A stretch of DNA of 49,292 bases from Conidiobolus incongruus B7586 (Eukaryota). Positions within the stretch are counted from its first letter, which is position 1. Every line of letters starts with the position of its first letter. Below the pieces are notes generated by a model. That model worked only from the letters and a program-made list of their open reading frames with translations. It ran no database searches and was not told the origin of the DNA. This document shows, piece by piece, positions 1 through 49,292 of the stretch. The position numbers and the translations under genes were made by a program. The stretch spans positions 1 to 49,292 of the forward strand of contig JNEM01008690.1 in assembly GCA_000697335.1 (NCBI GenBank), read 5' to 3'.

Positions 1-1139
1 ATTCCACATTTTCTGAGCCATCTGAAGGCAATAATGAATTCTCACCAATTACTGGACCTGCTGCTATACGACCTATCTCTGCTTATACTTTAAGAACCTT
101 TCAAGGATCTCCCGAAGTTCCTAGGTCAATTTATGAACAGTCATTAATAGCATCCAGAACCGAAGAAACCATTAATGCCTTGATTGTAAATGGCCAATTG
201 AAGAATTTGGTTGTGTCGGGTAAGGTTTATCTAACTGTTAATCCAGGAACATCTCAAGAACAGCTATCTGAATTATTTATCAATATTCCAAATAATTCTC
301 ATCAACCTAGTATCTACCCCTCGAAATATCTTGAATTATCCTTACAAGACCCATCACAATACATGTTTGACCACAAAAATACTTCTAAGCTCATTGGAAA
401 AGATACATGTATACTCCAATACTTTATCAAAAAACAAGATAATTTTGAATCTATTCTACCAATGGAAGTTTATTCAGTATTTAACAATCTACCTGATTCT
501 AACAATACTCAATTTTCTATATCCATTATTTTTAACCTTCAAGAATCCAAACCACAATATCTTTGGGATCGATTCATTGTGACTGCTGCGATTTTGGATA
601 TTGATAATAAGTCTGAAAGACCACTTATATATTCTGTACCCATGGCCACTTGGAATGCTTCTGAGCAGACTGCAAGTTGGTCAGTGACTACCACTCATCC
701 TCACTTTACCATATTAGGACAGGCTCAAACTAAATCATCATTCCCAATTAGTATAGACTTTTCACTTCGATCAGAATCATCTTGTATTGGCTTTGGAATT
801 TCTGCTGTTGATAAACAAAATCAACCTGTTTCTTCTGAAATATTCATTCAAGGACCCGTCCAAATATCATCAGGCGTGGTGTTAGTTTCACCTCAAGAAT
901 TTGATCTTAATCAATTGTCGAAATCTAATCAAATTTCATCTCTAACATCTAGTCCCGCTCCAGTTACCGCAAATGGATTATCACAGGAACATGAAACAAA
1001 CTCTACATGTTCGAATAACCAGGGAAAAGAAAACAATGCTGAAACCAAGCAACAAGCTGACCAGATTGAAACATCTCCAGAACAAACTAATGCATCTCCT
1101 GAGGAAACTGATATCAAAGAAACCACCTCCAATAATTAA
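1..1139 (+). CDS. 5'-partial muniscin (Syp1/FCHO-like) protein, C-terminal mu-homology domain plus low-complexity tail
   Basis: The frame is open from position 3 to TAA at 1137-1139. LIASRTEETINALIVNGQLKNLVVSGKVYL resembles the start of the muniscin muHD (S..ETVNA.F.NG......V.GE..L). A WN.....SW segment occurs later. Confidence 0.6.
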   Translation, partial: STFSEPSEGNNEFSPITGPAAIRPISAYTLRTFQGSPEVPRSIYEQSLIASRTEETINALIVNGQLKNLVVSGKVYLTVNPGTSQEQLSELFINIPNNSHQPSIYPSKYLELSLQDPSQYMFDHKNTSKLIGKDTCILQYFIKKQDNFESILPMEVYSVFNNLPDSNNTQFSISIIFNLQESKPQYLWDRFIVTAAILDIDNKSERPLIYSVPMATWNASEQTASWSVTTTHPHFTILGQAQTKSSFPISIDFSLRSESSCIGFGISAVDKQNQPVSSEIFIQGPVQISSGVVLVSPQEFDLNQLSKSNQISSLTSSPAPVTANGLSQEHETNSTCSNNQGKENNAETKQQADQIETSPEQTNASPEETDIKETTSNN

Positions 1140-1313
1140 ATTTTATTCAAAAATTGGTGTTTTTTAAAATGATTTAATTTTTCATTTTCATTTTTTATTT
1201 AATTTTAAAAATCTTTTTAATAAAAACCAATTATTTTAGGTAATTGATGTATTATATAAAACTAATCTCGATAAAACTATCATTTAATTCATTAAAATCC
1301 TAAATTATTTATT

Positions 1314-2194
1314 CTAAAATTCGAATTGATCTTGCTTTAACAATTCAATCATACCAGGAGCCATTCTAGGTTCATTCTTTTCATTTTTAACATATCTAAA
1401 TGGCATGATAGTAGAATCCCTATATAATTATTAATTAATTAGATCATTGATTTTCATATTAATTTTACATTTTGCCTAATTTAATTTCGGGATGGTCAAT
1501 AAATTCAATTTTTTCAAAGGGGACTTTATCCTCAACAATGATTTTACTCACTAAGACTGCTCCATCTGTTGTCATTTGAGCGGTACCTAAATGACGAGCT
1601 ATGGAAAATGAATATTAATTATATCATTATAAATCAAGTAAAAAATTGAATTACTTGGAAAATTGAATTTTCTTAATTCACTCGCTCTGTCACTAAATAT
1701 CCTAATTAGTTTTGATAATTAAATATCAATCAATCAATTACGGGACTAAACATTCCATAGCAATAGTATCTTCATCACCCAAAATGCCACCGAATAGTAA
1801 ATATTCGTATTCAGTATCATCAGTAGTTTGCATTACAGAGCTAGCTTCTTGATCTAATAAGCAAATCTAAATAAACAAACAATGAGCACAAAATCAAAAT
1901 TATTCAAGCATCAATGTAATAATGTATCATACTTTCTCGAAAGGGATGCCCAATTCAGTAACCGATTTCAAATAACAATTTTCCTTCTTAATTTCTGGTG
2001 GCATTTGGTCCAAGTCACCTTCCTTCAAATTGGTGAATATTAAATTCTCGCTACCTACCACTTGGGCCATATGAGCATATTCCAATTTACACCTAACCAT
2101 TGTATAGTTGAATAAATTGAATTTGAATATTTGTAAATTTAATTTTGTACCATGGGTATACTTCATCTTCCATATGCTCAATTATATATTTCAT
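1314..2194 (-). CDS. SFM1: SPOUT-family methyltransferase, Sfm1-like (multi-exon)
   Basis: The spliced translation reads MKYIIEHMEDEVYPW..LEYAHM, ICLLDQEA, YLLFGGILGD, DRASELR, RHLGTAQMTTDGAV, FIDHPEIK, MPFRYV. ATG is at 2194 and TAG at 1316-1314. Confidence 0.88.
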
Positions 2195-2867
2195 TTTTTG
2201 ATCTATTAATCTATAAATTGAATCTAATTAACTTAATTTTTTTATAATTTTTGGCACGTTAATTAATCCTATATTAATGATTTACAAAATTTAAAAATTA
2301 TGGGACTTGAAGGATAAAAGTTGGCAAATTGAAATGTATAATTAATGGCTAATTTTATTGTTCAAAAATTATAAAAAATGATTTTATTAATTTCTAAAAT
2401 TGGAATTTTTTTATATTCTAAATTTAGTAAATACTTTTAGATGATTAAAACTTAAATGATGATATTAAAAAAATTAAAATAAGAAATATGATCCAATAAT
2501 ATATATTATTTGAGATAAATAAAAGATAATCAAATCTATTTTTTATTTTTATTTTTATTTTATAGACTTAAACCTTATAATCAAAAATTATGTAATTTTA
2601 ATGATTTAAATAGTATTTTCAACAAAATTGAACATTAATTAAAATGATATAAAATTAATATTCAAAATATCAAAATTGATGAAACATTTTAAAACCAATT
2701 TGCCAAATTGAATCAATGTTAAATTCAGTATAAAAATTAGTACAGTGACTTGAATTCAAAATTTATGAACAAAAATACCAAAGTTATATAAATTAATACA
2801 TTGTTGTAATATATCATCAACATAATAATAAATAACAATTTAATTTGTATTGTAGTACAATCTCAAA

Positions 2868-3722
2868 ATGAGACTATTTAACCAAAAGGAGAAAGAAGTG
2901 GAAAAGAAGGCTCAGTCAGTGAAGGATGCATCGCTAACTGATCTCGAGAAGGGAGGAATCAGTATGGCAATGATCCCTATTGACGAGGAATTATTCGCTG
3001 TAGAGCCTCAAATTGAAGAACGCGTGAGTTGGAGGATGAAGGCACGTGATTTTATTTGCTCGCCGAGGTTTCAATATACGATGTCTGGTTTAGTCGTTCT
3101 GAATTTAGCACTGAGTATCGGAGAATTCGTTATTAGTATTTTTACGGCTAAGGGTACTGTGAAAGAAGATAATGTAGACGAAATCGAGTTTGCTATATTA
3201 TGTACCAATTTAAGTTTATTGAGTTTTTTCGTTTTGGAAGTTATTGTTCGTGCTGGTCTTATAGGTTTTAAAATCTATTTCAAAGATGGTTGGAACATAC
3301 TGGATTTCTTCATAGTGTCGGTATCTTGTTTGATCGAAGCTATGTACCTGGAGAACAGTTTCAAAGAATTGCAAAAGATTGTAACTGTTGCTATGGCTTT
3401 TCGTTTGTGGAACGCACTCCGTATTGTTCACTTGATCAGTCGTACTCTCGATAATCAGGAACAGGCGAGATTAGACGCTGCAAAAGATCAAAATAAAAAA
3501 CTACAGAATGAATTGTCTGAGATTCAGCGCAAGAACGAGCGTTTAAAGAAGGAGAGAGATAGACATCTCAGCAAAACCAAGAAGATGGAAAGAGAGTTGG
3601 AAATCATTCAAATCAAAACGATTAACTCGTTTCAGCAGTCTTGGCAGAAGATTGTACCACTGACAAGTACAGTTCAAATTAAATCAGGCTTAGTCAAAGA
3701 TAAATCAATTACAAAAAAATAA
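2868..3722 (+). CDS. HVCN1: Hv1-like voltage-sensor-domain protein (S1-S4 plus C-terminal coiled coil, no pore domain), intronless, with atypical selectivity residues
   Basis: S1 is LVVLNLALSIGE, S2 is LSFFVLEV, S3 is WNILDFFIVSVSCLIE and S4 is FRLWNALRIVH. A heptad-rich coiled coil follows. This is the Hv1 architecture. Confidence 0.82.
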   Translation: MRLFNQKEKEVEKKAQSVKDASLTDLEKGGISMAMIPIDEELFAVEPQIEERVSWRMKARDFICSPRFQYTMSGLVVLNLALSIGEFVISIFTAKGTVKEDNVDEIEFAILCTNLSLLSFFVLEVIVRAGLIGFKIYFKDGWNILDFFIVSVSCLIEAMYLENSFKELQKIVTVAMAFRLWNALRIVHLISRTLDNQEQARLDAAKDQNKKLQNELSEIQRKNERLKKERDRHLSKTKKMERELEIIQIKTINSFQQSWQKIVPLTSTVQIKSGLVKDKSITKK

Positions 3723-3775
3723 AAATCAATTAATGAATATGAATTAAATAATGTCCACTGAACATAGTGAATTTA

Positions 3776-6700
3776 TTAGTGAGAAAAATTGGATGTAATA
3801 GTTTTCGTTAAAGGATCATATGTGGATGCAATAGACAGTATGATATTGATATCCGAGGATTGAACCCTAATAAAAATTAGTATAGTTATCATTTAAATAT
3901 CATTGATATGGATCTACCCTATAAAAGAAGCCAATGTAGTATTATCCCAAGTAGAGGCATCTTGGTTCTCTCTAAGTACTGACGATAATAATATACTCTT
4001 ATAATACAACTGTCTCAATCGATCTTCCAAATATTGAACAACCTAACATCAACAATAAGTATTAAATTGAATCAATATCACTCACTTATACTCACAGATT
4101 CTGAAGGCATTCCAAATTGCGACAATTGATGGGTTTCCTGTAAAGTTTCTTGAACGTGATCAGATGGAATTGATCTGAGTATAGATACTGATCTTCCAGG
4201 AGCTTGTCCAAATGATTGATTATCACTAAATATATATATATTAATATCATTAATTTATCTGAATAATAACATATTACTTTGATTGGAAGCTATCATACTC
4301 GATTAAATGTGTTTGCCTAACCAATCATTATTATTTATAACAAAGCTATTTTAGTTGTTTAAAGTTACCAAGTATTCGTATCAGCAACGATACATACAGC
4401 TTTTTTAACTGGCTCGTCATAAGAAAACTAAATAATCATTATTAATTATAAATACTATATAAACATAATATTAGAGTTACTTGAACAGAAGTTTTTAAAT
4501 CATTCTCTAAACTATCAATAAAATCGAATCGAGGTACACCCAACAATACGAAATCAGGCTTATAATGATTACAATAACTCGACATGAGTGATCTTCCATA
4601 AGATTTAGTATACAAAAACTGAGCGTCGGGAGTAGTTGCTAGTTCTTCACTCTCCGCCTGTTGTGATGGTTTGTTGTTTAAATTGGGTGGAAATATTTCC
4701 ACCAATTGGCCTCTATAAATTATCATTAGTGAATTGGTATATATATTTAATTATAAAAAAAATTACTGAGGTAGTGTAAATTCGATAAAATCTGAGCCAT
4801 TTGTAAAATTATCGGATGTTGGTGACGTCGTTTTAACCTCATCGACTTGATCTAATATTAAAAAATTGATAAACATCTAATAAATTACTAATAAAGTACA
4901 AATAAAATTACTAGATCTAGGTTCAGTATCCCTAATCATATTACTTATACTCTGATTATTTTCGGAATTCTCATTATTATTCAAATCTTCTTGAGGATTG
5001 GACAGATTAGACAATTCCAAACCCTTTGTGGACGAATTGGAAGTGGTAGACTTTTTACTGGATATAATGCTGGAGTCTTTATAGCCCACAGGTTTTAAAT
5101 TTTTGAAATCTTCGATGGACCACTTTTCTGAATTGAGTACGATTTCGTTGCAGCGGATAAAATATGTGAGGATGAATAAAATCCGTGATACGAGATCGGA
5201 ATCAGATCCTACAATGATTGTTCTACTGACTTGGGAGATACAACCTACATTTCCATATAAATCGCTGAGTTGAGCCCACAAAGGATTGTAAGACAGTTTC
5301 GTCTTGAGATCTTCTGTTTTATAAGAATTCGCAGGCACTACTGGCACCCATGACAAGTGATGACTCAAAACGTTGGAAATGAGTCCAGATATAAAATAAT
5401 TAGTTTTTTTGGTATCATAATTGGAGATAAGATAGGATAATTCTTTAATCAAAGAATCTGTATATGTAGTGCGATTTTGAGGTAGTGATAAGATATTTAA
5501 CCATAGAGGCTCTTGAATTCTTGGTGTCGTATACAAACTGATTAATTCTTCACGAAATATATTTACCTGGTCCAACAAAGTTTGATTGCTCTGCAATTGA
5601 AAAGCATCTAAAAATACAGTTGCTGGCAAAGACGATGAAGAATACTTTGAATTAAATATCTATACTCAATCCAATTTAAATAATATAAAAATATCATAGC
5701 AAAATAATCTTACGGAATTGCTGCCCGATACTGTACCAATTGAAGATTTGGATTTGGTTGCAAATTCTCTAGAAATGATTTCTTTTGCTAAGGTGTACAA
5801 TTTGTGAATTTTAATTTCTATCAAACTGTAATGTGAGTGTAAGAAATCGCGAAGGTGGCGATTAGTGCCAATATCGATGACGATACCAATAGAAAACATG
5901 GTATGTCTTGCACGTCGATTTATGTTACCCTAAACTCAATTTAATATTATATAATATAACTGTATACATTTGAATATATTACAAAGTCATCATGCTTGGT
6001 ACTGGGTAAAGTGGTGGGGCTAAAAGCACCATTTTCTAAACTAGTCCTGCCAGCTTTCTTGAGTCTCCTATCCAAGTGAATATTGTGGAATGATGATAAA
6101 GAACTCGCGACAGATGTGGATAAAATGTCGTGAATGTTTGAATCTTCTGAATGGTCCGAGTAGGTAATGTCGCTATTTTTGGATTCATAGGACAATGGAT
6201 CGCCCAAATCCGCTAATGATGAATTCATGTTATTGTCAAGTTTATTATTTATTGGAATGGATCTTATGGATTTGGATAATATTGCTTCAATTTCCGATGT
6301 GGTGAGTGAAAATAATAATGTTAATAGTAGCTGAGGTGCTGGTCCGTTAATTGTATGCAACTTGGTGGTGGTGCCTTTGAATGACATGGGTACTGTTCCA
6401 AACATCATATCTCCAATAGGTCCCAAATTATATCTGCGAGGATTTCTTAAAGGTGACTTTTGACTTGTTGGGAATGTGTTGGAACTATTAATAATTAACA
6501 AAATATTTTCATTAATAGTACATACTTTATTCAATTACCTTATTTCCATTTGAGCAGTATCACTAGATTTAGCATTTTCAATACTTTTGGAAACCTGAGT
6601 TAACTGGTCCGAATCGAATAATGCGGTTTTATTTTGGTCACCAGGATCTTGACATATTAAGACTCTAATATCTTGATGTTTAAAATTTGGAACACACCAC

Positions 6701-6827
6701 CTATCTCAATAATTAGTCAAATTAATTAAACAGATATAATGAAGTACTTTTTTGGCTCTAATAAGTTTAAACTTGAATTAGTTTGTGTTGGCTTTATTTC
6801 ATTACTTTTAAATATTTTTTGCCACAT
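3776..6827 (-). CDS. Folliculin-interacting protein (FNIP1/2, Lst4-like), multi-exon
   Basis: FNIP motifs present: IRVLICQD, MMFGTVPMSFKGTTTKLH, HHLSWVPVV, YNPLWAQLSDLYG, ILFILTYFIRCNE, YGRSLMSSYCNHYKPDFVLLG. ATG is at 6827 and TAA at 3778-3776. Confidence 0.88.
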
Positions 6828-7111
6828 TTTTGATGGATTTTATAAAAAAATTTTAATTAAAGAAAAAGAAATAAAGTAATTGAGATTGTACTATAGTGAA
6901 AGAATATTAAAAAATAGTGTTTTAAATAGGTATGGGAATTATTTTAATATAAATTTAACCCTTTTAATTCATAACATTGAATAAGTGTGACAACTAAATA
7001 CAAAATTTCAAAAAATTTTAATTTTTGCATTTAAATCTTTAAAAAACTTTTAATAAATATTATTATTTGCAGTTTTTATAGATATAAAAAATTAAATAAT
7101 TGTAGTATAAT

Positions 7112-7130
7112 TATATATATATATATATAT
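7112..7130. repeat. (TA)n microsatellite
   Basis: The run tatatatatatatatatat is directly visible. Confidence 0.8.
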
Positions 7131-10099
7131 GTATAAACCATTATTCTTGTGGGGTTGATGACAAAGCGTATTTAGTTACATATTGTTAAAGGTGGTATGA
7201 TTGCAATTGATCAAATGACAGTATTTCACTATTTAGTAATTTATAATTCTAGTAATTGAAATTTTAAATATGAATTGATAAGGATTAGCAATTAATTAGT
7301 AAGTTATTTGATTTGAATATATTAAAACTAAGAATAGACTTAATAGTCATTGGAGGGTGATAATAATTATATTATTATTTCACTAATTTCAATATCAAAA
7401 ATTTCGAATTGGTAATTTTTCAAATATGTCATTATCTATAGAAGAATTTTCTATTTTGCAAATATTATTTTATGCAAACAAATTAGATAATTTTTAAATT
7501 TATGATAGAAGTATTTTAAATATTAAGGTTCATTGATATTTTGATAATCATATTTGTTGTATAATAATATTATTAATCTACTTTAAACTATCAAATAAAT
7601 GAACTTGTTCTACTAATAAAGTAATCTCAAAAATATTTTGAATCTGTATAGCTCGAATCAAGTTTAACTTTTACAAATCACAGATGTTGTGTTTTATTCC
7701 AAAGGCTTTATAATTTAATATCAAAATCAATAACCCACAGTAGTTATTATTTATTCCTTTGAAATTAAGATTATAGTAATATTTCAAAGTCGATTACTTT
7801 AAATTTGAATTAATATTAAAAATTGAGAAAATGAATAACTTTTATATAATATCAGTATTAAAAATTAATCGATTTAGAAATAATAGGATATTGCTATATA
7901 ATTTAAAGTTAATCATTACATTTTGTCCAAAGTTGATCAAATTTAATCACCCTTATCCAAGTCCTATATAGAGTCCAGAGACTCTAAGGGGATAGGCCTC
8001 AACGCTAATCCTAGGAGATTGGGCTGATTGATTGTTAGATAGCGAAGTAGTGAGTTTCTAATAGTGTTAATATTTTGACCCATTTTTACATGACATCAAA
8101 GACATTTGAAAATCTTGCTTGATCCAAGTTGCATAGGCAAATATCTACAATTACCACATATTTTTCTCATATGATGCTTGATGTAAATGATTACCTTGCA
8201 CCAAAGGCACTTTCTCATTTTATTAAGTTAGCTTTGTTTAAATCTATAATATGAGTATCTTGACATTGCTCTAACATCTTTACTATTAATACATTTGTTT
8301 ATTCTTATCATTATCTTTTGAGTCTTTAATTCATTAATTAAAACAATGTGATTTTGTTCAATAATGAATTTGGTAATTTTTTGTGTACTTTCAGTGTCTC
8401 TGTACTGTTTTTCATCTATTTTTTTAATCTCTGAATATTTTTTATATACAATTTCCTTTTGAGTTTATTTTATATTTAGCTTATTATTAGCAAAAGAAAC
8501 AAAATAAATTCTTTTATATATTATTTTCATGGTTTGATAAATAGATTAATAGGAGAGTGGTTTTTTATAGTAACTTTTATTTAAAATTAAAAGCTAGAAC
8601 TCCTTTTTCAATAATAATAAATCTAAAGGCTTAGCTATTTTATTAATTAGTAATGGCACCAAAATGAAAAAATGATATTTATCAAGCTTTGACTTGTGAA
8701 TTAAATAATTAAAATTATATTTTTCGGTGATGGCTTAATGTATAAAATTAGATCATTATTAAAAAAATAAAATAAAAAAACAACTGCTTATTGTAATATT
8801 AAGAGTAAATAATAATTTATTAAATTGTACTTAATTTTTATATGAATTGAATTTTACGCTATTTTTTAAATACCATTTATTATTTTATCTTTCAATATTG
8901 TAGAGTTTTGTATTCATTGGTTTTCATACTCAAATCAAAATATGTTCAAACATTTGATTTGAGCATTATTTAATTTGAAATAACATAATATTCAGATTCC
9001 ATGATATATTGATTATATATTTATTATGTTACCCCAAACCAATCCACCAATGGCTATCTTTATTTTGCAAGTTTGAATCAGTTTTGTTTTTTCACACTTT
9101 CTTATATGTTTTTCGATTTTGTTAATTTCTTTTTATTTACTTAGCTAAATATAAATTATGATTTTTTTATTATATTATGTATTTTATTATTGTAATAATG
9201 GGTGGTAAATGATATATCATTTTCCTTTAAAAAAGAATTTAAAATTTTTTTGATATATAATAACTATGCTTGTTTTTTTAGAAATAATATTCAAAAATTA
9301 TTTTTATATATATTAAATTTGATCAAATTTAAATATTTGTAATTATATTATGATTTAGTATCTTAAATGATTTTATATTCAACATTCATTTTTTTCCAGG
9401 CTTTAAACTTATTATTTAAAATTTCTAATAATTTAAAATGTCTCAGATAATATGTTGTTTGATATTTCGATATTGTATTTTTCTTAATTAAAAAGTGATT
9501 TAATATTTCAGACTAAATAAATCTTTAATTTACCTCGATTTGATATGGTTCTAGCTTTTCTAACTTTATAATATCTATATTGATATAATGAGATTCCAAA
9601 TTATTTTTTAATTTCAAAGACAAAAAATTACTGAAAATTATTTATATATAACGACGAATAACTATTATATGTTTGATATTATATTATTTAAAATTTAATA
9701 CTATTCAATAATAATATTCAAGCATTTATATTGCAAATGATAATTAATCTAAGATTACCAGTGTTAAAGTTAAACTGAAATTATATTTATTCATCTAATT
9801 TTATATTATTGGCCAATATAGATTCATATTATTACATTATAAAATTTCAAAATTTTTATTATATTCTTATTGTTGAGATTTATAATAAGATGGTTGATAG
9901 TAAATTTTTTAAATAGTTGATTCATTGTATAATATAATCTATCAAATATTATTGCCTTAACTATCCAATCGAGTTGGACCCTTAATTTTGAAATTTAAAA
10001 TTAGGATTCAATAAAACAATAATTAATTTATCTCAATCCCATAACAATTATTTCAATTAAATGTAGTTAAAAATGATAAAGTCTGAAAATAAAAAAACA

Positions 10100-10350
10100 A
10101 GGACCTTAGTAAGTCCTTAAACTGCTAACACCATTCCATACCCCATAATACCATTTACAATCCCCTCCCACTCTTGAGTATACTGTTATTACTTTGTCCC
10201 CAATAACTCCCAATACAAACAAAACCCTTAACTCTGGAACCGTATCTTTGGATGGATCTCACAAGTTACGGATCAATATATTCTGCAAAATATCGCTTTT
10301 ATTCGTCCTTAGGTCTAATAAAAATCTTCTTCATTCATTCAATAAAAAAA
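10100..10350 (+). mobile_element. Probable degenerate non-LTR retrotransposon 3' fragment
   Basis: The strand is C-rich. With one frameshift it reads TLEYTVIT/CPNNS, similar to the TLEHxxxxCP end of LINE zinc knuckles. It ends in AATAAAAAAA at 10341-10350. Confidence 0.3.
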
Positions 10351-11006
10351 CAGTAATTCAAGCATCTTCGCCGACAGCTCAGCAGTTCATAGACGATACA
10401 GCAACGGAGCTTCCGGTAGACATATGGCCCGTCGAACTCTCCGTAAATTACGGTATTTTAAAGCATCCAAGTATTGCATTGTTGTACTTCCACCAGCGTC
10501 AGAATCGAGTATTCGAAGATGAAATTGAATTTAGAATATACACCGTTTTCGCATTGATAGTGTACCGCCACGACGCTGAGGCAAGGACCATGCTGGATGA
10601 GTATCAGGACATTGACTTAACCCCACTGACATGGTTCCGTCTGGAGGACTTCCCTGCACCATCGCGTGACATGTGTGCGCTTCTACATCAAAGGCACAAT
10701 GGCGATTCCTACTGGGCATACTATATTTCCGGATGATGCATTATTGGCGGATATAGACTAAGCCCTCTTTACTATAGCTCAGACCATGCAGTGATCGCGT
10801 CCAAGTACTCGAGTAAGATATCCAGAGAAGTATCTGCGCCATATGCCCTGGATGTATACTGGGAGACTCATCCCCTGAAATGCCAATTTGTATCCAAGTT
10901 CAAGAGCAATAATAAGGAGGGTGCCGCGTTTGAATCTTTGTTTCCAGCTACTCCCACCCCGGATGATCTGGAACATATAGAGTTATTGCTTCGTCTCGAG
11001 ATTTAA
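10351..11006 (+). pseudogene. GC-richer intronless reading frame of unknown function interrupted by one in-frame TGA
   Basis: ORFs 10194-10736 and 10791-11006 share a frame. The 54 nt between them are open (CIIGGYRLSPLYYSSDHA), so TGA 10734-10736 is the only stop. Confidence 0.45.
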
Positions 11007-11694
11007 AAAAATAAAACACAATACAAACAATAATTTTGGATCCAAGAATTAGATTATTAATTGATCATATTTAAATTTAAATGTCAAAATCCATATTGAG
11101 ATCTAATTTAAACATTTGTTACCATATCAATCACTTTAGGTAATTTTGTATTCATTTGTATTATCTTGAAATTTATTTGAATTCATTCTTCATCTATTAT
11201 TTTAAATACAAATCACACAATTTGTTTATTTGATATATAGTAATTTATTCGATCATTTTAAGTTTATTAAAATGATCCTATACTTTCCATCTCATTTTAA
11301 TTCATTTTTGATATATTACAAAATTTTCAATCAATTATGGACATAGCAGAGTGTAAACAATTATCTTCAATCTAATAACTTGTAATTGTGTATTATTTTA
11401 ATATAAGTATTAGATTTTGAGAAATGTTGAAACCTCAATTATAGAATGATATGGTATTATAATTGACATTTATTAATTATAATATATTAATATAAATGAA
11501 TATTCAATCTTAATTAACTTTTAAGTTTTGTTTCAAATTCATAATTCAAAACCGCATTTTATAAATTCAAGTTAAATTTATGATAAATTACTCTAATTAA
11601 TAACTTTTAACCTTTTTAATTTAGAATTCAATTTAATACTGTAATCTTAATATCCCCAATTAAATATATTCAAAATTCTTTTCATCTAACCCTA

Positions 11695-13109
11695 ATGAAT
11701 CTTGTAAATTCTAATACTTCTTTACCACAAATTTTGGTTGAAGTAATTTTTACTAATATATAATTTGATATAATTGTTATTAATTTTAATTTAGGATGAT
11801 GATCTAAATAACAATAGTAATTCTAACCCAAAACGAAAAAACTCTAACAATTCGGAGTGTAAAGTAATTTTCTAAATTAAATTTTGAATAATAATTTGTT
11901 AATATCAATTTAGTCCAAGGGATCCAAATCCAAACAAGGGCGAAGAAAAGTTGACCTCAAAGTAATATAGACAGATTGAAGGGTTATTGTTTGATTTTAA
12001 ACAATTTTTTATTAGGCTATTATTGACTTGGTTAATAATTTTCATTCTGATTCAGACCTTAATTCCAATGTAATTTTTCTTAATTTTATTTTTATTTAGA
12101 GTATTAATTTTAGTTGTTTAGAATAGCTTTGATTCTTCATCAAGGTCTCCTAGTCCATACACTAGACGACAAGTAATCTATCCTCAATTTATATTATAGT
12201 AATTCTATTTGATTATTCAGCGAAACTAACAATCTTTCATTAGCCTTATATTGTACCTAAATGGCCTAATGATCCAGTATTTTAAATTTTAAAAATACCC
12301 AATTTTTAAAATGTAAAATTTATATTTTGATTCTTTAGGAAACAACATCGAGAGTAGAACAAAATATGATAGAAGCTCAACAAAAAAGAATTCCTATTTT
12401 ATTAGTATTTGATTTGAATGGAGTATTGGTAAAGCGCAGTGGAAACAAATCCAAAACAATATTTTTACGCCCTCACATCCATGAACTTGTCGAATTCGCA
12501 ATGAAAAACTTTTACGTGATAACTTGGACAACTGCCAAACCCGTCAACTCGGATAAAATTATCGATGCAGCTTTCGGACCCTATAGGCCTTATCTTTTAA
12601 GCAATTTAACGAGATTACACTGCGAAATTTTAGGTGACTATTATCAAAATCCAGAAACCATTAAAGATTTGACAGTTATCTGGAATCACGAATTTAAAAC
12701 CAATCCCGATGAAATATTGAAAACGTTGCCATCTCCACCTGCTCAAAAAATATTTAAAGATATATATTTGAAAGAAATTAATCAAATACCGGACGAAAGG
12801 ATAAGACAACTCTATTTGGGCATTGACACTAGCTGCAATACTGTCTCATTACAATTCGACACATCCAATACGATATTGATCGATGACTCACCCGAGAAAG
12901 CTAGGAATCAACCCAATAATTACATTCAAGTTCCAGAGTATCAAGGACGCAAATTTAACGATACTGACGAAAGTTTACGCGATCTAAAACTCTATCTAAA
13001 TGATTTGGTGGATTCTTACCGTAAAGAATACAAAACATGCGAAACTGAAGGTATCAAATTTCAATTTTCAGTGGTAGATTATATCAAATCTCATGGTATA
13101 ATTTTTTAA
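11695..13109 (+). CDS. NIF/FCP1-like HAD-superfamily protein (7 exons)
   Basis: Motifs: LLVFDLNGVLV, FLRPHI, VITWTTA, TIKDL..IW, NTILIDDSPEKA..QP.N. Exons: 11695-11742, 11795-11863, 11914-11961, 12016-12069, 12122-12172, 12244-12276, 12339-13109. Confidence 0.85.
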
Positions 13110-13830
13110 TATTTATATTCACTTTAAATGTTATGAATAAATCTTAGAATTATTATTAACTAATTGATATGGATAATTTATTGTTAATTATTGAGAAATG
13201 AACTATAAATTCCAAATATAGTAGGTTACTTCCATTTTTCATCTATATTATCAATTATTTTTAAACAAATTACCAATTTATAGTTTTAAATTGAATTTAT
13301 CAATTATTAAATTTAAAAATTTTTATAAAAATATTGATTAGTATTAAAAAATTCTTTCAAAATATCTGAATAATATTAACAACCATACCAAATACAATAT
13401 AGTATTTGTTAGAAATAATATTGAATTTATTAAAATTGTCAATCAATTGAGATAAATTATAAAAATATTAATTAATTTTAATATTAAATCAAAAAATAAT
13501 ATTTGAAACATGATGTAATAATGATTAAATAAAAAATTTGAATGTATAAAGTATAAAACTCATTAATATAACTGTGTAAAAGTTTATATATAGCACATTT
13601 AAAGATATTGATATTATATTTAAGATTTGAGATAACCTTATTAACACACTATAATTTTACTATCGATAAACTAAGAAAATTGTTAATATTATTAACTGTT
13701 TCTGACACACCTCAAAGCCCCTCACAATAAGTTATCCCAAAACTATAACAAATTTTGATTAAATTTCTAAAATAAAAATAGCTTAATTTATTTTTCGAGG
13801 TTTATAATATATCAGATAGTTTCGTCTCAA

Positions 13831-14293
13831 TTATTGTTGGGTTTGTTCTGGATGAGGTTGCTAAAAATAGTAAAATAAATAAATTTTGAAAAATATAGTG
13901 TGAAAAAATACTTACCTGGGCACTTGGGTCAACACCTTGAGGGTACTGACCACTTCTCATCAACAATTCCTGATCCTTTTCGTAAGCAATCATGAGGGGT
14001 AAAAGAACAACAAAAGCACTTGTACTCAACACCCAACCAGTCTTACCTAAGATTGAGAAAGCGGTGTGAACTCCGTTATAAACAGATGAGAAAGTCTTAG
14101 AAATAGCCAAACGTTGGTTGGGAGGGATAATATCTTTAAGAGCGTAAATTCTGTCCATAAGGGTTTCGTCGTCGAATTCTTCATCATCATCATCATCGGT
14201 GTATTGGTCGTCGTCGGTATACTCTTCTTCGACATCTTCTACGACGACTTTATCGGCTTTTTCGTTGGTTGGAATTTCTTTTAAAATGACCAT
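13831..14293 (-). CDS. TOM22: Mitochondrial import receptor Tom22
   Basis: Acidic N-terminus, DETLMDRIYALKDIIPP, and TM segment GWVLSTSAFVVLLPL. One 3' intron (about 13862-13916) precedes a last exon QPHPEQTQQ*. Confidence 0.93.
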
Positions 14294-14579
14294 TATGAAA
14301 AATTATTAATAATAAATATTAACTTTCTGTAATTAATATTAATTGGCCCCAAATTCAATTAATAATTTAAAACTAAAATTCATTTATCAAAATTATGGGA
14401 TAATATTAATTTTCATAATAATTTGAATTAATAAACCTATAAAATTTTAATTTTTTTTTATAATTTTTAATTTTTAATTTTTGATTATAATATAAAAAAA
14501 ATTAATAAATTTTTTAAATAATATATAGATAAAATTAAATTATAAAAATTATTAGTTATTAAAATAACCTTTAAATATT

Positions 14580-17463
14580 ATGTCGAATGCTATCAAACTC
14601 AAGACTAGGTAATTTCCTTTAAAATCCTGATCATTGAAAAAAAAAATTAATTAAGAAATTAGTTATAAACTAGCAAATTCTATCGATACCATATACACTG
14701 GTGGTACAGTGCAAATAAATTCACTTACAAACAGATTATTCACAACTTTGGGTGAAGATATTATAATATCTGACTTGACAACTGGTCAAAAAATTCAAAC
14801 TCTATCTGGTGTAAGTTTAATATTTAAAAAAGAATAAGGATTAGTGTTGAATTAACGGATTTAGGATTCCGAAGATATTACATGTTTCGCAGTGAACCCT
14901 CAGGGAACTTACTTAGTGAGTGCTAGTAGAAGTTTGCAAGTTCGAATTTGGGATCTAGAGAGTTTTAAGGTGGTTAATACTATTAGAGTAAGTAATAAAA
15001 TTATCTATCCATTGAGTTATTTGATATATTAATAAAAAATTGTAGCTCAGAGATACACCAATCATTGTTATGGCGATTGATCAATCTGGGACTTTAGTAG
15101 CTTTGGGATCGGCAGACAGTACCATTCAAATCTACCACATTACGAAGGGGTATTGCACCCACAATTTTAAACGTCACGGAGGAGTTGTCAGTGCTCTGAA
15201 ATTTTTCACACCTCCCAAGACTAAGGACATGAATCAGATCTGGCTCGCTTCCGGTGCCAACGACTGCAAGATTATCCTGTGGGATTTGAAAACTAGTCAG
15301 CATTTGGCTACCTTCAACCATCATGGATCTGTTATTCGAGGTCTCGACTTCACTCCAGATGGCTCCATTCTGTTAGCGGGTTCTAGAGACAAGACCGTAT
15401 CGCTATGGAATACAAAAACTTTGAAACCTATGAAATCTATCCCACTTTACGAATCTGTCGAAGACGTTGGATTCATTAGATCTAGCGATGATGCAGACGA
15501 AATGCCCACCCAATTCTACACTGGTGGCGAATCTGGACTACTTAAGATCTGGGACCTCGAATCTGGCGAAGAGTTGATCGTCCAAGTGCAAGAGGGTTCT
15601 ACCTCGCACCAAATCACTCAAACCCTCTACTTGAAAGATGTTCAGCAGCTGGTTGCAGTCACTGATGACCACAGTTTGGTCTTCTACTCAGTTGAAGATC
15701 ATTTAGCTAGAGTCAAGCAAATCGTCGGATATAACGAAGAGATTATCGATTTGAAACTGTTGGAATATACCTACAACAATGAAGAGCATTCTCACCTACT
15801 CGTTGCTTCTAACAGTGAGCAATTGAAGGTAATTGATTTGGCTACATCTTGCACTGATCTTTTATTTGGTCACTCCGATATTGTTGTGTCGTTGGCTACC
15901 AATCCCTCAGGTACAGTATTTGCTTCAGGCTCTAAGGATAACACTGCTAGAATATGGAGAGCTAATGTTGGCGAGCAATTGAGGTAAATTTAGTATGCAT
16001 CATTTAAGTTATATTAATATTAATAAGCGTTTTAGTTTCGAATGCTTAGCTGAATGTGTCGGTCACAACGAAGCGGTTGGAGCTATTGCACTTTCTAAAA
16101 AATCCAATGGTCCTCAATATTTAGTCACGGGAAGTGAAGATTTAACTGTGAAATTGTGGGAATACACTGATTATGGTATTTTTAATTATATTAACCATTT
16201 ATTATAATTTCATTAAATTAATTTATTTAGTTGACTCAGACCTCGAAGATACCGAAATCCCTAAACTTCAATCAAAATACACCTTCAAGGCTCACGACAA
16301 AGCCATCAATTGCGTAACATTCGCCCCCAATGACAAGATCTTTGCCACTGCATCCCAGGACAAGACCGTCAAGGTTTGGAACACCGCTGATGGTTCCTTG
16401 TTAGGCACATGTACCGGTCACAAGCGAGGTGTTTGGTCCGTCGAATTCTCTCCAGTAGAGCAAATCATGGTAACCAGTTCTGGTGATAAAACTGTTAAGA
16501 TCTGGTCCCTCAAGGACTTCTCATGTCTCAAAACCTTCGAAGGCCACACCAACACCGTATTGCGCGCCAGCTTCCTTTCCAGCGGCTTACAAATCGTGTC
16601 CTGTGGTGCTGACGGTCTGGTGAAGTTGTGGACTATTAAGAATAATGAATGTGTAGCTACTTTGGACGGTCATACCGAAAAAGTAATAATTGATTCAAGA
16701 TTTTACAATTTTGATATTAATTAATTTTTAGATTTGGTGTCTTGCAACCTCCAAAGACGAACAATTCCTAGTGACGGGAGGTGCCGATTCTGTCATCAAT
16801 CTGTGGGAGGATACTACGGAATCAGATCAGCAAGCCAAGCGCGAGGAGGAAGAAGCTAAGATTATTCAGTAAGTTTGATCCTAACCCAATACCATTTCAT
16901 TCGTTAATATTTTGAATTTTAGAAATCAAGAGCTATCAAATTTCATGGTACAAAAGGACTATAAGAATGCTATCAAATTGGCTATTAAATTAAATCACCC
17001 ATTTCAATTACTCAATATCCTTTATAAAGTGCTGGAAAACTCATTCACCAAGGACAGTATTACAGGTAGTTTAGATATTGACGAAATCTTTTCCAAATTA
17101 CCTCAAGATCAGGTAACATCTACAATTATATCATATGATAAGGAAATATTAAAATATTATTTAGTTGCAACAAATATTGAAATATATCTGTGATTGGAAT
17201 ACCAATTTCAAACATTCCCCAATTGCCCAAAATCTTTTACATATTATTTTAAAATCTTACCACCCCTCTGTACTTAATGAATTAAATGGAATTCAAGAGG
17301 TAATATATGCTATTCCTCGAATGTATATTTGTTAATTAACTGATTATTTTAGGTTTTTAAGAGTTTAATTCCATATACCGAGAGACATTATAATAAGTTG
17401 GATGATCAAATCACTCAAACTTATTTACTGGATTATACATTGGCTCAAATGGATTTAATTTAA
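14580..17463 (+). CDS. UTP13: U3 snoRNP WD40 protein Utp13/TBL3, multi-exon
   Basis: N-terminus MSNAIKLKTS..IYTGG. Internal motifs: CTHNFKRHGGVV, QIVGYNEEIID, AHDKAINCV, GHKRGVWSVEFSP, QELSN, WNTN. C-terminus LIPYTERHY..LLDYTLAQMD. Confidence 0.95.
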
Positions 17464-18159
17464 AAATTTTAGTGAATGACTATTAAGTAATAAATTATAG
17501 ATTGTTTTTAATAGAATTATACATCAAATAATATTTATTTTTTGATGGAGTTATTAGGATTTGAATTGATCGAATAAATTTAAAATATTAAATTTTTCAC
17601 AAATTGATATTATTTCCTAGCTTGATATAAATTATTAAGTTTTTTATATTATTGTTATATTATAATTTGATAAATTTAATAATATTTAAACCCAATCATT
17701 CTTAATCATATTGAACACTCACTTTAATATGGTTATCAGAAATAATTCATTTAAACCCGACATTTTGATCCAATTATATCATTTAAATCTTAATAGGATA
17801 ATTTAAAGAGTTTAGTTAACAATAAAATTTTTAATTAATTATGTTCGCAAAATTTTAGCTATTTTCTAATTAAATTTGAATGAATTCTTAACCATTCTAG
17901 GATTATGTATTGGAATTTATATTGATATGATAAAGATATTAAATCAGGTAATAATTATTGAATTTAATTTTTGATATTATCATTAAATTTGTAGTAAATA
18001 GAGTATAATTATATGATTCATCGATTTATTTTTAATTTTAACAATTTCAAAATTAATAAAGTTAAGATGTAATTAACAATTTTATATCTAAAATATAAAT
18101 CTAGCAAATTTTAATATTTAAAATAGATTTTAATTTTTAATCCAAATATCACACATAAT

Positions 18160-18545
18160 ACTCCCACAAACTTTATTGGTATTTTCAGGTTATTTGATAA
18201 GAACTGTGGTTAACTAGATGGTAACCCGACCAACTTCATCTCGCCATCTATTACCTTATGGAGTTATAACCCTGGAATACCTACCATACCACTTCAATAT
18301 CTCATTTTTCTGATGGCTTAATATACTTCTTTACACTACTTACGGCCGACAAATGTCCTATAAAAGAACCATTGTCGGAATACATTTTCATCAACACCTT
18401 TGGTCTTCTGTGAAGCCTGTTAAACCCTTGACAAACCCTAATAAAGCATCTTAATCCAAACTACTAGGCAAATCACAAGCAAACCGTCCCCTTCTCCATT
18501 AACAATGTCTTACTAGCAATCATAGAACCACAAAACTAATTAATT
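18160..18545 (+). mobile_element. Probable degenerate non-LTR retrotransposon 3' fragment
   Basis: C-rich island in AT-rich spacer. One frame reads ...FCEAC*TLDKP**SIL..., resembling a decayed CxxC..D..H zinc knuckle. Confidence 0.3.
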
Positions 18546-18859
18546 AATATTATTTTTTTAATACAACTATGATTAACTATAGTTTTTTAATTTTCAATTG
18601 AGTTTCAATTGCAAAATTAATTTATTAGATAATTTTAAAAATCTATCCAATTAAACGAGAAATATTTTACAAATTATACTTAATCCAAAAATTAAAATTA
18701 TTTCAATAATTCCATATTATTTAAATATAATTATGATACTGCTATATTTAAATTATATACTTGATAATTATTAAAAATTCTTTGAATAATTTTTTCAAAT
18801 CAAAGCTATGTACACTTTTAATAGATATATAATTAATCAAAAAGAATCTAAAACCATAT

Positions 18860-20700
18860 CTAATCATAGCGTTAAATTGGCTATTGTTCTGATTAAAGAA
18901 TGCTGAAAGAAATACCATAATTCATCATTAAAACAAAAATTTCTTTTACAATGAGCTAATATTGCACTAAAGTCCAATATTATTTAGATAGCGATATCAA
19001 AAATATTAAAGAACTCGATCATTACCTTGGCCTTAGAAATTAACAAAATATGAAAATCAAGATTTTAGACATTCTATAATGGGGGAACTAATTCAGTAGT
19101 TTTATTATAATTCATAAAAGAGTATAACTGGCTCCTTCTTAAATTTTGTTTACTCTTTTTCTAAAGAAATATTACCCAAGTGGCATTTTTAAATTTTCAA
19201 TTATATGGCTTGGAGAATTCAAGCTTCAATACTATCTAAAATCTTATCAACAATATGATGAATGATCTTCAATTCCTTTTCAAAAGATTATTTTTGAATT
19301 ACCAAAAATTATAACCAAAATTAGTCTAAATACTTAGGATGAAATTTATAACATGGATGAAATTATAGTTTTACAGTACACTAGTAAGCATATTTAATTT
19401 AATTTCTTACTATTCTATGATAATAATAATTAGAATTTATATATATTATTTTAGGGAATTTTTATATCTATTAAATATTATTATTTTTAATTTGTAACAG
19501 TGGTTAGTGGTAAATTTAGTATAATCAAGAGGAACACTTAAATTAGTGATGACTTAGTCAAATTAATATATTGGTGAGTTTATTTAGAAACCAAATATAT
19601 AAGTTAGTAGAAATATATTAGATATTAATATGGTATTAATAGTAAGTCTCAAATTTTAAATAATAATGATTAATAACAAATCAAATAATAATAAACATAT
19701 ACTAAGAGGAAAAGAGAAAAACCATTTTTATTAGCTTAATTAATGGTATTTATCTAATTTAATGGACTTTTAACTGAATTTTAGATATAAACTGCTTAAT
19801 CAATTAAAGGTTATAAATATGGGACTATATATTATAAATTTGAGAACCAGTCTCTTAATGTAATTAATATGATATAATTCAAAAATATCATGGAATTTTT
19901 GAATATTATAATAAATCTAATGTTAATATATTATATTTTTAAAAATTATTTTATTATGATAATTTAGAAAGATATATTTAATAAATTAATTTTTACTATA
20001 CTTGATAATTAGAAAGATAAATTTTATTAATAATTGTTTAGTTTTTTCTTTTAATTTTAAATATTATTTCATCAATTATTAATTGATTTATATTTATAAA
20101 TGTGAAATATTTACTTAGTTATTCAATATTTTGCTGCAGAAGTTCAAAAGAAAGCGTGTGTGCCTATTATGGTGTGTTATGATATTTCAAGATCTTACAA
20201 GCTCTCACTTTGGATAATTGAAAAATCTTGGAACCCAATTTGTTTTAGAAAATACAAAAAGAAATCTAAAGAATGTATACTATGCATGCAAAAAGGTTTG
20301 GTTAACCTACTCGATTTTTGTCAGCTGGTTATATTAGTTTGGTAGTCTAATGGTTAGTAAGAATGTATATCTCATTCTCGCTAACTGTTCTATCCATTCA
20401 AACATAATACAGATTTATGAAAAGATTGATCTGAGAATTACTAAATTGATATTCTTACCTCCGAAAAGTACTGCATTATTGCAGCCCTTCGATTCTCGAA
20501 TTAGATGCATATTTAAGAGGTAGTACGAATACTATTTGAATTTAAAATACATAGAAATTATTGGAAAATATTAAAACAATTGAAGCGAATTATAATATTA
20601 TATTGCTTGAAGGAATCCAGCGTTCCGAGAAAGTATGAGTTAAAGAAATCAATAGTATAACAATTCATAACTGTTTTAAACATGAGAATATATATTTTGA
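18860..20700 (+). mobile_element. Degenerate pogo/Tigger (CENP-B HTH + DDE_1) transposase, split by an internal insertion
   Basis: FKFSIIWL (about 19190, cf. FKFSNGWL). EIYNMDE (19341-19361). KLSLWIIEKSWNPICFRK (about 20200, cf. KLPLWVIGKSKNPRCFK). LILANCSIH (20371, cf. LLLDNCSAH). FLPPKSTALLQPFD (about 20453). TIHNCFKH (about 20660). Stops and frameshifts are present. Confidence 0.85.
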
Positions 20701-21239
20701 ATTTTATAAAGAATACTAATGGTATATTTGAATAGTTTTTCAAAACTAATAGAAATTTTATATAGATGGTAAACCTAAATTGAGCAAGATAAAAATTTCA
20801 AATATACTAAACAATGATACCATATAGTTAAATATATATTATTTACACAAATACATATCCATATAAATAATAATGTATATGCCAATTTCAATTTAACATG
20901 AATTCAAAAATGGTTTAAATCATATGCAAAATTGTTATACTTAGATATATACAAAATCTACCAATTTTTTTCTATAATTATTACTTATTATTAAATTAAA
21001 TGATCCTTAGAATATGATATTTTATAATTAACTAATTTTTTAATCTATTTTTATTATCTGTTTAATTTAAATATTTTTTTTCAATCGTAATTTCGCTCGT
21101 TTTTTTAAAATAATTAAATCTGGAATATAATCAAAATTAATATAACTTAAAAAATATTTAATATATACAGAATTTTTTATTATTGGATGTATAAAATTTA
21201 GAAGAGCTTTGTGTATATGTACATATTACTTAAAAACTC

Positions 21240-21730
21240 ATGTCAAAGGACTATTGTTAGACGATTATATTGCAAAAATCGTTAGCAAAGAGTCTCCATA
21301 TCTCGAAATATATTAAGCCAAGAGGTAATTTGCTCTATCTGTTACTGTGATTTTTTACACAAATCCAAGTATAAGCCTGATATCCTAGAGATTAAAAGTG
21401 AAGAAGGTCATGAAATTTATTTAAGTGCTTAGAAGTTCCAGGATTCACCCAAATCAATCTCAGAAAATTAAAGAATGAATGAAGCAATTACCTAACTTTG
21501 TAACAAGCTGAGCTTGGGTCAAAAAGCTGTTGAAATTACTAAAAATCTTTACCAATGTGCCAAAAATGCCAAACTCTTCGGATTTAGATATGAAGTGTGT
21601 ACAATTCTTGAATATGTTTTTGTAGTTTCTAGATTTTAAAACTTGGATGAAAAGTATTGTTGTAACTCGTATTCCAAAGCTTAAAATTTGTAAAGTATTG
21701 CGGTTATGATTAATAATACCAATGCTCACC
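21240..21730 (+). pseudogene. TFIIB-like pseudogene (Zn ribbon plus first cyclin repeat), intronless
   Basis: One frame reads IVRRLYCKNR*..16 aa..CSIC, then IT*LCNKLSLGQKAVEITKNLYQCAKNAKLFG..YVFVVSR. After a frameshift it continues VTRIPKLKICKV. There are several TAA/TAG stops. Confidence 0.6.
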
Positions 21731-22555
21731 AATTATAACTTGATTGTTGGTTTAAAATCGTGATTAATTAAATTAATGATGAATTTTGATTAACTTTGAC
21801 TCATTTCATTTAAATATCACGATATAATTCAAATAAAATTAACATATAACTCTTGCATCAATATTTTAAAATATTGATTATATATCATATTCATATTATC
21901 ATGATTAAATTTTAATAAAATTCAATATATTTTAAAAACATTTGATTTATAATAAAATATAAAATACTTGAAATAACGAATGATCCATCAACATTATTAT
22001 ATTTAAATAAACCAATTTAAACTATTATTAATATACTAAAGAAAAGATCATATTACTTTAAATAATAAATGCTTATTAATGATTAATAACTAGTTCACAT
22101 GGTCTAAAATTTCACTATCCTTAATTTCAATTTAACTATCATAAATATCAGATTAATTACCTTGTATAAGTTACACTAACGGTTATCAATTACCCCAATC
22201 TAGTAATCTAATCTTAGATGTTTTATTGATAACTAATTAATCATTCATTTTTATCGCAAAAATAACCATTTTGTTGATGTTGATAAGGAACTGATTATAT
22301 GTGGAAAAGGGGAATTTTATTATATTTTTTTCAAAAATTTATGACTAAAAAAATATCTGATAAACAATTTCCAAAAAAGATAAAATTACTAACTATAACC
22401 AATCAAAATAAAGGATTACAATTAATTTGAAACTAAATTTTCAAGAATTTAAAACCATAAAATTTAATATATAAAAGAATATAAAATTAAAAATAAATAA
22501 TAATAAAATTGAAAAATAAGTCACTTTTATTTCTTTCTAATATAATTTTGACATA

Positions 22556-23614
22556 ATGGCTTATGAATTTCCCACTCATAGATTGGTTAGTGAATTACAA
22601 GGTGTTAATAATAACAATGATTGTTGAATCAAATTTTTTAATATTAAGTTTTAGATAAAACCAAAATTCCTCTGATTTTAATCGCTTGTGGCTCATTCTC
22701 CCCAATTACTTACCTCCATTTGAGAATGTTCGGTAAATTTTATCGCCCCTTAAACCCATTTTTTGTTATTGACAGTTGTTTAGAAATGGCTCGAGATATT
22801 ATTAAGGAGCAGGGCACTTACGAAATTGTTGGAGGTTACTTCTCGCCAGTGTCAGATCAGTATAAGAAGGAGGGCTTAGCACCATCAGTTCATAGGGTCA
22901 AAATGTGTCAATTGGCCGTTGGCACCACTTCTGACTGGCTCATGGTCGACAATTGGGAGAGTTTGCAGCCTGGGTACCAGAGAACCCTCGTCGTTTTAGA
23001 TCACTTTAACGAGGAGATCAACGTTAAGAGAGGTGGTATCGAAACTGAGGATGGTACACAATATTAAAGTAATACTCGTTATTGTATTTGTTAATTTTTG
23101 TTTAGGTAAAAAAATCAATGCTAAAATAGTATTGTTAGCTGGTGGTGATCTTATAGAATCTTTCAATATTCCCGGTGTTTGGTCCCCTAAAGATGTATGT
23201 TTAATACATTTATCGTATATTATAATTTATATATATTAATATTTTACAATATAGTTGGACAGAATTTTATCAGACTACGGGTGTGTAGTCGTAGAAAGAA
23301 CCGGTGTTGACGTTTATGGAACTCTCTTGCAAAATGATGCCTTGTTCAAGCATAGAGTAACATTTTACATTTAGAAAATGAAAAATTTTTATAATTAATC
23401 CCAATTCTTAGAAAAATGTTACAGTTGTCAAACAATTAATTCATAATGATATAAGTTCAACTAAAATAAGGTAACTAATATAAATTAACATTTATTAAAT
23501 TCATTAATAATATTATTATTTAGACTATTTATCAAGAGGAATATGTCTATTAAGTACCTTCTACCCAACCACGTTATCGACTATATAGCTGCGAATAATT
23601 TATACAAGGACTAA
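22556..23614 (+). CDS. NMA1: Nicotinamide/nicotinate mononucleotide adenylyltransferase (NMNAT), multi-exon
   Basis: Motifs: YEFPTHRL, ACGSFSPITYLHLRMF, FSPVSDQYKKEGL, WLMVDNWES, LLAGGDLIESF, NDISSTKIR, MSIKYLLP. Confidence 0.95.
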
Positions 23615-26600
23615 CCTATTTAAATTTATTTAATATTTTTTGTTTGTTGATAGATTCAATTAATGTTATATAAAAACTGGGTCAATTCTATTGATTGGCA
23701 AAAAAACTGATATGAATACTAGTTTATAATTATTTTGATTGTATAGCTTAGATATATGCGATATCTTTTAATCAGTTAGTATTCAAATACTCAATATGTA
23801 TTATTAACATAGACTTTATATTTAAATTAATCTTAAATGTGAATTTTAATTAATAAAATCAGTAGATGTCAATATTAAAATATTATATATCTTAATAATT
23901 TTTTATTGCTTAACATATTTCAATTGTAAATTTGACTATTCGAATTTATTAGATATTTTGGATGAATATCACAAATACATATATTGACTATATTATATCC
24001 AATGTATTTGATCCTTTGAATTAATTCTTTACCAAGTTATTCATTTCTTGAATTTACCCAAAATACATATTAGAAGTTAAACATTGAGAACTTATTAGGA
24101 AATCAAATTTAAATTGGAATAATTACATTAGGTTAATATTTAAATATCATTTAATGTTAATTATATATATTAATAAGTAAAAATATTTTTATAATATGTT
24201 ATTTCATATTTTGAACTAAAATGTTACTTTCCAATTGATTATATTTAACAGCCTATATTCATCAGAAATAGCATATTCTCTCATTTGAAACTTTTCAATG
24301 AATATGACTGGAAAAAATAAAATATTTACCCATTTTACGTGATATATGCAGAACAATTCATAAAAGTAATTAATTCTCGGGTATTATCAACTCATGAAAA
24401 CTTGTAGCCATCAAACTAGATATATGTGAGAAATTATAAATTTAAAAAATTTATATACATGGGTAATAAAAAATATAAATATGACTTCTATCAGATTAAT
24501 TCTATGAAACTTTGACTAATATAAAACAATTAAGATCCAGATGACCTTTAAAAGTGGATAATATATAAAATATATTATTAATCTTAAATATTATCAATAC
24601 CTATATTAATCATTTTATAAATTTTATAATTTAAGGATTATAAGTTATATTAATAAAAAAAAATATTTTCTATTATTAACTTGTATATAATTAGAATTAT
24701 TCTTTTTATCCGATTTAACATTTAAAAAGATAATAGTTGAGAAATTTTTTAATAATTTTATTAAAAAATAGTGTAATTGAGATAATTTTGCATTTAAAAA
24801 GGTTATATAAGTTATAAATTTGTTCAAACTATTACCTATTGAAGGAAATATATAAAGAGTTTAAAATTCAATAATTTATGAGTTTGGTGTAATTATAAAA
24901 TGATTATATTACTCATATTTAATAGTTTTACAGCTTCTTAAAGATATTAACCAATTTTAAATTTAATGAATCGTGATTTTGAATTATATTGGTAATGGAA
25001 TTGAATTATAATCAAACTGGTTTAGGAGGATTAATTTATTCATATTTGAAAAAGGTTAGTGGAATATTATTTAAAATGATAAAAAAACTAACATGATTTT
25101 ACCGAATGTGTTGATATGTTTGGGTCAATATTAAAGTAATGTTTGAATAAAAGTAATAGTATATATTATATTAAGGAGCCAATATGGTAAATTAATGTTG
25201 AAATATAGTTAAAATTATATTCATCAATCATATTCTAAATGACAAAATATATCTGATCAATTTTAATTTATTATCAAATCCATTCATTCCTTTGTAAATT
25301 TTCACATTATGAAGTATGCTATCATAAAACAATATCATTTAATAATATATAATAATGTTGTATATATTATTCGTTCGAAACATACTAATTTGCCAAACTA
25401 TTTTACTAAAATTTAATATTTTAAAATACCATTCGATTAATAGCTTTAAAATGATTTAGTAAAAATTTTATCAATTAAATGGATGATACTTTATATATTT
25501 CACATTTATAATTTAGTTGAAATTTTTAAATATTAAAAAAAGATATAAAGTATATTCATAATCAATGTACGATCTAGCAAGTGTATATCATTCCATCATA
25601 TTTACGTCATAAAAACCATATCTAGTATTGTGTCTGTATTGCGTTATTTTTAATTATATGGATGAATTATTTTACGAATATATACATTTTAGCCTTTATT
25701 GAAAATCATAATTTGATAAAATTATCGGTTTTATTTTATATTTAATTTAATTATATAAGTAATAAAAGAATATAGATATCTTAATATGTATAACTTTAAT
25801 AATATCTAGAAATATAGTTCTAATGTCACATTAATGAAAATTTTCTGAAAATCGAACAATTAAGCCAAGAATAGATTTAAATAAAAATGCATTCAAAGGT
25901 TGTCCCATATTTCATTATTATAACTATTTCTAACTGAAATTAAAGGTAGTACTTTTGAGATTGTTATTCATATATGTTTCAGAAAATATAAAGTTAAAAA
26001 TTATTAATTTCATTGTATAAGTACCGATGAAAGATTTTTTAGGAATAGTATTTTGTTTATTTTTAAATATTTTTAATTGGTTTCATTAAAATCAAAATAA
26101 AATAAATCTGAGTTAATATTATTTGGTCATTACCAAATATGGTAATATTGAATAATTCAATCAAAATTTTGAAAAGTTATTAAGACTCACTCTTTGTTTT
26201 GATATTATAATATGAATAATAATAATTTAAAAACGAATATAGGAATAAAATATATCGTTGCTATAATTGGATAATAAAGTATTATATTGTATTGAAATAT
26301 CCACTGGACCTGTATATTTTTAATTTAACAAAATTCAAATTCGTATGTCATTTGATATTAAAAATATTAAAAATAATATGATATTGAGATATATTAAAAA
26401 TTTTAGTTTTTTTATGGTATCTATAATCCTTGGATATACTAATAATTTTTTAAAAATTTAAATATGATCATAGTTGATATTATATATATTTGAAGTTTGG
26501 TTAAATAATTGATTTTTTCTAAACTCGAATATTGACTAAATAATTTGGTTTTGGTAAGGGATGAAAATGAATGTAAATTCTTTAAATCTAGATCTACAAT

Positions 26601-27272
26601 GTTCTTACTAAACATAATCTTTATCATTTTTGAACTACTTTGACAAATAACAAGAATTAGTACAATATATAAATCATCATAAATAACAAGGAAACCTTCA
26701 AGTTCTTTAGTTTTTGATTAAAGATTCGATTTAGATTTCGCACATGATTTCATTAAAGTTTACTATCCTCCTTTTTAGATAGTCATTAATTATGCAGGTA
26801 TCCGTAATTTTAGTGAGAGGAATGACGCATCACTATTGATTAGATGGTTTATCATTCAATAGAACATATCAATTATCTTTTAGAGATATACCCTTTAAGG
26901 TCAAGTGATCAAATAATTTTAAGTGTGGAGCTTGAAAGCCAATCAAAACAGCAAAAAATGAGGCATTGCCTATTAAGGAAAAACAGAATTTGTCAAATTA
27001 TTCATTAATATGAGTTTGAATGAGATTACTCATTTTACATTTTTTTTTATAATTTCACTAATAATAATTCAACACTTGGAATCTATCATTACTAAAGTAT
27101 TGAGTCTTTCAAACGATTCAACTTTTTTATACTCAATTCAATCTTTTCTCTTTATTAAAAAAATAGATTGATATATTATAAAAATTTTTATATTTCTTTA
27201 TTTAAAGAATCTATCTTATTTCACCCACATATATAAAACCCTTTCTCGTTATATTGGTCTGTTTTAAACAAG

Positions 27273-28737
27273 ATGGGATCAAAGCGACCCAATTTAAAAC
27301 TATCTAAAGGTGATTTGAAGCTAAATAGCTCCTTTGCCCAAGCTCAATCTCAATTCTCAACATTTTCTAAATTTGTGTAATTTACTATTATTTAATATAA
27401 CTTGAGTTTATTTTATATTAATCTATTAATTTAGTGATCCTTCTGGTAAATTAAATTTCAATGGCAAAGCAGTTTTACATTCCGATGGCGTTGATTTTAG
27501 CAATGGAAATAGCTATAAAATCAATATGAACGAACTACAAGTACTTCAAACTTTGGGCAAAGGCCAATATGGCGTCGTACAAAAAGTGTTCCATCAACCT
27601 ACTAATGTTACAATGGCAATGAAGGTATTATTTTAAATTTATAAAAGAAAATTCTTTCAGTATCTCAAACATCAACTTGATTTTCTTTAGGAAATTAGAC
27701 TTGAACTCGACCAAGCTAAACTTAACCAAATTATTATGGAATTAGATGTACTCCATAAATCACATAATCCATATATTGTAGAATTTTATGGCGCTTTCTT
27801 TATTGAATCTTGTGTTTATTATTGTATGGAATATATGGATGGTGGTTCTCTCGATTTAGTCTGTTGGAAAGGAACCCCTGAAGATGTATTATCTTATATT
27901 GCTCGATCGGTATTATTTAATTTCTTTAAAATGTGTATATCAATGTATAACTGAAGTATTTCATACATTAGATTGTTGAAGGGCTCCGTTTCTTAAAAGA
28001 TGAACTTAGCATTATCCATAGAGGTATAATTTTGAATTTAGTTTATTTTTAGATACAATTAACACTAGATTAGATGTTAAACCAACCAATATTCTAATCA
28101 ATACTAAGGGAGAAGTTAAACTTTGTGATTTTGGTGTCTCTGGACAGCTGGTTATGTCCATGGCTAAAACACATATTGGTTGTCAAAGTTACATGGCTGT
28201 AAATTTAATATTATATTCTTTTTATATATATTTTTTTAACCTTAGCTTCTTTAGCCTGAAAGAATTACACACTCTTCATCTAGTTACACTGTTCAATCTG
28301 ATGTATTTTCTCTTGGTCTTTCAATTCTGGAAATTGCTACAGGGAAATACCCATATAGCTCAGATAAATTTGATTCCGTTTTTGTCATCTTAAATGAAAT
28401 TGTTATGGGTGAAGCCCCTAAATTACCTGATACTTATTCTGATATTGCTCAAGATTTTGTTGCTCAATGGTAAATACTTATATTATATTTTTATTAGCAT
28501 TATATATTAATCTAAACAATTTAGTCTCCAAAAATCTCCTGAAAAGAGGCCAACATATGCTGAATTATTGGTAACATCAAATATCTTTATAGTGTAAAAG
28601 CTCTGTCTAACCTTTTCAATTAGGAACACCCATTCTTATCTCAACCTTCCGCTAAAGGAGTTGGTATTGATATGAAATCATGGGTAAATGAGGCACTTAA
28701 AGATCCCAAACCTATTTCCCCCTATCCATCCAATTAA
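27273..28737 (+). CDS. PBS2: MAP kinase kinase of the Pbs2/Wis1 (HOG pathway) type, multi-exon
   Basis: Motifs: [81 protein letters not shown]. Confidence 0.92.
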
Positions 28738-31229
28738 AATGTTTTCCCCACAGTCAAAAAATTTGAATTTAGACTCTTTATTAATACTTAGAGTCTTGTT
28801 AGTTCTTTCTGATTATTTAATAATCTAATCAATATACACTTTGCCTCTTAATTCCATATTTTTTAATTTTATTTTATTTTATTTTATTTTATCTATTATA
28901 CATTGTTTATTCATATGAGTTGATACCGTTTATCACACATTCCAAAATTTAATATTATATTTTTTATTATGTATAGTTGATATACTTAAATCTATAATTC
29001 CTTTTCTCTATAGAATATTTCCATTAGATATGCTTATTCAACTATTTTTGATGATAATCTTCAATATTTTCGCAGTAACAATATTAAATAGAAATATTAG
29101 AATATTCTATTAATTATTCCATATGTATGGTTATATTTAGAAGAATATTAATAATACAAATTTTTTTATCCATTTTTATTTTTATAAAAGTTCTCAATAT
29201 TTTTAATTCGAATGAAGAATATTTTTAGAAATTTTACTTTAGATAAAAATTTTAATCTGAAATTGAATCGAATATTATCCAATAATAATACTTATGAATC
29301 CTTATAGACTAATTAGGTAATTTCCGAACTAATTTAATCGTTTGTTTTGAAATTTAATCATATCTAACCCTACTTGTTTGTTATATTATATATTAGCTTT
29401 ATAAATATATAATATATGGTAATTATTTATATTTTAAACAAACATTAGTATTATTGATACCTGAAAAATTACTAAACAATTGAAAGCTAAAATATTTCAA
29501 CTAACATTTGAAAATTGAATCCATGAAAAAATAAATTTATAATTAATAATTTACAATAATTGGATATTTGATAATTAGGATGGAGAGCATTAATATAGTT
29601 CACCATTATACTGATGCATTAATCAAGTTAGGTCTAAAAATTTAATTTTCCTATATTTTTATCAAATTGTTGATATTATTTATTCCATTTGGAAACTGAT
29701 TATTAATATTTTGTTGAGATCTTCATAACTATTGATTGGACTTTGTTTTAATGAATCAGATATTTTATCAAATGATTAGAAGAATATATTGAGTATAATT
29801 GATATTATAAATTATTTTACAAGGAGATACTATCTTAATATTAATGTTTTGTATGATTTGAAATCACAGCTAAAATGAATAGTTAACTTATTTACAATCA
29901 TTTATTCTCTTAATATAAGTTATATACTTCATTACCATATTTTAATTTAAAATGAGAATTTATTCATTTAATACAATCCTGTAATATCTTTATTTACCCA
30001 ATTCTTGTTTTAAATATTATAATAAATCCTTTTTAATACAGAACTTGGATATAAATTCATAATATTTTACTTAAATTAAATGAATTAAAAAACGTATCTA
30101 TTTTTCTATTCTCTAAAAGTTGCTGTAAATCTTGATAAGATCAACGCATAGATCAACTCCAAAAACTATTTATTATCCCCACATAATATTTTGCAATTTT
30201 CAAATCTTAAATCCTCAAACTAGAATCATGGATTTCGGGTAATTTTTATATTGATACCAGCATCTCTAAAAAATAAATATGGTAATACTTAATATGAAAA
30301 TATTGAACTAGATCATTACAAATGAAACTGATAATACATTTTTGTTTGAATGTTACTTATATCTACATTTCGTAAAACTGCTCAAGATCTACAAAGAGTA
30401 AAGCTATTCAAATTTTAAAATTATATGGATGGTCAGCATTTTTAAAAGAAAAACATATGGTTATCTAATATATGCTCTATTTGATATATGAATTAATTTC
30501 TTTGATACTCCAAGTATAGTCTTGGGTTATAAATAATCATTTTATAAATTTTTGCATATTTCTTCAATACATTTTATATTTAAATTATTTATTTCCTATC
30601 ATTCAATAAAATTAACTTAAATTAGACAGGATATAATTAGAAAATAATATAATATAATACATTATTAACATTAAATTCATAATATAATCATTACAATGAG
30701 AATTATAATAGATACTTAAATCAAACATTTGAATCGTATCCTTTAATAAAATTTTATCAAAAAATTACCATTAATTATTTAATTTATTATTTTAAAACTT
30801 GAAAAAATTATTCAAATCTAATGAATAATTATCTATTTTTTTGATCTTTAGTAAATTAAAAAATATATTAAAATCACATTTTTAGTTTAATTATATAATT
30901 ATATTATATATACTAAAATCCATATTTGGTTTACTTAATCAAAATACAAAATATATATTTTACCATGTAAATAAAATTTAAATAATAACTGGAGTAATTA
31001 TCACTAAACAAAATTTATTAATTTATTTTTTTATATCATTGTAATTAGTTAATTTTATATTCTCTTAAATAATCTTTTATTAAAAATGAAAGCAAAATAT
31101 TGTTTTAATGGAATTTTTTTAAATTAATTATTATTACATAATATTTTATTTAATAACAAATTATAATTATTAAATGAAATTAAAATAATATGTAATTTTC
31201 TTATTTAGTTTTTAAATATAGTTTTATTA

Positions 31230-32460
31230 ATAATAAGTAATAAATTTTTTAATTTCTGATCCTTTAAACATATTATACATTTTGAAAGATTATATATATA
31301 TATAATATATATAGGAAAATAAATATTTTTAAACTATATATATATATTCAATTTTAATTATTTTTTATTAAAATATTTTGATTTTAAAATTTAAACTTAA
31401 ATTTAATTATATTTAAAATTGATAATAATTATCAAAAGGTTTTTATTTTTATATTTTTAAAATTTAACTTAAAACTTTTTAAAATTATTGAAAATTTATA
31501 AACAATTTATAAAGATGATATTTTATTTAAAACTACTATATATCATTAGATTTGTGATTTTAAAGATAAAAGGGACATTATTTAAAATTTACTAAAATTT
31601 AAAAAATTAATTTCTATTGTTATTTTTTTACTTATTAATAAAGTAAAAAAATATATTAAGAAACCTCTTTTTATTTTTATTCAAGAATTATTAAAACAAT
31701 TTAATATTAATTATATAAGTATATTATATATAATTAAGTTTAAATTTAATTTAATTAATAAGAATATAAAATATTTATTTTATAATTTAACAAAAGCTTA
31801 AAAAAATTAAAGTAATTATAGTTAAATTAAACTTATTAAGGTATAATTAAAAACAAAGGTTTTTACAACAGATACTTATAATTAATAAGTTTTAAATTCT
31901 TCTATATAATCTTTTAATTAAAAATAAAACAAGATGTTAAGTTAAATTAATCTTTTTTATAAATTCTAATGAATAAATATTTTAAATATAAGCAAATATT
32001 AATTATTGTAATAGATTATAATAATAAATAATTTTTTTTATTTAATACCCAAAGAGAAATTAATTAATAGTAAATTATATATTATTTTTTTAAATAAAAT
32101 AATTTTTAAATGGTTTTCTTAATATAAATTAAAGATACTTATTATTTTACATGATAATCATAAAATATATAAAATTAAAACTCTAAAAGATTTTTTATAT
32201 AAAAAAAACTAAAGCAAATTACCACATCTAATATATTTATTTGATTATAACCTATGTAATTATAATTGTTTTAGATAGTTAAAAAATTAGCTTATAAGAA
32301 AAAAATTCTTGTAAATAAATTAAATTAGTTTATAAAATATTAAATTTTAGTTTTTAATAAAAAGAATTATTTTTTAAATATTAGAAGCTTATTAAAAATA
32401 TAAAAAAAGTTATTAATAATAAAAAAAGCTATTAATTTTATATTATTTATTTATTTATTT
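31230..32460 (+). mobile_element. Full-length DD34D mariner transposase relic (former ORF about 31409-32435), heavily C>T/G>A mutated
   Basis: N-terminal HTH remnant. ILIINKF*I (cf. IVTGDESWI). IILHDN (32141-32158). LPHLIYLFDYNLCNY (cf. LPHPPYSPDL.PCDY). Exactly 34 codons separate the 2nd and 3rd catalytic positions. The former ORF spans about 342 codons. Confidence 0.85.
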
Positions 32461-33262
32461 ATTTAATATTAATTTCAAAATTATACCATTATTTAATTTC
32501 TATATTAATAATAACTATTATTTGATATTATTATTGAAATTAAAAATACTTATTATTTGTTATAATAATTATAAGATTTTCTTAAAAAAATAAATAGCAG
32601 AAATTATTATATTTAATAAAAATATTAATAAATTATAACTTAAGTAATTATAATTACTTTGGGTGATTAATAAATATACTTATAAAAAAGAAAATTTTTG
32701 CAAATAAATTTAATTATAATATAAAAAATTGATATTTAAGTGTTATAAATTTTCCAAATATATCAAAAGGTTATTAAAAATAAAAAATAATATTAATTTA
32801 ATTTAATTTTACTCTTATAAATCATATATTAAAAATTATATGAAAAATTAATTTTAAAATTATATTATTGAATTAAATTATTTACATAATATTATAATTA
32901 ACACATTTATATCTTAAATAAAACATATTTTGAATAATAAATTATTATTTAATTATATTATTGAATTATTTCAAAAATTGAAAATTCATATACATTAATC
33001 AATAGTCAATAATCATTTCTTCAAAACAACCAAAAAATTTAAAAATATTATCAAAATATATTATCTTAATACTTGATTAATACTAAATAGCTTATTTATT
33101 CTATATATATATTGTAATACATAAAACTAAATTCAATGAATATTGTAACAATTTTATTAGAGCAAGATAAAGAAAAATGGTAGAGAATACAAGAGAATTT
33201 AAACTTATCAAATGGGTTGAATAATTTTGATTAATGAATCTTACAGTGGTGATAATTATAAC

Positions 33263-36200
33263 CTAATCCGAATCAACCTCCACATATTTCATAGGAGAGT
33301 GGGATGTGGTTTTGGATTTGCGAGCTGATGGCCTAAATTAAAGATTAATAATCGACGAAATAATGATTATATGTTAAATGAACTTACGATTTAGCATCCG
33401 AATCGTGTGGAAGGGACCTCTTACCAGCCCTAGGCGACTTGGGCGATTTGGGAGATCTTGGCGATCTTGGAGATTTCGGAGACCTTGGAGAACGAGGCGA
33501 GCGGGGGGATTTGGGTGCCAAACTAAAATCACCTGGGAATTCCTTGGGATCTAGTGGGGGTGCCATGACACGCGTCTGGTCAGTTGGGAAGAACTCTTGG
33601 GGTAAGAAACTATGGTTAGCAATTGTGGACATCTTGGCTGGATTGGTAAGATGTCTATACATGTCGGCAGGTAGAGAAATGGGTCCTGTGTAAGGCTGAA
33701 TGAGCCAGTGGGAAGTGAGTTTGAAATGTTTAATAGTATACTGCATCAAATCACTTAATGCGTAGATGCAGTCGGATCGTTCTGGACTGTTCAAATCGTA
33801 GGTGTTCTTCAATCTGGAAATACATTCAAAGATGTATGAAATATTATCAGGTGTGGCAATAATTTCTAGGAAGAATTCCAAATAGCGTTGAAACTGTAGT
33901 AAATCTTCACCATCTCTGGAGAAATCTGGATGATGGGCAAGAAGGTAAATGAGACGAGGTGTAGTGGATTCCAAGTGATGAGCGACACGGTTTTGAGCCT
34001 TATTCCTATCAAGTTGTCTCTTGAGAGCGACTGAAACGGTATCGCGCAATTCAATTTCAGGATCGTGAGCTGTTAAGAATAGAATGGAGGCATACTTGGG
34101 GTTGAGACTTTGAATGCTCAAGTATTTAATCAACTTCGTGACGAAGCCTTGACGTACTTCGAAAATTTCATCTTGCATAAAATAGGACAATTTGGTGAAT
34201 TGAAGGGGTGCAATATAGGATTGGAGATGCGATTTACATGCAAGTTTGACAATGGAGTTAATGGCAGCTAATCTCAAGTTGGCTCTGAATGATTTGGGCA
34301 TTTCATCAGTAAGAGCACCTTCTTTGTCTAAGATATCCCACAATAAATTCAAAACGGGTTTACAGAGAGCCACCTTAATGTCATCATCAGCAAATGACAA
34401 TGCTCTGTTCACCAAGACTTTCAAACCTAAGACCTTAGCTTCCAATTCAGAGTCAATTTGATCAAATTCTTCGTAGGAAGAAGAATCATAAGAACTTTTC
34501 AAATTCTTATATAAGAGATCACTCACTACAAACTTGACAAGCTGCTCATAAACATCTTCTAAATCATCGGGTGAATGGATAGCAATCTGTTGAAAAGCTT
34601 TGAGAGCTGAGTTTAAGTATTGAGAGCTGGGTTTCAAATTCTTGACAAGTTGTGAAACCAAATCAGGGACACAAATGAGGTAGTTGGAATTCAAACAAAG
34701 GATACAAGCAGCATATTTGGATTGTAAAACGGTACCCTTAAGACAGAGATCCTTCAATTTCTTAATGGATAAATCATCCAATTTAAGTTCTCTAGGATGA
34801 GATTTGACATGTTTGGCCAAAGCCTTAAGACGGTCAATTTGCTCGGACTTGAACAAGTCGATAGAGGAATCGATCAAGAAACTGGTGAGCAAATTTAAGT
34901 GAACATCAAACAGATTGGGGAACCAATTGGCCAATTGGTCCAATATTTTTTGGGCAGTGCTGGATTTCGTAGCGTCGGTTGCGTTCTTTTTAGATCTGGT
35001 GCTCTTTCCCGACTCGACGATTTCAAATAAAAATGGAAGAATGGTGTGATTGACTAATTTGAGCGAGACAGTATTGAGAATCATCTTGAAAGTATTAACC
35101 AACTCGGAATTCAACTGTTCAATTCGTTTCATTGCCTTTCCATAACAATCTACAATAGTATCATAATCAGAAGTAAAGCTAATAACCTTCAAAAAGAGTT
35201 CATTCAATCTCTTATCGGGAGATTGAGAATACTTTACCAAGTTACTATAATGTATAGTTGTATCATTATACTTTTCTACTAAGAGTTTAGCTGATCCAAG
35301 GATAGATTTCTCAATATCTTCAGTGGTATTGGTCTTAGAACTCCAAGCTCTTTGCTCATTAATATTGGTGATATACCTGTGGAAATGTTTAATAGCGATG
35401 GATTGTGTCTTCATCATGGAGTAGAATGCGGTGAGTCCTTTGTCATTCAAGTATGAGCATACGTTCAATATCCTTTGAGTACGATCCGATGCATTGCGAT
35501 CAGAAGAGAATACCTTCTCTCTCAAAACTTGAGCGGCGTGATAGTCACCATCATATACATAGAAAAGTCCTAAAATAGCATTGGGTAATTTGGAAAATTT
35601 GGAAATGGCTTGAGGATCTCCATAAACGATATCATGGTAAGCTTTATCATAGAGATCTGATAATGTGTTGAGAGCTGCAATTCTAGTCTCAAGCTAATCA
35701 AATAATAAGCATATAAACTAAAGTATATATTTATATAGTTACCTTTTTATCTTTGCAACGAAGAGATAAACCTTCAAGTAATTTGGGATCAACCAATTGT
35801 TTGACCAAGTCGTAGCCGATGAGCCCAATAACTTTACAAACGGCAGTTCTGACCTTGTCATCGGGATCTTGAACCTTGGTAATTAAACCCTCCTGAACTT
35901 GATTGAGGTCACTGCTATTATTCAAGAAAAATGTAATGCTCTGTTCAACCCAAGCAACTCTCACTTGGGAAGTTTTATCATTCATTCTTTGTAACCAAAT
36001 CTTCCACACAGCTCCATAAGTTGATGATAAGTGGCCAGGCTGGGAGAACATGTCACCCAAAGCTCTAGTGGCTAAAGTACGAAGTTCTGTATTATCATAA
36101 GATAACTCTTGTTCTAAGAGAGGAATGACATTGAGCAAGACACTGGGAGCAGCTCTATTAATATTAACAATAATACGGTGAGCAGTTTTGAGATCGATAC

Positions 36201-37097
36201 TCTTTTCGGGATCTGCTTCATGAGGTTTAGCAGAAGCCAAAAGGATGTCACTAAAATATTGGCAGAAATACCTCTGGAGACGATCGCTAGAAGTGAGACA
36301 GAGCTCTTTAGCCAAATAATATGAGTAAGGGTATTGCTGACGATTTTTATCGGTAAAGCACAATAAAATCAATTCGATAGCCTTAGTGGGAACGTTGTTG
36401 GAATTATCGACTAATGACGATAGGATGGCCGCTGCACTTGATAGAATTTCATTAGATTGATCTTTCCTAAAATTCAAAAATGAGTAAAACATATTGTAAT
36501 AGGGTAAATCAAGTACTTGGTAAGTGAAAAAAAGATCTCAAAAGTCTGAGTCAATAGCTGTGTAGCATTATTCAAATCCAACATCAAAATAGCACTCTTA
36601 TAAGTACCCAACGAATTCAACAAGTAAGTATCGAAGCTAGCCGTCTCGGAATTGGATGTGCCCAACAATTTGAACTGATTGAAAAACAATTTAAAAATCG
36701 CCTAAAAATCATATTAATATGGATGACATCATCAATTTTCTATAAGTTACTCCAAGTTCAGTTTTATTATAGGGAGAATCAGGTGCATATAATTTTAGAA
36801 CATCAGCGATACAACACGCTGTAATAGCTTTGACCAGAGGGTTTTTATGCTCCATTAAACTGGGCGACTTTAACTGTTTAATAACACCATTAAGACTTGA
36901 AATGTCGAATTGATCACTCTGTTTAATTAGTCCTAACTCTTCATGTAATTTCTAAAACATTTTGTTAGTAATTGAATTACATGTGGCTAATGTAAATTGG
37001 ATACTGTTAATCTTTTGACAATTTCACCATAAGCAATATTACGACCGCCAGTAGCTACTAGTACTTGGTCAAATTGTAATCGGTTCGTACCAGACAT
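33263..37097 (-). CDS. PDS5: Cohesin-associated HEAT protein Pds5, multi-exon
   Basis: Motifs: ACCIADVLKLYAPDSPY, VLLNVIPLLEQEL, WLQRMNDK..VR, DPDDKVR, LRLAA..IVKLA, QDEIFEVRQGFV.KL, PRLIYLLAHHPDF. ATG is at 37097 and TAG at 33265-33263. Confidence 0.95.
33429..33509 (-). repeat. Coding tandem repeat (SP[R/K])x9 in the Pds5 C-terminal tail
   Basis: SPRSPRSPRSPKSPRSPRSPKSPKSPR, 81 nt, with varied synonymous codons. Confidence 0.95.
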
Positions 37098-37482
37098 TAT
37101 TTTTAGTTTGAATGAAACTATTAAAATATAATTTTAATTTTAATTGATTTTGCTAATTTCTCAATATATTTTTTGAAACTATTTATAATATATTCAAATC
37201 GAATAAAAAATAATTAATATTTATCTTATTTTAATATAAAATTTTATACAATAACACACAGAGAGAGTTTGTGGAATTGATATTAAAAATAAAAATCAAT
37301 TGGAGTTAAAATAATATTAGTTATTAATTTATGAACTATTGATTACAAACCAAGTAATATTTTATAAGCTAGAATTCAAATTCAAATTCAACTTGGAATA
37401 ATGACATATTGTCCAATCAACTTTTCTAAATATAATTTCCCAGGATATTTTGAGAATTTATAGCCCTTATTGATTGGTTCAA

Positions 37483-37525
37483 TTTCGCGTTTATTATATT
37501 CTCGTTAATTTTTAATATTACGCGT
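37483..37525. promoter_or_regulatory. Candidate MCB/SCB-like G1/S elements upstream of PDS5
   Basis: TTTCGCGT at 37483-37490 and ACGCGT at 37520-37525, about 390-430 bp upstream of the PDS5 ATG, in CpG-poor DNA. Confidence 0.5.
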
Positions 37526-38625
37526 TTAATTTTTTTGATTGAATAAGATTTTTGATGGAAGTAGTACAAGAGAACCCTTTTTAAATGGCTATATAGGCAG
37601 TTTGTCAAAGTAAAGTTATCTTGATATATTAGTTAATTTTATTAAAATATTATTAAGCATATTATACCTTACAAAATACATTGATGAAAATTAAAAAATA
37701 TATCAAAATTAGAATTATATTATTACTTTCAGTTTTAATATTTAAAAATATCTGTTGAACTATTTGTTAATTAATATTTTTTATAATATATAGTGAGTTA
37801 AAGTTAATAAATGATATAAATTTGAAGATTTTAAATTTCACTCCATTATAGTATCAAATCAAAAAAATTATAATATTTTTTATGAATTTTAACCGTAATA
37901 TATCAACAATTAATTTTTATTATAGATTTTGATTAAAATTCAGATAAAAAATCTTAAAATTTTTTATATTAAATCATTCTCAATGATATCATATTCTAAT
38001 CCAGTTGTTGAAACAGGTCTAATGAATTAATTATAATAATAATCCTTTCACTCAAAATCATCATTATCTAATTTTCAATACATTTTAGAGTTTATTAAAC
38101 ATTACAAAACCAAAAAAACTCTCATAGCTATGTATTACATCATACAAATGGACAAATAATTCTCCATTGATCGATATTAAATCCAAATTCTTAAGGCTTT
38201 AATTTTATCAAATTACCATTTAAAACAGGACTTAATATTTCAATCAAACATGTATTGATATTAGTTATTTTATATACAACTATTAAATAAATTAGTGTCA
38301 AATCTGTTATTACTCTGAACTTAGGTTTTTCTCAGAATTAAATCATTTGGTTGAGTTTTAACCTGATCGGAACAACTTTTTCACCTCCAAATCCCATAAT
38401 CATATTCCCTAATTTGCAAACAATTCTTTGAAGTTGATAATTCAGACTCAAGTTGATTTTTAAATTTATAAATTTATCATCATTAAAAAATTATTATTGT
38501 ATAAATATTTTTAAATTTTAATATATATAAATACATATATACAATTTTACAAATAATCATTAATTTAATATAGTTTGAATACAATTAATTCTTTGAATAA
38601 TAAGAGTTTCCATAACAAATAAATT

Positions 38626-41039
38626 ATGGAATCTAAACCACGTCCCAAACTCTCAGGGAGGAAGAGTAGACAGAATGGAAGGAGTTCAAAGCCTCCTCAA
38701 AATATCCCACCACCGATGCCACCGCCGAGTACTTCAAATACGTCCACTTTAGATCTGGTATCAGAAAGTGCTATGAGTCTAATCAATCCCATATACTCCA
38801 TGATAACGACGGAGGCAAACATAGTAGGCCACGTGCTAAGCGGACTCGGCAGCAGTACCGCAGGAATGCTATTCGGTATGAATTTGGATCTGTTTCGCAA
38901 CCGATTTCGACTGACACAAGGTTCCAATTCGAGACCCGTGCCAGATTTGAGCGTGGACGATATCGACGACGATATTCCTATAAGTGAGAGATCGCAGCCT
39001 ACGTTGCATCAGGGATTTAGGAATCGATTAAGTTTAGCTACGGATTCGAGTGAGAGGATCGAGAATGATTTGGAGAGTTTGTATTCTGAAGGTAGTAAAG
39101 ATCAAACTATTTTAGGTATTATATTATTTAGTAATATATTATAGTTATAAAATCAATTACTAAATTCATATTTAGATCTCACGAACGAGCAAATCAAATC
39201 GCGATTAGATAGGATATCCTATTTAAAGGTAACAATCTAACTCTCATACCATTGAATAATTGAAATAATTCATAAAATAGACGAAATACTCTCACAAAAT
39301 CGAATTAGTAGACCAAGAAATTCATGCGTTAAATCTCAAAAAAGATAAATTATTAAATAAATTAAATAACCTGGTCGAAAAGGAGCGTGAATTGTTGAAT
39401 TTGACAAAATCTGAACATAATAGTATTATATTAATATAAATAATAGGTATTAAAATATTAATATGAATATATTTTAGTACAAAATGATAATTTAAAAGAA
39501 TTGGAAAGTGAAAATATTGAAGTTTCCACTCAGGGTGTCAACGGTAAGGCTAATTTTCATTTCTATCTATTGATTTGTGTCTAATAAATGAATAGAAACA
39601 CAATCTGAAAATCTACCAGAAAGTCAAATTGATGTTGAAACTAATATAAATTTACCACATCTTGAAATAGAAGTAAATCAATCACATGTTGAAAATATTG
39701 ATGTTAAAGAAACCGAAATAATCGAAGCATCTGAGCCAATTGATAAAGAAGATCATACTATTTCAACTGAAATCGACAATAATGAACTTGAAACTGAGCC
39801 TGAAGCTGGAGTCAAACCTGAAGTTGTGGAAAATGTTGAAGATTCCAACGTTACTGAGGAAATTGCCTCTACTGGAGATTTGTCTTTACCTGATGAGCCT
39901 GTAGATACTCCCGTTATTCCTAAGTGGGGATCTTTCTTGAAGGTATAGGCATATCAACGATTTATTCTTATATAATTATTTATAGGTTGAATTTCTAGAG
40001 TTTTGAAGCACATTCCAACCACAGTATTACCACACTGGATATCAATCCCCAAAATCACTACATTGTAACAGGTTCGACAGATGGTTCTATTAAAATGTGG
40101 GACGATAGTACCCAAGAATCCTTAGCCACATTAGTTGGCCAAAAGGGAAGTGTGTACTGTCTCAAGAGTGATCACGGCTTAGTGGTCTCAGGAGGTCAAG
40201 ATTCTAATATTTATATCCACAATATCAACAACATTACATCTGATTCGACATTGGATTTTGTCAATCCTTTAATGACGCTGACTGATCATTCGAGTGCGGT
40301 GACTGCTATCGATTTTAACAAAACAACGTTGGTATCCGGATGTGACAACGGTACTATGATTCACTGGGATTTGGAAACTGGCAAATCGCTATCTGTAATG
40401 GATACGGTTTGGAATATGAATGCTGGACTAGTAAAAGATTTCAAGACAAAATATTGGAAGATTACCAATGGTCGAGGCAGGGATTACGATAGCCTCAATA
40501 CAACGATTGGTAGTTTGATGGTATGGAAACACGCTTTGGCATCCGGTACAGTTGATGGTGTAATCAGAATGTGGGATATACGCACTGGCCAATCCCACAG
40601 ATCCCTAAGTGATCATCTCGGACCCATCACGTCGCTACAGTTTGATCAAACGACAATTGTAAGCAGTAGTTTGGACAAGACTATCCGCATTTGGGATCTC
40701 AGAATGGGTAAAGTGATTGAAAAATTGTCATTGAATTCTCCCGTTCTCAAAGTGCAATTTGACAAACAAATGATCGTAGGTATTGTGGATGAGTATGAAG
40801 CGCCCTACGTCTACAACCGCGTCACATTCCAACCCCAGCAATTGGATAATATTCCCAATATCACGACGATAGACGATAATGAAGCGTTTGTAGCTAAATT
40901 AACAGGAGCTGAAACGACGGAAGAACCAGTACCGACTACTTACTTTAGCTCCAAATTCTCGCATTCCAATTCCATTGAAGGAATGGATTGGCTCGCCGCA
41001 GGTACCCGATCTGGACGAGTAAATATTTGGTCTATTTAA
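38626..41039 (+). CDS. MDV1: Mitochondrial fission adaptor Mdv1/Caf4-like WD40 protein, multi-exon
   Basis: N-terminal extension containing TLHQGF, a coiled-coil exon, and WD40 repeats with ALASGTVDGVIRMWDIRTGQSHRSL..HLGPITSLQFD..IVSSSLDKTIRIWDLRMG. Confidence 0.85.
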
Positions 41040-41269
41040 AAAAATAAAATCAATCAAAATTTGTTCGTTTAAAATTATTCAATACATTTTACTACTATAA
41101 ATTATTTTCAATTTTATCAATGTATTTATTTAAAATATTTTACTATTACTATTTGAATTTTGTATTAATCTATTGTAAAAATGATTATATTCCAAATGAA
41201 ATTCTGATTCAATTAATTTGGCAATTTTGAAAGATTTTTTCCAATAATTTAACAATAATTCTTAATCTT

Positions 41270-41700
41270 GATTAGAAACTTTGATTCAGTTGGTAGAATA
41301 TCAGTTCTCCAGGCGATTTTAGTATCAATATTATATTGTCACGAGTCAGATGACTCTCTTCTACCCAAGTATCTTTATATCAACCTAATGTTAAAGTCAT
41401 TTCCCCCTCACATACCATCTGTTCTTGCTCTATCTTTTAATTGGCCGATGATGCAAATCACCAGATAATCTCATGAATCATGTTACCCAACCCACACTTT
41501 ATAAAACCCGGAATTAAAGCTATCCTCAGCAGGAAGAGTTCGGTCTGGGTCCACCCAGCTATTTGACGTAAATCAATAAACCCCCTATCTCCCTAACGCT
41601 TACCTGGAATTCCCCAGATTTCTCTCTTTTACTTAAACTACTCTGAACACGGCTTTCCCAAGTAGTGTTAATATATTGCTAAATTAATAAATGTAATAAA
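41270..41700 (+). mobile_element. Probable degenerate non-LTR retrotransposon 3' fragment
   Basis: C-rich island. One frame reads HTICSCSIF*LADDANHQIIS*, similar to a CxC...D..H....C zinc knuckle. It ends in AATAAATGTAATAAA. Confidence 0.35.
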
Positions 41701-42088
41701 TTTATCAAAAATATTCCAATATTTTACCTATCTATATGACTATTTATTTTCAACCAATATAATGGAATTGAGGCTAATTGAATATTTTTAAAATATATTA
41801 ATTATTGTTTGTTTTTTTGAATTAATAATTAATGAAATAAAAAATTTAATCTATTTTTAATATTTGATATTTGAAATATAATTGTTCTCATATTCAAAAA
41901 TTCAAACTATGGCAATTATTTTGCGTTGTATTAAAACCAATCCGGATATCGGAGCATCCTATTTTTCCCTTTTTTTGAACAATTGATTGACCCTAAATCA
42001 TAGATTCAATCAAAAATTTAATCGATATATAGATTTAACCAGATCAAAATTCACAATATGATGTTATACTTTTTATTCGAATCTGATT

Positions 42089-43399
42089 ATGACAATGTCG
42101 AAATTACCAAATAATTTTACAGGTATATAGAGAATACCGATAGTCATATAAATAATATTAAATATTTTATATAGTATTAATTCAAACTAATAATCCTATA
42201 AAAACCAAATTAAAGTTAGATAATCTCAATACTCAGCTAACTCAATTAATATCCGAATCACCACGAAGCACTTGTATAAATTTAAAATTTGAAGATTTAG
42301 ATATTCAATTGTCTAACTTTCCAACTTCACAATTTCTAACCCATTTCCCCAGAGGTGTCTACACTTCAGCACGTACAGTAAGTCCCGGTCGTGTGTTTGA
42401 CTTAGCAAATCATATTGAAAGGATGCACCAAGGTGTGAATAGTATGGAATTTGACCCACGTATCAATTTCGGCCAGTTCAAAGAGTTGGAAAGTCTAAAA
42501 TTCACTATGGTAGAGTTGAGCAGACTGGGTGTATTTTTTTACAAGATGTTCATTCAAGAGGATATTGAACAAAGGTTGAAACTAAGTTATTATCTGACAG
42601 TTGATACAATGAAAAATTTACCACTTTTCGCTTTTCATTGCGATAATTTGTTGATTCCTAAGGTGAACGCTTGCGAAGTAATTAATATTGTGATTTCATT
42701 AGATGTATATTTAATATGCCATTTAATTGTAGGCTGAAGTTCAAATTGGTGCTAGAGTTAATCCCAATACTAAGGATTCTCAATGGGTTTTGTAATATAT
42801 TATAAACTTCTTTGATTTAAGAAATCTTATTCGAGATTTTTAGAGATCGAAGAATAATGGAAGCTAATAAACGCCCCAACTGCAATGAAGTAATTCTATT
42901 GCAACCTGGAACTGGTAGACTCTATGAAGGCTTAAGTTCCAATTTTTTCGTATTGACTGAGAATGATTTGGGGCATTTGGAAATTTGGTCTCCTCCAAGA
43001 GAGGATGTATTAATTGGTACAGTGATGCGATTAGTTGAAAAAATAGTGAATGATGATAAACGATTGACCTGGGTTTATAAGCATCCCAATTTGAATGATA
43101 CTACCAAATGGAGAGGTGCCTTTATTACAAGTAATTATATCGCCTCAATTCAAATATTTTTATTAAATTTTAAAATTTTAGGCACCTCAAGATTAGTTCT
43201 CCCTATTCATACCCTCTATTTCAATAACCACAGTGACCAGTAATTATATTATATTATTTAAATATTTACTTTACTAAAGAATTTTTAATAATTTAGACAA
43301 GCTATTAAGTTCAATGAAATACATCCCGAAATCATAATGCTCAAGTCCAAAGTATTCGATTATGTGATCAAAAACAGTCTCTATGTCGAAGAAATTTGA
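42089..43399 (+). CDS. Class IV (D-amino acid/branched-chain-type) PLP-dependent aminotransferase-like protein, multi-exon
   Basis: Motifs: PRGVYTSART, HIERM, RVNPNTKDSQWV (putative PLP Lys), LYEGLSSNFF, VLIGT, GAFITSTSRLVLPI. Confidence 0.85.
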
Positions 43400-43631
43400 T
43401 TATTTACTTATTCAATAGTGTTTTTAAATGATTAAATTAATAAATCATTTTTAGAAATCAATATGAATTGAATTTTATGATTAAATTATAAAATGCACCT
43501 TAAACTCATAATAACCACTGATAATGAATATAAAGGAATTAATTGTTTTTATAAAATTGGAATGATGGAAATGTAATATTTGATTTTAATAATAGAGATT
43601 GAAAAAAAATGATTAAGAATATTAGAAAATA

Positions 43632-44807
43632 TTATACTCGACTATATCCACCACGTCTTCTACCGGAAATGAGTAGCACACCGCGACGGATTAATTGCTA
43701 AAAACAGAATTAATTCAATGTGTTAGATGAAATACATAAATAACTACCATAGTCATTTCTGGAACTTCTCTCCAGAAAGATAAATGAGGAACTAGATTTA
43801 ATCCACGAGCGTCGTAGAAATGATAGTTGTAAACACAGCCTCCAATGAAATAGAACCCGAGGAGTACAAATAATCTATTTCAAAAAAGTAAAGTATAAGA
43901 AAACGATTAAATATAATCGATTTGGTCAATTTACATTATTAAGAAAGTGGAAAAACCACTACCGGAAGATTTGTTATTATCGGGTTGATCTTCTTTGGGA
44001 GGTTTTTCAGGCTCTGAAGGAGGCTTTTTAGGATCTTCCTTTTGACTAAAATTATAACAAAATGAGTATAGTTTTAAATAGTTAATAAATAGACAACTTA
44101 CGTGCCACAGATGTATTTAGTATACGAAATGACCTGTAGTTCCGTATCGCTATTTTTAGTAAATTGGACATCGTTCACATCATCCTAAATTTTAATTAAT
44201 TATTTGAATATTATTTTGTATGGATGAACTTTGAATTGCTTACTTTTTTGTCGTCGCAATAAAAGAATATTTTAACTTGAAAATTCTTGTCTCCAGTTTC
44301 TTGGTTGTCCATAGTCCAAGTGAGTGCTATAGTTTTCAATTTAGAATAATGCTAACACGTTAGCAATATTTTTTACCTTCAATTTTACCATCATTTTCAA
44401 TTACATCCCATGGATTTTTGTCATCTGTCAATTTTGCCATTTCCTTAACTCTAGTCACTCTTGGCTTTTCATTCTTTTTATAGTTGGTAGTAATCTTACA
44501 ACCATAAGCCTTATCGGAGCACTGGTCCCCATCGAGGACATCCTTCAACTTTTCCAATGGTTTACATGGATTCAGTCTAATACTGACTTCGTCAGTTGAA
44601 GGAACATAAGTATAATTATTCTTTTTCAAAATTCCACTAAAAATATTAAGCAAATATAATGTTAAATTTTTAATAAATTATTTACTTTTCAAACTTTTCT
44701 AAGTTAAATTTAAAAGCTTTAACTTCTAAGTTTTTGCAATCATAAGCAGTTATAGAATGGTAAAATAGAGAACTTAAAAATATATTATTTATAAGATTAA
44801 ACTTCAT
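43632..44807 (-). CDS. ATG27: Atg27 / mannose-6-phosphate-receptor-like type I membrane protein, multi-exon
   Basis: Signal peptide, Cys-containing luminal domain (LNPCKPL, CKITT), TM segment, YFIGGCVYNY..Y.ARGLNLVPHLSFWREVP, and C-terminal RGGYSRV (YxxPhi). Confidence 0.8.
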
Positions 44808-45935
44808 AATTAATTCCAATTAATATTATTATTAAATTAATTCTTTTTCACTCAACGAATTCAATAAATATTAATTATCTATGAATAATAAATAAAAGTG
44901 TAAACAATGTCCAAAATATAAATGTTGAAAGTAGAATTAAGATGAATATGGGATTTTTGTTTAATGTGTTAATTAAATAGGAGTGACTGGTTAAAGACAT
45001 AAAGTATAAAATAGAATTTCTCCACATTTTAATTAAAGATTTGAAAATTATAATTATTATAAAAGTTGAATTAATTGATAAAATACCTTTAATATTCTCA
45101 ATTATTGATAGAATTAGATTTATTACTTTACATAAAATTCCAGGCGTGTATTTTGTATTGGTTATTATTATATAAATTATATTTAATTTTTAGTTGTTTT
45201 TTGCTGTTATTAGATTAGCAAGGAATAGCATCCACAAAGGTTTTGTTGTACATTTCAGAAATTTTGAAATTAGTCAACTAATAAAACACACTAATAATGA
45301 TATGATTATCATATTCTTATCAACCACTTAATTTTTAAATCAATCCAATATATTATAGTTTTGGTTTGTTTGATTTATAAGAATTATTTCAAATTGTACC
45401 AATAAATGCAATTTGTTGATAGATATTTCAATAATTATCAATTACTTAATCAAATATAAAATGCAATCATTATATTAATATTAGAAATTTGCAGAAGGGA
45501 AGATTAATGATCTAGCTTGAGTGATATTGAAAAGTTGCAAAAAATATTAAACTAATATTTTGACTTTTTTAATGCAATTATTAAAATACATTGATATGAA
45601 GGAAGATATAATTTGAACAGTAATATTCATAGATATTTTGAAAAATACTTTTAAAAAATATTTTTCGGTGTATTAATATTATAAAGTAGTTTTGGGACAA
45701 ATTTAACGAATAAAAATTACTATTATATATTATATTTTATTTAAGACAAAACTTTTGAACTAACTCACATTTAATTTACAATTATAAACTAATATCATTG
45801 GTTACAGGGGTGAGAAAATGAACGAATCAAATTTGAGAAATCTCTATGACAATTCTCGCGTATAAGAAAATATTATTCAAAGAGAATTCGTCATTATATT
45901 TATACAACTAAATCAACAATTATTAAAGATTATAG

Positions 45936-47495
45936 ATGACAGCAATATCCGACTCAAATTCTAATAATAATAACAATAATAATATTAATTCAAATAATAC
46001 TGAATATAATACTGTAGCTGGAAATTCAAATGCTTTAAAAAGAAATACTCCTAGTACAATTGAAAATGTAATTAATTTTTTTTAAAAAAAATTCATGTTT
46101 TATTAGCTAATTATGTTTGATAGGGAAATGATAAATCTTCTAAACTATCTAAGAGCGACAACATTAACCCTTTGAAACAAGAGATTATTAAATTACCTCT
46201 TTGGGATATTCGAGATCCTAAAGAAATCCAAAGTAAGTTTAACATAGATCATTATTATAATTGCTAACAACATTTAGACCAAAATGTCGACCAAAATTCC
46301 GTAAAGAATCCAATAGAATTTGCTTTAGTTAAAATATCCAGTAAACCAAGCTCTGATTACCCAAATGAAGCTAGCTATATTGTAATTTTTATCAATTACA
46401 ACTAATATAAAGCTTCTTACTAATTTTCATGTTTAGCCTGAAAGGATTATTGCAATGAAAAATTTGGATAATACTGAGTCTTATTTAGTCAAATGGAAGA
46501 ATAAGCACGAAGATGAGAGCTTTTGGGTACCTGCATCCGATTTAGAAAAGTTTAAAGATATTTTAGATTGCTTTTTATTGTCTATTACATGTGGCAGAAG
46601 AATGAATACAGCATTTACAATGGGATCTCAAAAGGGATCAATTGCAACTCTTGAACCGAAAATATCGATTTTTATGAATTTAATTAATCATGATACCGGT
46701 TATCCTATTTCAATTATCAATACTGTTGACGATTCAGATCCTCCAAATTTTATCTATACCAATAATTTTCTTTTACATGAAGATATTAGAGAAAAAGTTT
46801 TAACCGACAAAACTAGATTGATTGATGGCTGTGCTTGCGCGATATGTCCTCCTATCAATCAGAAATCCAAATGTGATTGTGTTGAGTATACTGGTACTAT
46901 TGCATATAGTAATAAGGGTTTAGTACTGATGGAATCTAGAAACCAAATCTATGAATGCAATTCCAAATGTACATGTGCTAAAATTACACCTTGCCTTTGC
47001 CGCAATCGCATCACCCAAAGGAAGAGAAAATATAAACTTCAAATATATAAAACAACTAACAAGGGTTGGGCAGTTCGCACCTTGGAAGACATTCCTAAAG
47101 GAGCATTCATTTCAATATACACAGGTTTGGTGATGTCGTTTAATCGTGCTAATCAACTTGGTAAGTCCTATGAAACTCAAGGATTTTCCTATTTGTTTGA
47201 CTTGGATGGAGATACTATGCATGATTCTGACCCCATTTATACAGTTGATGCTACAAACTATGGAAATTTCAGTCGCTTCATCAATCATTCATGTGATCCC
47301 AATCTATTCATCCTATCAGTCTTTACTGAACATCAAGATATTCATAATATTGCACTCTTCGCCAAACGTGACATCAATGCATTTGAAGAGCTTTGCTACG
47401 ATTATACTGGAGGTAAACCACAAGACGAAAACTTTGATACAGGCATCCCTTGCCATTGTGGTGTTCCAAATTGTAGAAAAATATTAATGATGTAA
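45936..47495 (+). CDS. clr4: Clr4/SUV39-family histone H3K9 methyltransferase (chromodomain, pre-SET, SET, post-SET)
   Basis: Chromodomain-like SYIPERII..YLVKW..W.P..DL, Cys-rich pre-SET with IYECNSKC, KGWAVRTLE, YLFDLD, RFINHSCDPN, EELCYDY, post-SET CHCGVPNCR. Three 5' introns. Confidence 0.9.
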
Positions 47496-47869
47496 TTATA
47501 CATTGCAAATCTTGTTGAATTATTTTAATTATAAAACGTGGAATAATAAATCGACAGGCTATTTATTTATATATAATAATGGTGCCTCATCAATTTTTAA
47601 TTTTGAGCAACTCTATTTCATCAATTTAAATTCATATCTTATTAATAAATATAAATATTAATATTAAAATATAATTATATTATTAAAGAAGATTTTCAAC
47701 CTGAAAGAGGAAATTTTAATTTAATTAATAGACATTATTAGAATTGATGATGAAAATCATGAAATGAAGAATTTATTACATCAACCTATATGAAACAAAG
47801 TTAATATATTCATCGTGCTAAATTGGATTAAATAGTTGGCTAATTATACGATACAAAAATCCTTGTAGA

Positions 47870-48210
47870 ACTAATTGAGGAATTAGTACTATGATCAGAT
47901 TTAGTATAGAAGAAGTAATCACGAATATTCGACACCTTGAGTTGAAAAGGTGTTTTATTGATTCAGTCAAAAGTCAGAGAGGACTCAGATTGGACTGGTT
48001 GAGATATGAATCATATAAATTCCGGATTTGTGTAATGTAGCTAGGGTAAAGCGATTTAAGAGTTACTGCGGTAGCTTGGCTGAATAGCCAATCAACAAAC
48101 GAAGTGTAAATGAATTTGTAAGGGAGGAAAAATGATCATTTCATTTGGTTGATGTAAGGACTACTTGTTGAAAGTCGAGGCCCCTGTCTCGTAATACCAA
48201 TATCACATAG
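47870..48210 (-). mobile_element. Decayed coding remnant, probably retroelement-derived
   Basis: GC-richer island. The minus strand has about 110 codons with only two TGA stops (LCDIGITRQGPR...FVDWLFSQ...). No diagnostic motif was recognised. Confidence 0.25.
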
Positions 48211-48649
48211 TTATAATTAATAATTTTTAAATGAAATTTAGTTATTTCTGATGATATAATACAGACTGAGTATATCATACTAAAATATTAATTATATTAT
48301 TGTACATAATAGTTATATATTGTAACCTAAAATACTAATATTATCAATCAAATCACATGTTTAAAACTTAATTCAAGAAATCAGCCAATCAGAAATTTGT
48401 ATAAGCATAACTCAATTTCTTTATTGATTTTTAAAAAATCGGTTATATTTCTTTGAAAATTACTAACTATAGTTGAAATAACACATTTATTTTCAAATAT
48501 TGTTAAGTTAATATTAATTTTATATTACAAAATAAAATTAATATATTAATAGTATTTTTGGTAACTAAAACAATGATTTTATATTAACTGAAATTATTAT
48601 TATTTATCTTATGGATTTTCATTGAAGAACAAATTATTAGATTAGAAAT

Positions 48650-49292
48650 TAAGAAATGGCAAATTTTTTAATTTTTCTGATCTTTCAAACATATTATAAG
48701 TTTTGAAAAGTTATTTATATATAAAATAAATAGGAGAATAGATATTTTCAATCTATATATATTTATATATATATTCAATTATAATTATTTTTTATTAAAA
48801 TATTTTAATTTTAAAATTTATAGTTAAATTTTATTATATTTAAACTAAATAGTAATTATCAAAAGGCTTCTATTTTTATATCTCTAAAACTTAACTATAA
48901 ACCTACTAAAATTATCTAAGATTTATAAAAAACTTATAAAGATGATGTTTTAATTAAAACTACCATATATCTTTAAATTTGTTATTTTAAAATTAAAAAG
49001 GTCATTATATAAAATTTACTAAAATCTAAAAAATTGATTTTTACTATTATTTTTTCATTTATTAATAAAATAAAGAAAAATATTAATAAACATCTTTTAT
49101 TTTTTAGTTGAAGGATTATTAAAGTAATTTAATATTAATTATATAAGCATATTTTATATATTTAAGTTTAAACTTAAATTTATTAATAAGAATATAAAAT
49201 AAATACCTTATAATTTAACAAAAGCTTAAAAGAAAATTAAAATAATTATAGCTAAACTAAACTTATTAAAATATAATTAAAAAATAAAGTTT
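48650..49292 (+). mobile_element. Second copy of the mariner relic, truncated by the window end
   Basis: Direct repeat of about 31230-31865. It translates YQKASIFISLKLNYKPTKII*DL*KTYKDDVLIKTTIYL*I...NLLKSKKL and *IPYNLTKA*K (49200, cf. WVPHELTEAQK). Confidence 0.85.

What the first reader, a model, noticed from the sequence alone, without database searches (positions are those of the whole stretch)
2868..3722. Hv1-like channel with Asn at both the selectivity Asp and its partner S4 Arg
Seen: S1 LVVL-N-LALSIGE aligns with human Hv1 LVVL-D112-ALLVLAE (N79, codon AAT 3102-3104). S4 RLW-N-ALR aligns with R205-L-W207-R208-V-A-R211 (N182, codon AAC 3411-3413, at least two substitutions from any Arg codon). 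The S2 F/E, S3 D, signature Trp and coiled coil are retained and the ORF is intact. Established: D112 is required for proton selectivity, neutral substitutions give anion-permeable or non-conducting channels, and D112 is proposed to pair with R208. Inference: loss of both charges looks compensatory. It suggests a VSD-only protein with different function, such as an anion or non-selective conductance, a non-conducting voltage or pH sensor, or a modulatory partner for a canonical Hv.
Basis: partly seen in the sequence, partly recalled or inferred. Interest (0 to 1): 0.8.

Follow-up and report, generated by a model that had tools for sequence, protein, structure and literature searches.

The report
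Fungal proton-channel family lacking its filter
This intact gene of a Conidiobolus-type fungus encodes a proton-channel (Hv) relative that lacks both charged residues of the proton filter and belongs to an apparently undescribed, expanded family in insect-killing Entomophthorales fungi, which likely act as non-conducting voltage/pH sensors rather than proton channels.

Summary
ORF 2868-3722 (284 aa) is intact, with Asn at the Hv selectivity site (N79 = D112) and at the second S4 charge (N182 = R208). Both are kept in the Conidiobolus coronatus orthologue (86% identical) and in a paralogue (52%). Differences from contigs of one sample are 32 synonymous to 3 non-synonymous. The gene belongs to a wider clade: 13 proteins from Conidiobolus, Neoconidiobolus, Entomophthora muscae (6 clusters) and three unnamed records. 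None of the 8 with S1 has the acid, and 12 of 13 lack the R2 charge. The charge-transfer centre, R1, R3, a fixed-length coiled coil and a new SWxxxVP motif are conserved. C. coronatus also has a normal Hv (Asp; RxWKxxR), so this is an extra paralogue family. Most likely (0.5) it is a dimeric, TMEM266-like non-conducting voltage/pH sensor. Anion conduction is less likely, because the unpaired Arg thought to cause it is also gone. Not found in the literature searched; no function or expression data.

The parts
2868..3722 (+). Single-ORF gene, 284-aa Hv-related voltage-sensor-only protein (P0001)
   Evidence: Pfam Ion_trans residues 68-193, E 4e-11; GC 38% against 15% in the 500 bases upstream
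3063..3152 (+). S1 helix (res 66-95) with N79 at the D112 site, S83 at the V116 site and E86 at the E119 site
   Evidence: model; alignments; site table
3102..3104 (+). N79 (AAT), selectivity-filter position
3165..3263 (+). S2 helix (res 100-132): N114 (S143 site), F121 (F150), E124 (E153), R128
3288..3350 (+). S3 helix (res 141-161): WNxxD146 (D174) and E157 (D185 site)
3363..3443 (+). S4 helix with R179-L-W181-N182-A-L-R185-x-x-H188 (RxWNxxRxxH)
3411..3413 (+). N182 (AAC), R2/R208 position
3453..3632 (+). About 60-residue coiled coil continuous with S4; family-conserved E198 and N223 (13 and 12 of 13)
   Evidence: one helix 166-262 at pLDDT above 90 over most of it; 3.5-residue hydrophobic period
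3639..3659 (+). Family-specific SWxxxVP motif (S258-P264), its Trp 80 residues after R1
   Evidence: W259 and P264 invariant in 13 of 13; spacing

Best explanation
This is an intact member of an Entomophthorales family of Hv-related, voltage-sensor-only proteins that lack the Asp/Arg proton filter and likely work as dimeric, non-conducting voltage/pH sensors. Shown: loss of the S1 acid and of the R2 charge, with the charge-transfer centre (F121, E124, D146), R1 and R3 kept; strong constraint; coexistence with a canonical Hv in C. coronatus; S4 running into a coiled coil of fixed length that ends in SWxxxVP. Inferred: S4 still moves with voltage and pH gradient using two charges; the neutral constriction passes few or no protons; two subunits pair through the coiled coil; S4 movement is relayed along the helix to a cytoplasmic partner that binds the SWxxxVP motif. 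The partner and the cellular role are unknown.
For: Site table of 13 family against 40 canonical Hv proteins. S1 site: N4/Y3/H1 (5 lack S1) against D39/E1. R2: non-basic in 12 of 13 against R35/K5. E153, D174 and R1 equivalents 13 of 13; F150 and R3 equivalents 12 of 13. No acid was moved to the 116 site (S6/A1/T1), the one rescue position in PMC3840923. Bulky Tyr at both sites in two members fits a plugged path better than a selected pore. The family carries residues typical of non-conducting sensors: S1 Asn as in 18 of 26 pore-channel sensors, and WNxxD in S3. In Ciona Hv1 the same D-to-N change gives robust gating currents with little or no proton current (PMC10779229). R208N gave no current in human Hv1 in oocytes (PMC4969798). 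TMEM266 is a precedent for a non-conducting Hv relative (PMC6392501). Purifying selection: 32 synonymous to 3 non-synonymous differences, pN/pS 0.024. S4 is 22 of 25 identical to a paralogue that is 52% identical overall. The R1-to-motif distance is exactly 80 residues in 12 of the 13 proteins where the pattern matched, and alignment A2 is gap-free there in 12 of 13 rows.
Against: No recording, localisation or partner exists for any member. Human D112N does conduct (Cl-) in mammalian cells and Ciona R258N still gave current, so single-mutant results depend on species and system. No double mutant at these two sites turned up in the passages read. The outer vestibule is more polar than in canonical Hv (116 site S/T in 7 of 8, 143 site N in 8 of 12), which could hold water and pass ions. 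With two S4 charges, voltage sensing would be weak. The signature Trp is kept in only 6 of 13 members, and 5 of 13 models lack S1, so members may differ in function.
Confidence: 0.5

Rival explanations
1. It is a channel with a new permeant. The neutral polar constriction (N79, S83, N114, N182) forms a water-filled path for small ions of either sign, anions, or water, gated by the remaining R1 and R3.
For: The 116 site is S/T in 7 of 8 family members against hydrophobic residues in 39 of 40 canonical Hv, and the 143 site is N in 8 of 12. Ser or Asn at 112 or 116 makes human Hv1 Cl- permeable (PMC3840923). N79 and N182 are identical in paralogues 52% apart.
Against: The same paper ascribes anion selectivity to the excess charge of unpaired R208, which is neutralised here. 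Other members put Tyr at one or both sites.
Confidence: 0.2
2. It is a silent subunit that heterodimerises with the fungus's canonical Hv through the coiled coil and shifts its gating.
For: C. coronatus has a canonical Hv (KXN73556.1) beside two N/N paralogues. Hv gating is cooperative in dimers (PMC10377628).
Against: The family's coiled coil and end motif have no match in canonical Hv: the C-terminal profile hit 21 proteins, all family members, among all proteins held. Six E. muscae clusters are many for one partner. TMEM266 did not alter co-expressed Hv1.
Confidence: 0.12
3. It is still a proton channel, using another carboxylate (E86, E157) or H188 with the remaining Arg residues as the filter.
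For: E86, E157, W181 and H188 are kept in the Conidiobolus proteins. UniRef labels both C. coronatus paralogues 'Voltage-gated hydrogen channel 1' (the basis of that label was not shown). Ciona D160N passes a very small current at a 2-unit pH gradient.
Against: D185 does not preserve selectivity when D112 is neutralised, and Asp at 117 or 118 did not rescue. E86 and H188 vary across the family.
Confidence: 0.1
4. It is a membrane-anchored coiled-coil scaffold whose sensor domain is only a folded anchor and no longer responds to voltage.
For: Five of 13 family models lack S1 yet keep the coiled coil and motif. The family is fast-evolving (long branches).
Against: R1, E153 and D174 equivalents are invariant and R3 and F150 nearly so at 19-29% identity to P0001. 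The missing S1 may be a gene-model fault (not checked).
Confidence: 0.08

Closest known systems
Hv1/HVCN1 voltage-gated proton channels (human, mouse 3WKV; fungal SlHv1 and AoHv1; C. coronatus KXN73556.1)
   Same: Four-helix sensor with no pore domain, S0 helix, E119/F150/E153/D174/D185 equivalents, R1, Trp, R3, and a coiled coil straight after S4. Groups with Hv against pore-channel sensors at 100/100. His three after R3 as in protist and plant Hv.
   Different: No S1 acid and no R2 charge. Polar residues at the 116 and 143 sites. WNxxD in S3. A fixed-length coiled coil ending in SWxxxVP. Several paralogues per species, where the review reports one Hv per fungal species. Only 23% identical to the canonical Hv of C. 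coronatus.
TMEM266 (HVRP1, C15orf27)
   Same: Hv relative with a coiled coil that gives no proton current and has a working S4. Appears in the Atlas look-alikes at 0.91.
   Different: Animal protein of about 470 aa or more. It keeps R2 (recalled, not from a call). No TMEM266 sequence was held, so kinship was not tested. The fungal family is probably a separate origin.
Ci-VSP / TPTE voltage sensor
   Same: Best structural match of the model: Z 14.6, rmsd 2.8 A over 129 residues; Foldseek rank 1, E 3e-3. A non-conducting sensor that relays S4 motion to a cytoplasmic effector.
   Different: No phosphatase domain here. S4 has the Hv-type RxW and only two basic residues in the R1-R3 motif.
Unconventional Hv (Aplysia AcHv3, stick-insect EtHv1, rotifer ArHv2)
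   Same: Natural departures from the Hv signature in extra paralogues.
   Different: AcHv3 keeps the S1 Asp and R2 (it lacks R1), EtHv1 has Glu in S1, and all three conduct protons.

Membership tests
Hv (voltage-gated proton channel) | Four membrane helices S1-S4, no pore domain | tested here: met
   Model pLDDT 82 with four helices; Pfam match covers profile positions 4-112 of 241 only; VSD fold
Hv (voltage-gated proton channel) | Asp or Glu selectivity residue in mid-S1 (criterion b in PMC10911540) | tested here: not met
   N79; no acid between residues 72 and 85
Hv (voltage-gated proton channel) | Conserved S4 tryptophan | tested here: met
   W181; kept in 6 of 13 family members only
Hv (voltage-gated proton channel) | RxWRxxR/K motif with a basic R2 | tested here: not met
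   RxWNxxR. The looser criterion of at least two basic residues around the Trp is met.
Hv (voltage-gated proton channel) | C-terminal coiled coil after S4 | tested here: met
   dimer formation itself not tested
Hv (voltage-gated proton channel) | Proton-selective, voltage- and pH-gated current | not testable with these tools
   needs electrophysiology
Hv lineage by descent | Groups with Hv rather than with pore-channel sensors | tested here: met
   100/100 branch; joining with two pore-channel domain-IV sensors rejected, p-AU 0.007. No VSP or TMEM266 rows were in the tree.
Hv lineage by descent | Derived from the fungus's own canonical Hv by duplication | tested here: inconclusive
   Not rejected, p-AU 0.49; the best tree puts the family outside the sampled Hv with weak support, 77/82; no closer identity to fungal Hv
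TMEM266 | Orthology to animal TMEM266 | not tested
Nav/Cav/TPC pore channels | S5-S6 pore domain after the sensor | tested here: not met
   S4 runs into a hydrophilic coiled coil and the ORF stops at 3722; relatives end the same way
Voltage-sensing phosphatase | PTEN-like phosphatase domain after S4 | tested here: not met
   no such Pfam match; 284 aa in all

The most novel reading that the evidence does not exclude
Entomophthoralean fungi have turned an Hv proton channel into an expanded family of pore-less voltage/pH receptors. S4 motion is passed down a rigid coiled coil of fixed length to a cytoplasmic effector docked on the SWxxxVP motif: a fungal voltage-signalling module with no enzyme or pore of its own, arisen independently of animal TMEM266.
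Probability: 0.35. Interest if true: 0.82.

Novelty: new variant of a known kind. Interest (0 to 1): 0.62.

Why it matters
The 2023 Hv review calls R2 fully conserved, knows only Asp-to-Glu as a tested natural filter variant and reports one Hv per fungal species (PMC10377628). This family departs from all three statements. It gives a natural, selected double-neutral version of the D112-R208 pair, so the disputed filter mechanism (D112 with R208 or with R211) can be tested in a stable protein with single and double revertants. If the proteins are non-conducting sensors, they would be a second case beside TMEM266, with a short conserved tail motif that makes the partner findable. The many paralogues in Entomophthora muscae suggest a lineage-specific role for electrical or pH signalling.

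Tried and rejected
Sequence error or pseudogene: rejected. Fragment of a Nav/Cav channel: rejected; whole-protein PDB hits to Nav/Cav come from summing four repeats, and the best single-domain scores favour Hv (tree). A relocated S1 acid: none found. Word-indexed protein searches were weak: 2 hits of 860 candidates, 2 of 7996 and 4 of 4650; the last added only a pore channel (P0163). The metagenome scan returned 80 loci; none showed an Hv-type S4 in the matched frame in a motif scan, and 21 read in detail were pore channels. No whole genome is held, so a canonical Hv could not be sought in the window's own organism. No RNA holder was listed, which says nothing on expression. Runs X5-X7 laid nothing at 80%. 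Gene ids of family members were not in the supplements of PMC11105155 or PMC12262267. Hv structures 3WKV and 5OQK were not among the 50 rows shown by either fold search of the good model; this does not exclude them. No earlier finding matched by sequence.

Full report
Observation. The + strand ORF 2868-3722 encodes 284 aa with no internal stop; the nearest upstream in-frame stop is at 2853. N79 is AAT (3102-3104) and N182 is AAC (3411-3413). HMMER aligns S1 with the mouse Hv1 chimera 3WKV, placing N79 on the Asp of LVVLDALLVLAE (a weak hit on this 83-residue piece, but E 1e-9 for the whole protein). A profile comparison of 13 family proteins with 30 canonical Hv proteins gives probability 99.7 over 190 columns and places N79 on the Asp and N182 on R2. 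Human residue numbers were counted by eye on the human sequence printed in the supplement of PMC10377628.

Not an error, not a relic. Contigs from four runs of one sample (possibly the window's source) show two sequence types at about equal depth. The variant contigs over the two codons carry 12 and 14 differences, all listed, none in either codon. Of 40 difference rows shown (11 more were not shown), 35 lie in the ORF: 32 synonymous and 3 conservative non-synonymous, pN/pS 0.024, binomial p 2e-19. Whether the second type is an allele or a duplicate is not known. Public relatives are the Conidiobolus coronatus proteins KXN71299.1 (86% identical) and KXN69225.1 (52%); both have GLVVLNL and FRLWNALRIVH. 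The window is AT-rich, and 9 of 14 other ORFs scanned match eukaryotic housekeeping families unrelated to channels. The organism is thus a Conidiobolus-type entomophthoralean fungus, judged from this one gene's relatives.

A family, not a single odd gene. The exhaustive HMMER search gave 725 hits at E up to 0.001; only the best 150 were listed and examined. Of 58 proteins under 700 aa (five Conidiobolus N/N proteins plus 53 hits), 10 hits form a non-canonical group with the query, 40 are canonical Hv, two (P0079, P0118) look like pore-channel sensors and one (P0143) is a separate oddity. Seven of the 10 are named: six clusters from Entomophthora muscae and one from Neoconidiobolus thromboides; three are unnamed. 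In 13 family rows (near-duplicates P0004 and P0005 dropped) the D112 site is N4, Y3, H1, with 5 rows lacking S1, against D39/E1 in the 40 canonical rows. R2 is N3, S4, Y4, T1, R1, against R35/K5. Invariant in the family are E124, R128, G133, N143, D146, R179, E198, W259 and P264; F121, R185 and N223 are nearly so. The tail is a coiled coil with a 3.5-residue period that ends in SWxxxVP. The motif's Trp lies 80 residues after R1 in 12 of 15 proteins tested (one at 90; the pattern failed on two). A profile of this tail hit 21 proteins, all family members, among all proteins held. An Asn at a core position (N223) is a classic mark of parallel two-stranded coiled coils (recalled, not from a call).

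A canonical Hv is present too. C. coronatus KXN73556.1 has the S1 Asp and RLWKFVRIIH, and Basidiobolus ORX92032.1 likewise has Asp and Lys. So the N/N genes are extra paralogues, and N182 is one base change from the Lys these fungi use at R2. I could not check the window's own genome.

Origin. A tree of 76 sensor domains used 13 family rows, 37 Hv rows (36 of the 40 canonical plus P0143) and 26 pore-channel sensors (four each from 6 of 86 long channels, plus two). It has 135 columns, with the two trait columns removed. The family is one clade (100/97) and sits with Hv against pore channels (100/100) (the quick tree agrees). Joining it to two pore-channel domain-IV sensors is rejected (p-AU 0.007). 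Joining it to the Conidiobolus and Basidiobolus canonical Hv is not rejected (p-AU 0.49), but the best tree puts it outside the sampled Hv at weak support (77/82), and pairwise identity shows no special closeness to fungal Hv. Branches are long and columns few, and no VSP or TMEM266 rows were available. Against a simple 'loss' story, Asn at this S1 site is the common residue of pore-channel sensors (18 of 26; NavMs), so reversion and retention cannot be told apart here. The deep-alignment model (51 sequences, pLDDT 82) has S0-S4 and one long S4-coiled-coil helix; its best structural match is the Ci-VSP sensor (Z 14.6, rmsd 2.8, 129 residues), with many helical bundles close behind.

Mechanism. 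Published single mutants frame the options. Human D112N passes Cl-, Ciona D160N gives no current in oocytes, and human R208N gave no current in oocytes while Ciona R258N did (PMC4969798). Ciona D160N monomers show robust gating currents and only a very small ionic current at a 2-unit pH gradient (PMC10779229). Anion selectivity of neutral D112 mutants is ascribed to the excess positive charge of unpaired R208, and only position 116 could replace 112 (PMC3840923). Here R2 is neutral as well and position 116 is Ser, so neither a relocated filter nor the anion mechanism is in place. What the family keeps is the gating machinery and the tail; what it lets vary is the filter, including Tyr/Tyr. I therefore favour a dimeric non-conducting voltage/pH sensor that signals through the coiled coil (0.5). 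Rivals are a channel with a new permeant (0.2, helped by the polar 116 and 143 sites), a silent partner of the canonical Hv (0.12), a proton channel by another route (0.1) and a scaffold (0.08). All functional steps are inferred; none was measured. 'Compensation' is plausible but not clean: 7 of 8 members with both sites are doubly neutral, and one is Tyr/Arg.

Literature. Searches found no description of this family; two searches listed no paper whose passages, as far as read, report a double neutral mutant at these two sites. The library lacks most subscription journals. Seen: PMC10377628 (passages, section 18, section 19 part 1 of 2, supplement parts 1, 4 and 5 of 8, and a term search of the whole supplement with no Conidiobolus, Entomophthora or RLWN); PMC7910559 (passages, section 6, term search of supplements with one picture file unread, so its fungal tree and alignment were not seen and could include these fungi); PMC4969798, PMC3840923, PMC10911540, PMC6392501, PMC10779229, PMC8778642 and PMC12387763 (passages); PMC13530225 (abstract and outline); PMC11105155 and PMC12262267 (supplement term search only). 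By eye, two animal entries in the review's supplement (Branchiostoma XM_019764911, Saccoglossus XM_006812030) also lack an S1 Asp, so filterless Hv-like paralogues are not unique to fungi; both keep a basic R2.

Verdict. It fails two defining Hv features, so it is not filed as a proton channel; it is an Hv-lineage variant that probably works like TMEM266 or a VSP sensor. New variant of a known kind, interest 0.62.

Noticed in passing
proteins P0008, P0031/P0162, P0082, P0088, P0145: Canonical fungal Hv proteins from Basidiobolus, C. coronatus, Mycena, Fistulina and Meredithblackwellia have Lys at R2 (RxWKxxRxxH), unlike the RxWRxxK of the characterised fungal Hv and the review's statement that R2 is fully conserved.
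   Followed up: partly
protein P0143 (unnamed record): A separate Hv-like protein with Asn at the S1 site and Leu for the signature Trp but R2 kept; it does not join the family in the tree, so it may be an independent loss.
   Followed up: partly
proteins P0007, P0019, P0067, P0102, P0142: Five family models begin at S2 and lack S1: truncated gene models or real three-helix forms. A 179-aa unnamed Atlas cluster, commonest phylum Zoopagomycota, scored 0.82-0.84 and may be these; lead only.
   Followed up: no
window 2948-3866: Two sequence types about 6-7% apart at near-equal depth in one sample: heterozygous or hybrid genome, or a duplicated region.
   Followed up: partly
window 33384-35525 (-): The Pds5 ORF ends in a run of SPR/SPK repeats, which look like multiple proline-directed kinase sites.
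   Followed up: no
window 4877-47495: Neighbours match FNIP, NIF phosphatase, Tom22, WD40, cytidylyltransferase-like, Pds5, aminotransferase IV and chromo/pre-SET/SET families; no link to the channel gene is apparent. No tRNA genes.
   Followed up: partly
window 180-1139, 10194-10736, 38626-39144, 42309-42737: Four ORFs or exons of 142-319 aa with no Pfam match at E 0.001.
   Followed up: no

Follow-up and report, generated by a model that had tools for sequence, protein, structure and literature searches.

Repeat-induced point mutation (RIP), described in Neurospora crassa and other Pezizomycotina and dependent there on the RID and DIM-2/DIM-5 pathways, changes C:G to T:A on both strands of repeats only, close to saturation. 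Its marks are TAA and TAG codons in place of Trp and Gln codons, depletion of CpA and a positive composite RIP index; RID, sexual timing and dependence on pairing are features of the process. The transposons of Botrytis, Sclerotinia and Magnaporthe, which are ascomycetes with RID, carry a mixed CpA and CpT signature (PMC4352252). Repeats of Pucciniomycotina undergo C>T decay without RID until CpG is exhausted, and this CpG/TpCpG hypermutation was ascribed to DNMT1/Masc2 methylation followed by deamination (PMC3318451 and PMC4352252).

For the Entomophthorales, Stajich 2024 (PMC11105155) gives a RIP index of 24.2% in Zoophthora radicans and of 2.4-5.7% in three relatives. These values are dinucleotide indices taken in windows, for which the paper urges caution and calls for further study; Tc1/mariner elements are abundant, DNA_methylase genes are present, and methyltransferases with a RID-like layout "cannot be interpreted as homologs of RID". 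A kingdom-wide screen describes the RIP signature as unique to ascomycetes (PMC12543289), another source finds RIP-proficient taxa almost exclusively among ascomycetes (bioRxiv 2025.06.16.659975), and RID homologues are confined to Dikarya except for one in a chytrid, which was likely acquired from bacteria (PMC5751038). 5mC and DIM-2/DNMT1 are reported from early-diverging fungi in PMC11258239, PMC7862722 and PMC13297926: Phycomyces has repeat-located 5mC in CG and CHH, the repeats of one zoopagomycete also carry 5mC (PMC11258239), and DIM-2 methylates mainly non-CG sites, with CpT preferred (PMC13297926). Within the literature outside subscription papers, we found no study that used alignments to examine C>T hypermutation in the transposons of Entomophthoromycotina.

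Identity of the element, its family and its host

The window analysed here is a single stretch of DNA of 49,292 nucleotides. Its mariner features are as follows.

31231 to 32470, + strand: mariner copy 1, about 1.24 kb, 10.2% GC, 0 CpG; 3' end between 32470 and 32510
31424 to 32435, + strand: dead transposase frame of 336 codons with four frameshifts and 16 stops inside it; the HTH region precedes the DD34D domain
31884 to 31895, + strand: first catalytic motif DE[S/T]W, now NKF*
32150 to 32263, + strand: HDN motif to HPxYSPDxxPCDY motif with D34D spacing; family variants give back D, H, W, S, P, D
48650 to 49292, + strand: 5' half of mariner copy 2, truncated where the window ends; 85.9% identity to copy 1 over 630 columns, 12.0% GC, 0 CpG
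30855 to 31230, + strand: older mariner, left piece; matches 31679-32067 at 74.5% identity, 10.6% GC, score 168.5 vs shuffle maximum 48.5
32470 to 32797, + strand: older mariner, right piece; 32510-32797 matches 32098-32417 at 77.9%, 10.0% GC, score 136.5 vs shuffle maximum 48.5

A sequence-only reading had proposed a full-length DD34D mariner at 31230-32460, and profile searches agreed with it. A degenerate mariner motif served to collect 111 metagenome loci, and the 51 of their ORFs with at least 150 residues formed the mariner profile. Against it, copy 1 scored 46.3 bits (E 1.7e-13), its HTH part matching ahead of its catalytic part; the maximum in 1000 codon shuffles was 4.1 bits. An independent search of 1.84 billion representatives with copy 1 gave 10 matches at E≤0.001 (best E 4.6e-8), and of the five of these relatives that were scanned, 4 had Pfam Transposase_1 and all 5 had DDE_3. 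Relatedness was distant, with just 22-35% identity in the best stretch of the nearest library matches. When stop-masked copy 1 was compared with PDB by phmmer (177,635 sequences), all 6 matches at E≤10 were Mos1 or SETMAR (best E 0.0097). Copy 1 resembles these DD34D mariners in its HTH region, three-part catalytic motif, 34-residue spacing and length of about 1.25 kb, and differs from them in being, to judge by its frame, dead. No Pfam family was matched by the stop-masked frame at E≤10, none of 3,085 candidates by a word-based protein search with copy 1, and no plasmid or phage by tblastn; the mariner motif scan of viral contigs gave 0. The nearest relatives, P0128, P0129, P0133 and L041, have a shortened loop before the HDN motif in common with copy 1 and may be a distinct mariner subgroup.

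The frame had been described as a nearly colinear ORF of about 342 codons with few indels. It has 336 codons and four frameshifts, the switches lying near 31800, 31950, 32032 and 32309 on a profile of nine library relatives. Its 17 stops comprise 13 TAA and 4 TAG, the last being terminal, and no start codon was recovered. Most of the proposed motif changes were reproduced. AAT AAG TTT TAA at 31884 aligned to the first catalytic motif, as DESW changed to NKF*; HLIYLFDYNLCNY at 32225 is the copy 1 counterpart of HP.YSPD..PCDY; and 34 residues separate the Asp at 32153 from the third-Asp position at 32258, so that the D-34-D spacing is intact, with Asn now standing in place of the first and the third catalytic Asp. 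Conversion of Trp codons to stops was seen at 31547 (TAG), 31893 and 32210 (both TAA), but TGG is retained once, at 32111. The change of RSGRP to KSKKL had been assigned to the wrong copy: KSKKL is the reading of copy 2 at 48.6 kb, and copy 1 reads KFKKL. By its motifs and frame, 31231-32470 is a dead DD34D mariner.

The 5' end of copy 1 is common to copy 2, and a depth step and loose ends occur at 31242 and 32510. The two ends of copy 1 match each other only by a short low-complexity stretch; TA is present at both but is ubiquitous in 90% AT DNA, and the 648 pairs from an inverted-repeat search were swamped by chance AT-rich pairs. Since the AT-rich flanks are the two halves of an older mariner, copy 1 was inserted inside that older element. 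Leakage of RIP into the flanks was considered and rejected for the same reason. Raised depth at 32482-32886 lies over the right piece of the older mariner; its 5' part was not found (score 35.5 vs shuffle maximum 48), and it had no protein-profile match. None of 154 tile-strand scores indicated a further mariner copy in the window. Copy 2 is about 1.2 kb from a gene of the Clr4/DIM-5 type.

The locus was present in four runs of one sample; runs X5-X7, with almost no words in common, were left out. Per run, 8,879-11,717 contigs aligned to the 2.4 kb at 80% likeness. Summed depth within the element was 3,400-71,000 in 15 of 16 bins and 147-223 in the remaining one, compared with 25-580 in the outer bins and about 17-42 for single-copy contigs in the deeper runs; summed contig depth is not copy number, and read depths are biased to sequences at least 80% like copy 1. 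The family is thus dispersed and multicopy, with three copies within the window plus contigs in every run, and these depths suggest tens to many hundreds of related copies in the host.

Three host genes were used.

14661 to 17454, + strand: UTP13 gene, taxonomy marker and source of 8 of the 12 control introns
33384 to 36948, - strand: PDS5 gene, from which control codon sites and 4 of the control introns were taken
46437 to 47495, + strand: Chromo + Pre-SET + SET gene, intronless-looking, 352 codons; Clr4/DIM-5-type H3K9 methyltransferase by domain layout

The best two UTP13 matches were Massospora and Entomophthora, and Dikarya first appeared at row 110 among the 120 matches listed. In a quick maximum-likelihood tree of one part of the gene (44 rows, the two Dikarya rows being long branches), the window was sister to Massospora plus Entomophthora (SH-aLRT 90, not starred). 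PDS5 had 25-28% identity to its three matches, two of them Mortierella. Three host frames had no exact counterpart in the sequence collection. The host is likely an Entomophthoromycotina fungus (Zoopagomycota) outside the Massospora-Entomophthora pair. On the UTP13 placement it is not an ascomycete, which bears out the suggestion of an apparently non-Dikarya host and disposes of an ascomycete with canonical RIP. The third gene makes it likely that a heterochromatin writer is present in the host; the presence of a gene says nothing of its action on mariners. Other features of the window were a tandem SPR/SPK repeat at the PDS5 C-terminus (33382-33693), a 195-codon stop-free frame (10149-10736, + strand) with no Pfam match in the richest-GC 500 bases of the window (10501-11000, 46%), and an Ion_trans protein of 288 codons (2856-3722, + strand) with a C-terminal coiled-coil-like stretch, which presumably resembles a voltage-gated proton channel.

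Direction, extent and tempo of base change

Base changes in copy 1 were polarised at conserved columns, namely those without variation among its three closest full-length relatives, which were found independently of the search motif; 9 columns from a domain match lying out of order were left out. The catalytic domain provided 38 columns with 29 obligate C/G positions, of which 9 were kept and 18 had undergone transitions; of the other two, one was C>A/G>T and the other C<>G. Of its 39 obligate A/T positions, 37 were kept, 2 showed A<>T and none a transition. The invariant columns of the catalytic domain therefore show the directional C:G>T:A change claimed from the sequence alone, with 18 transitions vs 2 transversions. 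Across the 28 columns of the N-terminal half, the 21 obligate C/G positions gave 11 transitions, 7 transversions to A/T, 1 C<>G and 2 kept, and 26 of 30 obligate A/T positions were kept; the C>T bias is weaker in this half, where the relatives are more distant. Another column count gave 34 transitions and 10 transversions at 58 C/G positions, with the HPxYSPD..PCDY columns preset by the search motif.

Family contigs gave a second polarisation. At positions 32110-32340, alternative letters at a share of at least 8% comprised 38 transitions and 9 transversions (run X1; 40 of 50 rows listed). C/G alleles give back His at 32168, Trp at 32212, Ser at 32238, Pro at 32240, Asp at 32258, Gln at 32276 and 32288, and Gly at 32297. 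Because these alleles restore conserved mariner residues, C/G is the ancestral state. The G allele at 32258 (66-76% of depth) encodes Asp, so the third catalytic residue is Asp in the family; the catalytic Asp at 32153 is lost in 29-40% of depth. Derived alleles made up about 10-80% of depth at the 28 tabulated sites. Private T>C or A>G changes in copy 1 were found at 2 sites among those listed (32159 and 32278, about 99%; 137 A/T positions). Over the 2.4 kb in run X1, at a share of at least 1%, A>G and T>C occurred at 203 places vs 22 for A>C and T>G; there were also 117 A<>T places, some of which are probably misalignment in 90% AT DNA. Between copies 1 and 2 there were 26 C/T and 26 G/A differences, so the strands are affected about equally, and the three mariner copies retain different C/G subsets. 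These findings indicate that the C:G>T:A change is directional in the mariner copies.

Mariner DNA had 10.7% GC over 2,589 bases. The spacers adjoining the mariner block had 18.1% and 20.6% GC, the 12 control introns 17.8% GC with 4 CpG, and fourfold sites 37.8% GC (of 1,140); GC content steps sharply at the repeat edges. The introns were chosen by lowest GC, and the intron comparison is therefore conservative. The element had been called more AT-rich than its neighbouring spacers; this applies to the true spacers at 18-21%, and not to the immediate flanks, which are older mariner at 10-11% GC. Single-copy DNA with the same C>T excess would have spoken for simple drift. Introns and spacers, at 18-21% GC vs 10.7%, do not bear this out, and measured against introns, spacers and codons the C>T change within the window is confined to repeat DNA. 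Patches 14351-14600 and 19851-20100 have 6.5-11% GC and no mariner alignment; the former is just upstream of UTP13, in the only non-element window with a positive RIP index (0.05). Such patches could be promoter DNA or relics of other repeats. With two non-mariner 200-base patches at 6.5-8.5% GC, low GC alone is not diagnostic.

Drift was simulated under an HKY model (equilibrium 10% or 17.8%, kappa 2-16) until 65% of C/G was gone. Under the model, the pair should be 0.42-0.67 identical and end at 16-22% GC, with 13-41% of the A/T columns showing A<>T; the observed values were 0.86, 10-12% and 4.9%, respectively. Plain AT drift does not fit the mariner copies.

Between copies 1 and 2 there are 52 transitions, 26 A<>T, 11 transversions of other kinds and 5 indels, and the transversions and indels show that the two copies are old. 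Ti/Tv was 1.4 for the copy pair (52:37), 1.85 for the family at a share of at least 1% and 4.2 at a share of at least 8%; saturation masks transitions in these ratios. In a strand-symmetric fit, the C>T hazard of 0.14-0.66 per site exceeded that of A<>T (about 0.02) 7- to 30-fold. Dense methylation and spontaneous deamination could reach such a gap over long times, and it is also compatible with RIP bursts followed by ageing. A uniform star model placed the ancestor of copies 1 and 2 at 11-18% GC, and 26-34% fitted badly. Since a low-GC common ancestor is required, part of the loss was shared or inherited, or fell at hot sites. Transversion dimorphisms at 32174, 32183, 32242 and 32287 point to subfamilies within the mariner family.

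Sequence context of the changes

CpG was absent from the 2,589 bases of mariner DNA (7.4 expected), compared with 69 vs 116 expected in the background; these are small numbers. Among surviving C, the CpA:CpT ratio was 39:74 in copy 1 and 20:49 in copy 2, compared with 46:23 in the introns and 1241:929 in AT-rich tiles (element vs tiles, p 7e-6). The older mariner (35:28) was background-like, unlike the two younger copies. TpA/ApT was 1.09-1.12 in copies 1 and 2, and of 97 windows scored for the composite RIP index 3 were positive: two lay on the element (0.21 and 0.41) and one at 14001 (0.05).

A strong CpA preference was not found: CpA is depleted, yet CpT and CpC are heavily changed and CpG is gone. 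Copies 1 and 2 differ at 32 of 49 CpT sites and at 12 of 21 CpA sites (p 0.59). Conserved Pro, Gly, His, Trp and Gln codons lost C/G in CpA, CpT and CpC. At the sites that copy 1 has lost, derived letters had a mean share among the family contigs of 0.52 for CpA (7 sites), 0.42 for CpT (11) and 0.27 for CpC (3); these small numbers suggest the order CpG, CpA, CpT, CpC. Retention did not depend on the 5' base (0.55-0.60 whichever of the four it was), and TpC was slightly depleted (50:53 vs 1222:875, p 0.053). All four contexts CpG, CpA, CpT and CpC are changed in the mariners. The claim of a context broader than CpA thus stands on TCT>TTT, CC>TT and GG>AA; of the examples given for it, CCA>CTA is itself a CpA change. 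At fourfold sites in ten coding frames, C/(C+T) was 0.58 before A vs 0.29-0.36 before other bases; genes avoid TpA, the opposite of the repeats.

The mariner decay lacks the strong CpA preference of RIP and cannot be filed as RIP. It is like RIP of Pezizomycotina in its both-strand, near-saturating C:G>T:A change limited to repeats, its TAA and TAG codons, its CpA depletion and its positive composite index; it is unlike it in the zoopagomycete host, the change of all four contexts, the near equality of CpT and CpA, and the many transversions and indels. RIP is defined by enzyme, timing and pairing, and the present case is known from DNA sequence. The decay resembles that of Pucciniomycotina in the exhaustion of CpG, but the mariners here are not CpG-limited. 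The mixed non-CpG context is shared with Botrytis, Sclerotinia and Magnaporthe; in this host, RID is not expected from the published surveys. The Entomophthorales signal of PMC11105155 is the closest, being in the same direction and likely from the same order. That signal came from window indices, whereas the changes here are polarised by conserved residues and copy alleles, and the present host branches off outside Massospora plus Entomophthora.

Explanations and their meaning

The explanation that we favour, with confidence about evenly balanced, is that all-context, repeat-targeted cytosine methylation followed by slow deamination killed a high-copy mariner family; we infer the methylation, the enzyme and the timing. 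Repeats would be silenced in H3K9-methylated chromatin, where an enzyme of the DNMT1/DIM-2 class with loose context would methylate their cytosines in all dinucleotides. Methylated C would then deaminate to T gradually, over many generations and not in one step. The outcome would be that of RIP, the irreversible death of a transposon family and AT-rich relics, and premeiotic pairing would not be required as a trigger. Against the methylation reading, CpA depletion and the positive composite RIP index fit RIP equally, and 5mC is described as scarce in Zoopagomycota (PMC11258239).

A true RIP-type defence would recognise duplicated DNA by its homology, during a sexual stage or when nuclei fuse, and mutate it in bursts by a non-RID methyltransferase with relaxed context, the transversions and indels being later neutral ageing. 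Loss near saturation in a frame that is largely kept, the depleted CpA together with the TpA/ApT ratio of copies 1 and 2, the sharp GC step at the repeat edges and the many sites at intermediate frequency all suit it. The background-like CpA:CpT of the oldest copy also looks as if mutation had ceased after divergence, and PMC11105155 offers the 24.2% index in Z. radicans as well as domain architectures like that of RID in three species of Entomophthorales. However, the Ti/Tv of the copy pair is below the criterion of Ti/Tv > 2 given in PMC4352252, CpT varies between copies as much as CpA, and the surveys place RID homologues in Dikarya apart from the one likely bacterial transfer (PMC5751038) and the signature in ascomycetes only (PMC12543289). 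We regard such a defence as unlikely. The related proposal that Entomophthoromycotina have a RIP of their own, which would be homology-triggered, RID-independent and nearly context-free and would drive repeats below neutral GC, appears doubtful to the same degree.

Slightly less probable still is a genome-wide C>T-biased neutral mutation with an equilibrium near or below 10% GC, from which introns, spacers and codons are held up by selection or biased conversion; in a variant, decayed masters were amplified in trans. The AT-rich genome (26.8% in the window) and the non-mariner patches at 6.5-8.5% GC are in its favour, and the loss that the copies have in common, with the subfamilies suggested by transversion dimorphisms, would suit bias or masters. 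It is opposed by the introns, with 17.8% GC, CpA twice CpT and 4 CpG; by the fourfold sites, with 37.8% GC and C/(C+T) of 0.58 before A; by the HKY runs, which at kappa 2-16 miss both identity and end GC; by the rarity of T>C gains in copy 1, far under what an 18% equilibrium needs; and by the different C/G retained in the three copies. Editing of transposon DNA at excision or repair by an AID/APOBEC-like cytidine deaminase, without methylation, would accord with the loose context and the slight TpC depletion but is very improbable given the about equal change of both strands, the lack of a 5' context effect and the complete absence of CpG.

Whichever mechanism acted, the mariner decay is well supported as repeat-targeted C>T hypermutation outside Dikarya, in a context broader than that of RIP or CpG decay. 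The sequence-only reading had called the defence undescribed; this goes too far, because PMC11105155 already has RIP indices for Entomophthorales and candidate RID-like methyltransferases. To these published indices the present analysis adds alignment-level evidence and the broad context: the polarised changes are evidence that a fungus related to the Entomophthorales destroys a transposon family through C>T change targeted at repeats, whatever the context. Where context is loose and the background AT-rich, the composite index is weak (0.2-0.45) and k-mers show little contrast, and standard screens could therefore miss such systems. A high-copy family in a culturable group provides a test case for the question of whether RIP or dense methylation outside CG is older than Dikarya. 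If Entomophthoromycotina do have a RIP of their own, RIP would be older than Dikarya or would have arisen twice, and it could work without a dikaryotic premeiotic stage.
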